Source: Macrostomum lignano
Taxonomy: Eukaryota
DNA: 64,000 nucleotides
Assembly (NCBI GenBank): GCA_002269645.1
Contig: NIVC01003411.1
Span: forward strand, 35,333 to 99,332
Direction: 5' to 3'
Shown: positions 1-64,000 of the stretch, piece after piece
How positions within the stretch are numbered: position 1 is the first letter of the stretch
How the letters are laid out: each line of letters opens with the position of its first letter
The notes under the pieces: generated by a model
What the model was told of the DNA's origin: nothing
Databases searched by the model: none
The model's input: only the letters and a program-made list of their open reading frames with translations
Translations under genes and position numbers: made by a program

Positions 1-443
1 CCAAGCTGCTCGGCCAATCCGGACGCTTCGTCCAGGCTAACCGTCCGCTGGCCGGACATGTCCGCCTTCTGGCCAACTAGCAGCAGGCCCGGATCCGGAC
101 AAGTCATATTCAAACGGGCCTCCTTAAGCCAGGCTGACACGCTACTAAAACTATCCCGATTAGTGACGTCAAAGACAATGAGAGCGGCTACTGCATTGCG
201 ATAATAAGAGCGAGTGATGGACCGGAACTTCTCGTGGCCGGCCGTGTCCCACAGGGTCAGCTTGATCCGGCTGCCGTCCGGCAGTTGAACTAGGCGAGCA
301 AAGAAATCAACACCGACCGTGGCTTCGCAGGCCGTGTCGGCTGAGCCTTCGACAAAATAGCGAACTAGGGACGACTTGCCAACCATGGTGTCGCCAATGA
401 TGATCACCCTGAACTGGTAATCGAACAGCGGCCCGGGCAGCAT
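1..443 (-). CDS. RAB39: Rab39-like small GTPase, N-terminal 147 codons (runs off the window edge)
   Basis: Manual translation from ATG at 443: MLPGPLFDYQFRVIIIGDTMVGKSSLVRYFVEGSADTACEATVGVDFFARLVQLPDGSRIKLTLWDTAGHEKFRSITRSYYRNAVAALIVFDVTNRDSF...LLLVGQKAD. G1-G4 boxes are present; YQFR, TVGVDFFARLV and RSITRSYYRN match Rab39. Absent from the ORF track. Confidence 0.85.
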   Translation of the reverse strand, partial: MLPGPLFDYQFRVIIIGDTMVGKSSLVRYFVEGSADTACEATVGVDFFARLVQLPDGSRIKLTLWDTAGHEKFRSITRSYYRNAVAALIVFDVTNRDSFSSVSAWLKEARLNMTCPDPGLLLVGQKADMSGQRTVSLDEASGLAEQL

Positions 444-591
444 GACACTGTCCAGTGTGTCTCTCTCCCTTTCTTAACAGTCTTTTAATTCAATATACCA
501 ATTGATCGGCCTCTCAGAAACATTAGAACAACATATCGTTGGAAGTAGCGCTTCATAAAATGTATGCTTGCAGTTCTGTGATACTTCAGTA

Positions 592-776
592 CAGTAAGGA
601 CTGGTGGGTGGCTTAGCCCAGCTGACCGAACTGAACAGTAAGGACTGTTGAGTAGCTTAGCCCAGCTTACCGAACTGAACAGTAAGGACTGTTGAGTAGC
701 TTAGCCCAGCTTACCGAACTGAACAGTAAGGACTGTTGAGTAGCTTAGCCCAGCTTACCGAACTGAACAGTAAGGT
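592..776. repeat. 44-bp tandem repeat, about 4 copies
   Basis: Unit cagtaaggactgttgagtagcttagcccagcttaccgaactgaa, upstream of the Rab39-like start. Confidence 0.9.
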
Positions 777-2927
777 CTGGTAGGTAGGCTACCAGAGAAC
801 TATATGATATTAATAAAAGAGCGCCACAAAATAATGACTAACAATTGTAGGTCACTAGACGATAAATAATTGACAAGGTCACACACTAAAATAACACAAC
901 GAAGAAACACAAGCACTTGTTTATTTATTTCACGTGTAAAGGCAGTGTGAACTACGAGCTACATTAGTCAATTAATTAAAAGAAACGCACTTCACTCATT
1001 GTACACAAGAGCAGCGAAAAGTTGCATATTGGTTTAACAGTAAACCTACAAGAATGCCTTCTGAATGCCAAGAACACACGATAGTCTGTCTAAATAAAAT
1101 AGTATTCAAGCCGTCATCAGAAAGTGCAGTTGAGATAGCACACTATAAAACTAAGGACTGCCCAGCGAAATATAGCCATACAGTAAAAGAGCAACACATC
1201 TACTCACCGGATTATCACTCTAACCTTTCTATCTCAAACCATATCTTTGCAGCTCGCTATTAGCTTTCAGACACCCCCCCCCGAGGTTATCCCTACGCTA
1301 AGAAGCCGTTGCAGACTTCTTCAAGGTAGGAAAATCGACATTGGGAGAGACTACAGCACTTGCGGTCGCGGCGATTGCGATACTCGTAGTGGCGAAGGTG
1401 ACTGAGGAGGACGAATGTAACATGAAAGAGCTTGTAGTGCAGAAGACCGGTGATTTGGCACCGGTGGACTTTTGGCGGTCCCGTAAGTCAACACTAGCAT
1501 CGCCGGTTGCAGGCTTGACACGAAGCAGCAGGTGAAGACTGCCTTAGCTTAGAGGGAGGTCACGGACCTCATCCCAATGAAAACAGTACCTAGGCCAAGA
1601 AGGCAGAAGCGTCCCTAAAATATAAAATAAGCGACTCTAGACGACGACTCTCAAACGACGAGATGTCACGGTACAAGTCACCAAGTTCGTCAAAGTTGCC
1701 CAAGAGTTAATTTGAGGCGCGATAGAGTCGCTGCATGCCTGAATCACCGAATTGCGTCTAAAGTGCATCTTTAACTAACACGACTCTCGCGAAGTCGCGA
1801 AGACTTCCAACTCACGTTATGCGCTCGTGACGCAACAGAGTCGTTTCTCATGGTCACCTCTCCATCGAATTACAGTCGTTTGAGTCGTTTAAAAAGTCTC
1901 AAGAGTCGCTAGAGTCACCAGTGAGTTGTATGCAATATGACTCTAAAGATTATTGTCACGGTAACGTTTTCAACAGGCATGCTCACCTAATCTTTTGCTG
2001 AGGCCTCCAACAAGTAGATGACGAGGTGACAGAGATTCAGTGAGAGAACTGAAGACTATGTTGAGATGCAAGAGCGGTTTTGTCAAATTTCGTTGCTCTG
2101 TTTTAGAAATTTAGCATCAGCCCTAGGTTTCGCCGGACAACCCTCGTATACAGGAAAAAAATTCAAACTCAGAGTAGTAACAGGGGACCAGTAGCTTAAT
2201 CCGCTGGCAACTGAAATGGTTACCTGTACCTGGGAGAAAATTATGGTGGACACAGCGAAGTCGCAAATGCACGATGCATTGTTAGAGATTATCTAAAAAA
2301 AGAACACAGAAGAAAAAAACAGACAGACAGATTAACTGCTCAACAACAACATACACAGAATCATTTCCCGGTGCAAAAGAAGCAAGTTTAGTAGAATTTT
2401 ACAAATTTATGTTTATTACACACCTGAAAAGAGACACGGGGAAAGAGGTCAAATGAATGGAGAAGTTCAAAAGCACCAGCTGTAAATATTCGTCATAAAT
2501 TGTTATCGAATACCTCGCTAGTTCGCTATTTTGTCAAAGGCTCAGCCAAAAGCCTCACCTGCAAAGCCATGAGGTTAAAATTGGCTAAAATTTAGCATTG
2601 CATTGCGACTGCTGGGGGGGGGGTGAAGGGGAACTGCATGGTCCGAATCGAATGTAAGATTACCTATCATATTAGTCTTACATTGATCCATTTAAGTTTC
2701 AAAATTTATACGCTGATATTTTCACCAAAAGTTGTGACAAACCGACACAAAGATATAGGTAGTGAAACCAAACTTCTACACAGAGAAGCAATGGAAGCAC
2801 CGGTTCTTGTAAATATACGGAAAAAAACACTTGATGTATAGTTTTAAGAAAATAACATCGAGAGAAAGTCAGTATTACATATTCGTCGATCTAAATTGCA
2901 CCTGAAAAAAATAGCCAACATTTCCCA

Positions 2928-5738
2928 CTACCACAATTTGGGATATTCGTCCGGTAGCAAAGAATAATTCCGACAGGTGGGACACACTGAGCACTCCTGA
3001 AACCAGCGACGAATACAGGCGTCGTGAAACAGGTGATCACAGTCTAGCCGGCGCACCTGTTCCTTCTGCGGGTTCAAGCTGTCCAGACAGACAATGCAGG
3101 TGTCCTCTTCGGCGCTGCCAGAAACAGTTGCTGAAGTTCTGCTGGCATTGCTTCCGTTTAACTTGTAGGCAGCACCGCCATTGGACTGTTGCTGCTGTCT
3201 ATGCCGAAGGTGCTGCTGCTTAGCCTGATGCTTATCGATCAGAATATTAATTAATTGTTGCTCAATTTGAGCACCAGGCCTGACGGTCATGCTGGCTAAG
3301 GCCTGACTAACCTGATCAACTGTCACGTACGGCAGTATCTGAAATGAAGCAAATTTTTAAATCGTGCAAAAGTTTTTCAATGTCGAAGCTCTCCGACATG
3401 TACTCCATCATATCGTAGTAAGATGCTCAAATTTATTATGCCAAATTGAAAATCACCGAGGTTTGGACAGCTGGCATCAGTCAAAAAGTTCGAAATCAAA
3501 TAAAATATCTTTAATATCGCTGAGCCTCTCTGCAGCAGAAGCTGCAGAACTCTCCAGACTCCATGTTTACAGGGTGCTCAAATTTGACTATTGTTAGAGG
3601 TCTTGAATTCTAATAATTAAAAAATTATTGACATTTAAAAAACGTGGCTCAGCCCCAATTTTGAATTTTACTGGCTGTTCCTTGGGTACACATTGTTCCA
3701 CCACGCTATCAAAGCCTCAATATCATTCCTAGCAATTCTTAGAAACTACAAATTTCATAATGTAGAAAACAGCTTTGCCACGAATTTCGCTTGCTTGTGA
3801 TGCAATCCACTAGCATCACCAAGAATTTAACTTGGGCCTTTACCGCAGATACTAGAAAAACTAGATAAGATGGGCCACTCAGCACATTTGCGTGTAAGCT
3901 ACTTTCAGTTCAGTAGTAAGTTAAACAGAAGCATTTTAATGTATTTTAAAGCCCAGGCTCATTTATTGGCTCTTACATCCCCCTCCCCAAGCTTAAACCC
4001 TCTAACCGCGGCCTTTCCACGCTACCCCCGCCCCCCCCTAATTTTTATTGCCTTTCTCGGAGTTCCAGCCTAAAGTTGCCATGTACATTTCAGTGAACTG
4101 GCTAATGTACATTATGGCTGAACCAATTAGCAAGTTGTTTACGCCTAGAAGTTGGGCTTCTAAACTTATTAAAGTCAGCTGCCTTTATTTTTATAAAATA
4201 GCTTATGTATTCTTCTTTGCTACTGAACTGAAAGTAGAAAGCAATTTTACCAAGTATATATGCCTGAGTGGCATATCTATAGTTATTTTAGTATCTGTGG
4301 TCTTAACTCACGAAAATTTTATTAAGCTTCAGAGGAAATGCTATAGTGACTGTACAAGGTCAAAACCTAAATTTAGTTTATACAAAAAATTCTTTCTTTA
4401 TTTGTTGCCTCTACAAAGAGGGGGGAGGGCGCAGATTGCTAGCCTCGGTGCTAAATATTTTCCTACCTTTTGCACCACAGGCATGTACTTTAGTGCGCCT
4501 CTCTGCTGCTCGGTCAGATCTCCATGAGCGCTGGCAGTCGTGCCGGCTCGCGGACCAATTGGACCAGGCAGGCTGTTGCAAGGCAAGCTGACGTTAACTG
4601 ATCTCGGCCGAGCAGCCGGAGTCGCGGCCTGTGGCGGCTGCAATGAAGGCGGTGGCGGCGGCGGCATCTGCTGCTGCTGCTGCTGCTGTTTAGCAGTTTC
4701 CGCCTCGAGCTTCAGCGCTTTTAGGTCTGGCTTTCGCGGCGAGCGAGGCACCAATTTTTGGAATTGAGTCTTCACGTTGGCCGCCTTGAATTCTTCTTGC
4801 GTGTCAAGTTTGGACCTGGGCGCAAACAGAAAAAGAAGATTTGAAGCTATTTGATATTTCAGTGCACAATCAGAGCAACTGCTTTTAATTTGGCCGCATA
4901 AAAGTTAAAGCCATTCTTTATTCACCCATCCCATCCGGTCACTACGTTTTTCGCCTATGGGCACAAGTTGTGGCTGGATTAATAATGTACAAAGTGTTAA
5001 AAATGCTCAGATATTTAAGAAAAGTGTATGAGAATAAAAAAAGAAAAATAACAACAAAAAAGATAATATTGAGCAGGATCCTTCGTGCAGTAGTCGTATC
5101 TCCGACACTTCATATCTCCGACAAGCTTAACCCTAACTCCAAGCTTAAGCTTTAACTCTAACGGAGATATGAAGTTTCGGGGACATGAAACCCCTTTATT
5201 GGCATGGCTGTTACTTAATAGTGCCATCACCGACGGCATGACTGAGTCAGGTGACTCAGCGAAGTGGTCTTGCTTAATTGATATAGCTCGTACATAAAAA
5301 TAAGTATTTTCTAAGCGCGAAATAACTCAATACTTAGATTTCTGGGCCAAACACTTACCGGCAGTCGGTGCGCAGCTGTTTTAGCGCGATCCGGCTCTGA
5401 TCTAGTTCGGTGCAAAACTCAACCCAGATTTGCTCAGCCGCTGTTAGCGCAGCCGTATGAATAGCTCCAGCCGCCGCCTCATTTAACGATGCTATAACAG
5501 CTCTGGCGTCATTTTCGCGCTCCTTAACCATGCTCATAGCTAGCAGATAGTGCAGATCGACTACCTCGCTTTTAAATTCTTTAGAGGCTTCAGCAGACTC
5601 GGCGCAGGCCAACGAAAACGCGTCGCGTTGTTGTCGCAGAGCGTCATTCTCTCGACGCAATGTGGCAACTTGATCGCGCAAACTATCGGTCTCGTTCTTT
5701 AATAGGTTTATAGGGCATCGCGGCGAACAGGGCTGCAT
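2928..5738 (-). CDS. Coiled-coil / Pro-Gln-rich / C-terminal RING-H2 E3 ubiquitin ligase, 3 exons, 379 aa
   Basis: Exons 5738-5359, 4815-4467, 3338-2928. GT-AG junctions have matching phases (2, 0), total 1140 nt. RING-H2: CIVC...CDHLFHDAC...CPTC followed by LLPDEYPKL, which resembles the DZIP3/TTC3 tail. An in-frame TAA directly precedes the ATG. Confidence 0.85.
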
Positions 5739-7501
5739 TTATTTGGCTTTCGCTGGGAAGGCGGCTGAATTCGTGTTGAAGCGAAAAACAATGAGTTTAG
5801 CAATTAGCTTGATGTTGTTTGCGTGACCCTTTTTAAATAGAGACCTCTCAAACGATAAAATAATAAAATCAGTTCAGTGTACATCTATCTGAGTGAATAA
5901 AGAATGTACACTAGCTTCTTCGCCTAAAATGGTAATATGCGTACATCCAATCTAATCTAATCTTATCTAAAGTCAAACCCCTAGCCTGGTCATGCATTCC
6001 TACCCCTATCGTACACTGTACATGGCGGATAGACTTCTGTTTTATCAGTTAATTTAGTTTACGCCAGTCTAACCAGTCTGAGTGAGTGTTATAAACAAGA
6101 GCTGGTCGTAAAACCACCCACCCCATTCCGCCGCTCCTTTTACTAATTTTTACTAAATATCAAAAGTACAAGACCATGGGATGGACCCAAAGCTTTGATA
6201 AAAGCACAAGGAAGTGTTACCCTAGTGGGATCATTAAGGTTAGGTTCAAGTAAGCTTAGGCTTGTCAAGACGTTAATGATCAGAGCTCGAAGCTCAAAAT
6301 GGTTATAAAGTGCAAGGCTCAAGCTCAAGGGGAGAATGCTGAGATGCCAAAGGATCAAGGATTTAACTGCTTAACTTAAAATTGAATCAGCCAACTATTA
6401 ATTATCTGGATTAGTATAAGCCAATTTTATGACACTAACAACTTACTCAACATTTTAGCAGACAAAATATTCATAAATAACTATTCGAAAGCCAAACACA
6501 AAAGTCAAATTCACGACACTACAATTATTTCTCATTCTATTTAAAGAAAAACTCGTAGATAAGAAATGAGGATATATATATAACTTACAGGCTAATAATC
6601 CCACAGTTTAGTACATGAGAAGAAAAAGTACCCATACACAAAAAATTATCATATGCACACGCATTATGATATTCACACAAGTGAGCTGTTTGTTAGCTAT
6701 ATAAACTTTGCTTGCAAAGACTGACAATTAGTTAGTTATGTCCCAGGTAAGAAATTAATAAATATAGAATTACGGGTTACGAAGAGACTGCACCAGCAAT
6801 AAAAAAATTAGTAGATAAATAAATTGTACTTTGGCTTGGACTGTGTGACAAAACTGATCGCGCGCGAGGTTAAGAAAATTGGTTACTGTTGGTACTAAAT
6901 AATATTATAAGCAATACAAGCCACAGCTGTTTCCATCTATAGAGGTCATGGACTGACAACATTTCCTGGGACGCTTTTAGTAGAAGAAAAATCCAGAAAA
7001 AATTATCACAGTACATATATTAATAACAATAATAGTAATAATAATAGTAATAAATAAAAAAATGACGCGAAGATGACTTACAGTAGCGAAAAGAGCAACA
7101 AAAATGGGTGTCGAATGCAATGCAGTTATGGGCTGACAGACGATGCACGGAAGTATTTTGGGTACACAGAAGCAAAATGAAAGCAACAGTAACACAGTGT
7201 CTTTCGTACTGAAATAATTAAAATTAATATTCACGTATGCTACTACATGAGCACGAAAAAGTCATACAACATAAGTTATAGGATAGTTTTAATCCAATAT
7301 CTGATGAACTCTGACTAATAGCAGTAGTAGCCTTTGGACATTATATAAATAACTAAATTAATAGCACGAGACGGATGGTGTTGCTATTACAGGTAAGGAC
7401 TCTCTGGTTCACAATATTGCAAGCAAGAAGGGGCACAGCTACATCTCCCTTCTCGCACTCCATTGTTACTGCTTGCTTCTGCTATATTTATTGCCAAGTT
7501 A

Positions 7502-10500
7502 TTAACAGTTGCAGCCGCTGTTTGCCTGCTTGTCGCGGCCGTCCTGCAGACGAGTGCCTGCGAACAACAGAATAAAAGCACAAGAGTTGATTCTAAAACT
7601 ATGCACACTTGTTTGCATGTGGCTCATACATGCGCAACAGTCGGCCGAGTCGGCCGATCCGGCCGACCGATTTGGCGGCCAACCAAGGAAGTCGCAAAAA
7701 TGCCCACCCGAAAAAATAACCAAGTAGTAGTGCTAAGTAGCTGACGAGGCATTTTGGCTTAATAAGACAGTCATAGTTACTCCTGCCGTTTACCCAAAGT
7801 TGCGTTTATTTGCTTTAGGGTTTTTTTACATGTAAGTCGCATTTTTGGCCAAAAACTACGTCGCATTTTTGTTAAAACTAAGTCGCATGGCCGACCGAAT
7901 TTCGGAGGTTGCGCATGTATGATGTGGCTACTATGAGTACTAGATATATGCTGAATCTTAAGTTTGCAATTCACTAGCCCGATGATGCTAACTAAAACAA
8001 AAAACTGTTGGATTTATGCATCAATGTGCACTATATTAGCGTTAGCGCTTATTGGTGTTAGCTAAAAGTACAATTTATGTTGAATCGTGTCTCAAACTCA
8101 AAGTACACAAGCCTATTGATGATATCTAAAAGTGCAAGAGGATTAATTCCATCTAAAAGTACACTAGACTGATGGTGATAAGCTAAAAGTGCACGAGAGA
8201 ATTAAATTCATTTAAAAGTACACTAGACTGACGGTGATAAGCTAAAATGGCACGAGAGAATGAAATTCATTTAAAAGTACACTAGACTGACGGTGATAAG
8301 CTAAAAGTGCACGAGAGAATGAAATTCATTTAAAAGTACACTAGACTGACGGTGATAAGCTAAAATGGCACGAGAGGATGAAATTCATTTAAAAGTACAC
8401 TAGACTGATGGCGATAAGCTAAAAGTGCACGAGAGAATGAAATTCATATAAAAGTATATAAGCTTGCTGATTAATAGCTAAAAGTGCGCGAGAGAATGAA
8501 CTTCAATCTAAAAGTAAACTAGCCTGCTGATGATAGCTAAAAGTGCAGATGCTAAACGAAATCTTACTCACCGGCCCCGGCAGCCAAATTAGGATCGCAC
8601 TCCAGCGATTCGGCCATCTTGTCGCAGATGACGTCAACCAGTCGTTCGAATACGGCTTTGACGTTGATATTCTCTTTAGCGGAAGTCTCAAAGAACTCGA
8701 GGCCTGCAAATATTTCAGCAATGATAAAATATACTCATTTTTAATTGAAATGTCGGGATATTTTTACTAGATAGTTTATTAGAAAAACACTGCTGATTAA
8801 AAAATTTAAGAAATGTTATAATATTAATTCACACTAAATAGTTCCGACATTTTAGGCCATATTAGCAGTTACGAGGAGGATCTCAAATATAAGAATTTCA
8901 ACATTTACCAATCTCTTCAGCCAATCGTTGGCAGCTTAATTCGCTAATAACTCGATAGTCAGCTAGATCGCACTTGTTGCCAACCAGAACTATGGTGGCA
9001 TCGTGCCAAGCGTGGGCTCTGATCTGAGTACACCTTTAGAATAATAGTCAGTAATAAGTATCTTTTAACAACAGATAACATTCCAAGAGAAATAGAAAAA
9101 TACGCTTAGGGATATTAGAAAACAAATGCATTAAATTCACTAAGCAATATAGGAAATGCACAGCACTTACTCCTAACTCATTTCATGCATCAGTTGCATA
9201 GGAGTGACATTTAATTTTGCTCCTAGCATATAAATCGACAGAATAAGACTTATTTAACAATGGATTTCAGTGGAACAGAGTTCAAGCGTGGCAGCTCCGA
9301 GAGGGAGATCACAGTTGGGAGAATCCCGGAGGAGGAATCCCTAAAGAGGAATCTCTACAGGAGACTCCCTAAAAGGGGAATCCCGAAAGGGGAATTCTAA
9401 AAGGGAATCCCTAAAGTGGAATCCTTAAAGGGGAATCCCTAAAGGGGAATCCCTAAAGGGGAATCCCTAAAGGGGAATCCCTAAAGGGGAATCCCTAAAG
9501 GGGAATCCCTAAAGGGGAATCCCTAAAGGGGAATCCCTAAAGGGGAATCCCTAAAGGGGAATCCCTAAAGGGGAATCCCTAAAGGGGAATCCCTAAAGGG
9601 GAATCCCTAAAGGGGAATCCCTAAAGGGGAATCCCTAAAGGGGAATCCCTAAAGGGGAATCCCTAAAGGGGAATCCCTAAAGGGGAATCCCTAAAGGGGA
9701 ATCCCTAAAGGGGAATCCCTAAAGGGGAATCCCTAAAGGGGAATCCCTATAGGGGAATCCCTAAAGGGGAATCTCTAAAGGGGAATCCCTAAAGGGGAAT
9801 CCCTAAAGGGGAATCTCTAAAGGGGAATCCCTAAATGGGAATCCCTAAAGGGGAATCGCTAGAGGGACATTTTTAAATCAAAATCAGAAAGGGGGAATCC
9901 AAAGGGGAATCTATAAAGTGGAGTCCTAACTAAAAATCTCTAAGGATTTTCTCCACAGGAATTTCCATATATCCGGATAAGAGACCTTAGCAGGGGAATC
10001 GCAAATAAAGAACTTTTCAAATGTTTTTCTCGAATCGCCACCGTACAATATATAATAAGAAAACACAAATACGGTATATAAACACTTATCTTGTGTTCAA
10101 TGCCATTTTCCGCAAGAAATTGTATCTTTTACACAAAAGTAGAATAGAAGAAGCACAAAAGATTGAAAAACATTAATCACTAATAAAAAGATGGCAATGA
10201 AGCAAGTGAACTGCGGTACAATACCCAGATCATGTGCCAGCCTAGCACCGCGCTCAATGGAGACAATGCGACTATCCTCTAAATCGCACTTGTTACCAAT
10301 TAGAGCAATTTTGGCTGTGGACCAGGAGTGAGTCTGTATTGCCGTCACCCTGGGCATGGTAGCGATGCGTATGAGAGGCACCTTTGTTTTAAATAAAACA
10401 CATGTAATAGAAATAAAATCTAAAACGACGAATCCAGTTTTTTAGAAAAAAGGCAAAAAACCATCAAAGAAATAATCTGTTGAACAGCAGGAATACCAAT

Positions 10501-13500
10501 TTGTACTGTTTATACCGACATATACTCAGCAAGTTTCAATTCCTCGGAATTCAAAATGCTATTTCAAGATATTCCAATGGGATGTCTATCAAAATCATCA
10601 GCGCGGAATCCTCACTCAAATCACGCTTTGGTAGTTGGTACCTTCACTCTTAACTGTTGACTATCAAACTTTAATAAAAAGAACAGTCCAAACAAATTCA
10701 CCGAACCGGAATAAAGAAAAAAGTTAATCGAGGAAGAAAAACTACGCTCGTAATTTGAACCAAAAAACACCGGGATTTTTAGGGCTTAGAAATTCGCACC
10801 GAGCTCATTTGCCAGCTTTTGCGCCGTTTTGGTGTCGACTCGGCGCTGACCTGGCTGGCAGTCGCACTTGTTGCCTACCAATACAACAACGGCACCTTGC
10901 CAGGCCTGACCGCGCACCAGCGTCACCCTTTAGTTGTGTGTGCGTGTGCGGTTTTAGAAGACGCAGGTGGTTGGGGTTGAAGTAAACTAATAAACTGTAG
11001 ACTAAAGCAAACTCTAGCCCCGACTTCATGTGGACCAGCCGGCAATATCTTGTCATAGCAAGATCTGTGTATCCCAGCCCTACCCCCACCCCAAGTTAAA
11101 ATAAAAGGGGACAAGATTCTATGTACACATGTACACTAGCCCTACCCCACCCCATATAAAAGGAACGAGATTCTATGTACGCCAGCCCTACCCCCACCCC
11201 AAATAAAAGGGGACGAGATTTTATTTACATCAGCCCTACCCTCAAATAAAAGGGGACGAGATTCTATGTACGCCAGCCCTGTCCCAGGACGAGAATCTAT
11301 GTACCGCCAGCCCTCACCCTGGCCCTCAGATAGATAGATACCGTGAAGGGGACAAGATTTCACATACGCTCGTACATTTTATTAATTTTAGCTAGGGAGA
11401 CTAGGGAGAAGAAAGCCAAGAGATAAAGAAATCAGACGCTACGAAGTTAACTCCAGCTAAATTTGCATACAAGGAAAACAAGGGTAAAATTTAGATTGAC
11501 ACAAGGGAAACAAATTTCAAAATATATGAATAGTGATATCAGTTACAAAAAATAAGTTGCTTTAATATGGTTCCTGCTATATTTTATATTTCCTATAAAT
11601 TTTAAATTGTAATAATAAAGTGCAATGACAACACTGAACATATATAAAAGGTCGGTGTGCACAGGAGCGACAATAAAAGATGCATACAGACACTAATAAA
11701 ATATTGTACCTTAGTACTCATATTTTAATACAAGCGACTTACCAGTCTTGCACGGCATTAAACGAATCCTCGTTGGTAACGTCGTACATTAGAATAAAGC
11801 CCATAGCGCCCCTATAATAGGCTGTGGTGATGGTTCGGTACCTCTCTTGACCAGCTGTGTCCTAAAAAGTAGTAACAGAAAACGCTATTTATACTACTCA
11901 TTTTTACTGAAACGATTTTTAATATAGTTTGTTGCAATTTGCGTCCATTTTGCTATTTTTAAGTTTCGTACGATTCTTAGCTCAAGTTCGGAGATCATGC
12001 TTCGGGGCGGATCCGGAGTGATAAAGGAGTGATTCTCAGTAGATAGATTGGTAGTGATTCTCAGACTCAGGGGAAGATCGGGAGTGATTCTTAGTCGGCG
12101 GATTAGGAGTGATTCTCAACATCAAGGTAAGATCAGAAGTGATTCTCAGTGGACGGATCGAGAATGATTATTGCGTGGCGAATCAGGAGTGGTTCTTAGT
12201 GGGCGGAGATCATAGGTGATTCCCAGGGAGAGATCAAGCGTGATTCTAGGGGCAGATCAGGGGTGATTGTCAGGGCGGATCAGGAGTGATTCTCATGGCG
12301 GATCAGGAGTGATTCTCTGGGCGGATCATGGGTGATTTTATGGCGGATGAGGGGTGATTCTCAGACGGGATCAGGGGTGATTCTCATGGCGAATCAAGAG
12401 TGATTCTCAGGGTGGATCATAGGTGATTTTATGGCGGATGAGGGGTGATTCTCAGCGTGGATCAGGGGTGATTCTCGGGCCGGATCAGGGGTGATTCTCA
12501 GGCCGAATCGGGGTGATTCTCGGGCCGGATCAGGGGTGATTCTCGGGCCGGATCAGGGGTGATTCTAGGGGCGGATCAGGGGTGATTCTAGGGGCGGATC
12601 AGGGGTGATTCTCGGAGCGGATCAGGGGTGATTGTTATGTACAAATAAGAATCATTATGAAACAGCGCTTTGCAACTTTGATTTTGATGTGACGGACCTT
12701 CCGGATCTGACTGCACCATGAAAGCAAGAATGCAAGTAGTTGCAAAGGCTAAGCAGAGTTTGAAATTGACCTGTCGATATAAATTAATAAACCGACCGGG
12801 TCCCGGAGGGCCAATTACTTTGTCGGGTTGAGACGCACAGGAAGTTGCGTCCCAGTGGCAGCGAAATTGATTGCCGCTAGTGGACAAGTTGATAGTCGAT
12901 TCTATCAAACACGCGACAGTCGCACACGCAAAGGATTTAAGCTAATCTAACGGAATGCATAATAACCTTCAGTGGTTTTGATTATCAGTTGTATGAATTA
13001 TTGCCTTAAGAATAAATTAATACAATAGATTGTTACTAATTATAAACTTCACTCATCATTTTTAGAGTCGTGGAATTAACATATAGGAAATAGATTGAGC
13101 GAGATAAAATGAGGAGATATAAGATTCATGATAGGCATAAGGAGAAGATTGACAGAAACAAGGGAAACATGTAAGAGTATAAAAGAGGGCGTGATACATG
13201 GGTTCTAAGATACAGAAGTTTTAGAATACACTAAGGGTCGAGGGATATACAGATAGGTCATAGGAGACACAGATGGGTCATAGAAGACACAGATAGGTCA
13301 TAGGAGATACAAAAGGGTCATGGAAGACACAGATAAGTCATAGGAGACACAGATGGGTCATGAGGGACACAGATAGGTCGTATGAGACACAAAAGGGTCA
13401 TAAGAGACACAGAAAGGTCATAGGAGACACAGATGGGTCATAGAAGACACAGATAGGTCATAGGAGACACATATAGGCCATAGAAGACACAAAAGGGTCA

Positions 13501-14277
13501 TAGGAGACACATATAGGTAATAGAAGACACAAAAGGGTCAGGAGACACAGATGGGTCATAGAAGAAACAAATAGGCCATAGAAGACACAGAAGGGTCATA
13601 GGAGACACAGATAGGTCATAGAAGACACAGAAGGGTCATAGAAGACACAGATAGGTCATAGAAGACACAAAAGGGTCATAGGAGACCCTGAGTGTCATAG
13701 AAGAAACAGAATGGTCATAGGAGACACAGATAGGCCATAGAAGACACAGAAGGGTCATAGGAGACACAGATAGGTAATAGAAGACACAAAAGGGTTATAG
13801 AAGACACAAAAGGGTCATAGAAGACACAGATGGGTCATAGAAGAAACATATAGGCCATAGAAAACACAGAAGGGTCATAGGAGACACAGATAGGTCATAG
13901 AAGACACAGAAGGGTCATAGGAGACACAGATAGGTCATAGAAGACACAGAAGGGTCATAGGAGACTGGGAGTCATTGAGTACACACGGCGAGTCATGACA
14001 AGCGGTTATTGGGGGAGTGGGAGATGTGACCAGAAGCCAGTGAGAGATGAGGCAATAAAGAGAAGCTACTCACCCAGATCTGCAGCTTGACCCGCTTATC
14101 GTGTCTAAAGACGGTCTTGACTTTGAAATCGATGCCAACAGTGGACACGAAGGCGGACGTGAAAGAGTCGTCAGCGTAGCGAAACAGAAACGACGTCTTG
14201 CCAACGGAGGAATTGCCAATAATCAATAATTTGAACATGTAGTCAAAGTTCTGATCGGCCGCATCGCGAGATCCCAT
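7502..14277 (-). CDS. RAB3: Rab3 GTPase, 5 coding-exon positions with 3 alternative versions of exon 3 (211-212 aa)
   Basis: Exon 1 14277-14074 ([55 protein letters not shown]...QIW). Exon 2 11861-11743 ([27 protein letters not shown]). Exon 3a/b/c. Exon 4 8703-8572 ([33 protein letters not shown]). Exon 5 7557-7502 (ends in the CNC prenylation motif). All junctions are GT-AG with consistent phase. Confidence 0.95.
7625..7921. mobile_element. Non-autonomous hAT-type MITE (297 bp) in the last Rab3 intron
   Basis: Perfect 14-bp TIR CATACATGCGCAAC/GTTGCGCATGTATG; exact 8-bp TSD ATGTGGCT at 7617-7624 and 7922-7929. Confidence 0.9.
8150..8545. repeat. 59-bp minisatellite, about 6-7 copies
   Basis: Unit taagctaaaagtgcacgagagaatgaaattcatttaaaagtacactagactgacggtga. 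Confidence 0.9.
8909..9033 (-). CDS. RAB3: Rab3 alternative exon 3c (125 nt)
   Basis: ttctaaag|G TGT ACT...ATT G|gtaaat; encodes (W)[41 protein letters not shown](G); phase 2/1. Confidence 0.88.
9340..9925. repeat. 14-bp minisatellite (GGGGAATCCCTAAA)n, about 30 near-perfect copies plus degenerate flanks
   Basis: Visible tandem array between Rab3 exons 3b and 3c. Confidence 0.95.
10225..10349 (-). CDS. RAB3: Rab3 alternative exon 3b (125 nt)
   Basis: cag|G GTG ACG...CTG G|gtattg; encodes (W)[41 protein letters not shown](G); phase 2/1. Confidence 0.88.
10800..10927 (-). CDS. RAB3: Rab3 alternative exon 3a (128 nt)
   Basis: aag|G GTG ACG...CTC G|gtgcga; encodes (W)[42 protein letters not shown](G); phase 2 in, phase 1 out. 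Confidence 0.8.
11060..11310. repeat. About 47-bp degenerate tandem repeat
   Basis: Recurrent ccagccctacccccaccccaaataaaaggggacgagattctatgtac. Confidence 0.8.
12020..12630. repeat. About 21-bp degenerate minisatellite
   Basis: Recurrent ggcggatcaggggtgattctc. Confidence 0.85.
13245..13965. repeat. About 20-bp minisatellite
   Basis: Recurrent gggtcataggagacacagaa / ggtcatagaagacacagata. Confidence 0.9.
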
Positions 14278-14974
14278 TGCTGCTGCTGCTGCAACTGCGG
14301 TAATAAAATTATCGGTAAATAATAGAGAATTAATAAAACAATAGAAATCTATAAAAGCAACTCTAGAATTCTAGACAGGGAAAAAACATTTAAAGGAACA
14401 GGGAGTCAAAACTGGGGGGGCAGACGCGCACTAGGGACGCACTGAATAGACAGCACAAGAGGAGACGGAACGATCAACACTGCCAAACAGCAGCCAATGA
14501 AAAATCTATATGGCTAAAACGGATAAGGGAGAAGGGAAGAGAGAGAGAGAGCACTGCCTTTGAGCTTGCCAGCGTGGGCGGCAGTTGGCAGCACCGGAAT
14601 CGATTCGACTAAACGCCCCCCCCCCCTGCTCTCACTTCGTAGCTATCATTTCCTTGAAACCGCCGTTACCAACCGGACCGATTCTTCCACAGATAGTTCA
14701 GATCATACACTCCCCTCTCTCTTTCTCTGTCTAGCATAGCAGCTGGGCACTTGAAAGCGTTTCGTTGGGTTAAAAGGCGTCGGGCTGCGGAAGGCATTTA
14801 TAAAATGCTAAACTGCTCCTTCTCCTACCTCTGCGTAGCCAGACCAAGTTTACACCTTGTATTAGAAAGTGAGATTATAGTGCACAGGTTGCTGATCAAT
14901 TCCGACCGATAGCCAGAGGTTACGAGTGCAACAAAGTTAACTCAGTTGGCACGGATCTGGGAGGCTCGCGGTGG

Positions 14975-15250
14975 TCTAGCAACTGGGGATCTGAGCGGCT
15001 AGCCTAGCAACTGGGAATCTGAGCGGCTAGCCTAGGAACTGGGGATCTGAGTGGCTAGCCTAGCAACTGGGGATCTGAGTGGCTAGCCTAGCAACTGGGG
15101 ATCTGAGTGGCTAGCCTAGCAACTGGGGATCTGAGCGGCTAGCCTAGCAACTGGGGATCTAAAAGGTTGGCCTAGCAACTGGGGATCTAAAAGGTTGGCC
15201 TAGCAACTGGGGATCTGAGAAGCTGGCCTAGCAACTGAAGATCTAGAAGG
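14975..15250. repeat. 28-bp minisatellite
   Basis: Unit ggctagcctagcaactggggatctgagt. Confidence 0.9.
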
Positions 15251-16264
15251 TAAGGTAACGGTGGCCCAGCAGCTTGAGGATCCGGGGCTGATGTAATGAC
15301 ACAATCAGAGCACAGAAGTTGGCCTGTAAGAGCCGAAAAGGGGTTAATATAAAAAGCGAATAAGTGCTTATGAGATAAAATTGAACTACACATAGACATT
15401 CGAACAGAATTAAGTGCACATTACCCCAATCAAAGTATGCTATTTTCATTAACTGCTTGCTGTTCTCATAACCTAAACCCAGCATTCGAATTGCTAGCAG
15501 TCACCCATAGCCTCCAATTATGTCACTCTGTCGCTAAGGTGAAGGGATTACATGTACCGCAGCACACGGCAGGCGGGGACACGCCCAAGCCCCATATTTG
15601 TAGCCCTGCTTGAACAGTGCAGCGCATACAACCACCCCCCCTTCCAAACCAAACAGCGCCAATAACAGGGGGGGGGGACACAAAAAAGTGCGTCCCAATC
15701 AGCCAGCCACGGGAGCGACAATTCCATACTGCTTTCGTCTTTTGACAGGCGCACAAATCAATAATAATTCAGGGAGAATGCACTGAACTGCAGACATTTA
15801 ATATAATCCCAGAAGTAGGCGTGTTCAATCCTAGATTACTTATCTCTCTTCCTATACAATAGAAACCTATTATATGAGTATCTAAAATCTTAGAAATAAT
15901 ATTTGAGAACGACATTAGAGCGCAACAAATCAACTCGGATACAGACGCACAAGTATTCTTTTTTTAATTATAGCCACTTACGTAAAAGTACAAATAAAAT
16001 TTGTATTCATAACTAATTAACAGCATATTAAGCCTAGTTAATTATAGCTTTGAAGAAAGAAACACAGTAGGTTTGGGTAAATGTAATCTCACAGTTCAAT
16101 ACCTGGAGATCTAAGTATGCGATTCGCGTTATGTAACAGCAATAGCTAGACGAATTATAGGCAAGCATATATGTGAAGCAAAGTTATTTTTCATAAGAGC
16201 AATCAAGTGGAAGGCAGGCATACTGCTCACTGCCTGGCTTCTGGGACTTACAAGCATCAACAAG

Positions 16265-16505
16265 AGGGAGACAGAGAGGGAAGGCGAGGGGAGATGAAGA
16301 GCAGGGAGATGGAGAGGGGAGGAGAGATGAAGAGGGGAAGATGAAGGGGGAAGGGAAGATGAAGAAGGGGATATGAAGAGGGGATGAAAAGGAAGAGATA
16401 AAGAGGGTAAGATGAAGAGAAGAGAGGAGAGATAAATGCGGAGATGAGAGAATGGGGAGATAGAGAGGAGAGGGAAGAGGGAGGGAGGGGGGTGGAGAGT
16501 GGGAG
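16265..16505. repeat. Purine-rich (GA) low-complexity tract
   Basis: Almost exclusively G/A on the plus strand. Confidence 0.8.
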
Positions 16506-17099
16506 ACAGCATCTGAACCCCAGCTTCATAAGCGCAGCATTAGAAAGGCAAAAACGGAGGGCAGACCCTCCAAAAATGGAGGGTTGCATTTCAGCTCGGT
16601 TACAAGCAAATCTGTGTGCGGCTATGCGGCATCCAGGTATGCAACTTCAAACAGTAATAATACGAGTATTATATATCGTTATCGAGCAGAAAAAGCATTG
16701 GATAAATCTAGCGCTAGAAGTACTGGTGACACTCGAGCAGGAAGAGCCCAATTATAGGTAATGAACGACCATAGGTGTGCGCCTGATAATTAATTGCTTA
16801 GGTAATTCCGTTTGACAGCTAGCAATTCAACCGTCGAATATCGCTTTTTACGCCGAAAGAAAGCAGACATGCAAACATTAGCAAAATATGTAAGACATAA
16901 TGACCAGAGCAGATCAGCACAGCTAGGCGAACAAATCCCAAACTTCTACTGAATAAAACAAGAGCAAGCATAGAAACTGACAAGAGAAATTGATTTGGTA
17001 CGCACAACTTATACAAGCAACTGACACTGGAAATGCGAACTGAGCATTGGACAGGCCGAAATCTTATGATTAATTATTGGCTTTTAGACTCCATCTTAA

Positions 17100-18555
17100 C
17101 CAGCTGCTCCAGCCTCCCATTCATTCAGTGAGCTGCTGCCCCAGCCTCCCATTCATTCAGTGAGCTGCTGCCCCAGCCTCCCATTCATTCAGTGAGCTGC
17201 TGCCCCAGCCTCCCATTCATTCAGTGAGCTGCTGCCCCAGCCTCCCATTCATTCAGTGAGCTGCTGCCCCAGCCTCCCATTCATTCAGTGAGCTGCTGCC
17301 CCAGCCTCCCATTCATTCAGTGAGCTGCTGCCCCAGCCTCCCATTCATTCAGTGAGCTGCTGCCCCAGCCTCCCATTCATTCAGTGAGCTGCTGTCTCAG
17401 CCTCCCATTCATTCAGTGAGCTGCTGCTCCAGCCTCCCATTCATTCAGTGAGCTGCTGTCTCAGCCTCCCATTCATTCAGTGAGCTGCTGTCTCAGCCTC
17501 CCATTCATTCAGTGAGCTGCTGTCTCAGCCTCCCATTCATTCAGTGAGCTGCTGCCCCAGCCTCCCATTCATTTAGTGAGCTGCTGTCTCAACCTCCCAT
17601 TCATTCCGTGAGCTGCTGTCTCAACCTCCCATTCATTCAGTGAGCTGCTACCCCAGCCTCCCATTCATTCAGTGAGCTGCTGTCTCAACCTCCCATTCAT
17701 TCAGTGAGCTGCTGCCCCAGCCTCCCATTCATTCAGTGAGCTGCTGTCTCAACCTCCCATTCATTCCGTGAGCTGCTGTCTCAGCCTCCCATTCATTCCG
17801 TGAGCTGCTGTCTCAACCTCCCATTCATTCAGTGAGCTGCTGTCTCAACCTCCCATTCATTCAGTGAGCTGCTGTCTCAACCTCCCATTCATTCAGTGAG
17901 CTGCTGCCCCAGCCTCCCATTCATTCAGTGAGCTGCTGCCCCAGCCTCCCATTCATTCAGTGAGCTGCTGTCTCAACCTCCCATTCATTCAGTGAGCTGC
18001 TGTCTCAGCCTCCCATTCATTCAGTGAGCTGCTGTCTCAGCCTCCCATTCATTCCGTGAGCTGCTGTCTCAACCTCCCATTCATTCCGTGAGCTGCTGTC
18101 TCAGCCTCCCATTCATTCAGTGAGCTGCTGTCTCAGCCTCCCATTCATTCAGTGAGCTGCTGTCTCAACCTCCCATTCATTCAGTGAGCTGCTGTCTCAA
18201 CCTCCCATTCATTCAGTGAGCTGCTGTCTCAGCCTCCCATTCATTCAGTGAGCTGCTGTCTCAGCCTCCCATTCATTCCGTGAGCTGCTGTCTCAACCTC
18301 CCATTCATTCCGTGAGCTGCTGTCTCAGCCTCCCATTCATTCAGTGAGCTGCTGTCTCAGCATCCCATTCATTCAGTGAGCTGCTGTCTCAGCCTCCCAT
18401 TCATTCAGTGAGCTGCTGTCTCAGCCTCCCATTCATTCAGTGAGCTGCTGTCTCAGCCTCCCATTCATTCAGTGAGCTGCTGTCTCAGCCTCCCATTCAT
18501 TCAGTGAGCTGCTGTCTCAGCCTCCCATTCATTCAGTGAGCTGCTGTCCCAACCT
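17100..18555. repeat. 32-bp satellite, about 45 copies
   Basis: Unit agcctcccattcattcagtgagctgctg(cccc/tctc). Confidence 0.95.
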
Positions 18556-18894
18556 CTCATCCCTATATAGTCTAAGTTAATCAAAGCCTTTTTAGTCTCA
18601 TTTACTCATGACAATAAATAAATTTAAATACAACACACAAACAAAAAATTTAACGCAGGGAAATAGCATAAGATAGCATATGTAAAACATAAAATAAATT
18701 AGACGATAAATGGTTTGAAAAATGACATACAATGCAACTAGAATCAGCAGTCAGACAAAGTCGCCGTGTCACCTCTTGTATGGAGAGCTGGAATGATATC
18801 TGCAAATAAAGCGTACGAATAGTCGGTCCCCGTTAGCTTATAATTGTATGGCCTGCTTGTATCGCTAGGATGTCGTTAGAATGCACATCCCAGC

Positions 18895-19290
18895 CATTTG
18901 ATGTTCGCCGCTACCCCAGCACAATCTCAGTCCTTTGATGTTCGCCGCTACCCCAGCTCAATCTCAGTCCTTTGATGTTCGCCGCTACCCCAGATCAATC
19001 TCAGTCCTTTGATGTTCGCCGCTACCCCAGCACAATCTCAGTCCTTTGATGTTCGCCGCTACCCCAGCACAATCTCAGTCCTTTGATGTTCGCCGCTACC
19101 CCAGCACAATCTCAGTCCTTTGATGTTCGCCGCTACCCCAGCACAATCTCAGTACTTTGATTTTCGCCGCTACCCCAGCACAATCTCAGTCCTTTGATGT
19201 TCGCCGCTACCCCAGCACAATCTCAGTACTTTGATTTTTGCCGCTAACCCAGCCTAATCTTTGTCCTTTGAAATTCACCGCATACCTCAG
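18895..19290. repeat. 37-bp minisatellite, about 10 copies, just downstream of the CLK stop
   Basis: Unit tttgatgttcgccgctaccccagcacaatctcagtcc. Confidence 0.9.
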
Positions 19291-19323
19291 CCCAAGCCCA
19301 GGAACAGATATTAGCAGAAAGAT

Positions 19324-22300
19324 TTACCGATGCGACCGCAGGTGCTGCGGCAGGGCCTCAAAGAACGGATGATGAATAGCTTCGCCTAGTGGTGCCCGAC
19401 GCCTTGGCTCGTACTCGAACAGATCCTCCAGCAGATCGAATAGCAGCCGATGCTCCCGACTATCCGGCAGCTGGGTGTAGCGCCGCAACGGTTGCACGGC
19501 CGTCTCGGCGCCGCCCCATTTCCAGGCCAGCCGGCCCCTATGAAAATATTTTGTCTTTGGCGACGCTTCAATCATGCGAGTTGGCAGCCGGCCAAAGCAG
19601 CGCTCCATCATGGCCAGGTGCTCTAAATTGTCGTGCGTCATGAACAGGCACTCGCCGGTGTACAGCTCGAACACTATGCAGGCGATGGACCAGACGTCGC
19701 ACGGATGCGACCAGCCTAGTTCCAGCACCACTTCGGGGGCGCGGTAGTGCCGGGTGGACACGATCTTGGTGTGGTGCTCGTGATCGAATGTGGCCGAGCC
19801 GAAGTCGATAAGACGAATTGTGGGATCGCGGAGCACGGTGCGCTAGGTAGAGGATGGGGGATAGCAAGATTGCGCTTATAACTGGGAATTGGATTATGGG
19901 AATTACAACTGTCGCTTTAAACCGGGCCAGTGTTCAAAGCCCTTGCGAGTAATATTAATAACTAAAACAAAACAGTAAGAATGCGTCAAATGACTCTATG
20001 AGAACCTGACGATGGACCAAATGACTCATATGAGGACCTGACGATGGACCAAATGACTCATAAGAGGACATGCTGATAGACCAAATGACTAATATGAGCA
20101 CCTGACGATGGACCAAATGACTCATATGAGGACCTGACGATGGACCAAATGACTCATATGAGGACCTGACGATGGACCAAATGACTCATAAGAGGACATG
20201 CTGATAGACCAAATGATACATATGAGGACATGGTGATAGACCAAATGACTCATATGACCTGACGATGGACCAAATGACTCATATGAGCTGGACATGGTGA
20301 TGGACCAAATGACTCATTTGAGGATCTAATGATGGACCAAATGACTCATATGAGGATCTAATGATGGACCGAATGACTCATATGAGCTGGACATGGTGAT
20401 GGACCAAATGACTCATATGAGGATCTAATGATGGACCAAATGACTCATATGAGGATCTAATGATGGACCAAATGACTCATATGAGGATCTAATGATGGAC
20501 CAAATGACTCATATGAGGATCTAATGATGGACCAAATGACTCATCTGAGGACCTGACGATGGACCAAATGAGGACACGCTGATAGACCAAATGAATCAAG
20601 AGGACATGATGGTGGACAAAATCACTGATAAGAGGACATGGTGATGGACTAAATGAATCAAGAGGACATGATGGTGGACAAAATCACTGATAAGAGGACA
20701 TGGTGATGGACTAAATGACTCATATGGGGCACTGCTGATGGACCAAAAGACCAACATTCTAGCGCCAATAACTCACCACTCGTCCAGTCTTGGGGCAGAC
20801 ATCGCGAACGCAATCGTTGGAGTTGCAGAACAAAATATTCTCGGGCTTCAAATCTGTGTGCGTCAGTCCGCAGTCGTGCAAAAATTTCACAGCGTAAGAC
20901 AGCTGATAGGCCATGCTGCGCACCTGTTCAAACGGATACGGCGCGTAGTCGTTTCGCTTTTGAAAGTCGAACACTGACTCGCCGAGCATGTCGAACACCA
21001 AACAGACGTGGCCATGGTAGTTAAAGTGCTGTCGCAGCTGTACGCAGTGAAATCGGCCGTGCGGATCGCGGCGCTCCAGCGTTTGCAGCACCTTCACCTC
21101 CAGCATGGCGGCGTCCCGGTACTTCGGCACGTTGCGAACCACCTGGAAAGTAGCGGGCGAGCCCGTGAAGGCAATTTCTAAAAAATAAAAAAACTGTTTC
21201 AGACTGACTACTGATAGTAGCTGAGTATGGGCATTACGATTATAAGCATACGACGTCCTAAAAAACCAGGAAGGTTATTAATATTAAACTAGATGATTCT
21301 GGGAAGCTGGCCCAGCAACTGATGATCTGGGAGGCCGGCGGGTTGCCCTTCAGCAACTGAGGATCTGGGAGGCTGCCGGGTTGCCCTTCAGCAACTGAGG
21401 ATCTGGGAGGCTGCCGGGTTGCCCTTCAGCAACTGAGGATCTGGGAGGCTGCCGGGTTGCCCTTCAGCAACTGAGGATCTGGGAGGCTGCCGGGTTGCCC
21501 TTCAGCAACTGACGATCTGGGAGGCTGCCGGGTTGCCCTTCAGCAACTGAGGATCTGAGAGGCTGCCGGGTTGCCCTTCAGCAACTGAGGATCTGAGAGG
21601 CTGCCGGGTTGCCCCAGCAACTGAGGATCTGAGAGGCTGCCGGGTTTCCCCAGCAACTGAGGATCTGAGAGGCTGGTGTGCTGAGCCTTACCTTAATAGC
21701 CACTCGTTCATTGCCCGCGCGCCTGTCGGCGGCCTCCAGCACCCGACCGAAGGTGCCCTCGCCAAGCAGGCGTACCAGGGTGTACTGGCCGGAGCGCATG
21801 CTGGCGCCTGGCTGCACTACCAAATGGCCGTCGCGGTCCTGCTGTACAAAGGACCGGGACCGGGACCGGGATCTGCGACTGCTGCTAGCCGGCGAGTCGT
21901 GACGCGACTGATGCTGCTGCAGTGGCGGCTGATAATAACGGCGTCGACTTCTAAAATTTTAAAGGTGATCAGATTGGCTTAAAGCATACAAGGTAATTGA
22001 ATTGAACAGTGTTTATATAGCACTGACAGTACTGTGAATTAAATTACAAAAAATGACTTATAGCAAAGAAGTGGACTGGTAGCTATCTACTGAAGTAATG
22101 ACTGGTAGCTATCTACTAAGTAATGATTGGCAGCTATCTACTAACGGAACACTAAATTATTGATAAGCCATACTCCCTGCAATTCACCTGTAATGCGACC
22201 TAGTTACCACGGACTCAGTGCGCGAGCTGTACCCATCTTGAATGCGACGCGACGATCCGCCTCTAGATCGGGACCGGGATCTGGATGCTCTCGATTTTGC

Positions 22301-22840
22301 TCTACGTCGATGCGGCGACCGCTTACGCTGCCGACGCTGCCGGCTGTAGCTCTGGTGCCGGCTTCGCTGCCGACGTCGGTACCGCGAGGAGCTGCGCTCT
22401 CGCCGGCTTCGATCTCGCGAAGTCGCCAATGACTGCCTTGCCGAACAGCCTGACTGAGTAGACGACGAAGGCGAGGAGGAGGAGCGCCTTCTGTGTCTGG
22501 CGGCGGACTCGCGCTGGGCTGAACGGCCGCGATAGGCGGGATTTCGGCGGGACCGCCGACTCGACCGGGAGCGGTAGCGCGACCGGCCGTCGGACCGGGA
22601 CGGCGACCGGAATCGGGACCGGGACCGAGACTTAGATCGGGACTCGTCGCTGTAGCTGTCTTGACGCCGGCTCTGCTCAACGGATCGTATCGAATGATGC
22701 GGCATAGAGGAAGGCGGCGGCCGCGGAGGTGTGAACTGCTGCTGTCTGTACGAGGCTAAAACGCCGTAATCCGCTAAGCCGCCCGAGTGTTGCTGGCCGT
22801 AGCAGTACATCCGTGACGGAGTCGACTGACATGCAAGCAT
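19324..22840 (-). CDS. CLK: CLK/LAMMER dual-specificity kinase (Doa-like), 4 coding exons, about 598 aa
   Basis: Exons 22840-22188 (RS-rich), 21950-21692 ([19 protein letters not shown]), 21142-20777 ([12 protein letters not shown]) and 19842-19324 ([25 protein letters not shown]). GT-AG phases 2, 0, 0; total 1797 nt. The start codon choice (22840 vs 22810 or an upstream exon) is uncertain. Confidence 0.93.
20000..20745. repeat. About 32-bp minisatellite in CLK intron 3
   Basis: Recurrent gatggaccaaatgactcatatgaggacctgac. Confidence 0.9.
21300..21675. repeat. 38-bp minisatellite in CLK intron 2
   Basis: Unit gggaggctgccgggttgcccttcagcaactgaggatct. Confidence 0.9.
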
Positions 22841-23839
22841 GGCCGGGGCTGACTGAGCTGGAGACAAACGGGTCTGATATATATGCGCCCGCACCGGGAC
22901 CTGCCCAGTGATCTATCGGGCACTAATAAAGTGCAAAGCGGCTGTTCAAGGGAAAAAGGAATGGCACAAAGTCCATTAATTGCTCCCTTTTTATCCCCCC
23001 CCCAACGCTGTTTTATACTTTCGGAATTCTAGGAAAATGATTGCGCTGCATCAATTATTATGGTTGCTTCTACAATTCAAAGGATTTAAAAATGGTTCGG
23101 CAAGAGTGAAACACATTAATATTTCTGGATCGAGTTACTTTTCCCACTTTTACACAGTTTGCGTCAGCTAGCTGGTAGCCAATCATCCAGGGCAATCACA
23201 ATTACCGGGGGAGAGGTTGGCGTTTTCTGTTTAAAAAAGACAAACCAAGGAGAAAATCAGGCTCTCAAAGCACCAATGCCGTCATTACTGAACCAAGCGC
23301 AACTCTACGCGTGACAAGGATAACGTGCTTGGTGCAAAGAATGGCCTTATTAATTTATAAGACTAGATTTTGGTATTTAACAGTAGGAATAGCAAGCCGT
23401 CTCTCCGCCTGCTTTTAAAACAAAAGAGGAGCACCGTAATGGAGCGACCCAAGCGCCCATTTTAAAACAAGAATCAAGTCGCCAGCCCTCCAAATGATTC
23501 AGATATTCAACAATTCGACTCTCAACGTCGACTATGCGTGCATTAACTCTAACTTTGGTGGTAATTAGCCTTTACCAAGACAGAGCTTGTGGATCTTCTG
23601 CAAATGAAATTAATGTGACTGTGATTAATGTTGCCAAGGTCAGCCTCAAAGATTTGCCCTAGTCAAGAAATCCTTCTAAGGTTGATGATAATGATAACTA
23701 CCTGTGCATATTCATTGAGGCCGACCTTTGACAAATCACATGTGAGTTGGTGCAAGTCCTTGGGATAGACCAACAAACAATTGCCATTCACTTAATAGTC
23801 CACTGCCCTTGGCCCCCACCCCCACCACCATAGGTCACC

Positions 23840-24330
23840 ACTCGGATCAACCAGTGGGTGGCTTCAAAGCACAGGGAGAGGTGGGCTAATGCCCCCGACT
23901 ACCGGCAATCCCGTGTGGTTGTCCCTTGTCTTTCCTCTGCTCTGCCTAGGGCCTTGCTTGGACTCAACTGCAGAGACATCAGGGCGGTGACCATTGTCCT
24001 CTTGGGACAGGCTGTTTTCCCAGGCATCGCCACCTCCAGGGAAAAAATCTGCAGTGAGAAATGCCCATTCTGCCTCTCCAGTGTCTAGAATGCGTCATCT
24101 GTGAATGCCCATCAGGACAGGCTCACCTACCTCGGCCTAAACCCAGACCTCTCCAACATTTTCAGGCCCGAGAATCTCTGCCAGCTTGTCCGCTACCTAA
24201 GGGCTACCAGGCAAGTGACAATCTACCTCCTAGACTCTCCAGGGGGGGGGGGCGCTGCAGACACAGACACCACCGGAACTCTGCAAACACTACACACACA
24301 CAACACTAGCTGCCCATAGTTGCCAAGGGT
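23840..24330 (+). mobile_element. Decayed 3' fragment of a non-LTR retrotransposon ORF2 (I/R1/Loa-like) inside the mariner relic
   Basis: [16 protein letters not shown]...[19 protein letters not shown], then CPFC / LECVICECP / RLTYLG across frameshifts, resembling the C-terminal CCHC region of such elements. Confidence 0.55.
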
Positions 24331-24574
24331 TAGTGAAATAGGTGGCAACGCCTCCTTGCTATTTCTGGACCCATGGAACCCCCTACAGCTAAGTCAAGTA
24401 AGACCTCTGACAAACCTCATGTGAGTTGGTGCAAGTCATTAGGATAGACCAAACAATTGCCACTCACTTGCATCAACTGGGCAAGGTACACAAGTCGGCT
24501 CAATGGGTACCCTTAAAATTATACAATTAGGGCCACAAATGTAGGGCAGAGGCAGCCATTTCTTTTCTCTTTTT

Positions 24575-24576
<2 letters not shown>

Positions 24577-24626
<50 letters not shown>
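24577..24626. repeat. (TA)n microsatellite
   Basis: Direct. Confidence 0.95.
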
Positions 24627-24630
<4 letters not shown>

Positions 24631-27600
24631 ACTGGCTAAGGTCTATTGTTACAAGCAATTAAAAATGATGCTTATTGCTTATACATGAAAATCAAGTGTT
24701 GCTAGCCATAGTAAATGCTGATGCAACCCCTAAGCCACAGCCTAAAGCCAGACTCTACTCGTACCTCTGCAAGGTCATGGCATTTGGTGGGACTAAAGGT
24801 ATAATCTTCTACAAGTTGCTGCCACCCAACATTGATTATGGCTGACCTGTATTATCAGTAGCTAGATAGATTGGCTGCTGTAATTGCATAAAAGCAACTA
24901 AATCATGATCTAGTCCAATTCTTGCATAATAATATTCACCCTACATTGCCAAGGTGACTCGCCAAAGCTGGGAACTAGTGCTTTACTTCCCATACTCCCC
25001 CAACTTGGCAACTACTATCTATTCTTAGCCTTGCCTAATGCTTTAAGGAGCAAAAGTTTTGCTAATAAAGAAGCCCCAGATAACTGGCTCAACAATTATT
25101 TGTCTTAAACCTAAAAAAATTTTACACTAATAATATTATGACTCTGCCTAAAAAATGTTAACTAATTTGGAGCAATTATATTTTGTTTTGTAAAAGTCTT
25201 TCCATATATTCTTTTAAAAACTTTTTTGAGATGGAAGAAAATTCTAGAAATTGCAAGAACATTCTTAACAACTGAATATTTCTTTGCTACTATACGCTTT
25301 CTTTTAGGTTGTTTCGGCCTAGATGCCCAATAATATAAATATGTTTTTTTAAACTAAAGTCCCTTCTATAAAGTTTAGGCTACTAAATGAATCTTAATAT
25401 TAGAAAGCTTTAAAGAATAATTGATAGCTATATAAGCAATCCAAATAAATATAGCTAGCCTAATTATTGGGTCTTAAATATAAGCTAGAGGTTAGCTAAC
25501 TACTAAATTTCAAAATCTAAGATAAACTCAAAAAGGATATAGTCAATTTATCCATAAAGCTAAGGACAAGATAAAATATATTGTTATAAAACTATATTGT
25601 TAAATCTAAGGTTAAAGAAAAAAGCAACTTTTTTATGATAATCTACTGACATTATCATTAGCCAACTTATCCCTATAGTATTATAGAAATAATTTAATGT
25701 CTTACTCTTATAGTTTTATAAGACTACTTTTCTACTTATTTGCATGGCACATTGATAAGATAGCTACTTAGTATTTTATCATTTATATCAATCAAAATAC
25801 TATGGTAAATCAGCTAGGTTGCTTGTTTAAAGTGGTAGAAAAATACATGAGAGCTATTAAAGCTCTAATATCTACATTTCTATTGTAAAATGATGCTGCA
25901 TACATGTGAGCAATATAATAATTTAAAAGTAGAAAAATTGCCCATAACTCAATTGATATTAACTTAAACATAATATGACAAGCTAGCATAGATAATAAGA
26001 AAGAAATAAATAATAAGAAAGTACAAATACAAATCAATGCTCACACTAAGTGCATCTATATACTAGTAGCTACACGACAAGTACTATGCAGATATAATAA
26101 AAATTATTTATATGATATATATATATAGATAAAGTAAGCCATAGCTATCTTGTCAATATGCCAAGTTAATATATAGATAAGCAGAAAATTATTCCCATGT
26201 TATTATAAGAATAAAACAGAAATTATTCCTATATTTTTTCCTATAGAGATAAATACTGCCTTATTATAGCATATTAGGGGCCTATTAGAATAACCAAAAA
26301 CTAAAAATTAAAGATTTATATTTATATTTATTATTTAAGATAGGCCCTAGATAATATTAAACTTAAAGTACTTTATTATTTAAATGAAGTTATTTTAGGT
26401 ACCTACTTTTTGCTTTTTAGCCTTGCCTAGACTTATTGCCTAAGTAGTAATAGCCTAAATTCTAAAAAAGTATTTATACAAGTTAAAATTAGATTGAGCC
26501 TTTCTTAGCAAATCATAGGCCTAATAGAAAGATATTGCTTTCCATATACAGGCTTAGTTATAATTTATAGAAAAAGATGCTTGATTTTGCATAAAAGTAA
26601 TTAAAAAAGAAAATAAATGCCATTAAAAAGTTAAAACCAAATTAATCTTTGATTTGATGTCTATGATTAATGCCTATCTTTTTTGTTTTTGAACAAAATT
26701 CAATGAAGGATATTCATTATTTAACTAGCCAATATGAAAAAATTAGGACTTATTGTCATTTCAATGTTAGTAGGCCTAGAAGCTCAGCTTAGAGCTATCC
26801 AATTTAATGAACATTAGAAAAAATTGGCCTAACCAGTTAAAAATTTAGGCCTACTTGTTTTAATGCCCAATACTGGTTATATGATTGGGGATATAAAATA
26901 CACCTTGACCTTTTCACCTTGGCTAAAGTCCACTCCTATTTTTACTAACAATGCTAGGCCCACATTAGGGCAAGACCCTATTGAATTTAAAATAGGCTAT
27001 TATAACTGAAACTAGCCAGCCATGCTGTGGCTAGCCAGGGTATTTCCCAGTTCTGCCTTGGCAAACATTTGTCCCATACAATCCATCATTTCTACTACCT
27101 GTCATGCTGTATCAGTAAGTCTAGTTAATTTTTTAAATGTATTTTTGATGCCAATTTCATTCACATCTGGACTCATTTTTGGCATTGAGCCTTGAGGTTG
27201 TAGGCGTATAGGGCCTAGCCTTTATTAAAAAGAGCACGCAGTCTTTTTAATAGAGCCTTAAACTTGTAAAATTAATTTAAAGGAAGACTCCTCTTTCTGA
27301 GGGCAAGACATTTCTTTCACTAGAACTACTTCTTCTGAAAGGCTAGGTCAAAGGCTGTTAGAAATGTTTGGGTCTTACAAAGTATACGGTAGATTTAACA
27401 GATTCAACAGTTGATTTAAATGATTAAGCTTTTCAGAAACTTTCCACAAATTTAAGGATTTTCAGAAATTGCTATGTCAAACCTTTTTCGCTTTTCTGAA
27501 ATAATTTGTTTATATTTATCAGCTGTTGTACTTTTTGCAGGAATAACTCCGTCGAGGCGTCGACCATTCAGAACCAAATCTTTAATAGGTTATGAGACGT

Positions 27601-28469
27601 AAGCTGCAAGGACTAAGTTAGTTAAATCGTAATAAGAAGTCTAGATTACCTTTGCGCAGCAGCTAAAATTTTCCGATAACTACATAATGCCAAATTTCTC
27701 ACGTTTCCAACGACATGTAAAGGTATCCTCTTCTCGTCATCGATAACAAAATACACGTTAGCTGACTCGCCTATCCGTGGACTTCTTAATTTGCTTTTGT
27801 TAATAAGTATAGTAATTTGAAATGACTACTGACATAATAATTAGTGTGAGTAGAGAATATTAGTCCTTGCAGAGGCAAAAACTTAAGGAGTAATAACTAA
27901 TAAACTCTCTAGTGCATATGTACATGCAAACATATATTTATATTTATAGATTCTAGACTGAAACGCCTATGGATTCTATTCTCTTCTAAAAAAGGTGCAG
28001 AATCGATCAATTTAAAAATACGAGCTCGTAGATACAAAAGCAATTTTCCTAACCTTTGCATTTTTATATTTTTTTTACAATTAATAAATAGGAGACTGGA
28101 AAAATAATACTGAGCTTTTATTCGATATTCTACTGATAGTATAAATATAGAAAAAAAACTTTCAAGCGAAACCTCGGCTTCCTATTTGACCTTAAAATAA
28201 TTCTCTTGACCTTTGTTTTTCAGTCGAATTTCAATCCCCTTTACATTGAGCAATTTCTTAGCCATGGCACATGTACTGTACCGTCACTGGAAAATTTCTG
28301 ATCGAATGTGGCAAGTTTTATGAACGAAATTGAGCCGATTACCAACTTTTAGTATATAAGAAAATGCTTAGATAGTAAAAGCAAAAATTACACGTAATGT
28401 ATAAAACACTTTACTAATAATAAAGTGTATATACGTTTTTTACTATGTCCCAAACAGTACAATATCTTC

Positions 28470-29800
28470 TCCCGGCTCCCCCTCTTTGTACTGGTCGTTT
28501 GATCGATTGGATCACTGCAGCGGTGGCGCGATTTGTGTCTCAACTGGTTGCGGAGTGGGCTGCGGAGGTCCTCGATTACTTGACGCTCTTTAACCTCAAT
28601 GCTCGGAGCTGGTCGCGACGCAGTTGTTACAAGTGCCTTCTGATTCCATGTGCTGATCGTAACGTCAGGTGACCATTGCAGTAGCGCTAAGAGCCGAGCT
28701 GAAGTGCCGCATCAGAGGCTCATAACGCTGGCGCTCGCTCTCCTCGACGCTAGTCAGTGTAGGCCGCCGTCCTGCCTTTCCTAGATCCACTGGGTGATTA
28801 TCTGGCTATGCAGAGGTGGCGTCTTTTGAGCGGAGTCAGCAAAAGACAATGCGCAGTGCTTTAACTTCTGCCATACATCAGCTTGGCCGGGCTCTTGCCA
28901 GTCAGGGCGTGAGACATGCTGCGATAAGCCTCCAGGAACTGCAGCAGCACGCTTTGGCATTGTGCTCCGCCCATGGCTGCTCGGATGCTGTCCATCAGAG
29001 TGTAGAGTGTCTCTGGTGATAATCGTGTCCGCGCTCGGGTCGAAGTGCGCCAGGACCGGTGGATTGCAGATTCGGCTCCTGGAACGCTCGTTCGCATTCG
29101 GTCATCCAATTAAACTCGGCGGCAGCCTTGAAAAGAGGCCTCAGAGGCACCCTGGGCAAAGTTGGGCACTAATCGCGTCAGGTAGTTGGTAACCCCAAAA
29201 ACGCCTGAAGCTCCTTCCTAGCTATTTACCAGCTCCCTAAATGCCTTGGTCTGAGACTCGGAGGGGTCCATGACGTCAGCCGAAAAGACGTAACCGAATA
29301 ATTCGATCTCAGTCCTCCACAAGTGGTATTTTTCCTTGTTGGCCGTTAGGCCAACGTCCTCCATTCGCTTCAGCAGGGCTCGCAGCCTTGAATTGTGAAG
29401 ACGATGAACTCCACTCCGCGCAGACTGGATATGAGGTCATCCAGCATCCTCTGGAAGGCAGAAATTGGGCCGAACGGCACCCGGCAGAACGCAGTAGATG
29501 CTCTGGTGCGTCGTAATGAATGCCGCCAAGTCTGCAGCTGCATCTTCATGTAGCCCACCTTGAGTTCGATCTTGGAGAACACGCGACCGCCGGCTGTACT
29601 GATATTTTCCGAGATCTCGTCCAGCTGAGATATCGGATGTCGGTCGATGATGAGCGCCTCGTTCGACTCGCACACACACGTCGATGCAGACACAAATGTT
29701 GCCCTTCTTGTTGTTGGTGACAACCAGGTTGAAAATCCTGTTTTTTCTGGCTTGCCCCCTCCGTCTAAAGCTGCCATTCATTTTATTTTTCTCATTTTCA
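28470..29800 (-). mobile_element. Degenerate, internally deleted Ty3/Gypsy pol fragment (RT and integrase)
   Basis: RT-like HPISQLDEI...RVFSKIELKVGY and FCRVPFGPISAFQRMLDD; LQAFLGVTNY; integrase-like FLEAYRSMSHALTGKSPAKLMYGR; PPT-like AAAGAGGGGGAG near 28480. LTRs not resolved. Confidence 0.8.
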
Positions 29801-30489
29801 TCTGCCCACATTTTCATTGGCTGGCGTCTTTTCATCTCTCTCTCGCGTGGGCTAGTCCAATCATGTGTCTCGCCGCTGAGGCACCTGATTGACTAGCATT
29901 CCCTTTCTTCTCTCTCGCCCTTCAACTCTGTGATTTTTGCCCCCACCCCCCAGCCCTGCGTGGCTAAGCCCTCCCAGTCCCCTGCACAGTGCTCACCCAG
30001 TATTTATATGCGCGCGCGGCTCTCGCCCTCCCTGCTCTCTCTCTCTCACTCTAGCCCTACGCGTGCTTAAGTGAAAGTGAAGATTCAACTAGAAGTACAT
30101 TCAACTGAAGCTGAAAATATTAGAGGCCACGCCTGCATGAGCGCGACAAGTGACCCAGCCCGGTAAGACGCAGTGTTCGCTTTCGTTAATTTGTATCGTC
30201 TCCATTACTCACTTCTGTCGCCACCGTCTTCCTTCGGGTCTGCGAAGTATCTATACGCCTCCAGACCCGTGCTCACCTCTGCCGCTGCTGAGTGGTTACC
30301 TGCTCACAGCCTCCTCATCTGCATCCCCCTCTCTCCGTGGGGCTGGCCGAGTGTCTGTACGCTCCCAGCCTCTCCACTTCCACCTCGAAGTGTCCGTGCG
30401 CCTCGGGGTCGCCACTCTCTCGCCTATCGCACCCGGCAAGCTCTGGACAGTCCAGTACCCGAACCCTTGATCGCCCCATCTGCGGTCCG

Positions 30490-32230
30490 CACGGACGGAA
30501 GCAGAAAATACAACACGACCGGCTCAGCGAGAGCAGCCGGTATGGCAAGACGACCCCGCGAAAGACTCCGTTTGAGCAGGCGACCAACCCGCGAGGCAGA
30601 GGAGGCCTTGGCGGCTGTCTATCTGCAGCGCCAGCAGGCTGCTGTTAATGACGCCATTCGGGCCGTCTCTGCCGCTGGGCCCGATGCCAGAGGCCGCGTG
30701 GCCTGGTCGGCTATCAATGCTCTGACGGGGCGAAAGCGGCGCATTCCACTCAACCTGTCAGGTGACTCTGCGGACGAGCGCAGGAACGCGCTGCGTGAGT
30801 TCTTCGCCGCCATTGTCAACGCGCCGCCACCCCCGCTGCCAGACAGCCTAACGCTGCCGCCGGAGATGCCATTGCCGGCAGAGGAGAGCTTCAGCCTAGC
30901 ACCAGTCAGCACAGCCAACGTTGTGAGGCTCGCCCAACAGTTACCGGGCGGGAAAGCGCTGGGTCCGGACGAGGTGCCCATCGAGGCGCTACGCATCCAC
31001 TGTGTGGCTAGTGGGGCCGCCAGAGTGATGAATCGCGTGCTCTTCGGTGAGGAGGCACCCAACGAATGGACCACGGCGCACATCGTCGCAGTTCCTAAGA
31101 AGCCGGGCACCACGAGGCTTGAGGAGCATCGAGGTATCTGCCTTCAGTCCTGCGCTGCGAAGTTGTTCAACCGGATGCTGTTATCGCGGTTGCAGCCCGT
31201 GTTGGATCCGTACCTGCGCCATGAGCAGAACGGCTTCCGGCCCCATCGCGGCACAGTGACGCTGATCCTAGCTCTTCGTCGAGTCATCGAGGAAGCACGG
31301 ATACGCCAGTCGATCCTGATTGTTATCTTCATAGATTTCAAGAAGGCATTCGACTCGGTCGTCAGGTCTGTGCTTCCAAAGGTGCACCGTGCGTACAACG
31401 TGCCAGAGCAGCTGATTTCCGCCATCATGGCGATCTACCGTGATACGAAAGCTGCTATTTTAACACCGGACAGCCTATCGGACTTCTTTGAGACATCCAG
31501 GGAGATACGCTTGCGCCGTTCCTGATCGTTCTGGTGCTTGACTGGGAACTGCGGACTGCTCTTCCTACAAACGACGACGGCTTTCTGTTGCGGCGACGCG
31601 TGGGTCGACGTCAACCGGAGAGGCGGCTCAGCGTGCTTGGCTACGCTGACGACCTCGCCCTGCTGTCCTTAACTGTTGAGGGCGCCCAACGACAACTGGA
31701 CAAGCTATTTGCTGTTGCGGCGAGTGTCGGCCTGGTGGTCAACACGCAAAAGACCGTCGTGCTCTGCGTGCCGGACGACATCGAGGCAGCGATTTTGTGC
31801 CGAGGCGCTGATGAACAGGCGACAGAGCTTCCGCGTCGGCGTCCGCGAGGATTTGCGGCGTCGCCGCGGGCTTGCCTGGGCTGCCTTTCGTTCTGTGAGG
31901 GCAGTCCTGCAGTCCGAGGCCTTACCTGACCGCCAGTGGGCGGCGTTGTTCCAACGCGGCTCTGTATCGCCGCGCTGGCCTGGTCCGTCCAAGCGACCTG
32001 CTGCGCCGTCGGCGACTCCAGCTGGCAGGCCACATCATCCGCGCCGAGTCGTACTGCCCAGAGCCGGTGCAGGAGGTGCTGCTGCTAACGCTGCAGGCAC
32101 CCTACCGGCGGGGACAGGCGCGCACTCGGCGTTTCGTCGACGGCCTGCTGACTGACGCCGGCGCCCCGGATTCGGCCGGCGGCGTGGCGTTCATTCGCGA
32201 CCTGGCCTTGAAGCGCGCCCTGTGACGCTA
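30490..32230 (+). mobile_element. RTE-like non-LTR retrotransposon reverse transcriptase, 5'-truncated and frameshifted
   Basis: ORF 30173-31525 has RGICLQSCAAKLFNRMLLSR, EQNGFRPHR and FIDFKKAFDSV. The QGDTLAPFL motif is broken by a deletion near 31500. ORF 31534-31929 has GYADDLALL. No endonuclease domain seen. Confidence 0.9.
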
Positions 32231-33100
32231 ACCTGCGTATTCTGTTGTTGCTATTTTGAGAAATGAGGAATAGGCCAGAAATGAAGGACTGTTTTTTGTT
32301 TAATATGAAATTTATGAAGGCTATCCAAGCAAAAATACTGTGTAGTTATTAGTTATTGACTATAACAGTTATTTTCTCAGGATCAAATATACTAGCTATT
32401 ACATGTAGCTTTGCTCGGTCGAAAAAGCATCAACAACTTCTAGCGGCGCTATGAAAGGCATAAATAAACCAATTAGAATCCATATTTAAGAGCAGATCAT
32501 TTTTATGAATCCCTATACCCACAATTAAAATTAAAAAATGAACGCAAGATTGTCTGCCCAACGTCCTCCTGCCTACCTGCTCACCTGTTCAAAAGATCAC
32601 TACTCACAATGCATGCTACCCTAGGCTAGCTCTGCAGCCTGTTTGGGGAGGTATCAGGTTGTGAGGATAATTTATGCGTCGCTTACATTGCTGCACAACT
32701 TGTCTTGCTGAGTGGCTAATTTAAAAAACGGGACGAGAAGCTAATGGGGACTAAATTAATTTTCAATAGCACGTTTACAGTAGCGTAAATGGCAATGTGC
32801 AAGGACTACTAAAGTCTACTATTCCTAGTAGTCCTTGTTGAACGGCGCTCCTACACCGAAGAGTACAAGCGTGTCCGCAAGAAATTGTGAAACGACAAGA
32901 GAAAAATCTGCGCAACTAACTTTGGTCTGACAGGTTCTCCACCGAGACTTCTTACAAACCCTCTGCTCAAGTCTCACTTAAGCACAACAGTTCTATATAA
33001 TCGTAAGACATTGGACACGGCTACCGGATATTTCACCTCCCGAATTTACCCTCCGACGTTCCCCTCCTCCGGAGGGGAATCATACACACGGACACGGAAA

Positions 33101-33101
<1 letters not shown>

Positions 33102-33166
<65 letters not shown>
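33102..33166. repeat. (CA)n microsatellite
   Basis: Direct. Confidence 0.95.
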
Positions 33167-33168
<2 letters not shown>

Positions 33169-33184
33169 CTGAGGGGAATTGACG

Positions 33185-34005
33185 TCGAGGGAAAACGCCG
33201 GAGGGAAAGCCGTGGAGGGGAAACCGCGGAGGGGAAACGCTGAAGGGGAAACGCCGGAGGGGAAACCACAGAGGGGAAACGCCCGAGGGGAAACGCCGGA
33301 GGGGAAACGCCGGAGGGGAAACGCCGGAGGGGAAACGCCGAAGGGGAAACGCCGGAGGGGAAACGCCGGAGGGGAAACGCCGAAGGGGAAACGCCGGAGG
33401 GGAAACACTGGAGGGAAAAGCCGGAGGGAAAATGCCGGAGGCGAAACCACGGAGGGTGGGGGGAAACCATGGAGGGTGGGGGGAAACCATGGAGGGAAAA
33501 TATCGGAGGGGAAACGCTGGAGGAGGAAACCGCGGGGGGGGGGACCACGGAGTGAAAATGCAGGAGGGAAACACCGGAAGGGAAACGCCGGAGGGGAACC
33601 GCGGACGGAAAGTGCCGGAGTTGAAGGAAGTGCGAAACGCTGGAGGTGAATTGCGGGAGAGAAAACACCTGAGGGAAAACACCTGAGGGAAAACACCTGA
33701 GGGAAAACACCTGAGGGAAAAACACCTGAGAGAAAAACACCTGAGGGAAAAACACCTGAGGGAAAACACCTGAGGGAAAACACCTGAGGGAAAACACCTG
33801 GGGGAAAACACCTGAGGGAAAACACCTGAGGGAAAACACCTGAGGGAAAACACCTGAGGGAAAACACCTGGGGGAAAACACCTGAGGGAAAACACCTGAG
33901 GGAAAACACCTGAGGGAAAACACCTGAGGGAAAACACCTGAGGGAAAACACCTGAGGGAAAACACCTGAGGGAAAACACCTGAGGGAAAACACCTGAGGG
34001 AAAAT
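33185..34005. repeat. Two adjacent 14-bp G-rich minisatellites (GGAGGGGAAACGCC then GAGGGAAAACACCT)
   Basis: Degenerate array to about 33660, homogeneous array 33660-34005. Confidence 0.9.
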
Positions 34006-34603
34006 ATCCATAAACCACCAGACACAGCCATGCATAAGCGTAAAGCATCAATCTGAGCTAGAAGCTTATGAGAGTTTATTGCAAGAGCTTAAACTCATTG
34101 GTTTAAAGCCGACAGACTCATTCCATCTCGCATTGCCATGGCAACAGAAAAATAAAATGAAAATATACCAGGCCTGAGTACGATGTAAAACTAGCTGGAG
34201 AACTGGATTAAAGGAGGGAGGAGGTCTTGTAATCTCGGATCCATCCAATGAGCATGCTAAAATTTGTAAATTCACATATATTCCCTCGTTGGGTAAAGTT
34301 TTCTATCTCAATCCCCAGGTCCCATATCCCTAGCAACTCGCTCAGATCTCATTTTTTCAACTAATTACCACCGTCTGTAATAGCTTACTAATTGTCTGCT
34401 TCTGAAGGCACAAATTGCCTCAACTCTCGGCGATCAATGCGAAAATCCCTGATGTGGGCAATCGCAATAGCCTTTACACTCTTGGCCTTGTGGCCGAGGG
34501 ATTCCGACTTGCAGGCCATTGGAGGTGCGTAACGAATGCCTGATATGTACTATTTCAATACTCTGTTAGAGCAGGCTAATGCCATTGTTATATCCCATTG
34601 CAG

Positions 34604-52015
<17,412 letters not shown>

Positions 52016-52839
52016 GTAAGTTTCTCTGAAGCCGATTTTCAACCTGTTTAGAGGGCCGAATATATACAGAAATTAAAATATAAATATTGATATATTCCGA
52101 CCGAAAATAACAAAATACAACTTGAAATGAACAGTTTAGCAGTGTAAATAAACAGAACATGAATGAACAAGACAGAATGAAACATAATCCAATCTTAACA
52201 AGTTATCTTTAACGAATTACCGATGATACAACGAATCCTATATACTAAAAATGAAATGTGTGTCTCTGTGAGATAGATTTCAGAAAAAACGGCTTAACCG
52301 ATTTTCTTCAAACTTGCACCATTCGATCAGAAATTTTCCTGGGACGGTACATGCATCTTGGCTAAGAAATTGCTCAATTTCAAAGGGATTAAATATTCGA
52401 AAAACATGCTTTTTTGCAAAGGTCAAGCAGCTCTTTCGACCTGAAATGCATTGTAAGAATGCTAGAGAAAAAACTGACTGACTGAATTCTGATTCTGACA
52501 AAGATTGCATCACAACAAGTTGAAAACAGTGCCGAAGAAATGCACACACGACTTGAATGAAATTGCGTAACCATATTGGCAACTTAAATTGAGACTGATT
52601 CTGGCTGACTGAGAAATTGATTATGTCATAACTTTTTACTCCAATTGACTTGCTGTAAGAATTGAATTATAAGGGCCACAATTTATGTTCTCCAATTGAA
52701 AAAGATAGCCCAGATGCGAACAGACTGGAATGCTAATGTAGCGACTTGGGTTCGAATCTTAGTAGGGCAAAAAAGATTTTTTTTTATTAAAACACCTTAA
52801 AAACACAAAACTTCTAAACATAAAAGAAGCGCAATGTCA

Positions 52840-54200
52840 AACATAGAAGAGCCACCATGTCGAACATAAAAGAGCTAACATATCGAATATTAAAGAGCCA
52901 CCATGTCAAACCTAAACGAGCCACCATGTCTAATATTTAAGAGGCACCATATAAAACATATAAGTGACTTTATGTCAAACATAAAAGAGCCACCATTTCT
53001 AACATTAAACAGCCACCATTTCGAACATTAAAGAGCCACCATGTCGAAAATAAAAGAGTCACTATTTCGAACATCAAAGAGCCACTATGTCAAACATTTA
53101 GGAGCCACTTTTTCGAACATTAAAGAGCCACCATGTCAAACATAAAAGAGCCAACATGTCAAACATAAAAGAGCCAACATGTCAAACATAAAGAGCCACC
53201 ATGTCAAACATTTAAGAGCCACCATGTCAAACATATATGTGACTTTGTGTTAAACATTAAAGAGCCACCATTTCGAACATTAAAGAGCCACCATGTCAAA
53301 CATGAAAGAGCTATAACATGAAGAATATTAAAGAGCCACCATGTCGAACATAAAAGAGCTGCCATGTAAAATAACGAAGAGCTACCAAGTTAAACATAAA
53401 AGAGCCACCATGTAAAACATTAAAGAGCCACCATGTGAAACATTAAAGAGCCACATTGTCAAACCTAGAAGAGCCACCATGTCGAACATAACAGAGCCAC
53501 CATGTCAAACATTTAAGAGCCACCATGTCAAACCTAAAAGAGCCACCATGTCAAACCTAAAAGAGCCACCATGTCGAACATAAAAGAGCCACCATGTCAA
53601 ACCTAAAAGAGCCACCATGTCGAACATAAAAGAGCTATACCATGAAAAAAATTAAAGAGCCACTATCTCGAACATTAAAGAGCCACCATGTCAAACATTT
53701 AAGAGCCACCATGTCAAACATTTAAGAGCCACCATGTCAAACCTAAAAGAGCCACCATGTCAAACCTAAAAGAGCCACCATGTCAAACCTAAAAGAGCCA
53801 CCATGTCGAACATAAAAGAGCTATACCATGAAAAACATTAAAGAGCCACTTTCTCGAACATTAAGGAGCCACCATGTCAAACATTTAAAAGCCACCTTGT
53901 CAAACATTAAATAGCCACTTTGTCGAACATTAAAGAGTCACTGTGTCAAACATAAAAGAGCCACTGTTTCAAACATAAAAGAGCCACCAGGTTAAACATT
54001 AAAGAGCCACCATGTCAAACAATAAAGAGGCACCATGTCAAACATAAAAGAGCCACCATGTCTGACATTAAAAAGCCATCGTTTCAAACATAAAACAGTT
54101 GCCATGTAGAACTTAAAACAGCCACCATGTCAAACATAAAATTTACACAATTTCAAACATAAAAGTAAGCGAATTTTAAAGGAGCCACTATAATGCTAAG
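52840..54200. repeat. 22-23-bp satellite (AAAGAGCCACCATGTCAAACAT) in unit 1
   Basis: Direct. Confidence 0.95.
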
Positions 54201-54234
54201 GAAATTATCGCACTAGCTACTTATTGTCTGGTGG

Positions 54235-54660
54235 ATGCTTGCTATTTGGGGATGCTATCTATGTAGGGGATGCTTGCTATCTGGCGGATGCTTGCTATCT
54301 GGGGGATGCTTGCTATCTGGGGGATGCTTGCTATCTGGGGGTTGCTTGTAATCTGGAAGATGCCTGCTATCTGGCGGATGCTTGCTATCTGGGGGATGCT
54401 TGCTATCTGGGGGATGCTTGCTATCTGGGGGATGCTTGCTATCTGGGGGATGCTTGCTATCTGGGGGTTGCTTGTAATCTGGAAGATGCTTGCTATCTGG
54501 CGGATGCTTGCTATCTGGAAGATGCTTGCTATCTGGCGGATGCTTGCTATCTGGGGGATGCTTGCTATCTGGGGGATGCTTGCTATCTGGGGGATGCTTG
54601 CTATCTGGGGGTTGCTTGTAATCTGGAAGATGCTTGCTATCTGGGGGATGCTTGCTGTCT
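54235..54660. repeat. 18-bp minisatellite (TGCTTGCTATCTGGGGGA)
   Basis: Direct; partial second copy at about 62365-62459. Confidence 0.95.
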
Positions 54661-55344
54661 TGGGATGATTTCTTTTTGCTTCCTTTGAGTATTTTGTCTG
54701 TTTTTTTTTGTGAAGGCCTTTTTTGGCTATCTTTTTGTTACTTGTAGAGAACAGAGGTTCTATACAGATGTCCCCCAACGGGGGGCGAAGATTGCTAGTC
54801 CTATATACTAAAAATGAAAATCTTGTTTGTGCGCAATCGATTTTAGCAAAAATGGCTCATCCGATTTTGTTCAAACTTGCACCATTCGATCAGAAATTTT
54901 TCCGTGACAGTACATGTATCTTGGCTAAGAAATTGCTAAATGCTAAAGGCATTAAATATTCGAAAAACATGCTTTTTCGCAAAGGTCAAGCAAACTTTTC
55001 GACTTGAAATGCATTTTAAGAATGCTAGAGAAAAAACTGACTGGTTGAATTCTGATTCTGAAATAGATTGCATCATAACTGAATTGTAAATCCGACTTGA
55101 ATTGCGTCACAGTATTGAAAATGCAGTGTGGAAGCGTAGCACCAGACTTGATTTAGATTGCGTAACCATATTGTTAACTGATACTGACTGACTGAGAAAT
55201 TGATTGTGTCATAACTGCATCGTGTGATTTACTCTATGCTTGGAGTAAACAGACTGAACTGCTAAATGCAGTGACGATGGTTCGAATTTTGAAAGAGTGG
55301 AGTTTTTTAATTAAAGCTTTTTAACGCCAAGAAAACTAAGAAAT

Positions 55345-57560
55345 CATGGAAGCGTCATGTAAAAAATCATAAAAGCGTCATGTAAAAAATCATAGAAGCG
55401 TCATGTAAAAAATCTTAGAAGCGTCATGTAAAAAATCATAGAAGCGTCATGTGAAAATCATAGAAGCGTCATGTAAAAAATCTTAGAAGCGTCATGTAAA
55501 AAATCATAGAAGCGTCATGTGAAAATCATAGAAGCGTCATGAAAAAAATAATGGAAGCGTCATGTAAAAAATCATAAAAGCGTCATGTAAAAAATCATAG
55601 AAGCGTCATGTAAAAAGCATAGAAGCGTCGTATAAACAATCATAGAAACGTCGTATAAACAAACATAGAAGCGTCATATAAACAATCATGGAAGCGTCAT
55701 GTAAACAATCATAGAAGCGTCATGTAAACAATCATAGAAGCGTCATATAAGAAGCATATAAGCGTCATATAAACAATCATAGTAGCGTCATATAAAAAAT
55801 CATAGAAGCGTCATGTAAAAAATCTTAGAAGCGTCATGTAAAAAATCATAGAAGCGTCATGTGAAAGTCATAGAAGCGTCATGTAAAAAATCTTAGAAGC
55901 GTCATGTAAAAAATCATAGAAGCGTCATGTGAAAATCATAGAAGCGTCATGAAAAAAATAATGGAAGCGTCATGTAAAAAATCATAAAAGCGTCATGTAA
56001 AAAATCATAGAAGCGTCATGTAAAAAGCATAGAAGCGTCATGTAAAAATCATAGAAGCGTCGTATAAACAATCATAGAAACGTCGTGTAAACAATCATAG
56101 AAGCGTCATATAAACAATCATGGAAGCGTCATGTAAACAATCATAGAAGCGTCATGTAAACAATCATAGAAGCGTCATATAAGAAGCATATAAGCATCAT
56201 ATAAACAATCATAGAAGCGTCATATAAAAAATCATAGAAGCGTAATGTAAAAAATCATAGAAGCGTCATGAAAAAATCATAGAAGCGTCATGTAAACAAT
56301 CATCGAAGCGTCATGTAAAAAGCATAGAAGCGTCAGGTGAAAATCGTAGAAGCGTCATGTAAACAATCATAGAAGCGTCATCTAAAAAGTCATAGAAGCG
56401 TCATGTAAAAAATCATAGAAGCGTCATCTAAAAAATCCTAGAAGCGTCATGTAAACAATCAAAGAAGCGTCATGAAACAATCATAGAAGCGTCATGTAAA
56501 CAATCAAAGAAGCGTCATGAAACAATCATAGAAGCGTCATATAAACAATCAAAGAAGCGTCATGTAAAAAAATAATAAAAGCGTCATGTAAAAAGCATAG
56601 AAGCGTCATATAAACAATCATAGAAGCGTCATGTAAACAATCATAGAAGCGTCATATAAGAAGCATATAAGCGTCATATAAACAATCATAGAAGCGTCAT
56701 ATAAAAAATCATAGAAGCGTAATGTAAAAAATCATAGAAGCGTCATGAAAAAATCATAGAAGCGTCATGTAAACAATCATCGAAGCGTCATCTAAAAATC
56801 ATAGTAGCGTCATGTAAAAAATCAAAGAAGCGTCATGTAAAAATCATAGAAGCGTCATGTAAAAATCATAGAAGCGTCGTATAAACAATCATAGAAGCGT
56901 CATATAAACAATCATAAAAGCGTCATGTAAACAATCATAGAAGCATCATGTAAACAATCATAGAAGCGTCATGTAAAAAATCATAAAAGCGTCATGTAAA
57001 AAATCATAGAAGCGTCATGTAAAAAATCATAGAAACGTCATGTGAAAATCATAGAAGCGTCATGTAAAAATCATAGAAGCGTCATGTAAACAATCATAGA
57101 AGCGTCCTGCAGAAATCGTAGAAGCGTCATGAAATAATCATAGAAGCGTCATGTAAAAAGCATAGAAGCGTCATGTAAGCAATCATAGAAGCGTCATGAA
57201 ACAATCATAGAAGCGTCATATAAACAATCATAGAAGCGTCATATAAAAAATCATAGAAGCGTCATGTAAAAATCATAGAAGCGTCATATAAAAAATCATA
57301 GAAGCGTCATGTAAACAATCATAGAAGCGTCATGTAAAAATCATTGAAGCGTCCTGCAGAAATCGTAGAAGCGTCATGAAATAATCATAGAAGCGTCATG
57401 TAAAAAATCATAGAAGCGTCATGTAAAAATCATAGAAGCGTCATGAAAAAATCATAGGAGCCTCATTTAAAAACTAATGAAAGTGTCATTTAAAAAATCA
57501 AGAAGCATCATGGTAGAATAAAAGAAGCGTCATGTCAGACATGAAGGGTGTCATGTAAAA
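55345..57560. repeat. About 23-bp satellite (ATCATAGAAGCGTCATGTAAAAA) in unit 2
   Basis: Direct. Confidence 0.95.
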
Positions 57561-58370
57561 ATTAAATGCAGCTATAATGCTGTGCTGGGGAGAAAAACTG
57601 AGACGTAAAGGCTCTCAGAGAATAACTGAGATTACGGGGGGGGGGGCTTCTGAGATGTCAAAGCAAAAGTCAGAAGCTACTTCAAAGTTCATGTACTTTA
57701 CTCAATTTTTTTATTGCATTATTTGTTGGCTCGCCACGGGGGGCGCTGATAGAAGAAGAGTCATGTAAAAAATAAAAGTAGCACTATGTATACATAAAAT
57801 AAAAGTCATGTCAAAGTTAAAAGATTTATTTGGGGATTGCAACGATGTCAAAGCTTGGTGGAAATGGTTATAGTGTTGTGATTCTTAAAGAAGGAATCAC
57901 TAAAATGTCAAGGCTTAGGGGAGAAGAATTGCTGAGATTTCAAGGCTTTAGGTTGGGTTAAAGTTAGGTTTAGGTCAGGTGTGGGTTGAGGGTTATATTT
58001 TATCGGTTTTCAAGGTTAACAGGGGATTTTTTAGATTTCAAGGTTTTTGGGGGCCATCGCTGACATGTCAAGGCTTACGGGGGGGGAATAGCTGAGATGT
58101 CAAGGCTCACGGGGGTATAAATGAGATTTCGAGGCTAAAGTCAGAAGCTACATGTAGTTTATTGAAAACTTTTTATTACATTATTTGATGCCTCCTCAGG
58201 GGGAGGGATCGCTGATAAAAAAGCGTAATGTAAAAAATAAAAGAAGCTTCATGTCGAAGTTAAGAGATTCATTTGGGAATCCCTACGATGTCGAGGCTTG
58301 CAGGGAATCGCTATAATGCTGTAGTAGTGCTATAATGACTCTTAGAGAGAATTACTGAAATTTCGATGCT

Positions 58371-58444
58371 TTAGGGTTTGGTTAGGGTTAGGGTTAGGGT
58401 TAGGGTTAGGGTTAGGGTTAGGGTTAGGCTAGCGTTAGGGTTAG
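58371..58444 (+). repeat. Interstitial telomeric repeat (TTAGGG)n
   Basis: 7 perfect TTAGGG at 58382-58423 plus degenerate flanking copies. Confidence 0.9.
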
Positions 58445-58667
58445 AAGGTTGACAGATATTTTTATATTTCCAAGGCTTATTGGGGGCATTGCTGAGATGT
58501 CAAGGGGGGGAAGTTGATAAGTTAAAGCTTGTGGGGGGATTACTGACATGTCAAGGCTTACAAGGTTTGACAGGAGATTTTTTAAGATTTCAAGGATACA
58601 TGTAGCTGATTAAAAAAACGTGCATTGCATTTCTTTGGCTCCCCAACGGGGGGGCGTAGATTGCTAG

Positions 58668-61600
58668 TCCTATATACTAAAAATGAGTTGTCTGTATGTG
58701 GGTAGGTATGCGATAGATTTCGGAAAAAATGGCTCAACCGATTTTCTTCAAACTTGCACCATTCGATCAGAAAATTTCCTGGGACGGTACATGCATCTTG
58801 GCTAAGAAATTGCTCAATTTTAAAGGGATTAAATATTCTAAAAACATGCTTTTTTGCAAAGGTCAAGCAAAATTTTCGACTTGAAATGCATTGTAAGAAT
58901 GCTAGAGAAAAAACTGACTGGATGAATTTCAATTGTGATAAAGATTGCATCACAACAAGGTGAAAACAGTGCCACAGAAACGCACACAAGACTTGATTAA
59001 AATTGCGTAACAATATTGCTAACTTAAATTAAGACTGATACTGGCTGACTGAGAAATTCATTATGTCATAAAATTTTACTCTAACCGACTTGCTGTAAGA
59101 ATTGAATTATAAGGGCCACAATTCATGTGCTCCAATTGAAAAAAGATAGCCTAGATGCGAAAAGACTGGACTGCTAATGTAGCGACCTGGGTTCGAATCT
59201 TGGTAGCGCAAAATGATTTTTTTATTAAAACACCTTAAAAACAAAAAACTGCTAAACATAAAAGAAGCGCAATGTCAAACATACAAGAGCCACCATGTCA
59301 AACATAAAAGAGCCACCATTTCGAACAAAAAAAGAGTTACCATTAAGAACATTAAAGAGCCACCATGTCGAACATTAAAGAGCCACCATGTCGAAACATT
59401 AAAGAGCCACCATGTCAAACATAAAACAGACACCATTAAGAACATTAAAGAGCCACCATGTCGAACATTAAAAAACCACCATGTCAAACATTAAAGAGCC
59501 ACCATTTCAAACCTAAAAGAGCCACCATGTCGAACATTAAAGAGCCACCTTATCAAACATTAAAGAGCCACCATGTCGAACATAAAAGATCTACCATGTA
59601 GAACATAAAAGAGTCACCATGTCAAACATTAAAGAGCCACCATGTAAAACATTAAAGAGCCACCATGTCAAACATAAAAGAGCCACCATTTCAAACAAAA
59701 AAGAGTTACCATTAAGAACATTAAAGAGCCACCATGTCGAACATTAAAAAGCCACCATGTCAAACATAAAACAGACACTATTAAGAACATTAAAGAGCCA
59801 CCATGTCGAAACATTAAAGAGCCACCATGCCAAACATAAAAGAGCCACCATATCAAACATTAAAGAGCCACAATGTCAAACATAAAACAGACACCATTAA
59901 GAACATTAAAGAGCCACCATGTCGAAACATTAAAGAGCCACCATGCCAAACATAAAAGAGCCACCATATCAAACATTAAAGAGCCACAATGTCAAAAATT
60001 AAAGAGCCACAATGTCAAACACAAAAGAGCCACCATTTCAAACTTTAAAGAGCCACCATGTCGAACATTAAAGAGCCACCATGTCGAACATAAAAGAGCC
60101 ACCATATCAAACATAATAGAACTACCATGTCAAACATTAAAGAGCCACCATGTCGAACATTAAAGAGCCACCATGTCAAACATAAAACAGACACCATGTC
60201 GAACATTAAAGAGCCACCATGTTAAACATAAAAGAACCACCATATCAAACATTAAAGAGCCACAATGTCAAAAATTAAAGAGCCACCATGTCGAAGATTA
60301 AAGTGCTACCATGTCAAACATAGAAAGCCACCATGTCAAACATTAAAGAGCCACAATGTCAAACACAAAAGAGCCACCATTTCAAACCTTAAAAAGCCAC
60401 CATGTCGAACATTAAAGAGCCACCATGTCGAACATAAAAGAGCCACCATGTCGAACATAAAAGAGCCACCATATCAAACATAAAAGAACTACCATGTCAA
60501 ACATTAAAGAGCCACCATGTCGAACATTAAAGAGCCAACATGTCAAACATAAAACAGACACAAATAAAAACATTAAAGAGCCACCATGTCGAACATTAAA
60601 GAGCCACCATGTCAAACATTAAAGAGCCACCATGTCAAACATAAAACAGAGCCACCATTTCGAAAAGTAAAGAGCCACCATGTCAAACATTAAAGAGCCA
60701 CCATGTCGAACATAAAAGGGCCACCATGTCAAATATTAAAGAGCCACCATGTCAAACATTAAAGAGCCACCATGCCAAACATTAAAGAGCCACCATGCCA
60801 AACAAAAAAGAGCCACCATGTCGAACATAAAAGAGCCACCATGTCAACCATAAAAGAACCACCACGTCAAGCATATACATTACTCCATGTCAAACATAAA
60901 AGAGCCACCATGTCAAACATTAAAGAGCCACCATGCCAAACATTAAAGAGCCACCATGTCAAACATTAAAGAGCCAGCATGTCAAACATAAAAGAGCCAC
61001 CATGTCGAACATTATTGAGCCACCATGTCAGACATTAAAGAGCCACCATGCCAAACATAAAAGAGCCACCATATCAAACATAAAAGAACTACCATGTCAA
61101 ACATTAAAGAGCCACCATGTCGAACATTATTGAGCCACCATGTCGAACATCAAAGAGCCACCATGCCAAACATAAAAGAGCCGCCATGTAAAACATAAAA
61201 AAGCCACCATGTCAACCATAAAAGAACCACCACGTCAAGCATATACATTACTCCATGTCAAACATTAAAGATCCACCATGTCAAACCTAAAAGAGCCACC
61301 ATTTCGAACATATAAGTGACTTTATGTCAAACATTAAAGAGCCACCATGTCAAACATTAAAGAGCCACCATGTAAAACAAAAGAGCCACCATTTCGAACA
61401 TTAAAGAGCCACCATGTCAAACATTTAAGAGCCACCATGTTAAACATAAAAGAGCCACTATGTTGAACATTAAACAGCCATCATGTCAAACCTAAAAGAT
61501 CCACAATTTCGAACACTTAAGAGCCACAATGTAGAATATTAAAGAGCTACCATGTCAAACATTTAAGAGCCACCATGTCAAACATTTAAGAGCCACCACG

Positions 61601-64000
61601 TAAAACATTAAAGAGCCACCATTTGAAACATTAAAGAGTCACCATGTCAAACATTTAAGAGCCACCATGTCAAACATTTAAGAGCCACCATGTCAAACCT
61701 AAAAGAGCCACCATGTCAAACATAAAAGAGCCACCATGTCAAACCTAAAAGAGCCACCATGTCGAACATAAAAGAGCTATACCATGAAAAAAATTAAAGA
61801 GCCACTATCTCGAACATTAAAGAGCCACCATGTCAAACATTTAAGAGCCACCATGTCAAACATTTAAGAGCCACCATGTCAAACCTAAAAGAGCCACCAT
61901 GTCAAACCTAAAAGAGCCACCATGTCAAACTAAAAGAGCCACCATGTCGAACATAAAAGAGCTATACCATGAAAACATTAAAGAGCCACTTTCTCGAACA
62001 TTAAGGAGCCACCATGTCAAACATTTAAAAGCCACCTTGTCAAACATTAAATAGCCACTTTGTCGAACATTAAAGAGTCACTGTGTCAAACATAAAAGAG
62101 CCACTGTTTCAAACATAAAGAGCCACCAGGTTAAACATTAAAGAGCCACCATGTCAAACATAAAGAGCACCATGTCAAACATAAAAGAGCCACCATGTCT
62201 GACATTAAAAAGCCATCGTTCAAACATAAAACAGTTGCCATGTAGAACTTAAAACAGCCACCATGTCAAACATAAAATTTACACAATTTCAAACATAAAG
62301 TAAGCGAATTTTAAAGGAGCCACTATAATGCTAAGGAAATTATCGCACTAGCTACTTATTGTCTGGTGGATGCTTGCTATTGGGGATGCTATCTATGTAG
62401 GGGATGCTTGCTATCTGGCGGATGCTTGCTATCTGGGGGATGCTTGCTATCTGGGGGATTACTCCATGTCAAACATAAAAGAGCACCATGTCAAACATTA
62501 AAGAGCCACCATGCCAAACATAAAGAGCCACCATGTCAAACATAAAGAGCCAGCATGTCAAAATTAAAAGAGCCACCATGTCGAACATTATTGAGCCACC
62601 ATGTCAGACATTAAAAGAGCCACCATGCCAAACATAAAAGAGCCCATATCAAACATAAAAAACTACCATGTCAAACATTAAAAGACCACCATGTCGAACA
62701 TTATTGACTCCATGTCGAACATAAAGAGCCACCATGCCAACATAAAGAGCCGCCATGTAAAAACAAAAAGCCACCATGTCAACCATTAAAAGAACCACCA
62801 CGTTCGCATTATACATTACTCCATGTCAAACATTAAAAGATCCACCATGTCAAACATAAAAAGAGCCACCATGATAAACATAAAGAGCCACCATGTCAAC
62901 ATTAGAGCCACCATGTCCAACATTAAAGAGCCACCATGTCAACATAAAAGAGCCACCATGTCAAAATTAAAGAGCCCATATCAAACATAGAAGAGCCCCA
63001 TGTCAAGCATATATGACCATGTCAAAATTAAAGAGCCACATGTGAACATTAAAAGGAGCCACCATGTCAAAATTAAAGAGTGCCCCCATATCGAACATTA
63101 GAAGAGCACCATGTGGAACATTAAAGAGCCACCATCAAACATAAAGAGCCTACCATATCAAACATTAAAAAACTACCATGTCAAACATTAAAGTGCCACC
63201 ATGTTGAACATTATTGAGCCACCATGTGCAGAATAAAGAGCACATGCCAAACATAAAAGAGCCACCATATCAAACATAAAAAACTACCATGTCAAACATA
63301 AAAGAACCACCATGTCGAACATTATTGAGCCACCATGTCGAACATTCAAAGATCCACCATGCCAACATAAAGAGCCGCCATGTCAAACATAAAAAAGCCA
63401 CCTGTCAACCATAAAAAACCACCACGTCAAGCATATACATTACTCCATGTCAAACATTAAAGATCCACCATGCCAAACATAAAGAGCGCCATGTCAAAAT
63501 AAAAGCCACCTCAACCATAAAAAAGCCACCACGTCATAACATTACACCATGTGAACATTAAAAGAGCACCATGCCAAACATTAAAGAGCACCATGTCAAA
63601 ACTAAAAGAGCCACCATGTTAACATAAAAGAGCCCCATGTCAAAATTTAGAGCCACCATGTTGAAACATAAAAGAGCCACTTCAAACATTAAAGAGCCAC
63701 CATGTCAACATTAAAGAGCCACCATGTCGAACATTAAAAGCCACCATGTCAAACATTAAAGAGCCACCATGTCAAACATAACAGAGCCACCATTTCGAAA
63801 ATTTAAAGAGCCACCATGTCAAAATTAAAGAGCCACCATGTCGAACATAAAAGGGCCACCATGTCAAAATATTAAAGAGCACCATGTCAAACATTAAAGA
63901 GCCACCATGCCAAACATTAATAGAGCCATACCATGCCAAACAAAAGAGCCACCATGTCAAACATTAAAGAGCCACCATGTCAACCATAAAAGAACCACCA
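58668..64000 (+). mobile_element. Non-autonomous Helitron-like unit 3 (3' end not in window)
   Basis: TCCTATATACTAAAAATG start and the same 5' module as units 1 and 2. Confidence 0.7.
59270..64000. repeat. 22-23-bp satellite (AAAGAGCCACCATGTCAAACAT) in unit 3
   Basis: Direct; indel-rich after about 62460. Confidence 0.95.

Follow-up and report, generated by a model that had tools for sequence, protein, structure and literature searches.

The Rab3 gene of Macrostomum lignano, a laboratory model flatworm, contains three homologous versions of one internal exon (3a, 3b and 3c), arranged in tandem within 2 kb and encoding 43, 42 and 42 residues, respectively. These tandem duplicates probably act as alternative exons derived from an old spiralian arrangement, with exactly one of them included in each productive mRNA. 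Rab3 belongs to the core regulators of synaptic vesicle and dense-core granule release, and its alpha3/beta5 loop, almost invariant from flies to mammals, lines the pocket by which rabphilin-type effectors tell Rabs apart. It is this loop that the three exons encode in different forms.

Structure and identity of the Macrostomum Rab3 gene

The gene lies on the minus strand of contig NIVC01003411.1, and seven exon candidates (Table 1) were delineated in the window, that is, the whole 64-kb stretch of DNA analyzed. The interval 8909-10927 reported in the first-pass annotation matches the 3a-3c cluster on this strand to the base, the 5' end of 3a forming its upper limit and the 3' end of 3c its lower limit. 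Together, the exons predict up to three Rab3 isoforms of 211-212 amino acids. Exon 1 contains RabCDR1 (DQNFDYMFK), the P-loop GNSSVGKT and switch I, and is identical to the database protein of the 3c isoform (P0004). Exon 2 provides 39 codons, among them those for switch II and the beginning of alpha3, and ends on TG, which opens a Trp codon; exon 4 encodes beta6, the G5 motif SAK, alpha5 and RabCDR3. Comparison with a paralogous locus (L002) revealed no mismatches in exons 1 (0/204), 2 (0/119) and 4 (0/132); exon 5 of L002 carries a single substitution and lacks 3 nt.

Table 1. Exons of the Macrostomum lignano Rab3 gene, in positions of the window.
Exon	Position	Strand	Acceptor	Donor	Description
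1	14074..14277	-		gtgagt	coding part, ATG to ..KLQIW
2	11743..11861	-	ttttag	gtaagt	
3a	10800..10927	-	ctaaag	gtgcga	variable, 128 nt
3b	10225..10349	-	cccag	gtattg	variable, 125 nt
3c	8909..9033	-	ctaaag	gtaaat	variable, 125 nt
4	8572..8703	-	tttgcag	gtgagt	
5	7502..7557	-			17 codons then stop; CxC prenylation tail

Outside the variable exons the protein had been described as near-canonical Rab3, in agreement with a search against solved structures, in which Rab3C obtained 351 bits, fly Rab3 and Rab3B 339 each and Rab3A 315, versus 216 for Rab8A and 205 for Rab27A. The G1, G3 and G5 (SAKEN) motifs of the G domain are present, the G4 motif NKxD appears in all three variable exons, and the C-terminus ends in the CxC prenylation motif (..SGCNC, then stop). 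The RabSF1/RabCDR1 segment is identical to that of Rab3C and invariant in the Rab3 alignment. Since these Rab3 features are all present, and no variable exon encodes the Rab3-type RabSF3/RabCDR2 loop (KTYSWDNAQ), the gene was classified as a Rab3 with a divergent CDR2. An adjacent intronless GTPase was considered as a canonical Rab3 copy and rejected, as it encodes a different Rab-like protein.

Three variable exons encode alternative versions of RabCDR2

The three variable exons are bounded by AG and GT, enter in phase 2 and leave in phase 1, their first base completing the Trp codon and their last base opening a Gly codon. Given their common 3n+2 length, the reading frame is kept by exactly one variable exon, and skipping them, or joining two or three, results in a premature stop. 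A tblastn search of the 64-kb window returned exactly three copies within the Rab3 gene (E = 1e-8 to 1e-15), the sole other match being a weak one (E = 2e-4) to the neighboring Rab-like GTPase at 1-443. The three-copy pattern is hence not a product of chance.

Each variable exon encodes the end of alpha3, the alpha3/beta5 loop (RabCDR2), beta5, the NKCD motif and alpha4. The first-pass annotation had accordingly identified the exchanged exon as that of the alpha3/beta5 loop, and translation bore out the loops that it quoted, the retained Trp, and the one-residue insertion and extra Cys after NKCD in 3a. Its assertion that DNAQ is lost in all three was overstated, as the Ala is kept in every copy and 3c, with a loop reading RAHAWHDAT, keeps an Asp one position later. 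The position of the canonical Tyr is occupied by His in 3b (THSW) and 3c (AHAW), and by Gln in 3a, the most divergent copy, which also has a one-codon insertion and a GC content of 0.61; the alpha4 helix of 3b is the most canonical-like of the three. Columns invariant across the copies are a Trp, an L, G-N-K-C-D, an R, an L and a G, and the retained core and nucleotide-contact residues encompass the Trp, the beta5 hydrophobics, GNKCD and the alpha4 pattern L-A-x-x-L/I-G.

The isoforms thus vary in C-terminal alpha3, in the alpha3/beta5 loop (RabCDR2/RabSF3), in the beta5-alpha4 loop and on the exposed face of alpha4. No differences affect the P-loop, RabCDR1 or RabCDR3, nor the two switch regions and the CxC tail, whose earlier description as fixed is explained by their location in constant exons. 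An AlphaFold2 model of the 3a isoform, obtained with 35 aligned Rab3 sequences, had a mean pLDDT of 42.7 and was read solely for the order of its secondary structure elements.

The loop IKTYSWDNAQ is common to nearly all the other bilaterian Rab3 proteins retrieved, including nearly all non-spiralian matches and two other flatworms, and is absent from 3a, 3b and 3c. The claim that no version is canonical therefore holds for the three exons, and no relic of a canonical exon was found in the introns or elsewhere in the 64-kb window.

A second copy of the variable exon is widespread in the Spiralia

A second, alternative copy of the 125-nt Rab3 exon, of the IKTHAWSNAS type, was detected in molluscs, the brachiopod Lingula, a bryozoan and a rotifer. 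Among molluscs, this alternative type is represented by 13 protein clusters, which come from 12 named species, and it also occurs in Lingula and Watersipora; beyond the mollusc clusters, it was identified in two models reading through both copies and in one contig from a sequencing run. An uninterrupted coding sequence for the alternative isoform was found on one mRNA-like sequencing-run contig. In genomic loci, taken for other species from single-model genes, the alternative copy precedes the canonical one in Batillaria and follows it in Adineta, with exon boundaries, length and phase as in Macrostomum. The order of the copies hence differs between gastropod and rotifer, and a single origin is not established.

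The spiralian THAW-type exon (annotated in molluscs, Lingula and Watersipora as Rab-3 isoforms X1/X2/X3, with a similar second copy in bdelloid rotifers) resembles the Macrostomum exons in its duplication, phases and AG/GT boundaries; it likewise retains the Trp and GNKCD and alters the alpha3/beta5 loop and alpha4. Where the canonical exon has Tyr it encodes His, as do 3b and 3c, whereas 3a presents Gln and an extra codon. The other spiralian species combine a canonical copy with one alternative copy, while Macrostomum has three copies, none of them canonical. These comparisons indicate that the exon pair is an old and widespread spiralian feature, which the first-pass annotation had overlooked. 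Given how widespread the pair is, the lack of a canonical version points to a loss or divergence specific to Macrostomum.

In an exon tree, the canonical clade excluded 3a, 3b and 3c in 257/300 bootstraps and 3b fell beside it in 98/300, a weak grouping given the 42 sites and long branches; 3a, 3b and 3c were never monophyletic in 300 bootstraps. The copies have in common, pairwise, only 16-20 of 42 residues and 51-54% of their nucleotides, and they share fewer residues with each other than with many of the outside exons compared (with all of them, in the case of 3b). This low mutual identity and the consistent lack of monophyly indicate that the three copies are old.

The parasitic flatworms Echinostoma and Spirometra have a single exon of the canonical type. 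Both sequences were obtained in a search with an alternative-exon profile, which returned only proteins of at most 123 residues, nearly all canonical. Their canonical exons, together with the recent large duplications in the M. lignano genome, would fit a scenario in which this locus is a specialized paralogue and a separate canonical Rab3 is encoded elsewhere in that genome; the best 120 Rab3 matches end at 338 bits, so that a lower-scoring paralogue would not be among them. Among those 120 matches, however, M. lignano is represented only by this gene and its near-identical copy, the neighboring GTPase is not a Rab3 and the window holds no canonical exon relic, making a separate canonical Rab3 possible but doubtful. 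Such a gene would be compatible with alternative use of the three exons, and would remove the point that M. lignano lacks the canonical loop.

Evidence for use of the three exons

All the database models for this gene (PAA51520.1, PAA74454.1 and UniRef A0A1I8HI31) carry 3c. A search with the 3a and 3b peptides yielded only 41 candidates, none of them above 41 bits, and no protein containing either exon was identified in the protein collection; with the full 3a isoform as query, the best full-length match was the 3c isoform P0004 (89%). The missing 3a and 3b proteins constitute weak evidence, because the collection also lacks a run-derived copy of the 3c isoform. They would nonetheless be expected if only 3c were used and 3a and 3b were pseudo-exons, unused relics of old duplications left open by chance. 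A random 42-codon frame is open ~13% of the time, (61/64)^42, and the weakest splice sites of the gene belong to precisely these two exons.

Several features make this explanation unlikely. Despite their age (51-54% nucleotide identity), both copies have correctly phased AG/GT sites and still encode the Trp, the beta5 pattern, the whole of GNKCD and L-A-x-x-L-G in alpha4, and identity among 3a, 3b and 3c is higher at second codon positions (59-68%) than at third positions (34-46%). Furthermore, 3a is unchanged in the paralogous locus (0/128 mismatches), while its flanks (±300 nt) differ at 20/551 positions (3.6%), a rate that predicts ~4.6 differences in 3a and a chance of ~0.009 of observing none; with the two loci differing by only ~2% overall, this test of selection has low power. 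The equivalent result for 3b (0/125) says little, because it lies in a tract (9775-10477) devoid of any divergence, and 3c shows 2/125 mismatches, one changing Cys to Gly and one synonymous. Taken together, the intact frames, splice sites and motifs, the conservation by codon position and the absence of changes between paralogues suggest that 3a and 3b are also used.

Splice sites and exon choice

The splice sites of 3c are the best among the three exons, its donor matching GTRAGT at 5/6 positions, and 3c appears to be the default exon. The donor of 3b matches at 3/6 and that of 3a at 4/6, with 3a also presenting a poor pyrimidine tract (7/15). Since all three donors are weaker than those of the constitutive exons, exon choice is likely to be regulated.

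Two mechanisms of mutual exclusion were rejected: steric hindrance, as the introns between copies span 450 and 1191 nt, and U2/U12 incompatibility, as all sites are GT-AG and no donor is U12-like. Arthropod mutually exclusive clusters, such as Dscam exon 6 and 14-3-3zeta, rely on docking and selector RNA pairing to choose one of several tandem homologous exons. In Macrostomum Rab3, where the exons are likewise homologous and in tandem, no docking/selector pairing was detected above shuffled controls (duplex energy z-scores of -0.8 to +1.3), the sole locus for comparison being ~98% identical. A scan for inverted repeats returned thirteen AT-rich repeats of 12-26 nt without a consistent pattern.

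Weak variable-exon splice sites would also permit leakage into mRNAs with no or two variable exons, and any combination other than a single exon leads to an early stop. The extra exons could thus be chiefly regulatory, with degradation of these mRNAs tuning the level of Rab3. This is very improbable: GNKCD, the core residues and the codon-position pattern need not persist in a purely regulatory exon, and the alternative exon is conserved at the protein level in molluscs, a brachiopod and a bryozoan.

Discussion

According to the explanation favored here, alternative inclusion, one of 3a, 3b and 3c would be spliced into each productive mRNA, yielding up to three Rab3 proteins. The reading frame, at a minimum, imposes exclusivity, and mRNAs with no or several variable exons would presumably be removed by nonsense-mediated decay. 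The arrangement would stem from an ancestral spiralian pair formed by a canonical exon (IKTYSWDNAQ) and an alternative one (IKTHAWSNAS type), with the canonical version lost in Macrostomum or diverged beyond recognition, in which case 3b would be the best candidate. The likely consequence would be isoform-specific recognition by proteins reading the RabCDR pocket, such as rabphilin-type effectors with the SGAWFF motif.

The alpha3/beta5 loop, as the second of the RabCDRs, makes contact with rabphilin (PMC9308819; PMC4552854), and it is plausible that splicing retunes effector binding. The earlier proposal that the isoforms differ in nucleotide kinetics finds no support, NKCD being identical in all three. 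In Drosophila, a Rab3 with WDN changed to AAA in the loop still rescues the neuromuscular junction phenotype, and active-zone composition is unchanged when the loop is mutated (PMC4552854). The rescue indicates that the loop is dispensable for some Rab3 function.

Our literature search returned no paper describing mutually exclusive Rab3 exons, but related systems exist in other Rabs. Human RAB6A/RAB6A' make alternative use of two duplicated exons, which differ in three residues (Echard et al. 2000, as cited in PMC3578815). As in Macrostomum Rab3, these tandem-duplicated exons alter only part of the G domain; Macrostomum, however, has three exons, with 16-20 of 42 residues in common and differences centered on RabCDR2. 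The homologous alternative exons of human RAB37, a secretory Rab, keep the protein interior and change a surface patch, with a proposed shift in partners (PMC8373072). This substitution, derived from tandem exon duplication, parallels the conserved core and variable surface observed here, in a different Rab and with proteomic support for the event, whereas the Macrostomum exons are known from sequence. Vertebrate Rab3A/B/C/D, which have switch regions in common, represent another route to diversity, gene duplication, and IKTYSWDNAQ is kept by all of the vertebrate Rab3 sequences retrieved, while in Macrostomum the diversity would come from the choice of exon and is focused on precisely that loop.

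A further-reaching proposal can be put forward only tentatively. Macrostomum may have abandoned the YSWDNAQ loop altogether and harbor no canonical Rab3 in its genome, with regulated secretion operating through three splice-selected loop/alpha4 variants, each matched to different partners or cell types, and a hitherto undescribed, ancient switch between canonical and THAW exons may extend across the Spiralia. Should 3c alone be used, the finding would shrink to a divergent Rab3 accompanied by two fossil exons. A loop-rewriting exon conserved across several spiralian phyla, and present in three versions in a regenerating flatworm, would instead provide a natural experiment on the purpose of RabCDR2.

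A Rab3 gene with three variable exons

Translating the minus strand of the window from 7.5 to 14.3 kb outlined a complete Rab3-like gene, in which three tandem homologous exons (3a, 3b and 3c) lie between exons 2 and 4. The first-pass annotation had seen an exon swap in an interval (8909-10927) whose limits coincide exactly with the far ends of 3c and 3a, and the peptides it had read for the three exons, together with the one-residue insertion and the NKCDC of 3a, were found to be correct on translation. The three-exon observation is hence confirmed. A tblastn search over the window returned just 3a, 3b and 3c within the Rab3 gene, with no decayed fourth copy of the variable exon; the single further match was weak and lay in the adjoining Rab-like GTPase.

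Similarity scores identify the gene as Rab3. Against solved structures, the predicted protein scored 351 bits with Rab3C, 339 with fly Rab3 and 315 with the Rab3A chain of the rabphilin complex 1ZBD, compared to 216 with Rab8A and 205 with Rab27A. Its P-loop, switch regions, N-terminal DQNFDYMFK and CxC tail are Rab3-like, and the alpha3/beta5 loop constitutes its sole departure from Rab3.

All internal exons present AG acceptors and GT donors. The three variable exons begin with the third base of a Trp codon opened in exon 2, finish with the first base of a Gly codon closed in exon 4, and have lengths of the form 3n+2. These features define a single-inclusion frame rule: exactly one variable exon yields a protein of 211 or 212 residues, while joining exon 2 directly to exon 4, or including two or three copies together, leads to a stop codon. 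Out-of-frame products would presumably be removed by nonsense-mediated decay. Steric exclusion was rejected as the basis of exclusivity, given introns of 450 and 1191 nt between copies, and so was a mixture of spliceosome types, given GT-AG sites throughout. A search for selector elements able to pair with a docking site detected none beyond shuffled controls, the sole comparison sequence being too alike for covariation.

Coordinates of the Rab3 gene and of other features identified in the window
Feature	Position	Strand	Remarks
Rab3 exon 1	14277-14074	-	translation
Rab3 exon 2	11861-11743	-	translation
Rab3 variable exon 3a	10927-10800	-	128 nt
Rab3 variable exon 3b	10349-10225	-	125 nt
Rab3 variable exon 3c	9033-8909	-	125 nt
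Rab3 exon 4	8703-8572	-	translation
Rab3 exon 5	7557-7502	-	terminates ..GCNC + stop
Minisatellite arrays	9334-9866 (intron 3b-3c), 8100-8547, 12208-12633, 13249-13965, 17110-18560, 18883-19295		
Protein kinase gene, 603 residues	18769-22828	-	upstream of Rab3; Pfam Pkinase
RING-finger protein gene, 379 residues	2928-5738	-	downstream of Rab3
Rab-like GTPase, intronless, 225 residues	1-443, extends past window (L001 23850-24527)	-	
Open frame, reverse transcriptase match	30173-31525	+	Pfam RVT_1, E = 2e-12
Long open frames	35060-36370	both	pentapeptide-repeat profile matches

The variable exon encodes the alpha3/beta5 loop

Aligned to Rab3, the variable exon reaches from the final turns of alpha3 through the alpha3/beta5 loop, beta5, the NKCD (G4) motif and the next loop to alpha4, and the order of these elements is identical in a low-confidence AlphaFold model. 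The first-pass annotation had described the loop as an established part of the RabCDR surface contacting rabphilin, and published work confirms this. Three RabCDRs make the second interface of the rabphilin-Rab3A complex, with RabCDR2 corresponding to RabSF3 (PMC9308819), and residues WDN124-126 of fly Rab3, described as "the majority of the alpha3-beta5 loop", were picked as rabphilin-contacting (PMC4552854). Fly Rab3 with a WDN-to-AAA substitution still rescues the rab3 active-zone phenotype (PMC4552854), indicating that the loop is dispensable for some Rab3 function.

Across 3a, 3b, 3c and their relatives, the invariant residues are the Trp, a beta5 Leu, G-N-K-C-D, an Arg, and a Leu and a Gly in alpha4. 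We take these columns to be core or nucleotide-binding positions of the general Rab fold, and the differences between the three exons are hence probably on the surface. Since NKCD is identical in all of them, the sequence contains no pointer to changed nucleotide specificity. Regarding the two outcomes proposed for the exon swap, a putative retuning of effector recognition by exon choice is reasonable, and a hypothetical retuning of nucleotide kinetics is unsupported.

Other spiralians also carry duplicates of this exon

Gene models from the gastropods Batillaria and Nucella wrongly read through two copies of this exon, the first encoding the alternative (THAW-type) loop IKTHAWSNAS and the second the canonical loop IKTYSWDNAQ. 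Among the 120 best Rab3 matches listed, the THAW-type exon alone was present in 13 protein clusters covering 12 named mollusc species, including chiton, abalone, limpet, scallops, oyster and periwinkle; a further two models from molluscs run through the pair of copies, and the THAW-type exon was also observed on one sequencing-run contig, in Lingula (isoform X2) and in the bryozoan Watersipora. The loop of a bdelloid rotifer reads IKTHSWEKTP. Nearly all arthropod, vertebrate, tunicate, hemichordate and nematode matches present the canonical loop, a few with single-residue changes.

At the genome level, a spacing of 699 nt separates the two copies in Batillaria, in the order alternative-canonical, and one of 100 nt in Adineta, in the order canonical-alternative. 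Each is 125 nt long, with AG/GT sites and phases identical to those of Macrostomum. The parasitic flatworms Spirometra and Echinostoma have a single copy between exons 2 and 4, which is canonical. A 4.2-kb sequencing-run contig contains an uninterrupted 219-codon frame that includes the alternative exon; because genomic genes contain introns, this contig was taken to be mRNA-derived, which indicates that at least one bivalve-like animal makes an mRNA with the alternative exon spliced in. The spiralian exon pair is already in public annotation as isoforms X1/X2, and no description of it, or of any mutually exclusive Rab3 exon, was found in open-access full text.

Relationship and age of the three copies

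The Macrostomum copies have just 16-20 of 42 residues in common with each other. Many outside exons score higher than this, and with 3b no outside exon scores lower. The alternative exon of Batillaria matches 3b at 26/42 and 3c at 25/42 residues, and canonical exons match 3b at 24-25/42. The neighbour-joining tree of these exons is weak, with 42 sites and long branches; in its 300 bootstraps, 3a, 3b and 3c never formed a group, a canonical clade without any of them was recovered 257 times, and 3b adjoined that clade in 98. These comparisons rule out a recent triplication of the Macrostomum exon and leave two readings: all three copies may be of alternative-type ancestry, or 3b, which has the most canonical-like alpha4 of the three, may be a heavily altered canonical descendant.

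Annotation and use of the variable exons

With the 3a isoform as query, the best full-length match was P0004, protein PAA51520.1 in GenBank from the free-living flatworm Macrostomum lignano, which agrees with the 3c isoform at every residue and carries five additional N-terminal Ala (open 5' end). Its gene locus on NIVC01003411.1 (GCA_002269645.1) shows 100% identity to window 1-24292. The 90% cluster encompasses three members: PAA51520.1, the near-identical PAA74454.1 from the second locus, and the UniRef model A0A1I8HI31 (479 aa), in which Rab3 exons 1-4, including 3c, are fused straight to the downstream RING gene without the CxC exon, and which stems either from read-through transcription or from a wrong join in the model. 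Exon 3c is the one chosen in every existing model of Macrostomum Rab3 (3/3 cluster members). When only the peptides of 3a and 3b served as query, no database protein containing either was returned (top score 41 bits). The 3c isoform is likewise without a run-derived copy in the collection searched, and the lack of 3a and 3b proteins was therefore read as a data gap, not as non-expression. No second M. lignano Rab3 with a canonical loop was detected, no other M. lignano protein being among the 120 best matches listed (down to 338 bits).

Nucleotide identity between copies is 51-54% (34-46% at third and 59-68% at second codon positions), and the old copies 3a and 3b still retain frame, splice sites and key residues. 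L002, a second, paralogous M. lignano locus, has neighbours identical in kind and about 2% intron divergence. Exon 3a shows 0/128 differences between loci, versus 20/551 in its +-300 nt flanks; against an expectation of about 4.6 differences, zero has a probability of about 0.009. For 3b the comparison is uninformative, as this exon lies inside a tract (9775-10477) with zero differences throughout, and 3c presents two differences, one of them a Cys to Gly change in alpha4. Donors match GTRAGT at 4/6 (3a), 3/6 (3b) and 5/6 (3c) positions, versus 6/6 in constitutive exons, and the acceptor tract of 3a is CA-rich. Weak splice signals count against use of 3a and 3b, but are also usual for regulated alternative exons. 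Taken together, the data make productive use of at least one of these two exons fairly likely.

The second locus and neighboring features

L002 (NIVC01000946.1:132347-158848) shows 93-98% DNA identity to window 1-24592, with a common gene order (kinase, Rab3, RING protein, Rab-like GTPase), and is either a haplotype that has diverged or the product of a recent block duplication. Besides the change in alpha4, its 3c isoform has Glu for Asp and a tail one Ser shorter. The difference-free tract around 3b extends over some 700 nt, with 1.5-3.6% divergence in the adjoining intron; gene conversion is a possible cause, as is an intronic element under constraint. The introns and flanks of Rab3 are filled with long minisatellite arrays (GGAATCCCTAAAGG x38, a 59-mer x7.6, a 20/40-mer x36, a 32-mer x45 and a 37-mer x11, among others), and their copy numbers are unequal between the loci, generating large gap columns in the alignment.

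An 11-residue segment of the kinase resembles the LAMMER motif of CLK-type kinases. The Rab-like GTPase ends in GCCS, has altered motifs (GQKAD for GNKxD, DTAGHE for DTAGQE) and is not a Rab3. The RVT_1 frame falls within GC-rich sequence (0.605 at 30-32 kb) and probably represents a fragment of a retroelement, and the pentapeptide-repeat frames are most likely a coding-looking artefact of a simple repeat.

Parallels in other Rab genes

Alternative use of tandem-duplicated exons, as proposed for Macrostomum Rab3, is established for RAB6A, whose isoforms differ in three residues. It is likewise established for RAB37, where the alternative exons keep the core and vary the surface (PMC8373072), as the Macrostomum copies probably do. 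The Macrostomum cluster is a further, newly found case of tandem-duplicated, putatively alternative exons in Rab genes. It is unusual in comprising three copies, none of which presents the loop kept by nearly all other Rab3 retrieved.

Follow-up and report, generated by a model that had tools for sequence, protein, structure and literature searches.

The locus examined here raises the question of whether a single Rab3 gene of Macrostomum lignano, in which three tandem versions of one internal exon lie between constitutive exons, can give rise to three Rab3 proteins. The gene was found in the window, that is, the whole 64,000-nucleotide stretch of contig NIVC01003411.1 that we analysed, and matches this contig at 100% identity. 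It lies on the minus strand and comprises five coding exons, the third of which is present as versions 3a, 3b and 3c (Table 1).

Gene layout and reading frame

The preliminary description of this DNA had reported three homologous, AG/GT-bounded copies of exon 3, of 128, 125 and 125 nt, and our analysis agrees with it in every detail. Specifically, each copy has its own AG and GT, enters in phase 2 and leaves in phase 1, opens with the G that completes a Trp codon, keeps the xW and GNKCD residues and ends with LA..[LI]G. In a tblastn search of the 64-kb window with a fly Rab3 query, the three copies were matched at E = 6e-14, 7e-10 and 9e-7, and the same search detected neither a fourth exon-3 copy nor any copy of the canonical exon 3 in this window.

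Table 1. Features of the Rab3 gene in window coordinates; a slash marks a splice junction.
Feature	Position	Strand	Remarks
Coding exon 1	14277-14074	-	ATG at 14277; P-loop GNSSVGKT and switch I; 3' end QIW/gtgagt, phase 0
Coding exon 2, constitutive	11861-11743	-	DTAGQE...AVQDW; 3' end GAC TG/gtaagt, phase 2
Exon 3a, 128 nt	10927-10800	-	acceptor cacacaactaaag/G, donor CG/gtgcga; one codon longer, most divergent
Exon 3b, 125 nt	10349-10225	-	acceptor cccag/G, donor GG/gtattg; nearest to canonical Rab3
Exon 3c, 125 nt	9033-8909	-	acceptor ttctaaag/G, donor TG/gtaaat; version in all deposited gene models
Coding exon 4, constitutive	8703-8572	-	5' /GC completes Gly; 3' end G/gtgagt, phase 1
Last coding exon (exon 5)	7557-7502	-	CNC, then stop TAA; CXC prenylation motif typical of Rab3
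14-nt minisatellite GGAATCCCTAAAGG x 38	9334-9866	none	occupies much of the 1191-nt intron between 3b and 3c
Further intronic tandem arrays	8100-8547, 11129-11280, 12208-12633, 13249-13965

It had also been claimed that the frame is kept by single inclusion only, and this proved correct. Any one copy yields an open Rab3 of 211 or 212 aa, and zero, any two or all three copies shift the frame, the first stops falling at codons 113, 152, 164/165 and 152. In its layout the locus conforms to a mutually exclusive cluster, and Rab3 is encoded only by single-version transcripts. Transcripts carrying none, two or three versions should be removed by nonsense-mediated decay, because of their premature stops.

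The donors of all three versions are weaker than the constitutive donors of exons 1, 2 and 4, and weaker donors are typical of regulated exons. An AT-rich 17-mer at 11693-11710 showed imperfect pairing with three intronic sites. Docking/selector RNA pairing was not detected: the duplex energies of constitutive versus variable-exon flanks were like those of shuffles (z from -1.5 to +2.4). At the 5' end, the deposited partial CDS of the gene starts at window position 14292, and a ccgcag/TT situated about 17 nt upstream of the ATG is probably a 3' or trans-splice acceptor.

Rab3 identity and the loop encoded by exon 3

The assignment of the gene to Rab3, already made in the preliminary description, is supported by the G-domain motifs, by the C-terminal CNC and by the best structure matches. 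All three isoforms contain the P-loop GxxxxGKT, DTAGQE, NKxD and SAK motifs. Exons 1 and 2 are together 97% identical to fly Rab3 (exon 1 by itself: 97% over 66 aa), and the protein terminates in SGCNC, which contains the CXC geranylgeranylation motif. The best matches among solved structures are Rab3C, Rab3B, fly Rab3, Rab3A and Rab3D (E = 1e-104 to 1e-90), other Rab structures scoring lower (Rab8A, 4e-63; Rab27A, 1e-59).

Canonical Rab3 proteins of insects through to vertebrates all carry the Rab3 signature TYSWDNAQ in the alpha3/beta5 loop (RabSF3/RabCDR2). So does a second M. lignano Rab3 paralogue (P0137, L003/L004), whose exon boundaries are the same and whose only exon 3 is canonical. 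This signature was found in none of 3a, 3b and 3c, whose loops read GQAWQGAV, THSWSTAK and AHAWHDAT, respectively, and the preliminary description had overlooked that none of the three versions is the canonical Rab3 exon. The version nearest to canonical Rab3, 3b, has 22-25 of 41-42 residues alike. Judged from its sequence, the M. lignano gene is a Rab3 by every other feature considered above, but one with a non-canonical CDR2.

Exon 3 is predicted to encode the C-terminal half of helix alpha3, followed by the alpha3/beta5 loop, by strand beta5, which contains NKCD, and by helix alpha4, and the nucleotide switch regions would be constant across the isoforms. The alpha3/beta5 loop, termed RabCDR2, corresponds to WDN124-126 of fly Rab3 (PMC4552854), and RabSF3, which corresponds to RabCDR2, contacts the SGAWFF motif of rabphilin (PMC9308819); the loop would form one wall of the pocket for this motif of rabphilin-type effectors. 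Since the exon encodes RabCDR2, the isoforms probably differ in effector binding, and we would expect them to share GTPase cycling and vesicle targeting and to differ in effector or regulator preference. A functional difference is not guaranteed, since fly Rab3 whose CDR2 loop residues had been changed to alanine functioned unimpaired at the neuromuscular junction (PMC4552854).

Divergence, constraint and use of the three versions

With modest confidence, we lean towards the reading that this M. lignano Rab3 paralogue has its exon 3 in three tandem versions, the products of ancient duplication, exactly one of which is spliced into each transcript. The cluster is probably mutually exclusive in use, and 3a and 3b would be spliced in as minor or cell-type-specific alternatives.

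In pairwise comparisons the three versions have 15-19 of 41 residues in common, 3b and 3c having 19, as counted before. The earlier view that the copies are old yet intact was likewise upheld. They are old, as judged by the saturation of their synonymous sites (pS 0.55-0.81); pN among them falls below this range (0.39-0.43), each copy has an open frame, and W, LxGNKCD, R and LA..LG are kept. A second genomic copy of the locus, on an independent contig, was available for comparison. Comparison of the two copies shows complete (100%) identity of 3a and 3b, splice sites included, and two substitutions in 3c, one of them non-synonymous (Cys to Gly). Around 3a, mismatches come no closer than 73 nt on the upstream side and 12 nt on the downstream side, and a mismatch-free island of this kind would arise by chance with an estimated P of ~0.01. 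The identity of 3b is uninformative, since the surrounding ~700 nt of intron are likewise mismatch-free, and the constraint test as a whole is of low power, because the two genomic copies are only ~2% diverged.

As for transcript and protein support, the deposited gene models PAA51520.1 (isoform c), PAA74454.1 and UniProt A0A1I8HI31 all use 3c only, and proteins with 3a or 3b were not found among 5.8 billion cluster representatives. The 3c protein cluster has three members only, all from NCBI or UniRef, so M. lignano transcripts of this gene seem to be absent from that collection. The M. lignano annotation was derived from RNA-seq with TACO --isoform-frac 0.75, by which minor isoforms (<75% of the major one) were dropped (PMC5730564). 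For this reason the missing 3a and 3b models are weak evidence, and models with 3c only would be expected even if 3a and 3b were used.

These data bear on three other explanations of the locus. It is exceedingly improbable that the trio of exons arose through faulty assembly or collapse, or that it represents separate overlapping genes, and the preliminary description had also held an artefact to be unlikely. The Mlig_3_7 assembly is indeed highly redundant and repeat-rich (PMC5730564), and the introns of the gene are full of minisatellites; however, the exon copies are only 50-54% identical in nucleotides, two independent contigs carry all three with their order unchanged, and a single gene encloses them between its exons 2 and 4 with matching phases. 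We regard it as quite improbable that 3c is the sole version ever used, which would make 3a and 3b dead remnants and leave the gene with one unusually divergent Rab3 protein. The three independent gene models that carry 3c alone, the lack of database proteins with 3a or 3b, and the best acceptor and donor of the cluster, both belonging to 3c, are what such a gene would display. Yet both 3a and 3b keep the frame, AG/GT and the fold-defining residues despite the saturated synonymous sites, and the second genomic copy shows no substitution in either of them, compared with two in the expressed 3c. In addition, the annotation pipeline discarded isoforms that reached less than 75% of the major one, and in four other phyla alternative use of the orthologous exon is demonstrable (see below).

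A partly decayed cluster, in which 3c and perhaps 3b are used while 3a, or else just one of 3a and 3b, survives as a pseudo-exon relic that the spliceosome now passes over, is somewhat unlikely in our estimate; here the frame would be open only through shortness and the recent divergence of the genomic copies. Several features of 3a are in line with decay. Its splice signals are the weakest among the versions (a CA-rich, weak acceptor tract with a poor polypyrimidine tract, and a weak donor), its sequence is the most divergent, with a one-codon insertion and the conserved QIKT altered to LVRG, its dN/dS against a sister exon is the highest (0.64 versus 3b, the least clear signal), no model or database protein uses it, and by our calculation chance alone would leave a frame of 42 codons open with a probability of ~0.14. 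Against this, 3a keeps KLA.ELG and departs from otherwise conserved positions no more often than the expressed 3c (5 of 18 in both), it stands as a mismatch-free island with intact splice sites in an intron that is 3-4% diverged, and the AlphaFold2 model of its segment has normal secondary structure (alpha3-loop-beta5-loop-alpha4, pLDDT 67-87).

The same exon in other Spiralia and related Rab systems

The preliminary description had stated that no such arrangement was known in Rab3. This is contradicted both by RefSeq isoforms and by tandem exons in the snail Batillaria. RefSeq models of Haliotis, Gigantopelta, oysters, scallops, Lingula, Tubulanus and Watersipora show alternative splicing of this exon, so that exon-3 isoform pairs are on record for molluscs as well as for one brachiopod, one nemertean and one bryozoan. 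The members of a pair are identical outside the exon in Haliotis rufescens (X1/X3), Lingula (X1/X2), Tubulanus (X1/X2), Watersipora (X2/X1) and Gigantopelta (X1/X2); example accessions are XP_046338157.1/XP_046338159.1 for Haliotis rufescens and XP_013381632.1/XP_013381633.1 for Lingula anatina. At the Batillaria locus (L005), tandem 125-nt exons at 9000-9124 and 9827-9951, both of the form ag/G...G/gt, are flanked by DTAGQE...QDW and LEFFETSAK, with phases as in M. lignano, and rotifer Rab3 has a tandem exon pair too. The variant exon lies 5' of the canonical one in Batillaria and 3' of it in the rotifer; since the exon order differs between lineages, independent duplications are possible. 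No paper on the spiralian Rab3 exon-3 arrangement was found in the literature searched, which leaves database annotation as its source. On the sequence evidence, the M. lignano cluster is real and not unprecedented.

The spiralian RefSeq pairs resemble the M. lignano gene in gene family, exon, exon boundaries (from the G completing Trp to the G starting Gly) and 125-nt class. In addition, their variant exons, like 3b and 3c, have H at the canonical Y position and an altered alpha3/beta5 loop. Compared with the variant signature T-H-A-W (versus T-Y-S-W), 3c reads A-H-A-W and has the H-A-W of spiralian variants, 3b reads T-H-S-W, like the rotifer variant, and 3a reads G-Q-A-W, the remaining diagnostic positions being mixed. 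A neighbour-joining split between the canonical exons and all variants together with 3a, 3b and 3c obtained 76% bootstrap, although long-branch attraction is possible with these fast-evolving 42-residue segments. Whereas those spiralian Rab3 genes have two versions, one of which is canonical YSWDNAQ, M. lignano has three, none canonical, with transcript support for one version only; its canonical partner exon is absent from the same gene and sits only in the separate paralogue.

It may be that all three M. lignano versions are of the non-canonical variant class and that the separate paralogue, with its single exon 3, supplies the canonical YSWDNAQ exon. A likely history would begin with an ancestral canonical/variant exon pair, which was resolved by gene duplication, the variant exon being triplicated afterwards. 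We put forward only tentatively, as possible rather than probable, the wider proposal that a mutually exclusive exon pair re-tuning RabCDR2, the effector-specificity loop, in the main synaptic-vesicle Rab is ancient and spiralian-wide, and that Macrostomum has canonical-only and variant-only genes, with the variant triplicated. One locus would then provide three cell-type-specific Rab3 proteins with differing preference among rabphilin, RIM-I and RIM-II; both RIM types are retained in lophotrochozoans (PMC7456537). If true, this would be a clean natural case in which alternative splicing and gene duplication have been exchanged for one another at a presynaptic hub.

Similar solutions are found in other Rab genes. 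Mammalian Rab6A/Rab6A' is like M. lignano Rab3 in that a Rab is diversified through a mutually exclusive, tandemly duplicated internal exon, and the Rab6A and Rab6A' isoforms have the same GTPase core and different partner interactions. This mutually exclusive duplicated exon was reportedly described in mammals, with experimentally validated isoforms, by Echard et al. 2000. It concerns, however, another Rab, another exon and two copies, with three residues differing, whereas the M. lignano copies have only 15-19 of 41 residues in common.

In RAB37, a substitution derived from a tandem exon duplication is conserved between vertebrates and invertebrates, and in its exons buried residues are conserved and the differing residues form a surface patch, for which a change of partner has been proposed (PMC8373072). 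RAB37 belongs to the same secretory Rab group as Rab3 and has homologous alternative exons; unlike M. lignano Rab3, it is another gene with two versions rather than three, and has transcript and proteomic support (PMC8373072). Finally, vertebrates, with Rab3A-D, are like M. lignano in having several Rab3 proteins with a common core, M. lignano also possessing the canonical gene P0137. The vertebrate diversity results from whole-gene duplication, and all four proteins keep the canonical YSWDNAQ, whereas the M. lignano exon versions diverge in precisely that loop.

Architecture and coding content of the Rab3 gene

By reading the minus strand between 8400 and 12000, and through a tblastn search of the window with a fly Rab3 query, we found a complete minus-strand Rab3 gene of five coding exons, with three tandem versions of exon 3 (3a, 3b and 3c) and with AG and GT at all the exon boundaries. 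No fourth copy of exon 3 was detected by tblastn anywhere in the 64-kb window. Specifically, the first G of each exon-3 version completes the Trp codon, and its last G is the first base of a Gly codon. Following in silico joining, a single version gave an open frame, 212 aa long for isoform a and 211 aa long for isoforms b and c; inclusion of none, any two or all three versions shifted the frame, with first stops at codons 113, 152, 164/165 and 152, and every such premature stop has at least one further exon junction downstream. Nonsense-mediated decay would be expected to remove mis-spliced products of this type.

In conclusion, these data show that only single inclusion of exon 3 encodes a protein and that the versions are laid out as in a three-member cluster of mutually exclusive exons. 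All the factual statements of the preliminary description on exon layout, phases and frame were borne out by reading, tblastn, splice-site check and in silico joining, and alignment confirmed 3b and 3c to be identical at 19 of 41 residues. An assembly artefact was rejected on account of the presence of the same exons in a second genomic copy of the locus and of the divergence among the exon copies.

Coordinates of the Rab3 coding exons, intronic tandem arrays and neighbouring genes (window positions; L002, numbering of the NIVC01003411.1 locus)
Feature	Position	Strand	Remark
Second small GTPase gene	3-443 (L002 23850-24527)	-	cut by window start
RING-finger gene, 379 aa	~2928-5738 (L002 18555-21365)	-	directly downstream of Rab3
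Last coding exon	7557-7502	-	ends CNC-TAA
59-mer x 7.6	8100-8547		intronic tandem array
Exon 4	8703-8572	-	begins with GC
Exon 3c	9033-8909	-	125 nt; tblastn and reading
14-mer GGAATCCCTAAAGG x 38	9334-9866		tandem array, intron 3b-3c
Exon 3b	10349-10225	-	125 nt; tblastn and reading
Exon 3a	10927-10800	-	128 nt; tblastn and reading
43-mer x 3.3	11129-11280		intronic tandem array
Coding exon 2	11861-11743	-	ends with TG
23/91-mer x 18	12028-12633		intronic tandem array
20/40-mer x 36	13249-13965		intronic tandem array
Coding exon 1	14277-14074	-	ATG at 14277
Protein kinase gene, 603 aa	18769-22828 (L002 1465-5524)	-	upstream of Rab3, same strand

The best solved-structure matches are Rab3C, Rab3B, fly Rab3, Rab3A and Rab3D (E = 1e-104 to 1e-90), followed by Rab8A (E = 4e-63). 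The protein has all the G-domain motifs as well as a C-terminal CXC, and in exons 1 and 2 its identity to fly Rab3 is 97%. The sole Rab3 hallmark absent is the alpha3/beta5-loop signature TYSWDNAQ, near-invariant in the retrieved canonical Rab3 proteins of insects, ticks, nematodes, tunicates and vertebrates; at this position 3a reads GQAWQGAV, 3b THSWSTAK and 3c AHAWHDAT.

Few presynaptic proteins are as conserved as Rab3, for which gene duplication is usually considered the only route of diversification. Alignments place exon 3 at residues equivalent to 116-157 of fly Rab3 and, combined with the secondary structure of an AlphaFold2 model, indicate that it covers the C-terminal half of alpha3, the alpha3/beta5 loop, beta5 with NKCD, and alpha4. 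This loop is the second Rab complementarity-determining region, formed in fly Rab3 mostly by WDN124-126 (PMC4552854); RabSF3 corresponds to RabCDR2, and the RabCDRs touch the SGAWFF motif of rabphilin-3A in structure 1ZBD (PMC9308819). Structural work names the loop as an effector-specificity determinant. If all three exons are used, the flatworm would make three Rab3 proteins differing precisely there. The P-loop, both switch regions, CDR1, CDR3 and the lipid anchor would be unchanged across the isoforms, while one wall of the effector-specificity pocket and the alpha4 surface would change, so that the isoforms should cycle and localise alike and differ in partner preference. Fly Rab3 with an alanine-substituted WDN still rescued the active-zone phenotype (PMC4552854), and therefore CDR2 changes need not be functionally large.

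Exon-3 classes in other Spiralia and in the M. lignano paralogue

Sorting the exon-3 segments of the retrieved Rab3 proteins led to the identification, beside the canonical TYSWDNAQ type, of a second class (CTQIKTHAWSNAS...) in gastropods, a chiton, bivalves and the brachiopod Lingula. Two RefSeq isoforms of one gene, differing in the exon-3 segment only and identical elsewhere, are on record for Haliotis rufescens (X1/X3), Lingula anatina (X1/X2), the nemertean Tubulanus polymorphus (X1/X2), the bryozoan Watersipora subatra (X2/X1) and Gigantopelta aegis (X1/X2). In addition, Batillaria and Nucella gene models read through both versions. The Batillaria locus carries two tandem 125-nt exons, at 9000-9124 (variant) and 9827-9951 (canonical), having, like those of the window gene, an ag before the first G, a gt after the last G and the same exon 2 ending. 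A tandem pair, canonical first, is also found in the bdelloid rotifer Adineta steineri (positions 3648-4040 of its locus, L006). The deposited models of Adineta steineri and Didymodactylos (P0033) read their two tandem versions as one long exon; both Didymodactylos copies are of canonical type, and separate lineages may therefore have duplicated exon 3 independently. The locus of the schistosomatid Trichobilharzia has a single, canonical exon 3, and no second one was found there, its 17-kb intron included.

As judged from the sequences compared, exon-3 alternation is common to at least five spiralian phyla, and the window gene is a canonical-less member of this known class, differing from the other spiralian pairs in having three versions, none of them canonical. 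The RefSeq pairs and the Batillaria tandem exons contradict the preliminary description, whose author knew of no Rab3 precedent. The literature searched yielded no description of an alternative Rab3 exon 3, and the alternation appears to be already in databases and undescribed in print. Rab6A/A' is one of the nearest published Rab cases. RAB37 is another (PMC8373072). This five-phylum, apparently unpublished alternative exon, which lies in the effector-specificity loop, may be of more interest than the window gene itself: to neurobiologists studying Aplysia, Lymnaea, oysters or flatworms it presents a concrete source of heterogeneity, synaptic or secretory, that can be put to the test, and it offers one protein in which splicing-based and duplication-based diversification can be compared.

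A second M. lignano Rab3 gene (P0137, Mlig019484g2), present on two contigs, has the same exon boundaries as the window gene, a compact 2.1-kb structure and a single canonical exon 3 (CTQIKTYSWDNAQ...). Its intron after exon 3 is of the GC-AG type, beginning GCAAGC (11516 in L003, one of its two loci, and the equivalent position in the other, L004), whereas all three window versions have GT donors. The positions diagnostic of the canonical and variant classes are mixed in 3a, 3b and 3c: 3c has H-A-W, as the mollusc, brachiopod, nemertean and bryozoan variants, 3b has H-S-W, as the rotifer variant, and 3a has Q-A-W. Neighbour-joining of 27 exon peptides separated the canonical exons, that of the paralogue included, from the variants plus 3a, 3b and 3c with 76% bootstrap, a split that may reflect long-branch attraction, given 43 columns and fast-evolving sequences. 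The 5' start GGTGACG is common to 3a and 3b. It is plausible, though unproven, that one ancestral Rab3 gene held a canonical/variant exon pair, which gene duplication and reciprocal exon loss would then have resolved, the variant being afterwards triplicated in the window gene.

Evidence for and against the use of 3a, 3b and 3c

All three deposited models carry 3c: the GenBank proteins PAA51520.1 (BOX15_Mlig029172g2; 216 aa, identical to isoform c apart from five in-frame Ala codons in front of it) and PAA74454.1, and UniProt A0A1I8HI31, a read-through fusion of Rab3 exons 1-4 with the downstream RING-finger gene. Two full-length searches, one query of concatenated exons and junction flanks and an exact look-up returned no 3a or 3b protein, the best identities of the junction query being 50-69%, all to ordinary Rab3. 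The absence of such proteins is uninformative, since the collection is without assembled M. lignano transcripts of the gene: just three members make up the isoform c cluster, and assembled sequencing runs contributed none of them. As we understand it, TACO run with --isoform-frac 0.75 drops any isoform that does not reach 75% of the major one. The M. lignano genome annotation was built with that setting (PMC5730564), and for this reason too the absence is weak evidence. In fairness, the models can be read as showing isoform c to be the major one in whole animals. The annotation of the gene is incomplete, as 3a and 3b are unannotated. Of the proposal that one locus yields three isoforms, isoform c is documented by the deposited models, and isoforms a and b are only plausible. 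That 3c is the sole exon ever used, as the deposited models taken by themselves would have it, we hold to be quite improbable, considering that in the second genomic copy 3a and 3b show no substitution, against two, one of them non-synonymous, in 3c.

Between the exon-3 copies, pS is 0.55-0.81 (saturated) and pN 0.39-0.43, so the copies are old and were under protein-level constraint through much of their history; dN/dS ratios are mostly undefined because of this saturation. The W, [LV][VI]GNKCD, R and LA..[LI]G are kept in all three. Among 18 positions at least 90% conserved in 23 reference exons, 3a and 3c each depart at five and 3b at three; avoidance of conserved positions by substitutions is modest only (hypergeometric P = 0.027 for 3a, 0.027 for 3b and 0.13 for 3c).

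The second copy adds a local indication for 3a, whose nearest inter-copy mismatches are 73 nt away on the upstream side and 12 nt away on the downstream side, the remaining intron being 3-4% diverged; by our own estimate, P is about 0.01 for no mismatch in its 128 nt. For 3b, inter-copy identity is uninformative, because the exon sits in a mismatch-free tract of about 700 nt, and a crude test on 3a plus 3b (0/253 nt against 1.35% intron divergence, P = 0.03) is compromised by such tracts around 3b. Of these inter-copy tests, only the local one on 3a keeps some value.

A dead copy, for which 3a would be the candidate, is suggested by its CA-rich, pyrimidine-poor acceptor region, its gtgcga donor, its one-codon insertion and the least convincing dN/dS (0.64 versus 3b). 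The donors of 3a, 3b and 3c are all weaker than those of the constitutive exons, as expected of regulated exons and equally of decaying ones. However, 3a is free of inter-copy mismatches within a diverged intron, and its departures from conserved positions equal those of the expressed 3c, so that we regard the loss of one copy as unlikely. The AlphaFold2 model of isoform a is poor overall (mean pLDDT 64, 36-sequence alignment), and its 3a segment has pLDDT 67-87 and the expected helix-strand-helix order. All together, we consider it somewhat probable that all three versions are used, mutually exclusively.

An inverted-repeat scan and RNAduplex against shuffles revealed no Dscam-type competing RNA structures or docking-selector pairing beyond chance. 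An AT-rich 17-mer at 11693-11710, 33-50 nt into the intron after exon 2, is imperfectly complementary to 11210-11225 (upstream of 3a), 10043-10059 (downstream of 3b) and 8771-8782 (downstream of 3c); this pairing is probably due to chance, the duplex energies being no better than those of shuffles.

Second genomic copy, introns and neighbouring genes

Across the 8 kb that were aligned, the window is 100% identical to M. lignano contig NIVC01003411.1 (assembly GCA_002269645.1). An insect source, suggested at first by the resemblance of exons 1 and 2 to fly Rab3, was rejected on account of this exact match to a free-living flatworm. The second copy of the locus (L001, on NIVC01000946.1, encoding PAA74454.1) is 94-97% identical to the window gene, which fits the assembly redundancy documented for the M. 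lignano DV1 line (PMC5730564). Exons 1, 2, 3a, 3b and 4 are identical in the two; the coding differences are two amino-acid changes, Cys to Gly in exon 3c and Asp to Glu, and the in-frame loss of 3 nt, which turns NSGCNC into NGCNC immediately before the prenylation motif (window 7502-7557). Mismatch-free tracts of 500-700 nt (L002 13816-14518 and 14863-15359; window ~10477-9775 and ~9430-8934), which include non-repetitive intron, break up sequence elsewhere 2-4% diverged, a pattern suggesting gene conversion or mosaic ancestry of duplicated chromosomes.

Every long Rab3 intron is largely filled by its own, different tandem array, and in the 3b-3c intron the inter-copy mismatches are confined to the 14-mer array. 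The suffix g2 of the gene name and an acceptor-like ccgcag just upstream of the Rab3 ATG suggest, drawing on PMC5730564, that Rab3 occupies the second place in a polycistronic unit resolved by trans-splicing. The second small GTPase gene, downstream of Rab3 on the same strand, is apparently intronless and encodes 225 aa about 42% identical to Rab3 (FDYQFRVIIIGDTMVGKSS...WDTAGHEKFRSITRSYYRN). Rfam and tRNA scans of the window gave no matches. Finally, positions 30001-32000 form a GC-rich block (GC 0.605, against 0.31-0.52 in the rest of the window).
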